51,946 bases of DNA from the NCBI GenBank assembly GCA_021796545.1, contig JAKABX010000003.1:1-51946 (forward strand), read 5' to 3'. This DNA is from Actinomycetes bacterium (GTDB taxonomy: Bacteria; Actinomycetota; Acidimicrobiia; Acidimicrobiales; Bog-793). The position numbers and the translations under genes were made by a program. The notes beneath the pieces were generated by a model. That model saw only the letters and a list, made by a program, of their open reading frames with translations, had not been told where the DNA came from and searched no databases. The number at the start of each line of letters is the position of its first letter. Within the stretch, counting starts at the first letter, position 1. Shown piece by piece: positions 1 to 51,946 of this stretch.

Positions 1-48
1 CGCCAGCGCGAGGGCGCCGACCAAGCGGATCGGTGCCGCCTTCCGCAT
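1..48 (-). CDS. Possible 5' end of a gene running off the left edge (signal-peptide-like N-terminus)
   Basis: ATG at 48 reads MRKAAPIRLVGALALA..., basic then hydrophobic; downstream of and co-oriented with surE. Only 16 codons visible. Confidence 0.3.
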   Translation of the reverse strand, partial: MRKAAPIRLVGALALA

Positions 49-107
49 CCCGAGAGCCTGCCACGCCAGAAGCCGCAGCGCTCGACGCTGCGCCCGTTGG
101 CGGCGGC

Positions 108-896
108 TCAGGGCGCGCCGGGCGCGGCGTCGAGCAGCGCCTGCTCGATTGTCGCAAGCGCGCCGGCAAAGCGAGCGGCGACGGCGGTGTCCGCGCCTGG
201 GGCGCGCAGTGCGCTCAGCGTCGCGTACCCCGCGTCGGTGAGAGCCTCGTCGGTCCCGCTGTCGTTGGCCTGGCCGCGTCGGAAGCGGACCTCGAGGGCT
301 TCGCCGTCGACGAGCGCGCCGGCGATGAGCGGCGCGTTGCCGAGCCGTGCCCAGCGCACACCCCGCACCGCACCCGCCGGGACGGCCGGGAGGTTGCAGT
401 TCAGCGCTGTGGGGGCGAGCTCGCGTGCGAGGGGCAGCAGCCGACGGGCGAGGAAGACGGCGTCGTCGTAGACGAGGGGGATCCCCGGCCGCATCTGCAC
501 CGAGACCGCGAGTGCGGCGAGGCCGTGCTGCGCGGCAGTGAGCACGGCGCCGAGGGTGCCCGAGTGCAGCACGGAGCGCCCGACGTTGCGCCCGTCGTTG
601 ACCCCTGCCACCACGGCGTCGGGCAGGGGCCCGAAGGCGCCCGCGCACGCCGCGGCGACGCAGAGCGCCGGCAGCGCCTCGAGGCTGTAGGCGCGCCGAC
701 CGGCGACGTTGGTCTCGACGCAGCGGAAGCGCTCGCGTGCCTCGCGGCGCTGGGCGCCCGTCGCGGCTGCCGCGCCGCTCGCATCCCGGTGCGGGGCGAC
801 CACGACGACGTCGTGGCCCTCGGCGGTGAGCCCGCCGGCGAGCGCGGCAAGCCCCGGCGCGGCGATCCCGTCGTCGTTGGTCACGAGCACCCGCAT
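108..896 (-). CDS. surE: 5'/3'-nucleotidase SurE family
   Basis: MRVLVTNDDG N-terminal motif, APxxDASG, GVNDGRNVGRSVLHSGT; C-terminal part of ORF 108..1988. Confidence 0.9.
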   Translation of the reverse strand: MRVLVTNDDGIAAPGLAALAGGLTAEGHDVVVVAPHRDASGAAAATGAQRREARERFRCVETNVAGRRAYSLEALPALCVAAACAGAFGPLPDAVVAGVNDGRNVGRSVLHSGTLGAVLTAAQHGLAALAVSVQMRPGIPLVYDDAVFLARRLLPLARELAPTALNCNLPAVPAGAVRGVRWARLGNAPLIAGALVDGEALEVRFRRGQANDSGTDEALTDAGYATLSALRAPGADTAVAARFAGALATIEQALLDAAPGAP

Positions 897-959
897 GGGT
901 CCCTCCCGCGTCCTGCACCGCCCCGCGGCGCCGCCGCAGCGGAACGTACGATACCGTCC

Positions 960-1901
960 ATGCCTTCGCCGACGGGTGACCAGTTCCGCCTCGTCCTCGG
1001 CGCCCAGGAGGCCGTCGTGACCGAGGTCGGGGCGGCGCTTCGCAGCTACAAGATCGGGGGAACGCCGATCTGCTGGGGCTTCGCGGAGGACGAGATGCCC
1101 CATGGCGGCCAGGGCCAGGTGCTCGCGCCCTGGCCGAACCGGATCGCGAGCGGCCGCTACGTCTTTGGCGACACGGTCGGACGTGCAGCGATCGACGAGC
1201 CCGCCTTCGACAACGCGATCCACGGCCTCGTGCGCTGGATGACCTTTCGACCCGTCGCGCTCGAGCCCGACGTGCTGCGACTCGAGACGCTCCTGCACCC
1301 CCAGCCGGCCTACCCCTTCGACCTCCTGCTCAGCGTCGAGTACCGCCTCGTCGCCGACGGCTGCGAGGTGACCACCGAGGCGCGCAACCTCGGCGACCGC
1401 CCCGCACCCTTCGGCCTCGGTTTCCATGACTACCTGGACGCGGGACCAGGGGCGGTGGACGGGGCCGAGCTCGACGTGCGCGCGCGAACCCGTCTGCTGC
1501 TCGACGGTCGCAGGCTTCCCGTCGGTGAGGAGACCGTCGCGGGCACGCCCTTCGCGGCGATCTCCCCGCACGGCTCGTGCCGTCGACCGATCGGGGCGCT
1601 GCGCCTCGACGACTGCTTCGGCGATCTCGAGCGAGATGCCGAGGACATCTGGCACGCGACCTTCGTGCGGGGCGGGGGGCCGCTCGACACGATCGAGGTG
1701 TGGGCCGACGGCTCTTTTTCCTGGGCGATGGTCTACAGCGGCGACACCCTGGCGCCGGCGGCGCGCCGGCGGGCGCTCGCGATCGAGCCGATGACCTGCC
1801 CGCCGAACGCCTTCCGCACGGGGCGAGACCTGATCGTGCTCGAGCCCGGCGCGACCTTCCGCGGGCGCTGGGGCATCCGCCTCCCCCGGCTTCAGCGTTA
1901 G
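960..1901 (+). CDS. Aldose 1-epimerase (galactose mutarotase) family protein
   Basis: GQVLAPWPNRI, NAIHGLVRW, PFGLGFHDY, AIEPMTCPPNAF motifs; TACGAT -10 box 7 nt before the ATG. Confidence 0.9.
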   Translation: MPSPTGDQFRLVLGAQEAVVTEVGAALRSYKIGGTPICWGFAEDEMPHGGQGQVLAPWPNRIASGRYVFGDTVGRAAIDEPAFDNAIHGLVRWMTFRPVALEPDVLRLETLLHPQPAYPFDLLLSVEYRLVADGCEVTTEARNLGDRPAPFGLGFHDYLDAGPGAVDGAELDVRARTRLLLDGRRLPVGEETVAGTPFAAISPHGSCRRPIGALRLDDCFGDLERDAEDIWHATFVRGGGPLDTIEVWADGSFSWAMVYSGDTLAPAARRRALAIEPMTCPPNAFRTGRDLIVLEPGATFRGRWGIRLPRLQR

Positions 1902-2249
1902 GGTCGCGGGGAGCCGGCACCGGCACCTCGGTTCTCGGCCAGGGCACCGCCGAGGATCCTTGCCACCCGCCGGGGTCTCACCGCCCACGTGCCTGGCGAC
2001 GGCACCCGTGCGTGCGGCGCGCCGATCGGGGAGCGCCGCGCGAAGCGTCGCCGGTCCCGACAGGCGCGGCGCTGGCGGCTCGTGAGGAGGAGACCTTGCT
2101 CAGCCGCGCGGCGCCGAGGCCGTCGTCAGGGACCGAGCGCCCGTGATGCGCCGCTCGGCCGTCGCTGGCGCGCGGCCGGTCTCGGAGCCCCCGGGCGCCG
2201 CCCCCAGCGCTCCTGCGCCCCGAGGCGCGTGCCGGACGACTGAGCGGGG

Positions 2250-2996
2250 AAGGGTCGATGCCAGCCTCGAAGCGAAGATCTGCCACGCGAAAAGGCTCTT
2301 TGCCACAAGGGAGAGCGTCACGTACGCCCGCTCGCCGACCAGGTCGTTGCGCCGGCGACCGACCTGTCGGTATTGGAGCCACTGGTTGAGGGCGAAGTCG
2401 TTGAAGGCCACGAACAACGACCCGAAGATGGCGTAGACGAAGCCCGGTGGGTGAAGGGAGGCTCCCGGGCCGGCGAGGTAGGTCCCGATCGCCGCCCAGG
2501 GGACGATGCCGGCCAGACAGCCTAGAAAGAACGGTCGAGGCTCCCGCCGCGTGACTCGTTGGGTTCCTGAAGCCACCCGAAAGCGGTCATCGCGGCGTTG
2601 ATGCCGACGAGCGCAACGAGTGCGGCGATGTCGTCGATGCCGACGAGCACGATCATGATCGACGCGCTGAGCGAGTGCCCGAGCCAGCGGTAGAGATTGC
2701 GGTGCTTGGCCAATTGTTTCCGCGACGAGCTCCACGCCGGGCCGGCGACGACGAGACGGGCGACCGCCGACAGGGCGAAGAAGGCGGCAATTCCCGAGGA
2801 GAAGTTGAGGTTGAACAGCGTGACGGTCTGCGTGCCGATGCCCGGCTCCGGGGGGGTCGCTCGTGTAGGTGGCGCGCACGGGGAGAGAGAATCGGTTGGC
2901 GAGAAAAACGACGGCGAGGGCCTGAGCGCCGTGGAGAGGGCCGGCGCCGAGGTCGCAGGGGCGGAGCCTCGCCACCGAGAGCGGATCACCGGCCAT
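2250..2996 (-). pseudogene. Heliorhodopsin, frameshifted and degenerate
   Basis: Stitching two frames gives LHGAQALAVVFLANRFSLPV / NLYRWLGHSLSASIMIVL / FGWLQE / PFFLGCLAGIVPW / PGFVYAIFGSLF / QWLQY / GERAYVTLSLVAKSLFAWQIF, i.e. the heliorhodopsin helices with the SLVAK retinal-lysine motif. Frameshifts near 2850 and 2540. The 3' end is approximate (the frame stays open to 2100). Confidence 0.9.
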
Positions 2997-3777
2997 CGCG
3001 CACCTACACGTCCCCTTCGAGTCTGCGCCGAGGGCCGAAGGCGCTTTGCTGTTCCTCGCTGCGGCCACGCGGCGGTCCCCCCTGCTCTGCCCGAGGCGCC
3101 GGCACGCTGTCCGGGAGACCGCGCGCCGGCCGGTCGCGCGAAGGGGCCGGCGCTCGGTTCGACGTCCGGTCGCGCGCCGCGCCGGCCAGACCCTCGGCGC
3201 ACTCACGGGGGTACGGCACGCGTGGGCGTGGCGCCGCGGCGCGGCCGGCGTCGCCGCGAGCACTGCGTGCCGGCCTGTCCCCGCCTCGGGGTGCTGCTGG
3301 TGCCGTCCAGTCGGAGGCGTCGTCGGCCGAGCAACCGTTGCGGCGATCCCACGGCCCGAGCCCTCTCCGCGCCGAGCGCCGGGCGCGACGCGGCGTCGAT
3401 CAACCGGGGTGTCGGGACCGAACCGGCGTCCTGCCGATCTGCCCGTGCCGGCTGCGCGCGGGCGAGGGACGCCCGGCACCGCACCTCTCCGGCGCGCCAT
3501 GGCCGCCCGACGGTGCTTGGACCGCCGCGGCCCTTGGCGCACCGGCGCGTTCGCGCTCGCCACGACGAGGTCGGCTGCCCGGTTCCAGGAGGACTGCTCG
3601 AGGCAGGGCCGCGCGGGTCGTTCGCGTCGGCGCGGACCGTGCTCGCAGCACGGTCGGTTGCCTGCGGATTCGAGCGACGCCGTCCGGGTCATCGCGGCCC
3701 GGGTCCGCGCGTCGCGCCGTCGCCCCTCGGTTGAGGCCGGACCTCACTCGCCGCCGGGGCGCAACGCGCCATGGCGC

Positions 3778-6126
3778 TCACGCGTCGGCGAGGACCTCGC
3801 GCAGGCGGGCGCGCAACGCCTGCGCGGACGGCGCGGTCGCAGAGAGCTTCGTCCCTGAGGCGTCGCGCACGTAGAAGACGTCGACGACCTCGTGGCCAAG
3901 GGTATCGACGAGCGCGGCCACGACGTCGCAGCCGGCGTCCGCGAGCACCATCGCGACGCGGTGCAGAAGGCCCGGGTGGTCCGGTCCGCGTACCTCGAGG
4001 ATCGTCGCCCGCGCCGAGGTCCGGTCGTCGAGGCGCACGCTCACCTGCGCCGCATCCGCCGAGCGGGGGCGCCGGCCGCGTTCGTAGGTCGCACCGTGCT
4101 CGTCGAGGCGGTCCGCGAGCGGCACCTGCCCGTTGAGCGCGGCGGCTACCTCCTTCTCGACGATCTCCCAGTCGGGCGCCTCGCCGAAGCTGTAGGCGAC
4201 GTCGAAGGCCTCGACGGCCATCTGGCCGGGTGCCTCGCCGAGGCGTGCACGCAGCACGTTGCACCCGTGCAGCGCCAGGACCCCCGTGACCGCTGCGAGC
4301 AGACCGGGCCGGTCGGGCGCGACGACGAAGACGTGCCGCCCGCTCGCGACGAGCCCGAGGCGCCCGGCTTGGAGCGCGTCCGCGAGCGCGGCCGGAGCGA
4401 CGGGCGCCGAGGGGGAGGGAAGCTCCTCGCCGTCGAGCACGCGCCCGACGCGCCCGACGAGCTCGTGGACGAGCTCGGACTTCCACGGGCTCCACGCGGC
4501 CTGACCGGTCGCGTGGCCGTCGGCCTCGGCGAGGGCTGCGAGCAGAACGAGGGTGCGGCGGTCCTCGACGATGCGGGCGACGACGCCCGCGGTCGAGGGG
4601 TCGTGGAGGTCGCGGCGGGTCGCGAACTCGGGGAGGACGAGGTGGTACGCGACGAGGCGGCCGAGGACCGCGCCGTCGAGCTCGTCGAGGCCGATGCGTC
4701 GCGCCACGTTCTCGGCGATCTCGCGTCCGACCTCGCTGTGGTCGCCCGGGAAGCCCTTGCCGATGTCGTGGAGGAGCGCGCCGATGACGAGAAGATCGGG
4801 CCGGTCCACCCGAGGGAGGTGCGCGGCCGCATCGGCGACGCACTCGAGGAGGTGCCGGTCGACGGTGAAGCGGTGGTAGGCGTTGCGCTGCGGGCGGTTG
4901 CGGACGGCCCGCCACTCCGGGAGGAACAGCTCGAACAGCCGCCGTCGGTCGAGGGCCTCGACGGCACGGACGAGCGCGTGCCCGGTCGAGAGCAGGGCGA
5001 CGAACTGCTCGCGAACCTCGGCCGGCCATGGCTCGGGGGGGCGGTGCAAGCCACGGGCGAGGCGGTCAAGGGATGCCGCCTCGATGAGCAGGTGCCGCTC
5101 GGCTGCGACGCGCGCGAGGCGAAGTGCCAGGGACGGGTCGGCCCGCAGGTCCGCGTCGTCGGTCAGGCAGGCCTCGCCCTCGCGGACGACGATGCCGGGC
5201 TCGATCGGGACGCTCGCGTCGGGCTTCCCGCCGCGTCGGAATGCGACGCGGACCCGGTGCCAGCCCGCGTCGAGGGCGGCGGCGATCGTTCGGCCCGCCT
5301 CGGCGAGCGCGGCCATCAGCGCGTCGGCGTCGGCGAAGCGCAGCAGGGCGGCCACCTGGTCCTGCTCCTGCAGGGCGAGCCGGTCACCGAGGGCTCCGGT
5401 CCGGCACTGCAGCGCGACGCGGGTCCGGGTGATGAGCGCCTCCGCGTCCTGCAGCGCCGCGTCATCCGCCTCGTGGGCACCCGTGTCGAGCGCCACCCGG
5501 ATCGCCCGGACCGCCGCCGCGTCGCGCAGGCCGCCGGCGGACTGCTTGAGGTCGGGCTCGAGGAGGAACGCGAGCTCGCCGGCGCTCTCGTGGCGTGCCG
5601 CGACGCTCTCGTGGAGACGCTCGCACCAACGCAAGGCGTCACGGCGCCAGATCGCCTCGGCGTCGGCGCGCACACCCGCCGCGAGTGCCGCGTCGCCCGC
5701 GACGAGGCGCGCGTCGAGAAGACCGAGGAGGGCCTTCAGGTCCTCGCGCGCGACGCCGGCGGCCTCTGCTCGGGTGCGGACGCTGTGGTCGAGGCGCAGG
5801 CCTTCGTCCCAGAGCGCGTACCAGATGGCCTGGGCGACGTCGCGGTAGTTGCGACGCCCCCGGTGGACGAGAACGAGATCGAGGTCGCTGCCCGGGCAGA
5901 GCGCGTCCCGGCCGTAGCCGCCGACGGCGATGAGCGCGTAGCCGCCCTGGCGTGCCTTGGTCGCTTGCGCGAAGAGCGCGCGCAGGTGCGCGTCCGCCGC
6001 GGCCGCGTAGGCCGCGGGATAGGCCCCGGGGTCGAGACGCCCCTCGAGCACTGCGGCGGCGAGCTCGTCGCGCCGCCGCCGAAGCGACGGGCGCGCGCCC
6101 TCCGCCGCTTCAAGGTCCGCCGACAT
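3778..6126 (-). CDS. glnD: [Protein-PII] uridylyl/adenylyltransferase GlnD
   Basis: AVGGYGR...SDLDL nucleotidyltransferase motif, EPDLKxxxGGLRD, HRFTVDRH and LLHDIGKG HD domain, two ACT domains (PDRPGLL, DHPGLL...DVFYV). ATG 6126 has TACGGT 7 nt upstream. Confidence 0.95.
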   Translation of the reverse strand: MSADLEAAEGARPSLRRRRDELAAAVLEGRLDPGAYPAAYAAAADAHLRALFAQATKARQGGYALIAVGGYGRDALCPGSDLDLVLVHRGRRNYRDVAQAIWYALWDEGLRLDHSVRTRAEAAGVAREDLKALLGLLDARLVAGDAALAAGVRADAEAIWRRDALRWCERLHESVAARHESAGELAFLLEPDLKQSAGGLRDAAAVRAIRVALDTGAHEADDAALQDAEALITRTRVALQCRTGALGDRLALQEQDQVAALLRFADADALMAALAEAGRTIAAALDAGWHRVRVAFRRGGKPDASVPIEPGIVVREGEACLTDDADLRADPSLALRLARVAAERHLLIEAASLDRLARGLHRPPEPWPAEVREQFVALLSTGHALVRAVEALDRRRLFELFLPEWRAVRNRPQRNAYHRFTVDRHLLECVADAAAHLPRVDRPDLLVIGALLHDIGKGFPGDHSEVGREIAENVARRIGLDELDGAVLGRLVAYHLVLPEFATRRDLHDPSTAGVVARIVEDRRTLVLLAALAEADGHATGQAAWSPWKSELVHELVGRVGRVLDGEELPSPSAPVAPAALADALQAGRLGLVASGRHVFVVAPDRPGLLAAVTGVLALHGCNVLRARLGEAPGQMAVEAFDVAYSFGEAPDWEIVEKEVAAALNGQVPLADRLDEHGATYERGRRPRSADAAQVSVRLDDRTSARATILEVRGPDHPGLLHRVAMVLADAGCDVVAALVDTLGHEVVDVFYVRDASGTKLSATAPSAQALRARLREVLADA

Positions 6127-6161
6127 TCCCGCCACCGTAGAGGCCTGGCGCCCGGCTGCGT

Positions 6162-6620
6162 CTAGCAGGCCGCCGCGCGGCAGCGCCGGCAGCGCCCGAC
6201 GAGCTCGAGGCGGTGCTCGGTCACCTCGAAGCCGTTCGCCTCGGCGATGAGCCGCGCCGTCTCGGCCAGGGCGGCTTCGAGGCGGGGGGAGGTTGCGGCG
6301 TCGATGACGAGTCCGCAGCTCTCGCAGACGACGTGGTGGTGATGGTCGCCGCTCAGCGCCTCGGAGAGCTCGAAGCGTGCGAAGCCGTCGGGGCCGCTTA
6401 CGCGCCGCACGACGTCCGCGTCGGCGAGCACGGCGAGGTTGCGGTAGGCCGTCGACTGGGGGAGGTCCCGGGTCGCCGCAAGCAACTCGGCGATTGTCGC
6501 CGGGCGCCCGAGACCGGCGAGCGCGTGCACGATCTCGCGGCGCTGGCCCGTGTAGCGCTGCTCACGGGTCGCGAGCAGGAGGCGCACCTCGCCGTCCAGC
6601 GCCGCTGCCGCGCGTTCCAT
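6162..6620 (-). CDS. Fur-family metalloregulator, probably Zur
   Basis: RYTGQR, STAYRNL, HHHHVVCESCG and GRCRRC motifs; divergent from a metal ABC operon. Confidence 0.9.
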   Translation of the reverse strand: MERAAAALDGEVRLLLATREQRYTGQRREIVHALAGLGRPATIAELLAATRDLPQSTAYRNLAVLADADVVRRVSGPDGFARFELSEALSGDHHHHVVCESCGLVIDAATSPRLEAALAETARLIAEANGFEVTEHRLELVGRCRRCRAAAC

Positions 6621-6660
6621 CGCCCTCAGCGTAACGACGCGACGGCGGCGCTTGGTAGAG

Positions 6661-6675
6661 TGAGAGTCATTCTCA
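6661..6675. promoter_or_regulatory. Fur/Zur box (7-1-7 inverted repeat)
   Basis: TGAGAGT-C-ATTCTCA (one mismatch), between a TAGAGT -10 (6656-6661) and the AGGAGG RBS (6679-6684) of the ABC operon; resembles the actinobacterial TGAAAATnATTTTCA-type box. Confidence 0.8.
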
Positions 6676-6688
6676 TTTAGGAGGCTCG

Positions 6689-7645
6689 ATGCATCACATC
6701 CGGCGCCCGCGCGCCCGGCTCGCCGCCGCGCTGGCTGTCGCCGCGCTCGCGGGCGCGCTCGCCGTGCCGTTCGGGCTCGCTGCGGGCGCGCTCGCGCCCG
6801 CAGCCGCGCACCGCGCACCGGCGCACCTCGTCGTCGTCGGCGCGGAGAGCCAGTACGCGTCGCTCCTCGGGGTGATCGGTGGCGCACAGGTGCGCGCGAC
6901 GGCGGTGATGAGCAACCCGGACGTCGACCCCCACAGCTTCGAGGCCAGCCCGAGCGTCGCGCGCCTGATCGCGTCGGCGGCCCTCGTCGTCCAGAACGGC
7001 CTCGGCTACGACAGCTTCATGAACCGCCTCGAGGCGGCGTCACCGAGCAGGACGCGCCGGGTGATCACGGTCCAGAACGTCCTGCACCTGCCCGCGAGCA
7101 CCCGGAACCCGCATCTTTGGTACCGGCTCGACACGATGCCGGCGGTCGCCGCCGCGATCGCGAAGGATCTCGGTCGACTCGATCCGCGCCACGCGCGCCT
7201 GTTCCGCCTGCGTGCGCAGGGCTTCGACCAGAGCTTCGCCGCCGTCACCGCCGCGGCGCGGGCACTGCGCCGCCGTGCGCACCACGCACCGGTGGCGACC
7301 ACCGAGCCGGTCGCGGACGACCTGCTCGCCGCGCTCGGGCTGAGGAATCGCACCCCCTGGTCGCTGCAGGCCGACGTCATGAACGGCGTTGATCCGGCGC
7401 CCCAGGACGTCGCGACCGAGCAGCAGCTGCTGAGCGGCGGGGAGGTCAAGGCCTTCCTCTACAACGCCCAGGTCACCGACTCGCTCACCGCGACCTTCGC
7501 CGCGCTCGCCCGCGCCCACCACGTCCCGGTCGTCGCGGTCTACGAGACGATGCCGCCGCACCACAGTGTCGTGAGCTGGATGCTCGACGAGATCCACGCC
7601 ATCGGCGCCGCGCTGTTCGCGCACCGTTCGACGAGGTCGCTGTGA
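6689..7645 (+). CDS. Zn/Mn ABC transporter solute-binding protein (ZnuA/TroA family)
   Basis: Signal peptide, DPHSFE, NGLGYD, NPHLWY; AGGAGG RBS. Confidence 0.92.
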   Translation: MHHIRRPRARLAAALAVAALAGALAVPFGLAAGALAPAAAHRAPAHLVVVGAESQYASLLGVIGGAQVRATAVMSNPDVDPHSFEASPSVARLIASAALVVQNGLGYDSFMNRLEAASPSRTRRVITVQNVLHLPASTRNPHLWYRLDTMPAVAAAIAKDLGRLDPRHARLFRLRAQGFDQSFAAVTAAARALRRRAHHAPVATTEPVADDLLAALGLRNRTPWSLQADVMNGVDPAPQDVATEQQLLSGGEVKAFLYNAQVTDSLTATFAALARAHHVPVVAVYETMPPHHSVVSWMLDEIHAIGAALFAHRSTRSL

Positions 7646-8481
7646 GCGCGCGCAGCGTCCCGGCGGCCCTCGGCGCGGACGTGGTCTGCGCGCTCGAGGG
7701 TGTCGGGGTCACCCGCGACGGGCGACGGGTGCTCGCGGGGGTGTCCTTCGCGCTGCGCGCCGGCGAGGTGGCCGGCCTGATCGGCGCCAACGGCGCCGGC
7801 AAGACGACGCTGCTCAAGGTCATTGTGGGCCTGCTCGCGCCGGACGCCGGCACGATCCGGCGCGCGACCGGGGGGGTCGGTTACGTGCCGCAGAAGGTCC
7901 TCCTCGACGCCGACCTGCCGTTGCGCGCCCGCGATGTGGTCGGGCTCGGCGTCGACGGGCAGCGCCCCGGGCTCACGCTGAGCCCGACGCGGCGGCGCGC
8001 GCGTCGCGCCGTCGTCGACGAGATGCTCGCGGCGGTCGACGCGACGGCCTTTGCCGAGGCGCGCGTCGGCGAGCTGTCCGGCGGCCAGCAGCAGCGCATC
8101 CTCATCGCCCAGGCGCTCGCGAGCCGGCCGCGCCTGCTGCTGCTGGACGAGCCGCTCGCCAACCTCGACCTGCGCGCCGAGCAGGACGTCGTCGCGCTCA
8201 TCGGCCGCGTCGCCCGCGAGCAGGGCGTCGGCGTCCTGCTGTCGGCCCATGACGTCAACCCACTGGTGTCGGTGATGGATCGCGTCGTCTACCTCGCGGG
8301 CGGGCGGGCGGCGTGCGGGCCGACCGCCGAGGTCGTGAGGAGCGAGGTGTTGAGCGCCCTGTACGGCAGCCGCGTCGACGTCGTCGAGGTCGGTGGCCGC
8401 ATCGTCGTCGTCGCGGCGACGACCGAGGACGCGCACGCGCACGAGACCGACCAGGCCGTCGCCTCGGGGTTGGCGACGTGA
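7642..8481 (+). CDS. Metal ABC transporter ATP-binding protein (ZnuC-like)
   Basis: GANGAGKTT, GYVPQ, LSGGQQQR, LLLDEP; GTGA overlap with the upstream gene. Confidence 0.93.
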   Translation: MSARSVPAALGADVVCALEGVGVTRDGRRVLAGVSFALRAGEVAGLIGANGAGKTTLLKVIVGLLAPDAGTIRRATGGVGYVPQKVLLDADLPLRARDVVGLGVDGQRPGLTLSPTRRRARRAVVDEMLAAVDATAFAEARVGELSGGQQQRILIAQALASRPRLLLLDEPLANLDLRAEQDVVALIGRVAREQGVGVLLSAHDVNPLVSVMDRVVYLAGGRAACGPTAEVVRSEVLSALYGSRVDVVEVGGRIVVVAATTEDAHAHETDQAVASGLAT

Positions 8482-9371
8482 GCCTCGGGGGCCTCATCGC
8501 GCCCGGCTTCTTCTCGAACGGGCCGGTGCGCGCGGCGCTGCTCACGGGCGGCGTCGTGGCGGTCGTCACGGCGGTCGTCGGCATCTTCACCGTGCTGCGC
8601 CGCCAGTCCTTCGCCGGCCACACCCTGGGGGAGGTCGGTACGACCGGCGGCTCCGCCGCGTTCCTCGCCGGTGTCAACCCGCTGTGGGGCTTCGTCGCGA
8701 TCGCGCTCGTCGCTGCGGGCGCGATCGAGCTCGTCGGCGTGCGCCGTCCCCGACAGCGCGACCTCGCGGCGGGGCTGGTTCTCGGAGCCGGGCTCGGGCT
8801 CGCTGCGCTCTTCCTGTACCTCGGCTCGGTCACCTCGCCGGCAAGCGGTGGCGCATCGACCTCCATCCTGTTCGGCTCCATCTTCATCATCGGGCCCTCG
8901 ATGGTGTCGAGCATCGTGGCCTTGAGCGCCGGCGCGCTCGCCCTGATCGCGCTCTGCGGCCGGCGCATGCTTCTCGTGTCGCTCCACCCCGATCTCGCGG
9001 CGAGCCGCGGTGTGCGCCTGCGGCTCGTGGGCGCGATCTACCTCCTCGCGCTCGCGATCGCGGTCTCACTCGCCGCCGAAACCATCGGCGCGGTGCTCGC
9101 GACGGCGCTGCTCGTCGGGCCGCCGGCGACGGCGCTGCGCCTCACGCGCCGCCCGGGCCGCGCGCTCGTCGCCGCAAGCCTCGTCGGGGTTGCGGCGGTC
9201 TGGCTCGGCATCCTCCTCTCCTACGACAGCTACACCTGGCCCCCCGCGGGCCGCACCTGGCCGGTGAGCTTCTTTGTCGTCGCCCTCGTCCTCGTCTTCT
9301 ACCTCGCCGCGCAACTGCCCGTAAGACGCCTGCGGGCGCGGCCACGGGCCCGCGCTCGGGGGGAGGTGTAG
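8478..9371 (+). CDS. Metal ABC transporter permease (ZnuB-like)
   Basis: Hydrophobic; VLRRQSFAGHTL, LFGSI, LLVGPPATA; GTGA overlap. Confidence 0.88.
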   Translation: MSLGGLIAPGFFSNGPVRAALLTGGVVAVVTAVVGIFTVLRRQSFAGHTLGEVGTTGGSAAFLAGVNPLWGFVAIALVAAGAIELVGVRRPRQRDLAAGLVLGAGLGLAALFLYLGSVTSPASGGASTSILFGSIFIIGPSMVSSIVALSAGALALIALCGRRMLLVSLHPDLAASRGVRLRLVGAIYLLALAIAVSLAAETIGAVLATALLVGPPATALRLTRRPGRALVAASLVGVAAVWLGILLSYDSYTWPPAGRTWPVSFFVVALVLVFYLAAQLPVRRLRARPRARARGEV

Positions 9372-9373
9372 CG

Positions 9374-10183
9374 GTGTTCAGTGGCTTCATGCTCAACACC
9401 TGGGTCGCGGCGACCCTGGTCGCCGTCGTCGCCGGCGCGGTCGGCCTGTTCGTCGCGCTGCGCGGCTCGTCCTTCGTCGCGCACGCGGTCCCCCACGGGG
9501 CTTTCGGCGGCGCGGCGGGGGCGGCATTGCTCGGCTGGAACCCCGTTCTCGGCCTCGGCATCTTCGCCGCGGGCGGCGCGCTCTCGATGGGGTGGCTCTC
9601 GCGCCGGGGCCGCCACGACGTCGGGACGGCTCTCGCACTCGTGACGATGCTCGGCACCGGTGCCCTCTTCCTCAGCTGGAGCAACGAGTACGCGTCGCAG
9701 GTCTACGCGCTGCTGTTCGGCGAGGTGCTCGGTGTCGCCCGTGGCGAGCTCTTGCCGATCGCGGGCGTCGGTGCCGCGAGCCTCGGCGTGCTCGCGCTCG
9801 TCGCCCGGCCCCTCCTCGCCACCTCGGTGCTCGCCGACGCGGCGCCGACCCGGGGGCGGGGTGCGCGACGGGTCGAGACGGCCTTCCTCCTCCTCGTCGC
9901 GCTCGCGACGACGATGAGCGTCCCGGTCGTCGGGGCGCTCTTGATGTTCAGCCTGATGGTGGCCCCGGGGGCGACCGCGCGCCTTGTCAGCGACCGACCC
10001 GGGCGTGCCGCCGCGGTCTCGGTCGCGCTTGCGCTCGGGATCGTCTGGAGCGCCGTCGCGCTCTCCTACGTGCTCAACTGGCCGGTGGGCTTCTTTGTCG
10101 GGACCCTCGGCGCCCTCGCGTACGGCGGTGGACGTCTGCTCGCCCTCCGGCGCGCCGGCGCCGGCGCGCCGGAGGGGGGCTAG
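9374..10183 (+). CDS. Metal ABC transporter permease (second ZnuB-like subunit)
   Basis: LRGSSFVAHAVPH, LLFGEVLGV, VVGALLMFSLMVAPGATA; GGAGG RBS. Confidence 0.88.
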   Translation: MFSGFMLNTWVAATLVAVVAGAVGLFVALRGSSFVAHAVPHGAFGGAAGAALLGWNPVLGLGIFAAGGALSMGWLSRRGRHDVGTALALVTMLGTGALFLSWSNEYASQVYALLFGEVLGVARGELLPIAGVGAASLGVLALVARPLLATSVLADAAPTRGRGARRVETAFLLLVALATTMSVPVVGALLMFSLMVAPGATARLVSDRPGRAAAVSVALALGIVWSAVALSYVLNWPVGFFVGTLGALAYGGGRLLALRRAGAGAPEGG

Positions 10184-10194
10184 CGTCGCTTGCG

Positions 10195-10923
10195 ATGTGC
10201 GGCCGCTTCGTGCTCGCCACCCGCCCCGAGCGCCTCGCCGAGCACTTCGGGGCGCGCCTCGCTCCGGAGGTCGAGGACGAGGTCGCGCCGAGCTGGAACG
10301 TGGCGCCGACGCGCGCCGTGCTCGCCGTCACGCTCGCGCCCGACGGCGCCCGCGAGCTCGGGGCGTTCCGCTGGGGTCTCGTGCCGAGCTTCGCCCGGGA
10401 CGAGAGCATCGGCAACCGCCTCATCAACGCGCGGGCCGAAACCCTCGCGGACAAGCCGGCGTTCCGCGTCGCGTTCCGGCGCCGCCGGGCGCTTGTCATC
10501 GCCGACGGCTTCTACGAGTGGCGGCGCGCGCCGGGCGGGGCGCGCCAGCCCTTCTACTTCTCGCGCCGCGACGGCGCCCCCCTCGCCTTCGCCGGACTCT
10601 ACGAGCTGTGGCGCCCTGACCCAGCCTCAGCGTGGCTGCGGACCTGCACGATCGTGACCACCGACGCCGGAGCCGACGTCGCGCCCGTGCACGACCGCAT
10701 GCCCGCCGTCCTCGAGGAGGCGGACCAGGCGACTTGGCTCGAGGTCCCCGCAGACGCGGTGGCCCGTCTGCGGTCGCTGCTCGTGCCGAGCCCGCCCGGC
10801 ACGCTCGTCTGCTGGCCGGTCGATCGGCGCGTCAACAGCCCGCGCAACGACGGGCCGTCGCTGCTTGTGCCGAGCCCGCCCGCCGACGCGCTCCCCGCGT
10901 TCGAGGAGCGCCCCACGGCCTGA
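10195..10923 (+). CDS. SOS response-associated peptidase (SRAP/YedK/HMCES abasic-site protein)
   Basis: MCGRF N-terminus with Cys2, WNVAPT, WGLVP, LINARAET, DGFYEW, HDRMP. Confidence 0.95.
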   Translation: MCGRFVLATRPERLAEHFGARLAPEVEDEVAPSWNVAPTRAVLAVTLAPDGARELGAFRWGLVPSFARDESIGNRLINARAETLADKPAFRVAFRRRRALVIADGFYEWRRAPGGARQPFYFSRRDGAPLAFAGLYELWRPDPASAWLRTCTIVTTDAGADVAPVHDRMPAVLEEADQATWLEVPADAVARLRSLLVPSPPGTLVCWPVDRRVNSPRNDGPSLLVPSPPADALPAFEERPTA

Positions 10924-10992
10924 GGGCCGGGGGCATTCTCGCGGCGCCGCCCCGGGCGCGGGGGGAACGGTGCCGAGCGGCTCGCGAAGGCG

Positions 10993-12681
10993 TCAGCGCG
11001 CACGGCGCTCGCCGAGGCGGCGAAGGGGCGCCGTGACCCGCCAGCTCGTCGACGCGCGCAGCTCGGCGATCTCCTGCTCGCAGCGGGCGAGCATCGCCTC
11101 GAGGCGGGCGACCCGCCCGTCGTCGTTGGACGGGTCACGTGGCGCCGCGGCGGCATCACGGGCGAGGCGCAGGGCCTCGCGGGCGTCCCAGAGAGCGGCG
11201 ACCGATCCCGCCGGCAGCAGGAGCGGCCCGGCGTCGAGCCGCTGGGCGAGGAGCCGGCGGGCGTCCTCGGTCGTCGTCTCGGGCGGCTCGCCGACGGGGC
11301 GGCGCCGCAGAGTCACGACCTCGCCCGGCGCCTCGTGGACACCGCAGAGCATCGCGACCTCGAGGAGCAGGGACTCCTCCTCGGCACCGGGCACGGCGGC
11401 GTCGACAGAGAAGCCGAGATCCGCGAAGGCCGAGCGGGGGAGCGCGTAGCTGCCCGGCGGCGAGGCGGTCTCAAAGAGGTGCTCGGCGAGCAGGAAGCGT
11501 GCCCGCCCCGTCGGGGCTGCGGGCCCCGTGACGCGCCAGGCCCCGCCCTCGGGCACCACCGGCTGGGCGAGCGCCAGAGCGCGCAGGACCGCTTCGGGGT
11601 GCTCGGCACCGAGACGGGCGAAGGTCTCGACGAAGTGCGGGTAGACAAGGCTGCGTCCGTCCAGCACCGTGAGGTGACGGCCCGTCGCCGCCGCGATGGC
11701 TGCGGCGAGGCCGCGGCCGCGATCCGCCGGCGCGTCGACCACGACCGTGCGGGCTCCGAGGTCGGGGGAGAGCGCCGCGAGCGCGTCGGCGAACGCCCCG
11801 TGCGCGCCGCGCGGTGCACAGCACACCACCTCAAAGTCCCGCGAGCGCTGCGCGTCGAGGCAGAGCAGCAGGTCGCTCGGTGGCCCGCCGGCGCCGGCGA
11901 GCAGCACCACGCTCAACGCGGGACCCCCCGCGCCGGGGGACGGGGGAGCAACGGGGGGCGCGGGGCGGTACGCGCGCACGAACTGGTTCGTGACGCTCGC
12001 CGGCGCGGCCCGGCTGCGCACCTGCGCGATCAGCGCGCGCAGCGGCGTCGGCGCCATCGTCGCCGCGTCGGGCGGGGTGTGCTGGTCGCTTTCGGCAAGG
12101 ACGAAGTCGTCGGCGCCGACCTGGAGCCAGCCGCCTTGGGCGAAGGTCGTCTCGAGGCGCGCCGGCGAGTAGAGGGAGACATGGGTCACGTCGAGCAGGC
12201 CGACCGGGGTCACGTCCCAGCGTCCGAGGAGCAGCTTCGCCGCGAGGTCGACGTGGGTCACGTTCGGGATCGAGACGACGAGGGGTGCGTCCCCGTGCGC
12301 GGCGCACAGGGTGCGCACGGTCGCGAGCAGCTGCGCGCCGACGGTGAGGTGCTCGATGACGTCGAGCGCCATCACGCCGCCGAGGGGGCGACCGCCAAGG
12401 AGCGCGCCGAGGCGCGCGCCGAGCCCTTCGGTGTCGCTCAGATCGACGACCGCCGTGGCGAATCCCCGGCCGGCGAGGTCGGCAAGGCCGTCCTGTTCGG
12501 TATCGACGCCGATGTAGGTGAAGCCGAGGTCCCGCACGGGCTCCGCGACCGCGCCGAAGCCGCAACCGAGGTCGAGAACGACCCCGGTGCGCGGGGCGCG
12601 CGTCGCCTGCTCGAGGAGCCCGACGGCGCGGCCGTAGGGGGCGTCGGGACTGTAGAGGGAGTGGTAGCGCTGGGTGTCCAT
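10993..12681 (-). CDS. Class I SAM methyltransferase fused to a degenerate GT2-like domain and a C-terminal coiled coil
   Basis: VLDLGCGFG, LDVIEHL, SIPNVTH, GLLDVTH; C-terminus EQEIAELRASTSWRVTAPLRRL. Confidence 0.75.
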   Translation of the reverse strand: MDTQRYHSLYSPDAPYGRAVGLLEQATRAPRTGVVLDLGCGFGAVAEPVRDLGFTYIGVDTEQDGLADLAGRGFATAVVDLSDTEGLGARLGALLGGRPLGGVMALDVIEHLTVGAQLLATVRTLCAAHGDAPLVVSIPNVTHVDLAAKLLLGRWDVTPVGLLDVTHVSLYSPARLETTFAQGGWLQVGADDFVLAESDQHTPPDAATMAPTPLRALIAQVRSRAAPASVTNQFVRAYRPAPPVAPPSPGAGGPALSVVLLAGAGGPPSDLLLCLDAQRSRDFEVVCCAPRGAHGAFADALAALSPDLGARTVVVDAPADRGRGLAAAIAAATGRHLTVLDGRSLVYPHFVETFARLGAEHPEAVLRALALAQPVVPEGGAWRVTGPAAPTGRARFLLAEHLFETASPPGSYALPRSAFADLGFSVDAAVPGAEEESLLLEVAMLCGVHEAPGEVVTLRRRPVGEPPETTTEDARRLLAQRLDAGPLLLPAGSVAALWDAREALRLARDAAAAPRDPSNDDGRVARLEAMLARCEQEIAELRASTSWRVTAPLRRLGERRAR

Positions 12682-14462
12682 CAGTCGGCTCCCGCTGCGA
12701 ACGGCGCGTCGACGACGTAGGGGGCATCCACGTACGCGCTGCGGTAGCCGGCCGCCGCCGCGGCGGCGACGAGGTCCGCCTCGCCGGCCGCGGCCTCGAG
12801 CACCGCGCGCCGCACGAGCGCGCAGCGCGCCGGGCCGAGCAGGCGCCCGCCCTCGGGCCAGGTGTTGTCTTCGTCGCCGGCGGCCGGCTCGGCGACGGGG
12901 AGGCGCCGCGCGAAGACGACGCCGACGTCGGGGGCGAGCGATCCGACAAGCGCCGCCGGCAGTGTCGGGCCGACCACACAGCTGCCGTCCACGAGGAGGA
13001 CGAGAGGCGCCCCGGGGCCGAGGCCGAGCAGGCCGCTGTGCGCGTCGGGGAGTGAGACGAGCTTGCCGACGTGCTCGTAGCACAGCGCCCGCACGCCGTC
13101 GCGCTGCAGGGTCGCCGCGAGCGCGTCGAGGCGCTGGGGCCCGAGAGCCGCGACGCTCGAGCGGTCCGCGATGGCAAGGTCGGTCGCTCCCGCGAGCCCT
13201 GCGCCGCGCAGCGCCCGCGCGAGGGCGCCGAGGGCGCGTCCGAGCGCGCCGGGCGGAAGTGGCGAGAGCGCGAGCTGGACGCGCAGTGCCGCTGCCGGAG
13301 CGTCGTGACCGGCGCCGAGCACATGCCCGGACCCCCCGGCGACGGGCGTCTCGGGTCCCTCGCCGGGATTCGGGTTGCCCGCGAGCCCGGCGCCGCTCAG
13401 TCGTTGGAGGAGGAGGCCCGCGTCGAGGTCGTCGGCATCGAGGAGGCCCGCCGGGTCGCGCAGGAACGACGTGCCGGGCGTGTGCTCGTCGTAGTGGATG
13501 TGCCAGCCCGCCGCGCGTTCGCCGGGGTGGAACCGGCCCTGACGCTCGCGGAAGATCTTGCGCTCGCCGTGCGCCTGTGAGCGGATCGGATAGTGGCGGA
13601 GGAGGAACTTGTAGGGGAAGACGCGCCGGTCGGCGAAGCTCGCCTCGTGCCCGCCGGTCTCGGCGATTTGGACGGGCTCGGGCTGGGGCTTCCACGCCTT
13701 CTGCTCGCAGAAGTGGCTCGCGACATCACCGAACTCGAAGTGGCGGAAGTGGGTGACGAGGTCCGCGTCAGCGGTGAAGCTGTCGTCGACCGGCAGGAAG
13801 TTCACGACGGTGTGGTCCGCGCAGTTGAAGCCGAAGCTCTCGATCGCGAACAGCGAACGGCGCAGCCCGACCCCCGGCCAGGGGCCCTCGCGCACCTCGT
13901 CCGCGTCGTGGTGGATGACCCAGTCCGCGCCGCTTTCGTGGGCGACCTCCTCGACGCGGCGGAGAAGCGCCTTCAGCTCGAAGTACGGGGTCGGACCCGC
14001 GGACGGGAAACGCTCCATCGTGCACCCGCCCTCGGCGCAGGCCGCCGCGACGATCTCGGCGGTCCCGTCGGTCGACCAGTTGTCGATGACGTGGACCCGG
14101 ATCGCGTCGGCGCGCAGCCGCTCGAGCAGGCTGCCCACGATGTCGGCCTCGTTGAAGGTCGTCACGATCGCCAGCACGTCGAAGTCCTCGGGGGGCCCCC
14201 CGGCCGCCCCCGGGTCGAAGCGGTCGAAGAGCGCGAAGCCCGGCCCCGAGAAGCGCAGCGAGAGGAGCCCCGGCTCGATCCCGTCAGGGTCGATCGGCGT
14301 GCCCACCGCCTGGTGGCGCACGAGCGCGACCACGGCATCGTCGGCGAGGCGCGCCCCCCCCTCGCCGAGAACGACCTCGGCGAGGGGGGGGCGGCCCTCC
14401 TCGGCGAGGCGGCGCCGGAGGTAGGTCGCGAACGCGTCGAGGGGCGGTGGGGGGAGCTCCAT
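12681..14462 (-). CDS. Glycosyltransferase family 2 protein (two-domain)
   Basis: TTFNEADI, IDNWSTDGT, WVIHHDADE, LRHYPIRS; its stop overlaps the next ATG. Confidence 0.8.
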   Translation of the reverse strand: MELPPPPLDAFATYLRRRLAEEGRPPLAEVVLGEGGARLADDAVVALVRHQAVGTPIDPDGIEPGLLSLRFSGPGFALFDRFDPGAAGGPPEDFDVLAIVTTFNEADIVGSLLERLRADAIRVHVIDNWSTDGTAEIVAAACAEGGCTMERFPSAGPTPYFELKALLRRVEEVAHESGADWVIHHDADEVREGPWPGVGLRRSLFAIESFGFNCADHTVVNFLPVDDSFTADADLVTHFRHFEFGDVASHFCEQKAWKPQPEPVQIAETGGHEASFADRRVFPYKFLLRHYPIRSQAHGERKIFRERQGRFHPGERAAGWHIHYDEHTPGTSFLRDPAGLLDADDLDAGLLLQRLSGAGLAGNPNPGEGPETPVAGGSGHVLGAGHDAPAAALRVQLALSPLPPGALGRALGALARALRGAGLAGATDLAIADRSSVAALGPQRLDALAATLQRDGVRALCYEHVGKLVSLPDAHSGLLGLGPGAPLVLLVDGSCVVGPTLPAALVGSLAPDVGVVFARRLPVAEPAAGDEDNTWPEGGRLLGPARCALVRRAVLEAAAGEADLVAAAAAAGYRSAYVDAPYVVDAPFAAGAD

Positions 14463-14546
14463 GGCTGGCCCGACGCTACCGGTCTCCCGCCGGGGCGCGC
14501 GGGTCCACCCGCCGGGAGGGCTCGGCTCGGTAGCCTTCCCTTCGAG

Positions 14547-16874
14547 ATGAGCGCCCGGGCCCGCCCACGCTGGCGCGCGGACGCCGCCGCATGCACCTTT
14601 CTCGTGCTCCTCGGGGGCCTGCTGCTCGCGCCGGCGCTCGTGCACGGCGCCTCGATCGGGCCGACCGACGTGATGCGCGAGCTCGGCCTCACGAGCCGGG
14701 TCGCCCCCCAGGTCCACAATCCGGTGGGCTCGGACGAGATCGAGGAGTTCATGCCCTGGCAGCTGCTCGCCTGGCAGCAGGTGCACGCCGGCCACTGGCC
14801 GATCTGGAACCCCTTCAGCCTGCTCGGGATGCCGCTCGCATTCAATGTCGAGTCCGCGCCCTTCAGCCTGCCGGTTGCTCTCTCCTACGCGTTCCCGGCC
14901 TTCCTCACCCACACGGTCGCGATCGCCGCGCGCCTGCTCATCGGCGGGACGGGGATGTACGTGCTCGGGCGCGTCATCGGCCTCGACCCGCTCGCAGCCG
15001 TGTTCGGCGCGAGCGTCTTCGAGCTCTCTGGCGCCTACACGATCTGGCTCGGCGCGTACGAGTCGGGTGTCCTCGGGTTCACCGGATACGTGCTGGCGGC
15101 CTCCGTGCTCGTCGCGCGTCAGGCGCGACGGGCACGCGCGATCGCGCTGCTCGCGGTCGCGCTGGCGCTCGCGTTCCTCGGTGGCGAGCCCCAGATCGCG
15201 CTGATCCTGGTCGGCGGTCTCGCCCTGTTCGCGGGGGTGTTCGCGCTCGCGGCGCGCCGGCATGGCCCGCCCGGGCGCGCGCGACGGATCGTCGTCGACC
15301 ACCTCCTCGGCGTCCTCGCCGGCGCGGGTCTGGTCGCACCGGTGTACCTGCCCGCCACCCAGCTCGGCCTGCTCTCGGCGCGCGCGACGAGCCCGGGGAT
15401 CTCCAACCTCCCGCTCTACGACCTCACCCACCTCATGCTTGCCGGGTACAACGGCGTCCCCACCGACGTCAACGACATCATCGGCCCGAACAACCTCTAC
15501 GTCTCGATGGTCTATGTCGGCGTGATCGCCTTGGCGCTCGGCGCGGCCGCCTTCGCCCACCGCCAACGCCGCATCGAGGTCCTCGCGGCGGCCGCGATGG
15601 CCGCGGGGCTCACCGTCGTGCTCTTCGTCCCGCTCGTGCCCGACGCCCTCGCGCACGTGCCGGTGCTGCGCGTCTTCCGCCTCGACCTCGCGACGCCGAT
15701 GCTGGACGGCGCCCTGGCGCTGCTCGCCGCGCTCGGAGCCGACGCGCTCTTGCGCGCGGACCCAGCGTGGCGCCGTTGGCCTCCGTCGCCCGACGTGGTT
15801 CTCCTCGGCGCAGCGCTCCTGTTAGCGGGCGCGCTCGCCGTGCTCGGCGCGCGGCTCGCGCTCAACGTCGACCATCTCGACGCGGCGCAGGCCGCGCTGC
15901 GCGGCCGCAGCTTCCTGTGGCCGTCGCTCTCGCTCGCCGCGCTCTTCGCCGTCGTCACCGCGCGCGCCCGGGCGCGCGGCGGGGGCACGGGCGCGCTGCG
16001 GCGCGCGCTCGCTCGGCGCGCCGGTATCGTCGTGCTGCTCGGGACCGAGTGTGCGTTCCTCCTGCTCGCCGGCCAGGGCCCGATCTCTTCGGCGCCCGCG
16101 CCCCTCCCGCGCTCGGTGGCGGTCGTGCGCCTGCAGCGTCTGGTCGGGAAAGGGCTCGTCGGCATCGGGCGCTGCGCCGAGAACGCCTTTCCCGACGCGG
16201 GCGTGCTGCCCGACGCCAATGTCGCCTACGGACTCGCGCAGCTGAGCGTCTACGACCCGATCGTGCCGGCCGCCTACTACCGGTCCTATGGCGCGGCCGC
16301 GGGCACGACGCGCGCCGTGCTGTGGCCGCACGTGTTCTGCCCGCAGATCACCTCGGCGCGCCTCGCCCGCCTCTACGGCGTCTCCGACATCCTCGAACCG
16401 CCCGGCGCGCCCGCACCGGCGGGGACGTCCTATGTGGCGACGATCCACGGCGAGCGGCTCTACTCGGTGCCGGGATCGGGACGGGCGACGCTGAGCGTCG
16501 CCGGGCGGGCGAGCGTCGTCACCGCCCGCCAGCCGGCACCGGGTACCTGGCGCATCGTCCTCGACGCGCGGCGCGCGGGCACCCTCGAGCTGCGGATCAC
16601 CGACGTCCCGGGGTGGCGCGCGACCCTGGACGGCAGGGCGCTCGCGCTCGAGAGCTTCCACCAGGTCATGCTCGCGGCGAGGGTCCCCGCGGGACGCCAC
16701 GTCGTCGTGCTCACCTACTGGCCCCGGCTCCTCAGCGTCGGTCTCGCGCTCGCCGCGCTCGCCGCGCTCGGTCTCGCCATCGGGCTTGTCGCCGAGGCGG
16801 CCCGGGCGCGGCGCACCCGGCACGTGGCGGGCGAGGGGGACTGCGCTGGCCCCGCGGCGGGCAGCGCGTCCTGA
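14547..16874 (+). CDS. YfhO-family (GT-C-like) polytopic membrane glycosyltransferase
   Basis: PIWNPFSLLGMPL, multiple TM segments, GGEPQ, YDP, and C-terminal PGWRATLDG...VPAGRHVVVLTYWP. Confidence 0.8.
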   Translation: MSARARPRWRADAAACTFLVLLGGLLLAPALVHGASIGPTDVMRELGLTSRVAPQVHNPVGSDEIEEFMPWQLLAWQQVHAGHWPIWNPFSLLGMPLAFNVESAPFSLPVALSYAFPAFLTHTVAIAARLLIGGTGMYVLGRVIGLDPLAAVFGASVFELSGAYTIWLGAYESGVLGFTGYVLAASVLVARQARRARAIALLAVALALAFLGGEPQIALILVGGLALFAGVFALAARRHGPPGRARRIVVDHLLGVLAGAGLVAPVYLPATQLGLLSARATSPGISNLPLYDLTHLMLAGYNGVPTDVNDIIGPNNLYVSMVYVGVIALALGAAAFAHRQRRIEVLAAAAMAAGLTVVLFVPLVPDALAHVPVLRVFRLDLATPMLDGALALLAALGADALLRADPAWRRWPPSPDVVLLGAALLLAGALAVLGARLALNVDHLDAAQAALRGRSFLWPSLSLAALFAVVTARARARGGGTGALRRALARRAGIVVLLGTECAFLLLAGQGPISSAPAPLPRSVAVVRLQRLVGKGLVGIGRCAENAFPDAGVLPDANVAYGLAQLSVYDPIVPAAYYRSYGAAAGTTRAVLWPHVFCPQITSARLARLYGVSDILEPPGAPAPAGTSYVATIHGERLYSVPGSGRATLSVAGRASVVTARQPAPGTWRIVLDARRAGTLELRITDVPGWRATLDGRALALESFHQVMLAARVPAGRHVVVLTYWPRLLSVGLALAALAALGLAIGLVAEAARARRTRHVAGEGDCAGPAAGSAS

Positions 16875-16935
16875 GCGGGTCGCGCCCGTTCGCGACGGTC
16901 GCGCGTGACCCGGGCGCCGCCGGCCGGCCGGGCCG

Positions 16936-17634
16936 TCACAGCACTGCCTGTGCCGGACCGTCCCCCGGCGCCGGGCGCGCTGAGGCGCCCCCCGCCTCGG
17001 CGATCCGACCCCCCAACGTGCGCTGGGTGGTCGCCCACTCGAGGCACGCCTCGGCGAGATCCGCGGCGAAGCGCCAGCGCCGCAGGTGCCCGATGACCGC
17101 GTCGGGCTCCTCGCCGAGCTGCAGCAGGCTCAGCGCGAGCTGGCGGCCGCGTCGGCGAAGCTGTTCGTCGTGCGGGGCGGGCCGCCGTTCGGCCGCCGCC
17201 CGCCGCAGCGCGCGCTCGTGTTCGGCGCGCAGGGCCTCGGGGAGGCGGGCGACGTGCCGGCGGGCGAGCGGGGGCAGGTGGCGCCGCACGAGCAGACGGC
17301 GGCTCTCGAGGCGCGCTGTGTCGAAGTCGACGGCGCGCGCGACGGTCCGGGCGAAGGGGGTGTTGCGCCCCCGCCGGTCGCCGAGGCCGAGGGCGCGGGC
17401 GGCCTCGGCGAGGTCGCAGGCGTAGCCCCCCGGTGCCTCCTCGAGGCCTCGGGCGAAGAAGCGCAGCAGAAGAACGGTCGAGGGACCGAGCACCGGAAGC
17501 CAGAACCTCTCGACGTAGAAAGACAGGGGGCTGTGACCGAGGCGCGCGAGCAGGGGGTCCGTCCACGCCTCGACGCGGAGGACCGCGTCGTCGCCGAGCT
17601 GGTCCAGCTCCTCGAGAACCGTCGTCATCGTCAC
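16936..17634 (-). CDS. Conserved hypothetical protein, possibly winged-helix
   Basis: AGGAG RBS, protein-like composition, YVERFWLPVLGPSTVLLLR block. Confidence 0.7.
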   Translation of the reverse strand: MTMTTVLEELDQLGDDAVLRVEAWTDPLLARLGHSPLSFYVERFWLPVLGPSTVLLLRFFARGLEEAPGGYACDLAEAARALGLGDRRGRNTPFARTVARAVDFDTARLESRRLLVRRHLPPLARRHVARLPEALRAEHERALRRAAAERRPAPHDEQLRRRGRQLALSLLQLGEEPDAVIGHLRRWRFAADLAEACLEWATTQRTLGGRIAEAGGASARPAPGDGPAQAVL

Positions 17635-18001
17635 GCCCTCCTTCGGCCCGCGGCCGTTGTGCTAGCGCCGAGGCTGGTCGGCGGGCGTACCCGCGGACCT
17701 ACCGGACCCGCCGGCCCGTTGGCGCCGAGAGGCTCCGAGCGGCGATTGACCGGGACCTTCAGGGCTGGCGCGCCACGCGCCGCGCCATGGGGCGACCCGT
17801 GCGCGCGGCGAACACCGAGGCGGCCGAGAACGCTGCGCCGCGATCGTGTGGTCGCCGCGCCGGCGCCGGGTGCGGCGCTCGCTCGTCGGGGATCCCGACC
17901 GGACCCTGCCCAGGACGCCTCCCCGAGGCGACCGGACCGGCGCCGCCTGTGCCGCGCGCCGCTCCAGAGGGCACCGGGGTCCGGTGCCGGCCGGGCGGCC
18001 G

Positions 18002-18607
18002 CTACCAGTGCTCGCGGTGGACGACGTCGGCGAGGTCGCGCCGCGGCCGCCGGGCGCTCATGCCCGGCACGTCGTCTCCGGCGCGCCGGCCGAGGGCAAC
18101 GGCGCCGAGGAGGCGTCGTTCCTCGGGGATCCCGAGCGCGGCGAGGCTCTCCTGCTCGCTGCGGTGCAGCCGGAAGAAGAGCGCGCCGACGCCGGCGTCC
18201 TCGGCGGCGAGCAGCAGGGCGAAGACCGAGAACGCCGCGTCGACGAGCCAGTAGGGGGTCGGCCATGCAGCGGCGGGGACGTTGGCGAGGCCGCTCCCGG
18301 CCTTGTCCGGCTCACCGTAGCGTCGCACGTAGGCGCCGGGGTCGGCGACGGGGAGGACGAGCACCGGCGCGGCGAGGAGCGCCGCCGCGCCCGGCGAGGC
18401 GAGCCAGCCCTCTCCGGCGATCGCCCCCCACAGGCGCCGGCGCGCCGGCGCGCCGGTTGCGACGAGGAGGTCGACGCCCTGGGAGAAGCCCGCGGACGGG
18501 ACGCGGCGCGCCTGGTCGAGCACGCGCTCGAGCAGTTCTGCCGGCAGCGGCGCCGGGTCGAAGCGCCGCGTCATGCGCCGTTGGCGCAAGAGTGCGTCGA
18601 ACTCCAC
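18002..18607 (-). CDS. Nitroreductase family protein
   Basis: RRMTRRF, PSAGFSQG, LLLAAEDAGVGA; GTG 7 nt after TAGCGT. Confidence 0.88.
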   Translation of the reverse strand: MEFDALLRQRRMTRRFDPAPLPAELLERVLDQARRVPSAGFSQGVDLLVATGAPARRRLWGAIAGEGWLASPGAAALLAAPVLVLPVADPGAYVRRYGEPDKAGSGLANVPAAAWPTPYWLVDAAFSVFALLLAAEDAGVGALFFRLHRSEQESLAALGIPEERRLLGAVALGRRAGDDVPGMSARRPRRDLADVVHREHW

Positions 18608-18744
18608 GGCCGGCACGCTACCGGTGGCGCGCGCGGTGCGGGAATGTCGACCGATTCGGTAATGTTTTGAGCAGACGGGACGCCCGAGGGGCGGACAGCG
18701 CGGCGGCGGCGAGCCGGCGCGCCCGGAGGGAAGGAAGGCCGCCG

Positions 18745-19914
18745 TTGCCAAGCTTCAGGGACATACTCTCCCAGGTACGTGCCGAGATCCGCGAGGTCGA
18801 CCCGGTCGAGGCGGAGGCGATGCTCGCGGGCGCGGCGCTCCTCGACGTGCGTGAGGCCGACGAGTACGCGCAGGGCGCGATCCCCGGCGCCATCCACCTC
18901 CCCCGCGGCTCCCTCGAGCTCCAGGTCGAGAGCCGCCTTCCGGACAAGGACCGGCCCGTCGTCATCTACTGCGCCGGCGGGGTGCGCTCCGCCCTCGCGG
19001 CCAAGGCGCTCCAGGACCTCGGCTATGTGGACGTTGTCTCCATGGCGGGCGGCTTCAACCGCTGGAAGGACGAGGGCCGCAGCTGGGGTGCGCCCCGCGT
19101 GCTCGATGCCGACCAGCGAAACCGCTACCACCGCCACCTCCTCCTCCCCGAGATCGGTGAGGCCGGCCAGCAGCGCCTGCTCGACTCGAGGGTCCTTCTC
19201 CTCGGTGCGGGCGGTCTCGGTTCGCCCGCGGCGCTGTACCTCGCGGCGGCGGGCGTCGGGACCCTCGGGATCGTCGACATGGACGTCGTCGACGCCTCGA
19301 ACCTGCAGCGCCAGGTGCTGCACAACATCGACCGCATCGGCGAGCGCAAGGTCGACTCGGCCAAGAAGACCCTCGTCGCGCTCAACCCCGACGTCAACGT
19401 GGTCACCCACGACGTGCGCGTCGGCGCCGACAACATCGTCGAGCTGTTCGAGGGCTACGACCTCGTCGTCGACGGCACGGACAACTTCCCGACGCGCTAC
19501 CTCGTCAACGACGCCTCCCTGCTCACCCGCACGCCCGTCGTGCACGGGTCGATCTTCCGCTTCGAGGGCCAGGTCACGGTCTTCAAGCCCTACGACAGCG
19601 CGTGCTACCGCTGCCTCGTCCCCGAGCCGCCGCCACCCGAGCTCGCCCCGAGCTGTGCAGAGGCCGGCGTGCTCGGCGTGCTCTGCGGCATCATCGGCTC
19701 GCTCGAGGCGGTCGAGGCCGTGAAGGTCCTGCTCGGCCTCGGCGAGTCGCTGGCGGGGCGCCTCATGGCCTACGACGCGCTCGAGCAGTCGTTCCGCACC
19801 TTCAAGGTCCGGCGCGACCCGTCCTGCCCGGCGTGCGGGGACAACGCCGGCCCTATCGTGATCGCCGAGTACGACCAGCTCTGCATGCCCCACGCGCTCG
19901 TCCCGGCCAGCTGA
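18745..19914 (+). CDS. moeB: Rhodanese-MoeB/ThiF fusion (MoeZ-like sulfur-carrier adenylyltransferase)
   Basis: LDVRE...YCAGGVRS rhodanese domain, then RYHRH, GAGGLGSP, SNLQRQ, DGTDNFPTRY, CYRC, SCAEAGVLG, CPAC; TTG start after GGAAGGAAGG. Confidence 0.92.
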   Translation: MPSFRDILSQVRAEIREVDPVEAEAMLAGAALLDVREADEYAQGAIPGAIHLPRGSLELQVESRLPDKDRPVVIYCAGGVRSALAAKALQDLGYVDVVSMAGGFNRWKDEGRSWGAPRVLDADQRNRYHRHLLLPEIGEAGQQRLLDSRVLLLGAGGLGSPAALYLAAAGVGTLGIVDMDVVDASNLQRQVLHNIDRIGERKVDSAKKTLVALNPDVNVVTHDVRVGADNIVELFEGYDLVVDGTDNFPTRYLVNDASLLTRTPVVHGSIFRFEGQVTVFKPYDSACYRCLVPEPPPPELAPSCAEAGVLGVLCGIIGSLEAVEAVKVLLGLGESLAGRLMAYDALEQSFRTFKVRRDPSCPACGDNAGPIVIAEYDQLCMPHALVPAS

Positions 19915-19935
19915 GAGGCCACAGCGCCCAGACCG

Positions 19936-19978
19936 CAGCACGAGAGGCGCCCTCGGAGAGAGGGCGCCTCTCGTGCTG
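19936..19978 (+). terminator. Perfect 19-bp hairpin after moeB
   Basis: CAGCACGAGAGGCGCCCTC-ggaga-GAGGGCGCCTCTCGTGCTG, 21 nt after the stop. Confidence 0.75.
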
Positions 19979-20394
19979 AGCGACTCGCGCGTGCTTTTTT
20001 CGTGCCAGCCGGGCTTGCAGCGCCTGCGCCCCACCGCCGTGCCGAGTGGCGCCGCCTGCAACCGGGAGACGTCACCACTGCGCGTCGGCGCCTCTCGCGG
20101 AGGTTGGTGGCCGCCCGCCCCTTCCCGGTGCGCACCGAGACGGCCGCAGAGCGGTCGGAGCGCTCGGCGCCCGTGCTGAGATCGGCGTGGCCGGCGCCGG
20201 TCCCACCCCGGCCGTCCATGGAGCCCCAGCCGGCCGCATGCCGCCGGTCGTCACCGCCTGGGGGGGTGACGACGCCCGCGCGCTCTGGTGGCGGGCTGCG
20301 CAAGTCGACGTTCGAGCCGTCTTGTCCGCTCGGTCCCGGTGACGTCGTCGCGGGGCTCGCGGGCTGCGGCGCACGGCGTCGGCGGCAAGACGCG

Positions 20395-20434
20395 CCGGGG
20401 CGGGCCGCCGGCGACCGCCGGCGACCCGCCCCGG
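20395..20434 (-). terminator. GC-rich hairpin after the LIV-type operon
   Basis: 18-bp stem with a 4-nt loop; the single mismatch is a G-U pair when read on the minus strand. Confidence 0.65.
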
Positions 20435-20450
20435 TCGGGCGCAAGCGGGA

Positions 20451-21731
20451 CTAGCCCTCCTTGGCGACGACCGAGGCCAGCTGCCCCGGTGTCACGAAGC
20501 CGCGGGTGATGTTGTTCAGGTTCGCGTCGAACCCGACCATCTGGAAGCCGCTGAAGACGTTGTGGTACTTGTTGAAATCGTCGTTGCCCGAGGCGCCCTG
20601 GTAGTTGATCTTCTTACCCTGCTTGATCAGCCGGACGCACGCGGCGTAGGTGCCGCACTGGATCCCGGGCGGGTTCGAGACCTTTATGACGTCCTTCACC
20701 CAGACCTTCGGGTCCGTCGACTTCGCGTAGGTCATGGCGAGCGACGCGATGACGATCGAGTCGTACTCGTTGAACGTCGTGGGAAGGATGTTCTTGGTGT
20801 GCCACACCTTCTGGTAGTCGGCGAGGAAGTGGTTGAACGCCGCCCCCGACGGGGTCGCCGGGAGCGCCGCGGTCAGCTCCTTGGGTGCGGTCGGTCCGAA
20901 CGCCTTGGCGTAGGCGCCCTGAGGGGCTGACTGCAGATCGTCGCCGATCCAGGGTGTGTTCATGTACCCGAGCTGCTGTGCATCGGAGAACAACGTCGCA
21001 GCCGACTGGGAGTCCATCGAGTCGAAGATCACCTGCGGCTTGTTCGCGAAGGCCTGGGTGAGCTCCGTGCTGTAGGAGGACTGTCCCGGCGTGAGGACGA
21101 TGTTCGCGTCGATCGTGCCACCGAGCGCCTTGAACGCCTTCTCCAAGGGAGGCACGAACCCCTGGGAGTTCGCGGAGTTGTCGAAGATCAGCGATGCCGA
21201 CTTCCAGCCGTGGTGGATCGCGTAGTAGGCCATGGCGATCGCTTCGTTGGAGTCCGACGACGAGGTCCGGAAGACGAAGGGGTAGCGCATGTTGTCGAGG
21301 TTGGTGAGTCCACCAACCATGAAGTCGGCGACGTCGTTCGGTGCGAACTGGTTGATCACCGCCTCGATCGTCGGCGAGAAGGGCCCGACGACAAGGGTCG
21401 GATGCGACAAGAGCAGCTTGCGGAAGGCGGGGAGGGCGTCGACCGAGTCCGCGCCGTCGTCGACGTAGGAGCTCTTCCACTGATGCCCGAGGACGCCGCC
21501 GTTTCGGTTGACCTCGTAGATGCCGACTTTGACGCCGTGGGTTCCCCACTGCGAGAGCAGCGACTTGGTGCCCGTGAACGGGAACATGCCGCCGACCACG
21601 AGGGTCGACGATCCGGACTTGGCCTTGGTTGCCGCCGAGCTCACCGTTCCGAGCGCGCCCCCCAAGAGGGACGCCGCGGTCGCGGCGACGAGCCCTGCGG
21701 CGGCCCGCCGCCGCCATCTGGCTTTGGTCAT
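20451..21731 (-). CDS. HAAT/LIV-family ABC transporter substrate-binding protein
   Basis: Signal peptide, VNRNGGVLG, YPFVFRT, KINYQGASG; last gene of a livHMGF-like operon. Confidence 0.88.
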   Translation of the reverse strand: MTKARWRRRAAAGLVAATAASLLGGALGTVSSAATKAKSGSSTLVVGGMFPFTGTKSLLSQWGTHGVKVGIYEVNRNGGVLGHQWKSSYVDDGADSVDALPAFRKLLLSHPTLVVGPFSPTIEAVINQFAPNDVADFMVGGLTNLDNMRYPFVFRTSSSDSNEAIAMAYYAIHHGWKSASLIFDNSANSQGFVPPLEKAFKALGGTIDANIVLTPGQSSYSTELTQAFANKPQVIFDSMDSQSAATLFSDAQQLGYMNTPWIGDDLQSAPQGAYAKAFGPTAPKELTAALPATPSGAAFNHFLADYQKVWHTKNILPTTFNEYDSIVIASLAMTYAKSTDPKVWVKDVIKVSNPPGIQCGTYAACVRLIKQGKKINYQGASGNDDFNKYHNVFSGFQMVGFDANLNNITRGFVTPGQLASVVAKEG

Positions 21732-21807
21732 GAGGTTTTCCCCCTTCTTGTTGTTGGTCCTGCGGTTGTTGTGCGCGGTCCCGGGCCGGGGTGTCGCCCA
21801 GGCGTGC

Positions 21808-22521
21808 CTAGCTCGCGTGTGACCGGCCGAGGAAGATCGACGCGAGGTCCAGCCCGGCGATCTCGTCGGCTGCGCCGTGGACGTGGTTGCGCCCCGCGAC
21901 GAAGATGTGGACCTCGTCGGAGTGCTTCAGCGCGCGCTCCACGTTCTGCTCGACGACGAGGACGGCGGTGTTCAACTTCGCGATCCGGGCGATCTGGCTC
22001 CACACGACGTCGGTGTAGGCGGGCGAGAGGCCCGCCGTCGGCTCGTCGAGCATGATCACCGACGGATCGACCATGAGCGCGCGGGCGATCGCAAGGAGAT
22101 TCTGCTGGCCGCCGGAGAGGAACCCCGCCTTCTTCTCGACCGCTTTTTGCAGGTCGGTGAAGATGTCGAGGATCTCCTCCATGCGCGCTGCGGTATTGGC
22201 GCGGGACGCGAAGCCACCCACTTCGAGGTTCTCCCGCACGGTCAGGCGCTTGAAGACGTTGTCGTTCTGTGGCACGTAGACCAGGCCGTGGCGCGGGATG
22301 AGGTGGCCGGCCATGCGGGTGATGTCGACGTCGTTGACGACGATCCTTCCCGACGTCGGCCTCAGGATGCCGACGAGGGTCTTCGCGAAAGTCGACTTCC
22401 CGGCACCGTTCGGACCGATGATCGTCGTCACGCTGTTCAGCTCCGCGCTGAGCGTGATGTCGTTGATGATCGGTGAATGGCCGTATCCGGCCGTGACGTT
22501 CTCAGCGAGAAGTGCTGGCAT
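21808..22521 (-). CDS. LIV-type ABC ATP-binding protein (LivF-like)
   Basis: GPNGAGKST, LSGGQQ, MLDEPTAGLSP, VEQN. Confidence 0.92.
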   Translation of the reverse strand: MPALLAENVTAGYGHSPIINDITLSAELNSVTTIIGPNGAGKSTFAKTLVGILRPTSGRIVVNDVDITRMAGHLIPRHGLVYVPQNDNVFKRLTVRENLEVGGFASRANTAARMEEILDIFTDLQKAVEKKAGFLSGGQQNLLAIARALMVDPSVIMLDEPTAGLSPAYTDVVWSQIARIAKLNTAVLVVEQNVERALKHSDEVHIFVAGRNHVHGAADEIAGLDLASIFLGRSHAS

Positions 22522-23326
22522 CGATCACCTCACCGAGATAGGCCTTCACGACTTCGGTGTTCTGGCGCAACTCGCTCAACCTGCCGGTCGCGAGCGTCCG
22601 GCCCTCGGCGAGCACGATGACGTGGTCGCAGATCTTCTCGACGACGTTGAGGTTGTGCTCGATCATGAGGACCGTCACACCCGACGCCCGAAGATCGCGG
22701 ATGTGGTTGCCGATGCGGTCGATGAGGGCCGGGTTGACTCCCGCCATCGGCTCGTCGAGAAGCAGGATTCGCGGCGAGGCCATCACGGCGCGGGAGATCT
22801 CGAGCAGCTTCTTCTGCCCGCCGGAGAGGTCGCTCGCGCGGCTGTCGCGCAGGGGGTAGAGGCCGTAGGTGTCGAGGGTGTGCAGCGCCCGCTCGACGTT
22901 GTCGCGCTCCTCGCGCCGCACGCGACCGGGCCGGAAGAGCACGTTGAAAAGCGAATCCCCGGCCTGGTGGGCGGGGGCGACGAGAAGGTTCTCGAGCACG
23001 GTGAGGCCACCGAGTTCGCGCGAGAGCTGAAAGGTCCGCATCAGCCCGAGCCGGGCGATCTTGTGGCTCGGCCAGTTCGTCACCTCGGTCGACCCGATGA
23101 ATTCACGCCCCGCGTCGCAGGTCATCGAGCCAGACAAGATGTTGACGACGGTCGTCTTGCCCGCGCCGTTCGGCCCGATGAGGGCGGTGATCTGGCCCTC
23201 GGGCACCTCGAAGGCCGCGCCGTTGACAGCGTGGACGCCTTGGAAGGCCTTGGTGATCGCCTCGCAGCGCAGCGCAGCGGAGGACTCGAGCACGCCGAGG
23301 GGTCCAAGGAGGGGGAGCTCACTCAT
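22502..23326 (-). CDS. LIV-type ABC ATP-binding protein (LivG-like)
   Basis: GPNGAGKTT, RTFQ, LSGGQKKLLE, LLDEPMAGVNP, IEHN, VVKAYLG. Confidence 0.92.
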   Translation of the reverse strand: MSELPLLGPLGVLESSAALRCEAITKAFQGVHAVNGAAFEVPEGQITALIGPNGAGKTTVVNILSGSMTCDAGREFIGSTEVTNWPSHKIARLGLMRTFQLSRELGGLTVLENLLVAPAHQAGDSLFNVLFRPGRVRREERDNVERALHTLDTYGLYPLRDSRASDLSGGQKKLLEISRAVMASPRILLLDEPMAGVNPALIDRIGNHIRDLRASGVTVLMIEHNLNVVEKICDHVIVLAEGRTLATGRLSELRQNTEVVKAYLGEVIDASTSR

Positions 23327-24389
23327 TCGTCGCGCTCCTCGCCTGCAAGGTGCCGGGCTGCACAACAGGGCTCGGAGCAAGTGCGCTGAGCTCGTCGGGT
23401 GGGAGGTTCGCCTCGGCTCCGAGGTCGTCGCGCACGCCGAAGGTCGCGGCCCTGCGGAGGCGTTCAGGGACGATGCCCTGGGGACGAAACCAGAGCATCA
23501 CCATGAGCAGGACACCGATGATCACCGCGTCGAAGTACTCGATGAGGCCCGGATGCCCGGGGATGTCGGGCAGGAACGCCGGCAGGTGGACAAGGAGCGT
23601 CTCGACGACGAGAGATCCCATGAGCATGCCGATGTTGTTGCCGACTCCGCCGACGATGATGACCGCGAAGACGACGAAGGTCTCGCCCGGGAGCCAGGCC
23701 GTCGGGTTGAACGATCCGCTGAACTCCATGATCAGACCGCCGCCGATCCCCGCATAGAAAGAGCCGATCAGCATGGACTTCAGCTGGTTGCGGAAGACGT
23801 CCTTGCCGAGGGCGGCGGCGACGACGTCGTCGTCGCGGATCGCGCGCAGCGTCCGGCCGAGGGGGGAGCGCGTGACTCGGCCCATGACGAGCCACATCAC
23901 CACCGCGATCGCGCCCGTGACACCCGCGAAGAAGGGGATGAAGGAGTTTGTCGTGAGGTGCAGGACACCGGCGAACGGCTCGGGGACGTTGTAGAGGCCG
24001 TCGGCACCGTTGAAGAGCGGAACGTAGTTGTTGCACACGTCGTAGAGAACGAGCGACAGCGAGATGAGGACCATCGCGAGATAGTCAGTCCGCAGGCGCC
24101 TGAGCGAGATGAGCGCCACGATCACCGCGAACAGGCAGGCCGCGAGTCCCCCGAGAATGAGACCGAGCGGGAAGGGGAGCGACAGCCCGAGGATGTACTG
24201 CTGACCGGTCCCCACGGAGTTCGGCAGGGAGAAGGCGCCCGTGACGTAGGCGCCGATCGCGACGAAGCCGATGTAGGCGAAGTTCAAGATGCCCGTCTCG
24301 CCGTACTGGATGTTCAGCCCCATCGCCAGGATGAAGTAGTCGAACAGGAAGAAGACGAGGGTGAAGATGTAATACCAGATTCCCGACAT
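23319..24389 (-). CDS. LIV-type ABC permease (LivM-like)
   Basis: GLNIQYGETG, RLRTDYLAM, SPLGRTLRAIRDD. Confidence 0.9.
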   Translation of the reverse strand: MSGIWYYIFTLVFFLFDYFILAMGLNIQYGETGILNFAYIGFVAIGAYVTGAFSLPNSVGTGQQYILGLSLPFPLGLILGGLAACLFAVIVALISLRRLRTDYLAMVLISLSLVLYDVCNNYVPLFNGADGLYNVPEPFAGVLHLTTNSFIPFFAGVTGAIAVVMWLVMGRVTRSPLGRTLRAIRDDDVVAAALGKDVFRNQLKSMLIGSFYAGIGGGLIMEFSGSFNPTAWLPGETFVVFAVIIVGGVGNNIGMLMGSLVVETLLVHLPAFLPDIPGHPGLIEYFDAVIIGVLLMVMLWFRPQGIVPERLRRAATFGVRDDLGAEANLPPDELSALAPSPVVQPGTLQARSATNE

Positions 24390-24392
24390 CTC

Positions 24393-25271
24393 CTACGCCT
24401 TTCCCGGACGGGCGAAGAGGCCGCTCGGCCTGAGCAGCAGGGTGCAGATGAGGATGACGAAGGCGGTATCGAGCTTGTAGGCGGGATTGATGAAGGCGGC
24501 CGAGATCTCCGTCGCGAGGCCGATCAGCAGCGCGCCGGCCATTGCGCCGTAGATGCTGCCGACGCCACCGACGATGACGGCCGCGAAGATGACGAAGAGG
24601 AACAGCTCGCCCGAGGCGGGCGTGAGATTTCCCTCGGTGATGCCGAGTACCGTGCCCGAGACGCCCGCGAGCGTGCCGGACAGGAACCAGGTGATCGTCG
24701 TGATCGCCCTGGTGTCGATGCCGCTCGTCATGGCGAGCGTCGTGTTGTCCGCCATCGCACGCATTGACTTGCCAAGGCGCGTCGTCTTCAACATCGCATG
24801 GACCCCGAGCATGAGCGCGACGGCGATTGCCATGACGATGAGCTGGTAGCGGGTGAGAAGCAGCGGCCCTATGTGCATGACCTTCGCGAGGGGCATCTGG
24901 AAGAAGCGCACGTCGGCGCCCCAGATCGAGTACTCGAGGTTGAGCAGGATGAGGGACAGACCGAAGGTGACGATCAGCACGTAGAACGTCTTCTTGAAGC
25001 GCCGGGCGAAGGGGCTGAAGATCACGTGGTTGATGAGGACCGCGAAAACGCCCATCGCGAGCGAGCCGACGACGAGCGCGATCCAGATGTTGAGGTGGAA
25101 GACCTCGCTGTTCAGCACGTAGGTGAAGAACGCGCCGAGCGCCATGAAGTCGCCGTAGGCGAAGTTGATGTAGTTCGTGATGCCGAACTGCAGGCTCAGC
25201 CCGACCGCAGAGATCGCGAGCACCGACGCCGTGACGAATCCGAAGCCGACCGACTGCCAGAAGATCTGCAT
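24393..25271 (-). CDS. LIV-type ABC permease (LivH-like)
   Basis: INFAYGD, TRLGKSMRA, VIVGGVGSIYGA, LRPSGLF. Confidence 0.9.
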   Translation of the reverse strand: MQIFWQSVGFGFVTASVLAISAVGLSLQFGITNYINFAYGDFMALGAFFTYVLNSEVFHLNIWIALVVGSLAMGVFAVLINHVIFSPFARRFKKTFYVLIVTFGLSLILLNLEYSIWGADVRFFQMPLAKVMHIGPLLLTRYQLIVMAIAVALMLGVHAMLKTTRLGKSMRAMADNTTLAMTSGIDTRAITTITWFLSGTLAGVSGTVLGITEGNLTPASGELFLFVIFAAVIVGGVGSIYGAMAGALLIGLATEISAAFINPAYKLDTAFVILICTLLLRPSGLFARPGKA

Positions 25272-25484
25272 CGTCCCCCCTCTCGCACGCCCCGTGTCCG
25301 GGCGCGGCGCGCAGGCCGGTCGCTTCGGGCCGTGCCCCTCATCGACGTCTGTCCCGGGCGCGTCGCTCCGGTCCCGAGGACCCGGCGCCGTGCACGGTTC
25401 ACCCGTGCCGACCTCCCCCATGTGCGAGGCGAACGCTAAGGAGCGTGCCGGATTGAGAACAGGTTGTGACGAGTTGTGTGCGGC

Positions 25485-25520
25485 TTTTACGCGAATGCCG
25501 TGTTTTGCGCGTTTCGCTCA
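25485..25520. promoter_or_regulatory. Candidate response-regulator binding repeats in the divergent promoter
   Basis: 9-bp-phased imperfect repeats TTTTACGCG (25485), TTTTGCGCG (25503), TTTCGCTCA (25512), lying between a minus-strand TAGCGT (25433-25438) and a plus-strand TATCAT (25552-25557). Confidence 0.4.
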
Positions 25521-25577
25521 GTCCAGGGGGGCCGCGGACGCGGCGGCGCTGTATCATGCCGGCGGCGGGCGGGCGGC

Positions 25578-27293
25578 ATGACAAGGCTGCTCCCCAAGAA
25601 GACTCACGTTGGGGTGCGGTTGCCGCCGCGGGTGGAGTGTGAGCGCATCGGTTCGGGGGTGCCGGGCGTGCGTCGATTCCTTGGGCGTCGTTCCCTATCT
25701 GCGCAGGTCCTCGCGATCCAGAGCGCGGTGCTCGTGCTGACCCTGCTCGCGGGATTCTTCCTGGCCGTGTGGTACCAGGAGGGCCAGCTCGACCGCCAGT
25801 ACGAGCAGAGGGCGCTCGCGGTCGCGGAGACGGTCGCCTCGACCCCGTCGCTCGTGAGCGCCGTGGCCCACGGCGACCCGCACGGCGCCGTCCAGGAGAT
25901 GGCCCAGACGATTCGGCACGCAACCGGTGTCAGCTATGTCGTGGTGACCGATGCCCGGGGAATCCGACTCTCGCACCCCAACCCCGCGCTCATCGGTAAG
26001 CCCGTCTACGACGACACCGAACCGGCGTCGTCCGAGCCGTTCCGGACCGGCCGGGCGTGGGTCGGGATGCAGACCGGGACCCTCGGCGCGACCGCCAGGG
26101 GAAAGGTGCCGCTGTTCGGCCCCGGGCACCGGCTGATCGGCGAGGTCTCGGTGGGTATCCCGGTCGTCCAGGTGCGTGACTACCTCATCAGCGAGATCCC
26201 GTCCATCGCGGCCTACATGCTCGCCGCGCTCGGCGTGGGCGCCGCCTTGTCGCTGCTGCTGACGCGCCGGCTGAAGCGCCAGACGCTCGGTCTCGAGCTG
26301 GATGCGATCGCGGGCCTTTTCCAAGAGCGCGAGGCGATGCTGCACGGGATCCGCGAAGGCGTTCTCGGACTCGACACCCACAACCGTGTGCTGCTCGCGA
26401 ACGACGAGGCACGCTCGCTGCTCCAGCTGCCCGACAACTACCTCGGGCGGCCCCTCGCCGACCTGATTCCAGAAGGCCGGCTCACCGACGTGATCCTCGG
26501 GCGCGAGGAGGGGCCGGACCAGCTGATCGTGCTCGGTCACCGCGTCGTGATCGCGAACCGGATGCCGATCCACGCGCAGCACCGGGGGCGCCTGGGCTTC
26601 GTCGTGACGTTTCAGGATCGGACCGAGTCCGAAGGCCTCATGCGCGAGCTCGACGCCGTGCTCGGTCTCACCGAGGCGCTGCGCGCCCAGTCGCACGAGT
26701 TCTCGAACCGGCTGCACACCCTCGTCGGCCTGGTCGAGCTCGGTCACTACGACGAGGCGATCGCCTTCGTGACGGCCGTGTCGAGCTCGCGCAACGAACT
26801 GACCCAGTCGCTGCTCGGAACGCTCGCGGACCCGATGGTGGTCGCCTTGCTGCTCGCGAAGACCTCCGTCGCGCTCGAGCGCGGCGTCGATCTGCGGGTC
26901 ACGGCGGACCGCCACTTCGAAGGCGGCTTTCTCGAGGTCGGTGATCTGCTCACCGTTCTCGGCAACCTGATCGACAACGCGGTCGACGCAGCAGCCCCGG
27001 GGCAGGTACCGCGCTGGGTGGAGGTGGAGTTCACGACCTTTGGCGCCGACCTGCTCCTGCGCGTCAGCGACTCGGGTCCGGGTATCCGCGCTGCGGATCG
27101 CGAGTCGATCTTCCTCGACGGGTGGAGCACCAAGGACTCGCGCACCGGGGCGCGGCGCGGTCTCGGTCTCGCGCTGGTGCGCCAGACCGTCGAGCGCCGC
27201 GGCGGGTTCGTCGAGGTCGGTGGGCACGAGGGGGCCGTCTTCTCGGTCCTGCTTCCCGGGTGTGTCCGCGCCGCCCTCGCTCTTCCCCGGTGA
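25578..27293 (+). CDS. CitA/DcuS-family sensor histidine kinase
   Basis: Two TM segments flanking a Cache domain (GIRLSHPN, GTLG, RGKVP), PAS, LRAQSHEFSNRLH, GNLIDNA, DSGPG, RGLGL. Start uncertain (GTG 25668 is an alternative). Confidence 0.92.
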   Translation: MTRLLPKKTHVGVRLPPRVECERIGSGVPGVRRFLGRRSLSAQVLAIQSAVLVLTLLAGFFLAVWYQEGQLDRQYEQRALAVAETVASTPSLVSAVAHGDPHGAVQEMAQTIRHATGVSYVVVTDARGIRLSHPNPALIGKPVYDDTEPASSEPFRTGRAWVGMQTGTLGATARGKVPLFGPGHRLIGEVSVGIPVVQVRDYLISEIPSIAAYMLAALGVGAALSLLLTRRLKRQTLGLELDAIAGLFQEREAMLHGIREGVLGLDTHNRVLLANDEARSLLQLPDNYLGRPLADLIPEGRLTDVILGREEGPDQLIVLGHRVVIANRMPIHAQHRGRLGFVVTFQDRTESEGLMRELDAVLGLTEALRAQSHEFSNRLHTLVGLVELGHYDEAIAFVTAVSSSRNELTQSLLGTLADPMVVALLLAKTSVALERGVDLRVTADRHFEGGFLEVGDLLTVLGNLIDNAVDAAAPGQVPRWVEVEFTTFGADLLLRVSDSGPGIRAADRESIFLDGWSTKDSRTGARRGLGLALVRQTVERRGGFVEVGGHEGAVFSVLLPGCVRAALALPR

Positions 27294-27991
27294 TCCGCAC
27301 CCTCGTTGTCGACGACGACTTCCGTGTCGCGAGCATCCACGCGGCCTACGTCGAACGGGTTCCCGGCTTCGTCGTCGTCGGCAAGGTCCACTCGGCCCAG
27401 GCCCTCGCGCAGAGCATCGGCGCGCTCCACCCGGACCTCGTCCTGCTCGACCTCTACCTGCCCGACCACCACGGCCTTGACGTGCTCAAGCGGCTCCGCC
27501 AGCCCTCGAGCGCAGTGGCCGACGTCGACGTCATCGTCATCACCGCCGCGAACGACCCGGCAAGTGTGCGCGCCGCGATGCAGAGCGGGGCCTTGTACTA
27601 CCTGTTGAAGCCGTTCGGCTTCCCGGCGCTCGAGGAGAAGCTGCTCGCGTACCGGGAGATGCGCGCGCAGCTGCAGAAGCTGTCAGAGGCCGATCAGTCG
27701 AGCGTCGATCGGCTCTACACCGCCGTGCCGGGCGGCTCGCACGTCGCCGAGCGCGGTGCCGGCACGCCCCATACCCTCGTCGCGGTCGAAGACGTGCTCC
27801 TCGCGACGGGCGAAGAGCTCTCCGCCAGCGAGGTCGCCGCGCGCCTCGGCGTCAGCCGTGCGACGGCGCAGCGCTACCTCGCGAAGCTGGAAGCCCAGGG
27901 GCGGGTGACCGTGACGCTGCGCTACGGCTCGGCGGGTCGCCCCGAGAACCGCTACCGCCACGTGCGGCCAGGCGGCTCGGCGGCGCCGTAG
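27290..27991 (+). CDS. CitB/DcuR-family response regulator
   Basis: VVDDDFRVASIH, LLDLYLPD, YLLKPF, GVSRATAQRYL, RYGSAGRPE. Confidence 0.93.
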   Translation: MIRTLVVDDDFRVASIHAAYVERVPGFVVVGKVHSAQALAQSIGALHPDLVLLDLYLPDHHGLDVLKRLRQPSSAVADVDVIVITAANDPASVRAAMQSGALYYLLKPFGFPALEEKLLAYREMRAQLQKLSEADQSSVDRLYTAVPGGSHVAERGAGTPHTLVAVEDVLLATGEELSASEVAARLGVSRATAQRYLAKLEAQGRVTVTLRYGSAGRPENRYRHVRPGGSAAP

Positions 27992-28075
27992 CCCCAGGGT
28001 CAGCACCACCGCACCGGTCGCGGTGACGGCTGAGCGTCCACGGGTGGGCGTAGGCTGGCCGCGGAGGTGGTCGTC

Positions 28076-28294
28076 GTGGCGAACATCGAGCCTGCGGGGC
28101 ACAAGACGCCGGTGCGCGAGCGTCTCGTCCCGAGCGTCGTCACCTTCGTCGTCGCCGGGGTGGCCGTCTACGCGACGGCCTGGATCGCGATCGGGATCCT
28201 GCGCAGCATCGTCATGCCGATCCTCGCGGTGATCGTCGCTTGGGTGCTCGCCCGCGCGGTGTGGCGCCGCGGCGGCAAGTCGCCCTCGCCGTGA
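28076..28294 (+). CDS. Small two-TM membrane protein
   Basis: GGAGG RBS at 28063; two hydrophobic segments and a basic C-terminus. Confidence 0.6.
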   Translation: MANIEPAGHKTPVRERLVPSVVTFVVAGVAVYATAWIAIGILRSIVMPILAVIVAWVLARAVWRRGGKSPSP

Positions 28295-28307
28295 GGGGCG
28301 CGCCGCT

Positions 28308-29492
28308 TCAGGAGCTCGCGGCGTTATAGGTGCGCGCCGCGAGGCGCGCGCGCACCGACTCGCTCGTCGCCGCGTCGACCGCCGTCCACGCGAGGGCGAG
28401 CGCACCGTCGAGGGTCGCCCGGTCGGCGAGCGGCCCGCCGGCGTGCTCGGTGAAGGCGGCCTGGTGGTTCACTGCCGGCAGCGAGCCGATCCCGAGCGTC
28501 GGGTGGATCGCTGGCATGACGAGCGAGACGTTCGCCATGTCGCTCGACGCGGGAACGTCGTGCTCGGGTGGGTCGGGGAAGACGCGTCCGAGTGCCTCGG
28601 CGTTGGCGCGGTAGAGCGCGGCGAGATCCGCGTCCATGACGAACTCGGAGTACGCGGGGCCCTGGGGGAGGAACTCGACGCTCGCGTCGGTGGCGAGCGC
28701 GCCGGCCTCGAAGCAGTGGCGCACCCGCTCGTTCCAGGGTGCGAGCGACGCGAGGTCGCGGGCTCGCACGTAGTACTTCGCCTCGGCGAGCTCGGGGACG
28801 ATGTTCGGCGCGTCGCCGCCGCGCGTGACGATGCCGTGCACCTGTGCACCGGCGGGCGCGTGCTGGCGCAAGAGGCCGATGGCGACCTGCGCGATGGTGA
28901 GCGCGTCGAGGGCGTTGATGCCGAGCTCGGGGAACGCGGAGGCGTGCGCGGCGCGGCCGCGGTAGCGGACGTCCATGTGGGCGACCGCGAGGCAGGGCAT
29001 CTGGATCAGCTCCGTCGGCCAGGGATGCACCATCATCGCCGCGCTCAGCCCGTCGAAGGCGCCGCGCTCGAGCATGGTGATCTTCCCGCCGCCACCCTCC
29101 TCGGCCGGCGTCCCGAGGACGACCACCCGCAGCCCGAGTGCCGACGCGACCGGCGCGAGCGCGAGTCCGGCACCTACGCCGGCCGCCGCGATGACGTTGT
29201 GCCCGCAGGCGTGACCGATCTCGGGGAGCGCGTCGTACTCGCAGCAGATCCCGAGCGCGAGCGGCCCGTCACCGATCTCGGCCCGGAAGGCCGTCGGGAG
29301 GTCGGCAACCGGAGTGGAGACCGCGAAGCCGCCCGCCTCGAGCATCTCGGCGCACCACCGGGCCGCGCGGTGCTCCTCGAAGCTGAGCTCGGGCGCGGCG
29401 TGGATCCGGTGGGAGAGGCCGACAAGCCCGTCACCGAGCGTCGCCACCTGGGCGCGGGCGGTCTCCTTGGCTGCGTCTCGGCTGATTTCCAT
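28308..29492 (-). CDS. M20 family amidohydrolase (AbgB/PM20D2-like)
   Basis: PELSFEE, EYDALP, GHACGHN, GTPAEEGGGGK, SSDMANVS; AAAGGAG RBS. Confidence 0.92.
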   Translation of the reverse strand: MEISRDAAKETARAQVATLGDGLVGLSHRIHAAPELSFEEHRAARWCAEMLEAGGFAVSTPVADLPTAFRAEIGDGPLALGICCEYDALPEIGHACGHNVIAAAGVGAGLALAPVASALGLRVVVLGTPAEEGGGGKITMLERGAFDGLSAAMMVHPWPTELIQMPCLAVAHMDVRYRGRAAHASAFPELGINALDALTIAQVAIGLLRQHAPAGAQVHGIVTRGGDAPNIVPELAEAKYYVRARDLASLAPWNERVRHCFEAGALATDASVEFLPQGPAYSEFVMDADLAALYRANAEALGRVFPDPPEHDVPASSDMANVSLVMPAIHPTLGIGSLPAVNHQAAFTEHAGGPLADRATLDGALALAWTAVDAATSESVRARLAARTYNAASS

Positions 29493-29551
29493 GCTCCTTT
29501 CTACCGCCACGCGGCCGCCGGCGGTCGGGGCGCGTGTGGCGGCAGGAGGGT

Positions 29552-29566
29552 ACGATACAGTTTCGT
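29552..29566. promoter_or_regulatory. Candidate TetR operator
   Basis: ACGATAC-A-GTTTCGT (7-1-7, one mismatch) in the AT-rich spacer upstream of TetR-MFS. Confidence 0.6.
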
Positions 29567-29605
29567 TCTGTACCTAGCGTTCCCGCCCGGAGATGAGGGG
29601 AGCAG

Positions 29606-30271
29606 ATGACTGGTGCCACGCGGCACGGCGCGCCGCGGCGCATGAGCGGCGCGCGCGAGGCGGAGATCCTCGCGGCGACGCTCGAACGCCTCGGTGCGCG
29701 CGGCTACGAGGCGCTCACCATCGACGAGGTCGCGGCGGCGGCCCGGATGAGCAAGGCAACGCTCTACCGCCAGTGGGGCGGCAAGGCCGGCCTCGTGCGC
29801 GCCGCGCTCGAGCAGTTCAACTGCGAGCCGGCCGCCGCCGACACGGGCTCGTTGCGCGGCGACTTGGTCGCCTTCGCGGCGTCGCTCCCCACGCCGAGCG
29901 AGGAGCGCTCGACGCTGCTCAGCGCGCTCGTGCACGTCGCCCGGGACGAAGGCGAGCTCGCCGGCCTCCTCGACGAGCGCATCGTCCACCCCCACGTCGC
30001 CGCCCTCGAGACCGTCTTCGGTCGCGCGATCGCCCGAGGCGAGCTGGTCGCCGACCACGCGCTCGTCGTCGAGGTCGCCGAGATGCTCGTCTACGCCGAG
30101 CTCGGACGCGTCCTGCTCGGCGGGCGCGTCCCCGACCGCGACGACATGGTCGAGCTTGTCGACCGCGTCGTGCTCCCCCTCCTCGGCCTTGCCCCCGCCG
30201 GCGGGTCCGGGCGGGCCGCGGTCCGGACCAAGAAGGCTCTGTCCCACGACCACGCCCGAACGGAGAAGTGA
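29606..30271 (+). CDS. TetR/AcrR family regulator
   Basis: LTIDEVAAAARMSKATLYRQWGGK HTH, DTGSLRGDL. Confidence 0.92.
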   Translation: MTGATRHGAPRRMSGAREAEILAATLERLGARGYEALTIDEVAAAARMSKATLYRQWGGKAGLVRAALEQFNCEPAAADTGSLRGDLVAFAASLPTPSEERSTLLSALVHVARDEGELAGLLDERIVHPHVAALETVFGRAIARGELVADHALVVEVAEMLVYAELGRVLLGGRVPDRDDMVELVDRVVLPLLGLAPAGGSGRAAVRTKKALSHDHARTEK

Positions 30272-31761
30272 TGTCCGCAACCTCGCAGACCGCGCTGAGC
30301 GCCGCGGCCCCGGCCGGCCGTCCGCGCCGCAGCGCGCACCACTGGTGGGTGCTCGTCGTCCTCGGTCTCGCGCAGCTCATGGTTGTGCTCGACGCGACCA
30401 TCGTGAACATCGCGCTGCCCTCGGCCCAGAAGGCGCTCCACTTCTCCAACGCGGACCGCCAGTGGGTCGTCACCGCCTACGCGCTGTCCTTCGGCGGGCT
30501 CCTGCTGCTCGCCGGTCGCCTCGCCGACCTCTTCGGACGCAAGCGCACGTTCCTCGTCGGCTTGATCGGGTTCGCCGCCGTCTCGGCGATCGGCGGCGCC
30601 TCCACCGGCTTCACGATGCTCGTCGTCGCGCGTGCCTGCCAGGGCGTCTTCGGCGCCCTGCTCGCGCCGTCGGCCCTCTCGCTTCTCACGACAACCTTCA
30701 CCGATCCCAAGGAACGCGCCGAGGCCTTCGGGATCTACGGCGCGATCGCCGGCGCGGGAGGGGCGGTCGGTCTGCTGCTCGGCGGCGCGCTCACCGAGTA
30801 CGCGGACTGGCGGTGGTGCCTCTACGTCAACGCGGTGTTCGCCGTCGCGGCCGGGATTGGCGGGTCGATGGTGCTGCACGACCAGGAGCGGCCCGCACGC
30901 GTGCCGATCGACCTCCCCGGCACCCTCACCGCCGTCGCCGGTCTCGTCTCGCTCGTCTACGGCTTCTCGGAGGCCTCGACCAAGAGCTGGACCAGCCCGG
31001 TCACCCTCGCGCTCCTCGCCGCCTCCGCTGCGCTGCTCGCCGGGTTCGTCGCGATCGAGCGGCGCCGCGAACACCCGCTCCTGCCGTTGCGGATCCTGAA
31101 GCACCGCGCCCGGGGCGGTGCCAACCTCGCGATGCTGCTCACGGGGATCGCGATGTTCGGCGTCTTCCTCTTCCTCACCTACTACCTGCAGCTCATCCTG
31201 CGGTACTCACCGGTCATGACCGGCGTCGCCTTCCTGCCGATGCTCGGCATGGTGATCGTCGTCGCGACGACGAGCGGCACCTTCATGCTCCCGAGGATCG
31301 GGCCGCGCCCCCTCGTCACCGTTGGCCTCGTCATCGCCGGTGTGGGCATGGTGCTGATGAGCGGCTTCACGGTCACGAGCGGCTACGGGGACTCGGTGCT
31401 GCCGTCGCTCCTCGTCGTCGGCGCGGGGCTCGGCCTCATCTTCGGGGCGACGATGAACGTCGCGACCGCGGGCGCCGCGCCCGAGGACGCGGGGGTGGCC
31501 TCTGCCCTGCCGAACGTCGCCCAGCAGATCGGCGGCGCACTTGGTCCGGCGCTCCTCAACACGATCGCGACGACCGCCACCGCGTCGATGCTGGCGGGCC
31601 AGCGCGTCACCCCCCGGCTGCTCGCGGTCGCGAGCGTGCACGGCGACGTGACGGCCTTCCGCGTCGTGTACGTGATCCTGTTCGCCTCTGCGGTCGTCTC
31701 GTTCCTCATCCTTCCCCGCGGGCGCGCGGCCGTCGCGCACCACAGGGTGCACGTCGCCTGA
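30271..31761 (+). CDS. DHA2/EmrB-QacA family MFS efflux pump
   Basis: LDATIVNIALP, WVVTAY, GRLADLFGRK, WRWCLYVN, QQIGGALG; TGATG coupling to tetR. Confidence 0.93.
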   Translation: MSATSQTALSAAAPAGRPRRSAHHWWVLVVLGLAQLMVVLDATIVNIALPSAQKALHFSNADRQWVVTAYALSFGGLLLLAGRLADLFGRKRTFLVGLIGFAAVSAIGGASTGFTMLVVARACQGVFGALLAPSALSLLTTTFTDPKERAEAFGIYGAIAGAGGAVGLLLGGALTEYADWRWCLYVNAVFAVAAGIGGSMVLHDQERPARVPIDLPGTLTAVAGLVSLVYGFSEASTKSWTSPVTLALLAASAALLAGFVAIERRREHPLLPLRILKHRARGGANLAMLLTGIAMFGVFLFLTYYLQLILRYSPVMTGVAFLPMLGMVIVVATTSGTFMLPRIGPRPLVTVGLVIAGVGMVLMSGFTVTSGYGDSVLPSLLVVGAGLGLIFGATMNVATAGAAPEDAGVASALPNVAQQIGGALGPALLNTIATTATASMLAGQRVTPRLLAVASVHGDVTAFRVVYVILFASAVVSFLILPRGRAAVAHHRVHVA

Positions 31762-31970
31762 CCGCCCGCTGCGGACCGGCTCGCCGCGCCCGTGCGGCTC
31801 CGGCCGGTTGACCCGCTGCCACCGGGGCGCCCTACGATCTCGCGCACCATGAGCGACACGCGCGCCCCGGGGGAGACCCGCGCTGTCGGGGGCTGCGCGA
31901 GCGGACCCGCGGCCCAAAGCAGCGCGTGCCCGGGGGACCGCGGGCGCGAGATCCGCGCACGTCGCGGGCC

Positions 31971-33068
31971 GTGACGGACCCCGCGCTGGCGAGCCGCCGA
32001 CCGGCCAGGTCGCCACGCCCGCCCGGGATGGCGGACGTCGCGCGCCTCGCGGGCGTGTCGCACCAGACGGTGTCGCGCGTCTTGAACCGCCACCCGAGCG
32101 TGCGCCAGACGACGCGGCTGCGGGTCCTCGCAGCGATCGAGGAGCTGGGCTACCGGCCCAATCCCGCAGCCCGGGCGCTCGTCACGGGTCGGTCGCGCAC
32201 GCTCGGTCTCGTCACCCTCGACACGACGCTCACTGGGCCGGTTGCGACCCTGTACGGCATCGAGCGCGCCGCGCGCGAGGCCGGGTACTTCGTCAGCGTG
32301 GTGAGCCTGCGCTCCATCGAGCGCGGCTCGGTCCAAGAGGCGCTCGCGCGCCTTGCGGAGGGGGCCGTCGAGGGCACGATCGTGATCGCCCCGCTCACCT
32401 CCGCGGGCGAGGCGCTGGCCGGGGTGTCGACCGACCGGCCGCTGGTCGTCGTCGAGGGCGATCCGCAGGCCGACCTCGCCGTGGTGACGGTCGACCAGTT
32501 CGCCGGGGCGCGCGCGGCCACGGCGCACCTGCTCGAGCTCGGACACCGAACGGTCTTCCACGTGTCCGGGCCCCTCGAGTGGATCGAGGCGCGCGCCCGG
32601 GTCGCAGGATGGCGCGCGGCGCTCGAGGATGCCGGTGCGCTCGTCATGCCACCGCTCTCGGGCGACTGGTCGGCGCGCTCGGGGTTCGACGCGGGGCGGA
32701 CGCTTGCGCGGATCCCCGAGGCGACGGCGGTCTTCGTTGCGAACGACCACATGGCACTCGGCGTGCTGCGCGCGCTGCACGAGGGGTGCCGGCGCGTCCC
32801 GGGGGACGTGAGCGTCGTCGGTTTCGACGACATCGCCGAAAGCGGCTACTACGCGCCGCCGCTCACGACGGTCCACCAGGACTTCGACGAGCTCGGCCGC
32901 CGAAGCCTCGCCCTGCTGCTCGAGCAGCTCGACTCCGGCGAGCGCCGTCCGAGGCGAGTGGTGATCCCCCCGGCGCTCGTGGTGCGCGAGAGCAGTGGTC
33001 CGCCCCCGGGAGAAAGCCGTCCGGCGGGCACCGACACGCGGGGGCAGACCCCGCGCCGCCCGGCCTAG
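31971..33068 (+). CDS. LacI family regulator
   Basis: MADVARLAGVSHQTVSRVLN, LGYRPN, NDHMALG, DVSVVGFDD, PPLTTV, LVVRES. Start GTG 31971 or ATG 32028. Confidence 0.92.
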   Translation: MTDPALASRRPARSPRPPGMADVARLAGVSHQTVSRVLNRHPSVRQTTRLRVLAAIEELGYRPNPAARALVTGRSRTLGLVTLDTTLTGPVATLYGIERAAREAGYFVSVVSLRSIERGSVQEALARLAEGAVEGTIVIAPLTSAGEALAGVSTDRPLVVVEGDPQADLAVVTVDQFAGARAATAHLLELGHRTVFHVSGPLEWIEARARVAGWRAALEDAGALVMPPLSGDWSARSGFDAGRTLARIPEATAVFVANDHMALGVLRALHEGCRRVPGDVSVVGFDDIAESGYYAPPLTTVHQDFDELGRRSLALLLEQLDSGERRPRRVVIPPALVVRESSGPPPGESRPAGTDTRGQTPRRPA

Positions 33069-33410
33069 GACGGGTTCTCTGGCACCGGATCGCCAACGCG
33101 GCGCTCCCCAGGGGCTTGGCCCCCTCCCGGCCCTGTCCGCCGGCCGCCGGCCGAGTCCGCCGACGCAGCCCTTGTTGACGCGGCGGGCAGGAGCTACGGC
33201 GCGCACCGCCTCCGAGAAGGCACCGGTGGCACGCGGGCGCCGGGACGCCCCGTTGGGAGCAATGCGGGAGGCTCTCGCGTGGCGCGCCGAGGGGGGCCCC
33301 GGCGGCCGAAGGGTTTCGCGAGGGATCGAGCCGGCGGCCGGCTTCGGGAGCAGCGACCCCGCGGGCGCGTCGTGCCGGGACCGGCCCGCGCGCGTGGCGG
33401 TTCGGAGCCC

Positions 33411-33995
33411 TCAAGGGCGTCGGGGGTGTGCCTGCGCGGCGCCGGTGTCGAGCAGACGCCGGGCGGCCTCCGCGGCGTGCAGGACGACATCGGGATCCCG
33501 GTCGAGGTGCGCGGCGGACATGGCGCCGCCGTAGAGGGCGACGATCGCGTCGAGCCTCCCGGGTGCGACGACGAGCGGACCGCCGGCACGGGCGAAGAGC
33601 TCCCGCAGTCGGCCGCGGTGGCGCGCGATCTCGGTGGCGACCGGGCCGGGCTCGGGGAACTCCGCGGCCGCGTTGATGAAGGGGCATCCCCGGTACTGCG
33701 GTCCGCGGCTGTCCTCGTGGAGCAGCCGGAAGAGGGACACGACGGCGTCCGGCGTGCCAAGGCGGTGCCCGGCGAGCCGCTGCTCGGCGGCCGCGACCCA
33801 CTCCCGGCTCTGGCGCGCCAGGTAGGCCGAGACCAGCTCCGCCTTGCGCGCGAAGTGGGCCTACAGCGTCGCCTTGGCCACCGAGGCGTCGGCGATCACC
33901 CGGTCGACGCCGACGGCATGGATCCCCTCGGCGTAGAAGAGGCGGCTTGCCACCTCGAGGAGGCGCTCCTCGGGGCCCGGCGCAGAAGCGGACAC
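33411..33995 (-). pseudogene. TetR-family (NemR/ComR-like) regulator with a nonsense codon
   Basis: RLFYAEGIHAVGVDRVIADASVAKATL*AHF...RGCPFINAAAE; in-frame TAG at 33861-33863 replaces the HTH Tyr. Confidence 0.85.
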
Positions 33996-34027
33996 GACGG
34001 CCAGGTTCTCGAGCACGGTTGGGAACG

Positions 34028-34045
34028 AGACAGACAGGTCTGTCT
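34028..34045. promoter_or_regulatory. TetR operator palindrome
   Basis: Perfect AGACAGAC-AG-GTCTGTCT between the divergent tetR and peroxiredoxin-like genes. Confidence 0.8.
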
Positions 34046-34069
34046 GTTTCTCGACGAAGGAGAGCCGAC

Positions 34070-34721
34070 ATGGAAGGAACGCTCGTGCGCGCCCTGGAGG
34101 AGCGCGACGAGGCCGCCCGGGCCGGCCATCCCGGCGGACCAGCTGGCGATCATGGATGCCGCGACGGCGACGCTCGAAGCCTCCGGTCTGGCCGCGCAGT
34201 GCCTGGCGGTGGGCGCCGAGGCTCCCGACTTCTGCCTCCCCGGCGCCACCGGCACCAAGGTGACCCTCTCGGAGCGTCTGGCCGAGGGCCCGATCGTGCT
34301 CGCCTTCTCCCGCGGCGGCTGGTGCCCATACTGCACATCGAGCTTCGGGCCCTGCAGGCTCGCCTCGCCGACATCACCGCCGCCGGCGCCCACCTGGTCG
34401 CGGTGTCCCCGCAGATACGCGACAACTCGCTGTCGACCGCCGAGAGGCTCGAGCTGGGATTCCCGGTGTTGTCCGATGTCGGCAACGCGGTGGCCCGCGA
34501 CGACGGCCTCGTGATCAGCCTCGCCGAGGACCTGCGCCCGATCTACGCCGGGTGGGGACTGGACCTTCCGGCGGCGAACGGGGACGAGAGCTTCGGGCTG
34601 CCACTGCCCGCCACTTTCGTGATCGGCACCGACGCCAAGGTGGCGTGGCGTTTTGCGGACGCGGACTACACCCAAGCGGGCCGAGCCCGACGACGTGATC
34701 GCCGCCCTGGCGGCCCCGTGA
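34070..34721 (+). pseudogene. Peroxiredoxin-like (AhpC/TSA family) gene with three frameshifts
   Basis: Stitched frames give APDFCLP, RGGWCPYC / IELRALQ, VAVSPQ, LSDVGN, LPLPATFVI, DYT / RAEPDDV; shifts near 34125, 34335 and 34675. Confidence 0.85.
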
Positions 34722-34780
34722 GCAAGCCGGGGACCCGGCGCGGCGCGTCCCGGCCGATCTCCGGGGAGAATGGGTAATCG

Positions 34781-35497
34781 ATGACGGACCTGCACTTCTA
34801 CTTCGACCCGATCTGCCCCTTCGCGTGGATGACCTCCAAGTGGGTGCGCGCGGTGGCGGCCCAGCGCGCCTACGAGGTCGAGTGGCGGTTCATCTCGCTG
34901 CGGATGGTCAACGCTGAGGTCGACTACGCCACCCACTTCCCACCGGGTTACGAACAGTCCCACGCGGCCGGCCTGGCGCTGCTGCGCGTCGCGGCGGCGG
35001 TGCGCGAGCGCCACGGCCGAGAGGGGGTTGCCCGGCTGTACCCGGCGATGGGGGCCGGCATCTTCGAGGAGACCCCGACCCGCCAGGCGGCCGCGCTCGG
35101 CGACCCCCGCGCCCTCGCCGCCGCCGCCCTCGCCGCCGCCGGCCTCGAGGTCACCTTGGCCGACGCGGTCGGCGCCGACGCGTACGACGCCCTGATCCGG
35201 GCCGAGACCGAGGAGGCTCTGAGCCTCGCCGGCCGGGACGTCGGCACGCCGATCCTGCACTTTGACCCGCCCTCGGGGACCGCGCTCTTCGGTCCGGTCA
35301 TCAGCAGGCTCCCGGCGGACGAGGATGCCGTGGCCCTGTGGGACCACGTGGTCGCGCTCTCCCGGTTCCCCGGGTTTGCCGAGTTGAAGCGCAGTCTGCG
35401 CGAGGTGCCCCAGCTGCCGGCCCTCGGCGTCGGCTCGGGTCAGGTCGGCGCCGAGGAGGACTGGCAGCAGGGCCACCGGCGCCACTCCGGGAGCTGA
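34781..35497 (+). CDS. DsbA-like thioredoxin-fold protein (Rv2466c-like)
   Basis: FYFDPICPFAWMTSKW, DVGTPIL, FGPVISR, FAELKRS. Confidence 0.85.
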   Translation: MTDLHFYFDPICPFAWMTSKWVRAVAAQRAYEVEWRFISLRMVNAEVDYATHFPPGYEQSHAAGLALLRVAAAVRERHGREGVARLYPAMGAGIFEETPTRQAAALGDPRALAAAALAAAGLEVTLADAVGADAYDALIRAETEEALSLAGRDVGTPILHFDPPSGTALFGPVISRLPADEDAVALWDHVVALSRFPGFAELKRSLREVPQLPALGVGSGQVGAEEDWQQGHRRHSGS

Positions 35498-35507
35498 GGC
35501 GTCCGGC

Positions 35508-36186
35508 GTGGTGCGCGTGGCCCGTCCCCGCGCGGTGGCCTTCGACGTCAACGAGACCCTCACCGATCTCGCCCCGCTGGCGGAGGTCTTCGAGCGCCTC
35601 GGCGTGGGAAAGGACGCCCTGGCGTGGTGGTTCGCCGCGCTCGTGCGCGACGGGTTCGCCCTGGCGTGAGCCGGCGGCGCGGCCGGCTTCGGGGAGCTGG
35701 CCCTCGTCGCGCTCGACGAGGTCGCGACCACCGCCGGGCACGCCCTGCCCGACGGCGCCGGCGACGAGTTGATGGGAGCCCTCGCCCGCGTGCCGCTCCA
35801 CCGCGACGTGCGGCCGGCTCTCGAGCGGCTGCGCGCTGCAGGGCTCCCGGCCTTCGCGCTCACCAACGGCTCCGCCGCGTTCGTGCGGGGGATCCTTGAC
35901 AGCGCGGGGGTCACCGACGCGCTGGTCGATATGGCGTCGGTCGACGCGGTCGGCCACGGGAAGCTGCGGCCCGAGCCCTAGCGCGACGCTGCCGGGGTCG
36001 ACCCTGCTCAGATGGCGCTCGTTGCCGTGCACCCCGGGGACACCCACGGCGCGTCCGCGGCCGGGCTGCTGACCGGAGGGGTGAACTGGACGGGGCGTCT
36101 CCATCCCGCGGTCTTCGCCCCGCCGACTGCGCGCGCTCGATCTCGTCGGCATCGTCGACCAGTTGCTCCAGCTTCCCGAGACCTGA
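35508..36186 (+). pseudogene. Haloacid dehalogenase type II family gene, inactivated
   Basis: AFDVNETL, ALTNG, KxRPEP, LVAVHPxDxHGA; in-frame TGA 35667-35669, TAG 35979-35981 and a frameshift near 36130. Confidence 0.85.
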
Positions 36187-36300
36187 GCGCGCCGGGCTCG
36201 CCGCGGCGGGAACCGACATCGCCGCGATCGGGGTGCCGAGCCTGCGCCCGGCATCGGTCCGGGTGCGGGCGCGCCGTCGGGCCGTCAGCCGGGCGCGCCG

Positions 36301-36771
36301 TCAGCCGGGCTTGGTGACGTCTGCGACCTGTGCGTGCAACAGCGCGAGGAGCCTCGACGCCTCGAGATGGACGTTGGCCCCGCGCGCGCCGGCACCGATC
36401 GCCACGATGCCGGCCGCGGCGACGGTCGCGTCGGCGACGACCGGCCACGCCCGGGTGGCGCCGAAGGGCGTGATGGCGCCGCGCTCGTAGCCGGTTGCCG
36501 TCCGGGCCTCCTCCCGGTCGGGGAGCGACAGCCGACGCGTCCCGAGCAGTGCCCGGAGCTTCGGCCAGTCGATCTGCCGCCCGCCGGGGACGAGGACGAA
36601 GAGGTAGTCGTCCTCGCCCCGGCGCACGACGATGGTCCGAAGAAGCTGGCCGAGGTCGATCCCCTGGAGCGCCGCGCTCTCCTCGGGGTTTGAGGGGACT
36701 GCGGTCTCGACAATGCGGTAGTCGAGGCCCGAGCCCGCGAGGCTGCGCAGCGCCGGGGTGTCAAGACCCAT
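36301..36771 (-). CDS. YbaK/EbsC family aminoacyl-tRNA deacylase
   Basis: LLRTIVVR, VLVPGGR, TGYERGAITPFG, IGAGARG; TAGGGT 8 nt before the ATG. Confidence 0.88.
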   Translation of the reverse strand: MGLDTPALRSLAGSGLDYRIVETAVPSNPEESAALQGIDLGQLLRTIVVRRGEDDYLFVLVPGGRQIDWPKLRALLGTRRLSLPDREEARTATGYERGAITPFGATRAWPVVADATVAAAGIVAIGAGARGANVHLEASRLLALLHAQVADVTKPG

Positions 36772-36967
36772 CGGTGAAGACCCTAGCGGTCGGGGTTTCC
36801 GGCGCTCCTTGCGGTGGTCGGCCCGCGCGCGAAGACGCCGGCACCCGAGAACAGGTCGCGTCCGATGCCGCGGGGGCAAGGAGCCTTCTCGGGCGCGGCG
36901 TGCGGGCCGTGCCGCCAGGAGACCGTCCCGACGGGGCGACTCCGGACGGGTCACACCACAGGGCGAG

Positions 36968-37012
36968 GCCGGCCGCCGCGGCGGATCGGGCAGAGCCGCC
37001 GCGGCGGCCGGC
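36968..37012 (-). terminator. 17-bp GC hairpin immediately after the carboxylase gene
   Basis: GCCGGCCGCCGCGGCGG-N11-CCGCCGCGGCGGCCGGC abutting the stop codon. Confidence 0.6.
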
Positions 37013-38751
37013 TAGTTGACGACGGCGATGAGATCGCCGGGTCCGAGCGCGTCGCCGACGGTCACGTGCAGCTCGCGCACGACGCCGCCGACCGGGCTCC
37101 TCACCGGGTTCTCCATCTTCATCGCCTCGAGCACGCAGATCGCCTCACCCGCGGCGACGGTGTCGCCGGCGGCGACGAGCAGGCGGACGATCGTCCCCTG
37201 CATCGGCGCGACGATCCGGCCGTCCCCGCCGCCGGGGGTGCCGCCCGCGACCCGGCGGGGATGTGCGCGCACGGCGCCGGGCGCGGGTGCCACCTCGGGG
37301 ACGTAGAGACGGACCCGGTAGCGGCGTCCGTCCACCTCCGCGTCGACCTCACGGGGGACTCGCCCGTCGGCGCGGCGGTGCGCGCTCGGGCTGTGGGGTG
37401 CGATCCCGCTGAGGTCGAGGTGCTCCTCGACGAATCGGGTCGAGTGGCGGCCCTGCACGAAGTCCGGGTGCTCGAGGATGGCGGCAGCCGCCGCGGCCGT
37501 CGTCGCCACACCCTCCACCTCCAGCTCCGCGAGCGCGCGCAGGAGACGCCGGCGCGCGCTGTCACGGTCGGGCCCCCACACGGCGATCTTGGCGAGGAGG
37601 TTGTCGTAGGCGGGGCTGACCTCGTCGCCGGCCGCGTAGCCGGCGTCGACCCGCACGAAGGGACCCGTGGGGAGCGCGAAGCGTCCGAGCACGCCGGGGC
37701 TCGGCACGAAGGCCCCGCCGGCGGGGTCCTCGGCGTTGAGGCGCATCTCGATTGCGTGGCCGCGGGGGGCGACGTCGGCCTGGGTGAAGGCAAGCGGCTC
37801 GCCCGAGGCGACCTGCAACTGGAGCGCGACGAGATCGAGGCCGTTCACGAGCTCGGTGACGGGGTGCTCGACCTGCAGGCGCGTGTTCATCTCGAGGAAG
37901 TAGAAGCGACCCTCCTCGAAGAGGAACTCGACGGTCCCCGCGCCCTCGTAGCCCGTCGCCCGCGCGAGGCGCACGGCCGCGTCGCCCATCGCCGCACGCA
38001 ACGCGCCGTCGAAGCCGGGCGCCGGCGTCTCCTCGACGAGCTTTTGGTGGCGGCGCTGGGCCGAACAGTCCCGCTCCCCGAGCCAGACGACGGCGCCGTG
38101 GCGGTCGGCGAGGATCTGCATCTCGACGTGGCGCGGCCAGGCGAGGTAGCGCTCGAGGTAGACCTCGTCGCGCCCGAAGGAGGCGGCTGCCTCGCGCCGC
38201 GCCGCGGCGAGGGCCTCCGCGGCGTCCTCGGGCGCGGCGACGACCTTCATGCCGCGCCCGCCGCCCCCGTAGGAGGCCTTGATCGCGACGGGCCAGCCGG
38301 CCTCCTCGCCGAACGCGACGACCTCGGCGACGTCGTTGACCGGTTCGCTGCGCCCCGGCACCCCGGAGACCCCCGCCGCCTCCGCGACGCGGCGGGCCCC
38401 GATCTTTGACCCCATCGCTTCGATCGCGGCGGGCGGGGGGCCGACGAACACCGCGCCGGCCTCGGCCACCGCGCGCGCGAAGTCGGCGTTCTCGGAGAGG
38501 AAGCCGTAGCCGGGGTGCACGGCCTGCGCGCCGCTGCGGCGCACCACCTCGACGATCGCCGGGATGTCGAGGTAGGCGCGCGGCCCGAGGTCGGGATCGA
38601 GCAGGTAGGCCTCGTCGCAGCTGCGCACGTGGTAGGCGTCGCGGTCGATCTCGCTGTAGATGCCGACGGAGGCGATCCCGAGCTCGCGGCAGGTGCGCGC
38701 CACCCGCACCGCGATCTCACCGCGGTTGGCGATCAGCACCTTGTCGAACAC
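37012..38751 (-). CDS. Acyl-CoA carboxylase alpha subunit (biotin carboxylase plus BCCP; AccA3/BccA-like)
   Basis: [54 protein letters not shown] biotinylation motif. Confidence 0.95.
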
Positions 38752-38876
38752 CTGGCCCCCTCTGTCGCCGCCCGGGGCGCGCGCAGCCGTCCGGACTGAG
38801 CGGCGGGACCCCACAGGGTCCCCGTCGCCCCCGCCGCGCACCGCCGGGCCGGTCCGGCGGGCAGGCTAGTGCGCCG

Positions 38877-39632
38877 GTGCCGCTCTTCACGAACGTCGTC
38901 CGCGTTGCGCAGGTGGACTCGACCAACCGTCTCGCCGCCGACCTCGCACGCGCGGGCGCCGCCGAAGGGCTCGTCGTCGTCGCCGACGAGCAGATCGACG
39001 GGCGGGGGCGGCGCGGTCGCCGCTGGGATGCTCCGCCGGGCGCCGGGCTGCTGGTGAGCGTGCTCGTGCGACGCCACGCGACCCCCGCCCACGCGCATCT
39101 CTGCGTCGCGGCGCTCGCGCTCGGCGCTCGCGCGGCGCTCGAGGCGCAGGGCTGCGACACGGCGCTCAAGTGGCCGAACGACCTTGTCGTCCCCCGCGCC
39201 GGGGGCGACGCGAAGATCGCCGGCCTGCTCGCCGAGTGGGCGGAGCCGGGTGCGCTCGTGGTCGGCCTCGGCTGCAACCTCACCTGGCCGGCGGCGGACG
39301 CGGCGGCGCTTCCGCCGGGTGCGACCACCCTCGAGGCGGTGACCGGCCGGGCGCCGGCGCGCGACGCGCTGCTCTTTCGGGTGCTCGCCGAGTTCGAGCA
39401 CCGCTACCTCGCCGTCGTCGCCGGTGAGGGTGCGGCGCTCGTCGCCGAGCGGCGCGCCAGGTGCGCGACGCTCGGTCGGCGCGTGCGGGTCGAGCGGGCG
39501 GACGGCACGAGCGAGACCGGACGCGCGCTCGACGTCGCCGACGACGGCCGCCTCCTGGTCGACCGCGGCCAGGACACCGTGGTGATCGGCGAGGGCGACG
39601 TGGTGCATCTGCGCGACGCGGCCGGGAATTGA
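38877..39632 (+). CDS. birA: Biotin-protein ligase (no N-terminal HTH)
   Basis: DSTN, EQxxGRGRRGRRW, KWPND, KIAGLL, GDVVHLR. Confidence 0.92.
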   Translation: MPLFTNVVRVAQVDSTNRLAADLARAGAAEGLVVVADEQIDGRGRRGRRWDAPPGAGLLVSVLVRRHATPAHAHLCVAALALGARAALEAQGCDTALKWPNDLVVPRAGGDAKIAGLLAEWAEPGALVVGLGCNLTWPAADAAALPPGATTLEAVTGRAPARDALLFRVLAEFEHRYLAVVAGEGAALVAERRARCATLGRRVRVERADGTSETGRALDVADDGRLLVDRGQDTVVIGEGDVVHLRDAAGN

Positions 39633-39671
39633 GCCCCCGGTGTCGGCCAGCAGCGCTGGTACCCTGCGGCG

Positions 39672-40706
39672 ATGCGTCTTCTCGTCACCGGTGCCGCCGG
39701 GTTCATCGGGGCCAATTTCGTTCGCCGCCACCTCGAGACGCGGCCCGGGGACGAGATCGTCGCCTACGACGCGCTGACCTACGCGGGCAACCTCGCGAAC
39801 CTCTCGCCCTATCTCGAGGAGGGGCGCGTGCGCTTCGTGCACGGCGACATCGCGAACACCGAGCTGCTCGCGCACGTGCTCGGGGAGCGCCGCATCGACG
39901 TTGTCGTCAACTTCGCGGCGGAGTCCCACAACAGCCTCGCCGTGCTCGACCCGGCGCGCTTTTTCCGCACGAACGTCCTTGGAACCCAGGCCCTGTGCGG
40001 CGCCGTGCTCGCGGCGGGGAACACGCGTCTGCACCACATCTCCACCTGCGAGGTCTACGGCGACCTCGCGCTCGACAGCGACGAGAGCTTCGCGGAGGAG
40101 GCGCCTTACCGTCCGCGCACCCCCTACAACGCGGCGAAAGCCGGGGGCGACCACGTCGTGCGCAGCTACGTCGAGACTTTCAAGCTGCCCGCGACGATCA
40201 CGAACTGCTGCAACAACTACGGGCCCTACCAGTTTCCCGAGAAGGTCATCCCGCTCTTTGTCACGCGCGCGCTCGCCGGCGAGCCGCTCCCGCTCTACGC
40301 CTCGACACAGAACCGGCGGGAGTGGCTGCACGTGAGCGACCACTGCGCGGCGGTCGAGCTCGTGATCGAGCGCGGGCGCCTCGGCGAGACCTACAACGTC
40401 GGCTCGGGGATCGAGCGCAGCGTCGAGGAGATCGCCGACGCGGTGCTCGGCGCGGCCGGGCGCCCCGCCTCGCTCAAGACAATCGTGCCCGACCGCCCCG
40501 GCCACGACCGCCGCTATCTGCTGGATTCGACCAAGATCCGCACCGAGCTTGGCTGGCGGCCCGAGATCGACTTCGCGAGCGGCCTGGTGGAGACCGTCGA
40601 GTGGTACCGCGCGCACGAGGAGTGGTGGCGTCCGCTCCTCGGCCGGTCGCCGGTCATCGAGGGCCACTGGTCGCTCGCGCGCGCCGGCGCGCCGGCGCGG
40701 GCCTGA
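39672..40706 (+). CDS. rfbB: dTDP-glucose 4,6-dehydratase
   Basis: TGAAGFIG, DALTYAGN, FAAESH, PYNAAK, NNYGPYQFPEKVIP, DRPGHDRRY. Confidence 0.92.
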   Translation: MRLLVTGAAGFIGANFVRRHLETRPGDEIVAYDALTYAGNLANLSPYLEEGRVRFVHGDIANTELLAHVLGERRIDVVVNFAAESHNSLAVLDPARFFRTNVLGTQALCGAVLAAGNTRLHHISTCEVYGDLALDSDESFAEEAPYRPRTPYNAAKAGGDHVVRSYVETFKLPATITNCCNNYGPYQFPEKVIPLFVTRALAGEPLPLYASTQNRREWLHVSDHCAAVELVIERGRLGETYNVGSGIERSVEEIADAVLGAAGRPASLKTIVPDRPGHDRRYLLDSTKIRTELGWRPEIDFASGLVETVEWYRAHEEWWRPLLGRSPVIEGHWSLARAGAPARA

Positions 40707-40715
40707 GCCGCGGCG

Positions 40716-41597
40716 ATGCGGGTCCTGATCACCGGTGCCGCGGGCCAGGTCGGCCGTGAGGTGGTCGCGGTGCTCGAGCGCCGGGCGGCCGAGCGGCGTC
40801 GCGGCCCGGCGCTCGAGGCGGTGGCGCTCGGGCGCGACGCCTGCGACGTGGCGCGGCGGGACGCGGTCCTCGCGGTCGTGTCCGGCGTCGAACCCGACGT
40901 CGTCATCCACTGCGCGGCGTTCACGGCCGTCGACGCCTGCGAGAGCGAGCCCGACCGCGCGTACATGGTGAACGCGCTCGGCACACGCCACGTCGCGGAG
41001 GCGGCGCGCCGCGTCGGCGCACACCTCGTTGCGGTTTCGACCGACTACGTCTTCGACGGGCGGTCCTCGCAGCCCTACCGCGAGTGGGACGCGCCCCATC
41101 CCCTCTCGGTCTACGGCGCGTCCAAGCTCGGCGGCGAGCGCGAGTGCGATCCCTCGGCGACGGTCGTGCGCACCTCGTGGGTCTGCGGCCGCTTCGGCCC
41201 GAACATGGCCAAGACGGTGCTGCGCCTGGCAGCGGGGGAGGGGCCTCTGCGTTTCGTCGACGACCAGCACGGCAGCCCGACCGTCGCGGCCGATCTCGCG
41301 GAGATGCTCGTCACCTTGGGCCTCGAGCGCCGCCCGGGGCTGTTCCATGTGACCAACACGGGGGCGACGACCTGGTACGGGTTCGCCCGCGTTGTCCTCG
41401 CCGCGGCGGGCGGCGACCCCGGGCGCGTCGAGCCGATCGCGACGGGCGCGCTCGTCCCGCCGCGTCCCGCACCCCGCCCGGCGAATTCGGTGCTCGACAA
41501 CGCGGCGCTCCGCCTGTCGGGGATCGCCTTGCTGCCGGCCTGGGAGGAGTCCGTCGCCCGCCTCATCGGCGAGCTGGGCATGGCCGCGGCGCCGTGA
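40716..41597 (+). CDS. rfbD: dTDP-4-dehydrorhamnose reductase
   Basis: TGAAGQVG, CAAFTAVD, STDYVFDG, YGASK, DDQHGSPT, APRPANSVL. Confidence 0.93.
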   Translation: MRVLITGAAGQVGREVVAVLERRAAERRRGPALEAVALGRDACDVARRDAVLAVVSGVEPDVVIHCAAFTAVDACESEPDRAYMVNALGTRHVAEAARRVGAHLVAVSTDYVFDGRSSQPYREWDAPHPLSVYGASKLGGERECDPSATVVRTSWVCGRFGPNMAKTVLRLAAGEGPLRFVDDQHGSPTVAADLAEMLVTLGLERRPGLFHVTNTGATTWYGFARVVLAAAGGDPGRVEPIATGALVPPRPAPRPANSVLDNAALRLSGIALLPAWEESVARLIGELGMAAAP

Positions 41598-42487
41598 GCG
41601 AACGCCGGCTCGGCGGCGTCGGCGCGGTCGTCGTCAACTACGACGCGGGACCCTCCCTCGGCCGCTGCGTCGCGAGCCTGCGTGCCGCGGGGCTGGGTAC
41701 GGTCGTCGTGGTCGACAACGGCTCGCACGACGGCTCGCTCGCCTCGCTCGCACGCGCCGACGCGGACGCCGTCCTCGTCCCCCTCGGGCGCAACGTCGGC
41801 TATGCGAGCGCGGTGAACCGCGGTGTCCAGCACCTCGCCGACGCCATCGAGGCGGTGCTCGTGTGCAACCCGGACCTCGTCGTCGAGCCGGACGCCGTCT
41901 CGCTGCTGTGGGACGCGCTCGTGGCACACGCCGAGACCGCGGCCGTCGGTCCCACCGTGCGCGACCCCGACGGCCGTTCGTACCCCTCGGCGCGGCAATT
42001 CCCCGACTACAAGACGGCGGTCGCGCACGGTCTGCTCGGGATGTTCCTCCCGGACAACCGCTGGTCGCGTGCGTACCGCCGCGAGGACGCGCTCCGGGCG
42101 CCGGGGACGGCCCCCGAGGTCGACTGGGTCTCGGGCGCCTGCATGCTCGTGCGGAAGAGCGCCCTGTTCTCCGTCGGCGGCTTCGACGAGGGCTACTTCA
42201 TGTACGTGGAGGACCTCGATCTCTGCTGGCGGCTGCGGCGCGCCGGCTGGAGCGTGCGCCAGGTCCCCTCCGCCCAGGTCGTGCACGTGGGCGGCGTGTC
42301 GGCGGCCCGCCATCCCTACCGGATGATCGTCGCCCACCACCGTTCGACCTGGCGGTTCGCGAGGAAGCGCGTGGCCGGGCCGGGCCGGGCACTCCTCCCG
42401 CTCATCGGCGCCGGCATCGCCGCGCGCGGTGCTGTGGCGCTCACCCGGCGCGCGCTGCGGAGCAACCCCCGACCCCCGAGCGTCTAG
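41594..42487 (+). CDS. GT2 rhamnosyltransferase (WbbL-like)
   Basis: VVDNGS, NVGY, CNPD, YPSARQFP, DWVSGAC, FDEGYFMYVEDLD. Confidence 0.88.
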   Translation: MSERRLGGVGAVVVNYDAGPSLGRCVASLRAAGLGTVVVVDNGSHDGSLASLARADADAVLVPLGRNVGYASAVNRGVQHLADAIEAVLVCNPDLVVEPDAVSLLWDALVAHAETAAVGPTVRDPDGRSYPSARQFPDYKTAVAHGLLGMFLPDNRWSRAYRREDALRAPGTAPEVDWVSGACMLVRKSALFSVGGFDEGYFMYVEDLDLCWRLRRAGWSVRQVPSAQVVHVGGVSAARHPYRMIVAHHRSTWRFARKRVAGPGRALLPLIGAGIAARGAVALTRRALRSNPRPPSV

Positions 42488-42499
42488 GCTGCGCCCCCG

Positions 42500-43486
42500 A
42501 TGCCACGACGTTCCTTCGGGCGCATGGTCGCGCGAGCCGCTGCGAGCGGCGGCACCCGCACCTATCGCGCGCGCCCGCCGATGCTGTGGTCCGCGGCGAT
42601 GGTCGTCATCGTGCTCGGAGGGCTCTCGCTCATCGGCTACTCGCGCGCTGAGCGCCTGAGCAAGTCGACGGCAGCCGCCGAGCCGCCGACGACGACGGAC
42701 AACTGGCATGCGGCCTTCGCGATCGACATCTGCGGCACGCTGCAGCCGAACCTCTCCGCCAACACGAACTTCACGACGGCGGGCATCCGCACCTTCGGTG
42801 ACGGGGTCATCGACGTCGACCCCGGCGCGGTCTCGAACTCCTCGGCCTTCACGGGCACGCACGACACGCTTGCGACCTTCGTCTCGAGCTACGGGCGTGG
42901 CTTCGCCCTGACGGCGACGAGCCTTACGATGCCGGGCAAGCCCACCCCGACCACCTCGAGCGCGCCGACCACCACGAGCGCGCCGACCACCACGAGCACG
43001 CCGACCACCACGAGCACGCCGTCTTCGAAGACAACCTCGAAGGCGTCCTCGACCAAGACCTCGACCAAGGGCGTCAGCGCGACGTTCTCGCCGGCCAAGA
43101 CGTCACCGACGACGTCGATCGCGGCCACCACCTCGACCGCCGCGTCCGCCTCGCCCGCGCCGGCCAAGAACTCGACGACGACCACCGCGGCGGTCCCGGT
43201 CACGACGACGACCGCGGCGGTGGTCGCCGGGCCGACCTACACGAGCGGCGGGACCTGCCCGAAGTCGTCCAGGACGCCGGGGAAGGCGGTCCTTGTCGCC
43301 AAGGTCTGGCCGAGCCCGAGCGGGACGCCCTCGCTGGTGCGCAGCAACATCGGGGCGATCCGGATCCTCGACGGGATGATGATCACGCTCGCGTACGTGC
43401 CCGAGGGTGCGGCGATACCCGCGCCTCCCTCACGCGCGACCCTCCTGCAGGATCTCGGGGGCGCGTCCTCCGGGAAGAAGAAGTAG
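42500..43486 (+). CDS. Membrane-anchored protein with a Ser/Thr-rich insert
   Basis: One N-terminal TM helix, a globular part with two Cys, and a Thr/Ser/Pro-rich segment of roughly 100 aa. Confidence 0.8.
   Translation: MPRRSFGRMVARAAASGGTRTYRARPPMLWSAAMVVIVLGGLSLIGYSRAERLSKSTAAAEPPTTTDNWHAAFAIDICGTLQPNLSANTNFTTAGIRTFGDGVIDVDPGAVSNSSAFTGTHDTLATFVSSYGRGFALTATSLTMPGKPTPTTSSAPTTTSAPTTTSTPTTTSTPSSKTTSKASSTKTSTKGVSATFSPAKTSPTTSIAATTSTAASASPAPAKNSTTTTAAVPVTTTTAAVVAGPTYTSGGTCPKSSRTPGKAVLVAKVWPSPSGTPSLVRSNIGAIRILDGMMITLAYVPEGAAIPAPPSRATLLQDLGGASSGKKK
42947..43018 (+). repeat. 4 x 18-bp coding tandem repeat
   Basis: CCGACCACC(T/A)CGAGC(G/A)CG x4, encoding PTTSSA/PTTTSA/PTTTST/PTTTST. Confidence 0.9.
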
Positions 43487-43510
43487 CGCGCCGGGAGAGC
43501 GGGCTGCTCG

Positions 43511-44584
43511 GTGCAGGCCCTCGTTCTCGTCGGCGGTGAGGGGACGCGGCTGCGTCCCCTCACCTACGACATCCCCAAGCCCATGCTGCCTGTCGTCGGG
43601 GCGCCGATGATCGGACGCGTCGTCGAGTGGCTCGCGCTCTACGGCGTCGAGCGTGTCGTGTTCTCGCTTGGTTACCGCGCGGACGCGTTCGCGGACTTCC
43701 TCGGTGGCGAGTGGGCCGGTGTCGAGCTGGACTACGCGATCGAGCCGGAGGCGCTCGACACCGCCGGCGCGATCCTCTACGGCGCGTCCAAGGGCGGGCT
43801 CACCGACGAGCGCTTCGTCGTCGTCAATGGCGACATCCTCACCGATCTCGTCCTGGATGACCTGCTCGCGTTCCACGAGAGCCACGGCGGCATGGCGACG
43901 ATCGCGCTGACGCCGGTCGAGGATCCCTCCGCCTACGGCGTCGTGCCGACTGGCGCCGGCGGCCGCGTGCTCGCGTTCATCGAGAAGCCGCCGCGCGACG
44001 AGGCGCCGACGAACCTCATCAACGCGGGCACCTACGTGCTCGAGCCCGCCGTGCTCGGGCGCATCGCGACCGGGCGGCGCGTCTCGATCGAGCGGGAGGT
44101 CTTCCCCGCCCTCGTGGGCGACGGCCAGCTCTACGCGCTCGCGTCCGACGCGTACTGGCTCGACACCGGGACCCCCGAGCGGTACCTGCGCGCCCAGCTC
44201 GACGTGCTCACCGGCCAGCGCCCCGACCTGCGCCTGCCAGTGCACCACCTCGACGGTGCGGCCATGATCGGTGACGGCGCGCGCCTTCTCGGCGCCATCG
44301 AGGGACCGGCCTTCCTCGGCGCGGGGGCGACGGTCGCCGTGGGGGCGACGGTCGCCAACGCGGTGCTCGGCGAGCGCGCGTCGGTCGAGCGAGGGGCGCG
44401 AGTCGTCGGCTCGGCCCTGCTCGGCGGCGCGGTCATCGGCGAAGGCGCTCTCGTCGAGGACTCGATCGTCGGGCCGGGCGCTGTGGTCGGCGCGGGTGCC
44501 CGCGTCCGGGCGCTCTCGGTGCTCGGCGCGAACGTGGCGGTGACGCCCGGGACGGTCCTCGACAGCGCGCGACTGCCGGTGTGA
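43511..44584 (+). CDS. NDP-sugar synthase (mannose-1-phosphate guanylyltransferase-like)
   Basis: LVGGEGTRLRPLT, PKPMLP, LDTAGA, NGD, FIEKP, INAGTY, WLDTGTP, C-terminal hexapeptide repeats. Confidence 0.92.
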   Translation: MQALVLVGGEGTRLRPLTYDIPKPMLPVVGAPMIGRVVEWLALYGVERVVFSLGYRADAFADFLGGEWAGVELDYAIEPEALDTAGAILYGASKGGLTDERFVVVNGDILTDLVLDDLLAFHESHGGMATIALTPVEDPSAYGVVPTGAGGRVLAFIEKPPRDEAPTNLINAGTYVLEPAVLGRIATGRRVSIEREVFPALVGDGQLYALASDAYWLDTGTPERYLRAQLDVLTGQRPDLRLPVHHLDGAAMIGDGARLLGAIEGPAFLGAGATVAVGATVANAVLGERASVERGARVVGSALLGGAVIGEGALVEDSIVGPGAVVGAGARVRALSVLGANVAVTPGTVLDSARLPV

Positions 44585-45585
44585 CAATCACGCCCGTGCG
44601 GGCGCTGGTGACAGGAGGGGCCGGCTTCCTCGGCTCTGGCCTCGTCGACCGCCTGATCGCCGAAGGCCACAGCGTCGAGGTGATCGACGACCTCTCGTGC
44701 GGCTCGCTGGCCAACCTCGCCGACGCGCGCGCCTCGGTCGGCGCGATGCGCTTCCACCAGATGGACGTCTGCCAGCCGGCCTGCGTCGAGCTCGTCGCGC
44801 GGCTGCGCCCCGAGGTCGTCTTCCATCTCGCCGCCCCGCCAGGGGAGGAGGCGGGTTTCGACGACCCCGTCCTGCAGGCCGAGGTCGGAGTCGTCGGCCT
44901 GATCCGGGTGCTCGAGGGAGCCCGGGCGGCCGGGAGCCGCAAGATCGTCTTCGCGTCGTCGTGGACGAGCTACGGGCCGCTCGAGGCCGACGACCTTCCC
45001 GTGCGCGAGCACCTCGTTGCGCGCCCGCGCTCGGCCGAGGGCGTCGCCAAGCGAGCGGCGCTGGACCTGCTCGCGGGCTACCGGGAGCAGCACGGCCTCG
45101 AGTTCTCGGCCCTCGCGCTCGCCTCGGTCTACGGCCCCCGCCAGCTCGGCGCGTCCGAGCCCGGTGCGGTCGCCTCGCTGGTCGCCGCCCTCGTTGCGCA
45201 CCGACCCTGGGCGGTCGGCGACCGCGCCCGGACGCGGGACTTCCTCTTCGTCGACGACGCCGTCGACGCGTGTGCGCGCGCGGCCGAGCGCGGGAGCGGC
45301 CTGCTCATCAACGTCGCGAGCGGCGAGGAGACCTCGCTCGAGGCGCTCGCGCACGAGGTCGCCCGCGTCGGGGGCGCGCCCGTCCGCCTCGCCGGAGCGC
45401 CGGCGCGCCCGACGCCGAGCGCGCGCGTCGCCCTGGACCCGTCGCGGGCCGAGATCCACCTCGGTTGGCGGCCCTTCACCCCGCTCGCCGACGGGCTCGC
45501 CGTCATGCTCGACGCGGCGCACGCAGCGCTCCCTCGGCTCGCGCCTGCGTCGGGACCGACGATCGCCGGCGACCCGCAGCGCTGA
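44581..45585 (+). CDS. NAD-dependent epimerase/dehydratase family protein (atypical active site)
   Basis: TGGAGFLGS, HLAA, VYGPRQ, TRDFLFVDD; the YxxxK position reads EGVAK. Confidence 0.85.
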   Translation: MTITPVRALVTGGAGFLGSGLVDRLIAEGHSVEVIDDLSCGSLANLADARASVGAMRFHQMDVCQPACVELVARLRPEVVFHLAAPPGEEAGFDDPVLQAEVGVVGLIRVLEGARAAGSRKIVFASSWTSYGPLEADDLPVREHLVARPRSAEGVAKRAALDLLAGYREQHGLEFSALALASVYGPRQLGASEPGAVASLVAALVAHRPWAVGDRARTRDFLFVDDAVDACARAAERGSGLLINVASGEETSLEALAHEVARVGGAPVRLAGAPARPTPSARVALDPSRAEIHLGWRPFTPLADGLAVMLDAAHAALPRLAPASGPTIAGDPQR

Positions 45586-45587
45586 GC

Positions 45588-46544
45588 ATGGCGGCGCCCG
45601 GGGCCACTCAGGTGGCGGTGCTCTGCGGGGGCGTCGGTGCCGCGCGCCTGCTCGCTGGGCTCGTGCGGGTCGTCGCCCCCGAGAACTGCGTCGCGATCGT
45701 CAATGTCGGCGACGACACCGAGATCCACGGGCTGCGGATCTGCCCCGACCTCGACACGATCACCTACACCCTCGCCGGCGCGTCGGACCCCGAGCGCGGC
45801 TGGGGGTTGAAGGGGGAGACCTGGGCGGCCATGACCCAGCTCGAGGCGCTCGGGGGCGAGACGTGGTTCCGCCTCGGCGACCGGGACCTCGCGACCCACC
45901 TCTACCGCACCGGCCGCCTCGCGCAGGGCGCGTCCCTCGCCGCGGTGACGGCCGAGATCGCGGCCGCGTGGGGCATCCGCGTGCACCTGCTGCCCGCCAG
46001 CGAGGACGAGCTGCGCACGCGCCTCATGCTCGCCGACGGCGGCGAGGTCGGCTTCCAGGAGTACTTCGTCCGCCACCGCCACGCGGTCGCGGTCTCGGCC
46101 GTGCGCTTCGCCGGGGCTGAGACCGCGCGGCCGACCCCGGGGGTGCTCGAGTCGCTCGCACACGCGGAGGCGCTCGTCGTCGCACCGTCCAACCCCGTCG
46201 TCTCGATCGGCCCGGTGCTCGCCGTCCCCGGTGTCGCCGCAGCGCTGGCGCGCCGGCGCGACCGCGTCGTCGCCGTCTCGCCGATCGTCGGCGGCAGGGC
46301 GCTGAAGGGCCCCGCTGACCGGCTGCTGCGCGAGCTCGGCGAGGAGGCGTCGGTCGTCGGCGTCGCGCGGCGCCTGCGTGAGGTCGCGGGGACCCTCGTG
46401 ATCGACGAGGCCGACGCCGCGCTCGCCGGTGCCGTCGAGGAGGCCGGCATGGCCTGTCGCGTCGCGCCGACGGTGATGGCGACACCCGAGCGCGCTGCCG
46501 CGCTCGTGGCGGTCGTGCTCGAGGAGGCCGCACGTGGACGCTGA
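45588..46544 (+). CDS. cofD: 2-phospho-L-lactate/PEP transferase, F420 biosynthesis (CofD/FbiA)
   Basis: [48 protein letters not shown]. Confidence 0.95.
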
Positions 46545-47253
46545 GGTGCCGCCCCCCGGCGCCCTGGTCGTGCTGCCGGTGCAGGGGATCGGTGAGGTGC
46601 GCCCCGGCGACGACCTTGCCGGGGCGATCGCCGCCGCGGCCCATCTCGCCGACGGCGACGTCGTCGTCGTCACCCAGAAGGTCGTCTCCAAGGCCGAGGG
46701 CCGCCTCGTGCGCGTCGACCCCGACGACCCGGAGGCCAAGCTCCGCTTGGCGGAGTCCGAGGCCGTACGCGTGCTGCGACGCCGGGGCGACCTCGTGATC
46801 ACCGAGACGCGCCACGGCTTTGTCTGCGCGAACTCCGGCGTCGACCTCTCCAACGTGGACGAGGGGGTCGCGGCCCTCTTGCCGGTCGACCCGGACCGCT
46901 CGGCACGACGCCTGCGCGACGCGCTCGTGGGGCGGCTGAAGATCGCGGTCGCGGTCGTGGTCACCGACACCTTCGGGCGCGCGTGGCGCCGCGGGGTGAC
47001 CGACGTCGCGATCGGTTGCGCGGGCATCGCGGCGGTGCTCGATCTGCGCGGGACCAAAGATGCCAACGGGCGGGAGCTGCGCGCGACCGAGGTTTGCGTC
47101 GCCGACGAGATCGCCGCCGCGGCCGACCTCGTCATGGGCAAGGCGGCGCGCTGCCCGGTCGCGATCGTGCGCGGCCTGTCGCCGGGGTGGTGGCGGGAGT
47201 CGTCGGTGCGCGCGGAGGTCGTGCGCTCGCCCGGCGAGGACCTGTTCCGGTGA
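46534..47253 (+). CDS. cofE: Coenzyme F420-0:L-glutamate ligase (single domain)
   Basis: EVRPGDDL, QKVVSKAEG, ANSGVDLSN, DTFGRAWRRG, ADEIAAAA, DLFR C-terminus. Confidence 0.93.
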   Translation: MDAEVPPPGALVVLPVQGIGEVRPGDDLAGAIAAAAHLADGDVVVVTQKVVSKAEGRLVRVDPDDPEAKLRLAESEAVRVLRRRGDLVITETRHGFVCANSGVDLSNVDEGVAALLPVDPDRSARRLRDALVGRLKIAVAVVVTDTFGRAWRRGVTDVAIGCAGIAAVLDLRGTKDANGRELRATEVCVADEIAAAADLVMGKAARCPVAIVRGLSPGWWRESSVRAEVVRSPGEDLFR

Positions 47254-48335
47254 GGGGGGCGGTCACCCTCGCCGTCGAGCAGTTGCGCCGCGAGGTCGCC
47301 GGGGGGATCGGCACCTACACCCGAGGACTCATCGCCGGGCTCGCGGCGCTCGGTGACGACGCGCCACCGCTGCGGCTGCGCGCGAGCCGCCCGCCGCGCG
47401 GCCCCGACCCGCTGGCACAGTTCGGGCTGGCGCTCGAGACCTCTCCGCTGTCCTCGCGCGTGCTCGTCGCCGCGTGGCAGGCAGGACTCTGCCCGGTCCG
47501 GAGCGGCGCGCTCACCCACGCGGTCTCGCTCGCGGCGCCGCCGAGCCGGCCGCCCCTCGTCGTCACGGTGCACGACCTCGCGTTCCGGGCCCTACCCGAG
47601 ACCTTCCCGCCCCGGGGGCGGCGCTGGCACGAGGCGGCGCTGCGCCGGGCGCTTGGCAAGGCCGCCGCGTTCGTCGTCCCCTCCGCAGCGGTCGCCGGCG
47701 CCCTCGTCGCTGCCGGCGCGCCCGCTGACGCGGTCCGCGTCATCCCCGAGGGCGCGGACCACCTTCCCGCCCCCGACCTGCGGGCTGCAGACGACCTCCT
47801 CGGGCGCCTGTCGGTTACAGGCCCCTTCTTCCTCGCGGTGGGCACGCTCGAGCCGCGCAAGAACCTCGGGGGTCTCGTCGCCGCCTACGCACGGGCACGC
47901 GGCGCACTCCCCGAGCCGTGGCCGCTCGTCGTCGTGGGGCCGGCCGGCTGGGGGCCGTCGGCGTCCGGGCTGGCACGGGTCCCGGGTGTGGTGCTCGCGG
48001 GTCGCGTCGGCGACGGACTGCTGGCCGGCCTCTACGCGCGGGCCCGGGTGGTCTGCTACGTCCCGCTGCTCGAGGGCTTCGGGCTGCCGGTCGTCGAGGC
48101 GATGCACGCCGGCGTTCCGGTCGTCGCGAGCGACGTCCCGAGCGGGGGCGGTGCGGCGCTCGGCGTCGACCCCCGTGACCCAAACTCCGTCGCGTCGGGC
48201 CTCGTCGCGGCCGCGACGGACGACGCGCTGCGCGCGCGCCTCGTCGCGACGGGACGCGCGCGTGCGGCCGAGCTGAGCTGGAAGGCCTGCGCCGCGGCGC
48301 ACGTCGCGCTCTGGGCCGAGGTCGTGGCGCGATGA
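47250..48335 (+). CDS. GT4 glycosyltransferase
   Basis: GGIGTY, VTVHDL, VGTLEPRKN, EGFGLPVVEAM. Confidence 0.9.
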   Translation: MRGAVTLAVEQLRREVAGGIGTYTRGLIAGLAALGDDAPPLRLRASRPPRGPDPLAQFGLALETSPLSSRVLVAAWQAGLCPVRSGALTHAVSLAAPPSRPPLVVTVHDLAFRALPETFPPRGRRWHEAALRRALGKAAAFVVPSAAVAGALVAAGAPADAVRVIPEGADHLPAPDLRAADDLLGRLSVTGPFFLAVGTLEPRKNLGGLVAAYARARGALPEPWPLVVVGPAGWGPSASGLARVPGVVLAGRVGDGLLAGLYARARVVCYVPLLEGFGLPVVEAMHAGVPVVASDVPSGGGAALGVDPRDPNSVASGLVAAATDDALRARLVATGRARAAELSWKACAAAHVALWAEVVAR

Positions 48336-49477
48336 GCGGGCTGCAGGTCGCGCTCGACGTCTCCGCGGTGCCCCGCCGGCCGGTCGGCGCCGGGCGCTAC
48401 ACGCTCGCTCTCGCTCGGGCGCTCGTCCCGCTGGTGACGGCCGCGTCGGATGAACTCGTGCTCGTCTGCCGGCGCGACGACACGACGCGGTGGCGCTTCG
48501 GCGGCCGGTCGCGCGCGCTCGGCGCCGCGCCGGCGCAGCGTCTCGCGCGGCTCGTCTTTGGCGAGATCGGCCTCGTGCCCGCGCTGTCGCTCCTGGCCCG
48601 CCCGCCCGCCGGCGCGGCCCGGGTCCTGCATGCGCCGCACTACAGCGTTCCACTCGGCGCCAGAACGCCGGTCGTCGTCACGGTCCATGACATGACCTTC
48701 CACGACCACCCCGAATGGCACGAGCCCGCGAAGGTCGCGTACTTCCGCCGGGCGCTGCGGCGCGCCGCGGCGGTCGCCGACCTCGTCGTCTGCGTCTCGG
48801 ACGCGACCGCCCGGCGTTTTTGCGCGGTGTATGCGCCCCGTGCGCCAGTCGTCGTCATCCCCCACGGCGTCGACCACGACGTGTTCGCGCCCGAGGCTGA
48901 CGCAGCGGCGGACGCAGCCGTGCTCGAGAGCCTCGAGGTGCGCCCCCCCTACCTCCTGCACCTCGGCACGCTCGAGCCGCGCAAGGACGTCCCGACCCTG
49001 ATCCGCGCGTTCGCCGCACTCGCGCGCGCACACGACGACCTGAGCCTTGTGCTCGCGGGCCGGGAGGGCTGGGCCCCGGCAGCGCTCGAGGAGGCACTCG
49101 CGCGCCCGGAGATCGCGGGCCGGATCCGTCGCCTCGGCTACGTCGAGGACGCGGCGCTCCCGCCGCTCCTGCGTCGGGCGGCGGCCGTCGTCTACCCCTC
49201 CCTCGAGGAGGGCTTCGGCCTCCCCGCGCTCGAGGCGCTCGCCTGCGGCGCGCCGCTCGTCACGACCGCTGGCAGCGTGATGGCCGAGACGGCGGGTGCC
49301 GCGGCGCTCCTCGCGCCGCCGTCGGACCCCGAGGCGCTGCGCGTCGCCATCGAGACGGCCCTGGCGGGGGACCGCGGTGCCGAGCGGCGCGCGCTCGGCC
49401 TCGCTGTCGCCGGCCGCCACCGCTGGGAGCTGGCCGCGGCGGCCCACCTCGAGGCGTACCGGCGCGTCGCGCGCTGA
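48332..49477 (+). CDS. GT4 glycosyltransferase
   Basis: GAGRY, VTVHDM, LGTLEPRKD, EGFGLPALEAL. Confidence 0.9.
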   Translation: MSGLQVALDVSAVPRRPVGAGRYTLALARALVPLVTAASDELVLVCRRDDTTRWRFGGRSRALGAAPAQRLARLVFGEIGLVPALSLLARPPAGAARVLHAPHYSVPLGARTPVVVTVHDMTFHDHPEWHEPAKVAYFRRALRRAAAVADLVVCVSDATARRFCAVYAPRAPVVVIPHGVDHDVFAPEADAAADAAVLESLEVRPPYLLHLGTLEPRKDVPTLIRAFAALARAHDDLSLVLAGREGWAPAALEEALARPEIAGRIRRLGYVEDAALPPLLRRAAAVVYPSLEEGFGLPALEALACGAPLVTTAGSVMAETAGAAALLAPPSDPEALRVAIETALAGDRGAERRALGLAVAGRHRWELAAAAHLEAYRRVAR

Positions 49478-49516
49478 GCGGGCGCCGGTCGGGGGACGCT
49501 TTAGTACGGTCGGGGT

Positions 49517-50419
49517 GTGCGCGCGTTCGTTACGGGCTCGACCGGCTTCGTGGGCCACTGGCTGCGCCGCCACCTGCACGCGTGCGGTGACGAGGTCGTC
49601 GCGCTCGCCGGCGAGGTCGACGTGCGCGACGCGGACACGCTCGGCGCGGCGCTGCGCGCCGCCGAGCCCGAGGTCGTCTACCACCTCGCCGCCGCCTCCC
49701 ATGTCGGGCGGAGCTGGGACGAGCCCGCCGAGACGACCGCAATCAACGTGCTCGGGACCCTGAACGTCCTCGAGGCGGCGCGGCGCTGCCCGCGCCCGGC
49801 CGCCGTGCTGCTCGTCAGCTCCGCCGAGGTCTATGGCGGTGGCGACGGCCGGCCGCTCAGCGAGGACGCCGAGCTGCGGCCGGTGTCGCCCTACGCGGCG
49901 AGCAAGGTCGCGGCGGAGTACCTGGGGCTGCAGGCGGCCCTCGGGCGCCGGCTCCGGGTCGTGCGGGTCCGGCCCTTCAACCACGTCGGTCCCGGTCAGT
50001 CGCCCGACTTCGTCGTCTCGGCGCTCGCGCGGCGCATCGCCGCCGCGGAGCTCGCCGGCGGTGGCGAGGTGCGCGTCGGTAACCTGACGCCGCGGCGCGA
50101 CCTCACGGACGTACGTGACGTCGTGCGCGCCTACCGCCTGCTCGCCGAGCGCGGGGAGGCCGGCGTCGCGTACAACGTCTGCGGGGGCCAGACGGTCACG
50201 ATCGCCGCGGTCGTCGAGCGCCTCCTCACACTCGCGAGCGGGGAGATCCGCGTCGTCGAGGACCCCGACCTCGTGCGACCCGTCGACGTCCCCGTGCTCG
50301 CGGGGGACTGCACGCGGCTTCGGGCGCTGACGGGCTGGGAGCCCGAGATCCCTCTCGAGACCACGCTCTTGGAGGTCCTCGACTACTGGCGGGAACGGCT
50401 ACGGACGGCCGCGGCCTGA
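49517..50419 (+). CDS. GDP-4-keto-6-deoxy-D-mannose reductase (Rmd)/GMD-like SDR
   Basis: TGSTGFVG, YHLAA, SSAEVYG, SPYAASK, RPFNHVGPGQ, GNLTPRRDLTDVRD. Confidence 0.85.
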   Translation: MRAFVTGSTGFVGHWLRRHLHACGDEVVALAGEVDVRDADTLGAALRAAEPEVVYHLAAASHVGRSWDEPAETTAINVLGTLNVLEAARRCPRPAAVLLVSSAEVYGGGDGRPLSEDAELRPVSPYAASKVAAEYLGLQAALGRRLRVVRVRPFNHVGPGQSPDFVVSALARRIAAAELAGGGEVRVGNLTPRRDLTDVRDVVRAYRLLAERGEAGVAYNVCGGQTVTIAAVVERLLTLASGEIRVVEDPDLVRPVDVPVLAGDCTRLRALTGWEPEIPLETTLLEVLDYWRERLRTAAA

Positions 50420-50438
50420 GCGGCGACCGTCGCCGGGC

Positions 50439-50672
50439 TCAGCGCCCCGCAGCGCCCGCGCGCCCGCGCGCGCGCCCGAGGATCGTCCGCAGCGGCGCGG
50501 CGGCGGGCTCGGCGAGCGCGGCGGCGACGCGCGCGACGCGCGCGGGTGCCGGTTCGTCGGCCGACGCCCGGGCCGCGACCTTGGCGCGTTGCACAGAGAG
50601 AACGGCCGTTCCGACGGCGAATGCGGCCGCCTCTTCGCAGAGCTTTGCGATCGGAGAACCCTGACGCGTCAC
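50439..50672 (-). CDS. Small hypothetical protein
   Basis: 77-aa ORF filling the gap between genes; GTG lies 7 nt after a TAGCCT -10-like box, as for other leaderless genes here. Confidence 0.5.
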   Translation of the reverse strand: MTRQGSPIAKLCEEAAAFAVGTAVLSVQRAKVAARASADEPAPARVARVAAALAEPAAAPLRTILGRARGRAGAAGR

Positions 50673-50734
50673 GGCCCGCAGGCTACCGGGCGCTGCGACG
50701 GGGGGCGTCGCGCCCGGCTACGGTTTCCCCCCTG

Positions 50735-51946
50735 ATGCCGGAGCACCAGGTGCCGGCGGCGGTCGCCGTCGTCGTCGCCTTCGATCCGGGACCCTGGTTC
50801 GAGGACTGTCTGGCCAGCCTCGGTGCCCAGGACTACCCGAACTGCTCGCTGCTCGTCGTCGACAACGCGAGCGCGCAGCCCCTCGCCGGGCGCGTCGCGT
50901 CCGTGGCGCCCCACGCGTACGTGCTGCGGACCGAGGAGAACCAAGGCTTCGCGGCCGGCGCGAACGTCGTCCTCGCCGCGGTGGAGAACGCCGCCTTCTA
51001 CCTGTTCTGCCACGACGACGTCGTCCTCGCCCCCGACGCGCTGCGCCACCTCGTCGAGGCCGCCTACCGCGACAACGCGGGCATCGTCGCCCCGAAGATC
51101 GTCGACGGCGACGACGCGGACCGCCTCTTGCAGGTCGGCGTCGGCGTCGACCGCCTCGGCGTGCCGGTCGACCGTGTCGAGCGCGGCGAGCTCGACCAGG
51201 GTCAGCACGACGAGGCGCACGAGGTCTTTGCCGCGCCGAGCGCCTGCATGCTCGTACGCGCCGACCTGTTCGCCGTCGTCGGCGGCTTCGACGCAGAGAT
51301 GCGGCTCTTCGGCGAGGACACCGATCTCGCGTGGCGCGCGCGCCTCGCCGGGGCGCGCGTCGCGGTCGAGCCCGCGGCGGTGGTGCGCCACTTCGAGGCG
51401 ACCGCCACGAGGCGCCGCTGGCTCCCCGAGGCGCGCCTGTTCCGCCGGCGCCACGAGGTGCGCTCCGTCCTCAAGAACTACGGCCCGGCGCGCCGGCGCC
51501 TCGCGCTCGGGCAGCTCGCCGTCATCACCGTCGTCGAGCTCTTCTACTTCCTCCTGCTCGGCAACGCCGAGCGGCGCCGCGAGCTCCTCCAGACCTGGCG
51601 GTGGAACCTCGCCCCCGAACGGGGCCTCGCGCAGGCACGCGCGGCCGTCGCGGCGCAGCGGCGCGTCCCCGACCGCGTCGTCGCGCACCTGTTCAGCCAC
51701 CGCACCAGCCGGCTCTGGCGTCTCTTGCGCCCGCACCTTCCGCCCGCGCTCGGCGGGCCGGGGATCTTCGACGCCGCAGCCGAACAGCGCGCGACCGAAC
51801 GGATCGGTGCCTGGGCGCGTTCGGCCGGCGCCCAGAGTGCGGCGGCGCTCAAGCTTCCAAGCACCCGGGCACCCGGCGCGCGACCCACCCGCCACCGGGC
51901 GGTGGTCGCCGTCGCCCTCATCGCCGCGTTCGTCTTCCTGCTCGGG
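50735..51946 (+). CDS. GT2 glycosyltransferase, truncated by the window edge
   Basis: My translation from ATG 50735: VVDNAS, NQGFAAGAN, LFCHDD, ELDQGQHD, CMLVRADLF, GGFD, GEDTDLAWRA, then a TM segment; no stop before the edge, so it is absent from the ORF track. Confidence 0.88.
   Translation, partial: MPEHQVPAAVAVVVAFDPGPWFEDCLASLGAQDYPNCSLLVVDNASAQPLAGRVASVAPHAYVLRTEENQGFAAGANVVLAAVENAAFYLFCHDDVVLAPDALRHLVEAAYRDNAGIVAPKIVDGDDADRLLQVGVGVDRLGVPVDRVERGELDQGQHDEAHEVFAAPSACMLVRADLFAVVGGFDAEMRLFGEDTDLAWRARLAGARVAVEPAAVVRHFEATATRRRWLPEARLFRRRHEVRSVLKNYGPARRRLALGQLAVITVVELFYFLLLGNAERRRELLQTWRWNLAPERGLAQARAAVAAQRRVPDRVVAHLFSHRTSRLWRLLRPHLPPALGGPGIFDAAAEQRATERIGAWARSAGAQSAAALKLPSTRAPGARPTRHRAVVAVALIAAFVFLLG

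Follow-up and report, generated by a model that had tools for sequence, protein, structure and literature searches.

The window analyzed here, a stretch of 51,946 nucleotides with a G+C content of 73.6% and many long spurious open reading frames (ORFs), comes from a metagenome bin (G000; 1.78 Mb in 120 contigs, 68% complete) of an uncultured, high-G+C, Acidimicrobiia-like actinobacterium of mine-drainage communities. A profile search revealed three matches to the heliorhodopsin family PF18761 that are colinear on the minus strand, at 2996-2841, 2839-2537, and 2534-2253, and the protein is spread over two frames of that strand, as the initial annotation of this DNA had proposed. Piece A (2841..2996) opens with the ATG at 2994-2996 and follows the start frame from M-A-G-D to P-P-G-A-G, covering helix A and the AB loop. 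Piece B (2537..2839) lies in a second frame, from I-G-T-Q to G-G-S-L, and holds helices B to D, whereas piece C (2253..2534) is in the start frame again, begins with P-F-F-L-G-C, includes S-L-V-A-K, and forms helices E to G. Pieces B and C both exceed the curated PF18761 cut-off of 26.7 bits and hence belong to the family by its own score, with 87.6 bits (profile positions 46-146; query 2525-2848) and 126.8 bits (profile positions 151-241; query 2240-2546), respectively. Piece A, with 17.3 bits (profile positions 1-38; query 2850-2996), falls below the cut-off but is colinear with the other two. A PF18761 scan of the whole assembly recovered the two strong matches again, without a second copy elsewhere.

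The frame of piece B ends at a TAG at 2522-2524. As had also been noted from the sequence, one minus-strand frame nevertheless stays open, without interruption, across the whole locus (2100..3692, 530 aa). A heliorhodopsin is expected to present its seven helices in a single frame of about 250-270 aa, and no such frame is found here, owing to a base gained at ~2840 and a base lost at 2535/2536. Two independent one-base indels cancel each other about half the time, by our own reasoning, and given the high G+C content and the many spurious ORFs, neither the open scrambled frame nor the opposite signs of the two shifts need a special explanation.

The lesions were defined against an intact gene of the same genus, that of genome G002 (257 aa; L005:1483-2253, minus strand), with which the locus shares 76% DNA identity. 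Locus L015 is the same gene as this G002 copy, and its row was dropped from the relatives. The DNA alignment to the G002 gene contains four lesions, all given on the minus strand. The first is an extra base at ~2840 (GCCGGG-C-ATC versus GCTGGG-GTC in G002), which causes the first frameshift. The second is a codon short of one base at 2535..2536 (CTCGA-CCG versus CTTGGCCCC in G002); this second frameshift returns the reading to the start frame and gives an exact site to the return shift previously placed near 2540. The third is an in-frame deletion of 12 bp, with its junction at 2644..2645, through which helix C has lost four residues that are present in all relatives and that read I-A-M-L in the G002 gene. 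The fourth is a lost stop codon, since 2241..2243 reads TCA and the G002 gene ends there with TGA, and the frame continues for ~47 codons, to 2100.

Positions 2850..2856, inside the P-P-G codons, form a polymorphic run of seven G (G7; C7 when read on the coding strand). The initial annotation had put the first shift at this run. The run is real, but the extra base is found ~10 nt downstream of it, because the start frame matches the relatives all the way through the run (D-P-P-G-A-G in the window, G-P-P-G-A-G in relatives). In total, the window holds 7 runs of at least seven G or C. The run is missing from the G002 gene, which has GGCCCGCCCGG at that place, and neither of the two frame changes was found in any of the 43 aligned relatives (0/43).

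We next considered single residues, numbered after heliorhodopsin 48C12 through an alignment of the G002 protein to PDB 6su3 (E = 1.3e-71, 242 residues). We checked 19 sites in 119 homologues from a large protein collection, and all of them are invariant or nearly so. At the locus, 12 of the 19 are retained (His23, Ser76, Asn101, Arg104, Trp105, Ser111, Glu149, Gln213, Gln216, Glu230, Ser237, and Lys241), and the other seven are lost (N16D, H80R, Y92S, E107G, Y108H, W223R, and Y226D). Among the lost sites, Glu107, His80, Tyr92, Tyr108, and Tyr226 are invariant in 119 of the 119 homologues, and Asn16 is found in 117, with gaps in two. By piece, A retains His23 and has Asp for Asn16; B carries the replacements H80R (2756-2758), Y92S, and E107G with Y108H (2675-2680); and C retains the retinal lysine together with Ser237, Gln213, and Gln216, with Arg for Trp223 and Asp for Tyr226.

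The codon of the retinal Lys241 (AAG, 2298-2300) is intact within S-L-V-A-K, and the residue is lysine in all 119 homologues. The helix C arginine, Arg104, is likewise retained in Y-R-W; the consulted portion of one study (10.1101/2021.02.16.431466) describes Arg104 and the lysine as a filter for heliorhodopsin intactness. The counterion is gone, with GGG (Gly) at 2678-2680 where 119 of 119 homologues encode Glu107. More specifically, GGG CAC (Gly-His) at 2675-2680 yields RWLGHS in place of the Glu-Tyr of relatives, and the codon at 2756-2758 yields SAVAR in place of their SAVAH. According to the sections of PMC7049168 available to us, 17 of the 19 sites are highly conserved across all heliorhodopsins, and Glu107 is the Schiff-base counterion. 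Six of the 17 conserved residues named in those sections are lost at the locus. The polar set around the Schiff-base cavity that they describe is reduced to His23, Asn101, and Glu230, its losses being H80R, N16D, Y92S, Y108H, and Y226D.

These results agree with most of what the initial annotation had read from the letters, namely the intact SLVAK lysine codon, RWLGHS, SAVAR, and about four residues missing before GIDD, the last of which corresponds to the 12-bp deletion. Its lesions, residues, and frames stand, and only the site of the first shift had to be moved. Its reading of the locus as a decayed heliorhodopsin that lost the counterion and kept the lysine is likewise supported, by the PF18761 matches and by the residue check in 119 homologues. 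The lost stop and four more replaced invariant residues come in addition to what it had listed.

The locus is partly visible to gene callers, contrary to the expectation that automated annotation would miss it. They call an ORF of 158 aa (P0002; 2100..2576, minus strand) that begins at a GTG (2574-2576), crosses the -1 site, and terminates at 2100-2102. This exact sequence is found on three contigs (NCBI, Logan, and ENA), the longest of which has 98,653 bases, and it carries a precomputed PF18761 match. Only the N-terminal two thirds of the gene are uncalled, and the 226-aa and 530-aa ORFs of the locus are not on record in the protein collection. Surveys that count Pfam matches would thus class the genome as heliorhodopsin positive from a C-terminal fragment.

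With regard to constraint, the three pieces were joined by their coordinates, with an X at the short codon, and this read-through was aligned to 43 distinct relatives with DNA. Among the 69 columns that are invariant in the 43 relatives, 12 are changed in the window (10 substitutions and 2 deleted residues); when the relatives were left out one at a time, at most two such columns were changed in any of them (median 0). Residues absent from 10 close relatives make up 39 of 247 in the window, compared with 5-17 private residues per relative. Three-point Nei-Gojobori estimates for the terminal branch of the window gave dN 0.125, dS 0.376, and omega 0.33, where dS is noisy at distances of 0.3-0.7, and the terminal branches of ten relatives gave dN 0.028-0.061 and omega 0.08-0.18. 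The dN of the window is therefore 2-4 times that of its relatives. In a FastTree phylogeny, the window is sister to L014 (support 0.87), in a group of 11 within the clade of its closest relatives, and its terminal branch measures 0.313 versus a median of 0.100. The excess of dN is spread evenly over pieces A, B, and C (2.9, 2.2, and 2.3 times, respectively), and so the whole gene has been drifting, not the out-of-frame middle alone.

The same numbers speak to the age of the decay. Since omega is 0.33 and not 1, most of the terminal branch was presumably spent under constraint, and the loss would have occurred part-way along it; a crude mixture estimate suggests that constraint has been absent for roughly a quarter of this long branch. 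The initial annotation had called the gene recently decayed. Given 12 changed columns among the 69 invariant ones, a dN 2-4 times as high as in relatives, the deletion of 12 bp, and the missing stop, such a description would hold only on the scale of the long terminal branch itself. The earlier interpretation is correct in substance but overstates both the recency of the decay and the invisibility of the locus to annotation.

The losses at invariant columns are denser in piece B (8/29) than in piece C (2/34; Fisher P = 0.035), which might hint that the C-terminal part stayed under constraint for longer; the dN ratios do not support this. Such a difference would fit a remnant that is still in use, with the C-terminal three-helix ORF (2576-2100) expressed in a retinal-independent or otherwise altered role, perhaps as one half of a split pair in the G9 allele described below. 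Continued use would also fit with the gene callers reporting this 158-aa ORF and with the omega of piece C, which is the lowest of the three (0.23). Against these points, the dN excess of piece C (2.3 times) equals that of piece B (2.2 times) relative to family norms, and in piece C itself Tyr226, Trp223, and the stop codon are gone. In addition, no promoter-like site was found, no Shine-Dalgarno-like motif was seen before the GTG, and no stand-alone C-terminal form is present among the listed homologues, which are 138-441 aa long. We consider continued use of the remnant improbable, even though it fares best among the alternatives to simple decay.

One search found the stretch in nine sequencing runs, from mine drainage, mine tailings, sediment, or unlabelled metagenomes, and four of them were compared through their Logan contigs, namely X1 (which may be the source sample), X2 (same study), X5 (another study), and X6. 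This evidence consists of Logan contigs rather than raw reads, at a depth of ~2-13, in which rare or minority intact alleles would be hidden. The -1 site at 2535/2536 is covered gap-free and is unchanged in X1, X2, and X5 (three runs from two studies; depth in X5, 2.2). In X1 and X2, which are two samples from a single study, the +1 base at ~2840, RWLGHS, and the junction of the 12-bp deletion match the window, and the region of the lost stop is unchanged in X1, X2, and X6, the contig of which spans 2000-2442 with a single differing letter, at 2128. Neither the first break nor the Gly-His codons fall within the X5 and X6 contigs; the first break is accordingly seen in two samples of one study only, between which the length of the G run differs.

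This difference in length is the sole indel difference among the contigs. In X2 (depth 7.4), GG is inserted behind 2849, giving G9, and X1 has G7 like the window. Together with the extra base at 2840, G9 amounts to three added bases, which places pieces A and B in one frame (D-P-P-P-E-P-G-I-G-T); since the -1 site is unchanged, the frame of the G9 allele still stops at the TAG at 2522-2524. The population therefore has at least two alleles, G7 and G9, and both are broken. Short contigs 88-95% alike to 2362-2456 and 2593-2713 were also seen in X1, X2, X5, and X6, some of them at much higher depth (up to about 160-fold), and these belong to heliorhodopsin genes, probably intact, of other organisms in the same communities.

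The breaks are real and are not errors of assembly. An organism with an intact heliorhodopsin that was misread at G/C-rich stretches of a low-coverage bin might be suspected, given the 120 contigs and 68% completeness of the bin, the depth of only about 2-13 in the runs, and a G7 run that adjoins the first break and differs in length between two samples. However, three runs from two studies agree at the -1 site, both of the runs that reach the +1 base contain it, and the fragment protein P0002 is on record from three sources. Frame errors would, moreover, leave the 12-bp deletion, the lost stop, and six replaced invariant residues unexplained, and the G9 allele is still broken at 2535/2536. 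Neither allele restores a single frame, RWLGHS recurs in both runs that cover it, and we regard such an error as very improbable.

The two alleles also raise the idea that the locus is alive, that G7/G9 is an active slipped-strand switch, and that, in the G9 state, a 158-codon N-terminal ORF of four helices and the lysine-bearing 158-aa C-terminal ORF of three helices, with a start of its own, are both produced and reassemble into a split membrane protein that lacks the counterion. If true, this would be a split heliorhodopsin-derived protein with a new role, possibly not a light-driven one; we find it as hard to credit as an assembly error. Least probable of all is programmed recoding or a phase-variable switch, in which slippage at the G run or ribosomal frameshifting would supply part of the population with a full-length working heliorhodopsin: the run is indeed polymorphic (G7 in X1, G9 in X2) and G9 does put pieces A and B in one frame, but neither allele gives a whole frame, the -1 site is fixed in the three runs that cover it, no slippery heptamer was seen at either break, neither the frame changes nor the run occur in any of the 43 aligned relatives (0/43, where programmed frameshifts of the prfB/dnaX type have a slippery site conserved in diverged relatives), and no frame brings back the counterion or the five other invariant residues.

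Heliorhodopsin decay is recurrent among the kin of this organism. In 40 related genomes, full-length matches were found in six, and three others (G001, G009, and G028) have broken copies. The remnant in G001 (L010:1-340, on G001:C145, minus strand) is much further decayed than the one in the window: it has lost the N-terminal third or so, contains a frameshift, and has Ala-Ser in place of Glu-Tyr. It lies directly downstream of a gene for a 381-aa protein, and the same gene is located one further from the intact copy of G002; this shared flank indicates that the G001 remnant occupies the orthologous site of the G002 gene. The 12 bp deleted in the window are still present in G001, and the two decays are therefore independent, at least in this event. 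In G009, the remnant (L011:1513-2012) has an in-frame TGA and a frameshift, and the region of RWLEY is deleted, whereas in G028 (L009:1415-1701) an internal deletion fuses helix A to helices F-G, the lysine-bearing end.

The pattern extends to the order. We examined an evenly drawn sample of 251 genomes that includes this one, with all others at least 80% complete, and found a PF18761 match in 70 of them, 64 with a full-length match. The six genomes with partial matches only are G000, G028, G125, G268, G120 (below the cut-off), and G219 (probably cut by contig ends). Matches that are split or contain stops were found at G125:C560:19332-19884, G268:C14:10282-10844, G223:C20:301992-302706, and G165:C33:22567-23095, and in G223 and G165 these fragments occur alongside an intact copy. 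As far as the portions of the published heliorhodopsin work available to us extend, pseudogenes are either filtered out or mentioned in general remarks only.

In the window, the remnant is preceded on the same strand by glnD, encoding a GlnD-type PII uridylyltransferase (3778-6135, minus strand), at a distance of 780 bp. This gap (2997-3777) and the 3' extension contain no Pfam match, no Rfam match (E up to 0.1), and no promoter-like or terminator-like site; the 780-bp stretch itself may be another gene fossil. On its downstream side, the remnant is followed by an aldose 1-epimerase gene, on the opposite strand, and by SurE. None of glnD, aldose epimerase, and SurE was found near the heliorhodopsin genes of relatives (0 of 85 loci), and in G001 and G002 the 1.4-1.5 kb downstream of glnD (L012 and L013) contains nothing heliorhodopsin-like. 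The available text of PMC9529153 links heliorhodopsin to the regulation of glutamine synthetase, and two further papers deal, in the portions at hand, with heliorhodopsin function (PMC11109279; 10.1101/2021.02.01.429150). We treat the adjacency to glnD as a coincidence; no relative shares it.

Elsewhere in the window, a Fur/Zur-family regulator stands beside a ZnuA/ZnuC/ZnuB-type metal ABC importer at 6165-10180, as in an ordinary zinc-uptake locus. The G000 homologue of the 381-aa flank gene of G001 and G002 lies on another contig (G000:C8:9362-10540; L094) and is 51% identical to that of G001; the match contains a TAG, which may reflect another broken gene or a match that overruns the gene end. 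The MetE-like flank was not found in the 68%-complete bin of G000.

The initial annotation had also pointed to the absence of retinal-synthesis genes. Indeed, blh (PF15461), RPE65 (PF03055), and type-1 rhodopsin (PF01036) were found in none of the three genomes of the genus (G000, 68% complete; G001; and G002), where the searches with PF15461 and PF01036 show little, having matched in no control genome. The absence says little, because G002 has an intact heliorhodopsin and lacks these genes too. Of the three genomes, G001 and G002 contain PF00494, which was not found in the 68%-complete G000. Tandem pairs of SQS_PSY-family genes are located at G001:C147:8264-9900 and G002:C1:9557-11193 and were not found in G000; tandem pairs of this family may serve squalene or hopanoid rather than carotenoid synthesis.

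Collectively, we consider it very likely (probability of about 0.9) that a subfamily-1-type heliorhodopsin gene survives at this locus as a real, nonfunctional remnant, an ordinary pseudogene whose decay began some time ago. Like the genes of its relatives, the ancestral gene would have encoded a seven-helix retinal protein of about 257 aa. We infer that selection was relaxed in this lineage, possibly because light sensing was needed less. Residues of the Schiff-base region (Glu107, Tyr108, His80, Asn16, Tyr92, and Tyr226) were replaced, four helix C residues were deleted, a base was gained near 2840 and another lost at 2535/2536, and the stop mutated away, in an order that these data can only suggest. 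As the two indels cancel, the start frame is open from end to end with ~100 central codons out of frame, and the homopolymer adjoining the first break, present as G7 or G9, still slips in the population. Neither allele restores the gene as a whole, and the locus is not expected to sense light.

A single locus of this kind is of little weight. It provides a natural and well-documented knockout of a gene for a light sensor, the role of which in the cell is still debated. Its value is comparative, in that the order has many intact and several independently broken heliorhodopsins, and within one genus alone the gene occurs intact, half decayed, and almost erased. Comparing such sets could reveal genes that disappeared along with heliorhodopsin and that might hint at its partners.

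With regard to known systems, the pieces in the window are colinear with heliorhodopsin 48C12 (PDB 6SU3/6SU4 and 6UH3; subfamily 1, PF18761), from which the locus differs by its two frameshifts, the four-residue deletion in helix C, the lost stop, and the replaced counterion. Intact orthologues, which the initial annotation had suggested looking for, do exist in relatives. The nearest are the 257-aa gene of G002 (L005:1483-2253), P0003 (= L014), L020, and P0004; the last is 100% covered by L017, which is therefore no separate comparison. These belong to the same clade and share 70-76% amino acid identity with the read-through, but each is one uninterrupted gene in which all invariant sites are preserved, and they are located in a different genomic context. 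In comparison with the other broken copies, the remnant described here is distinguished by two frameshifts that cancel each other and by a lysine-bearing end that remains in the start frame.
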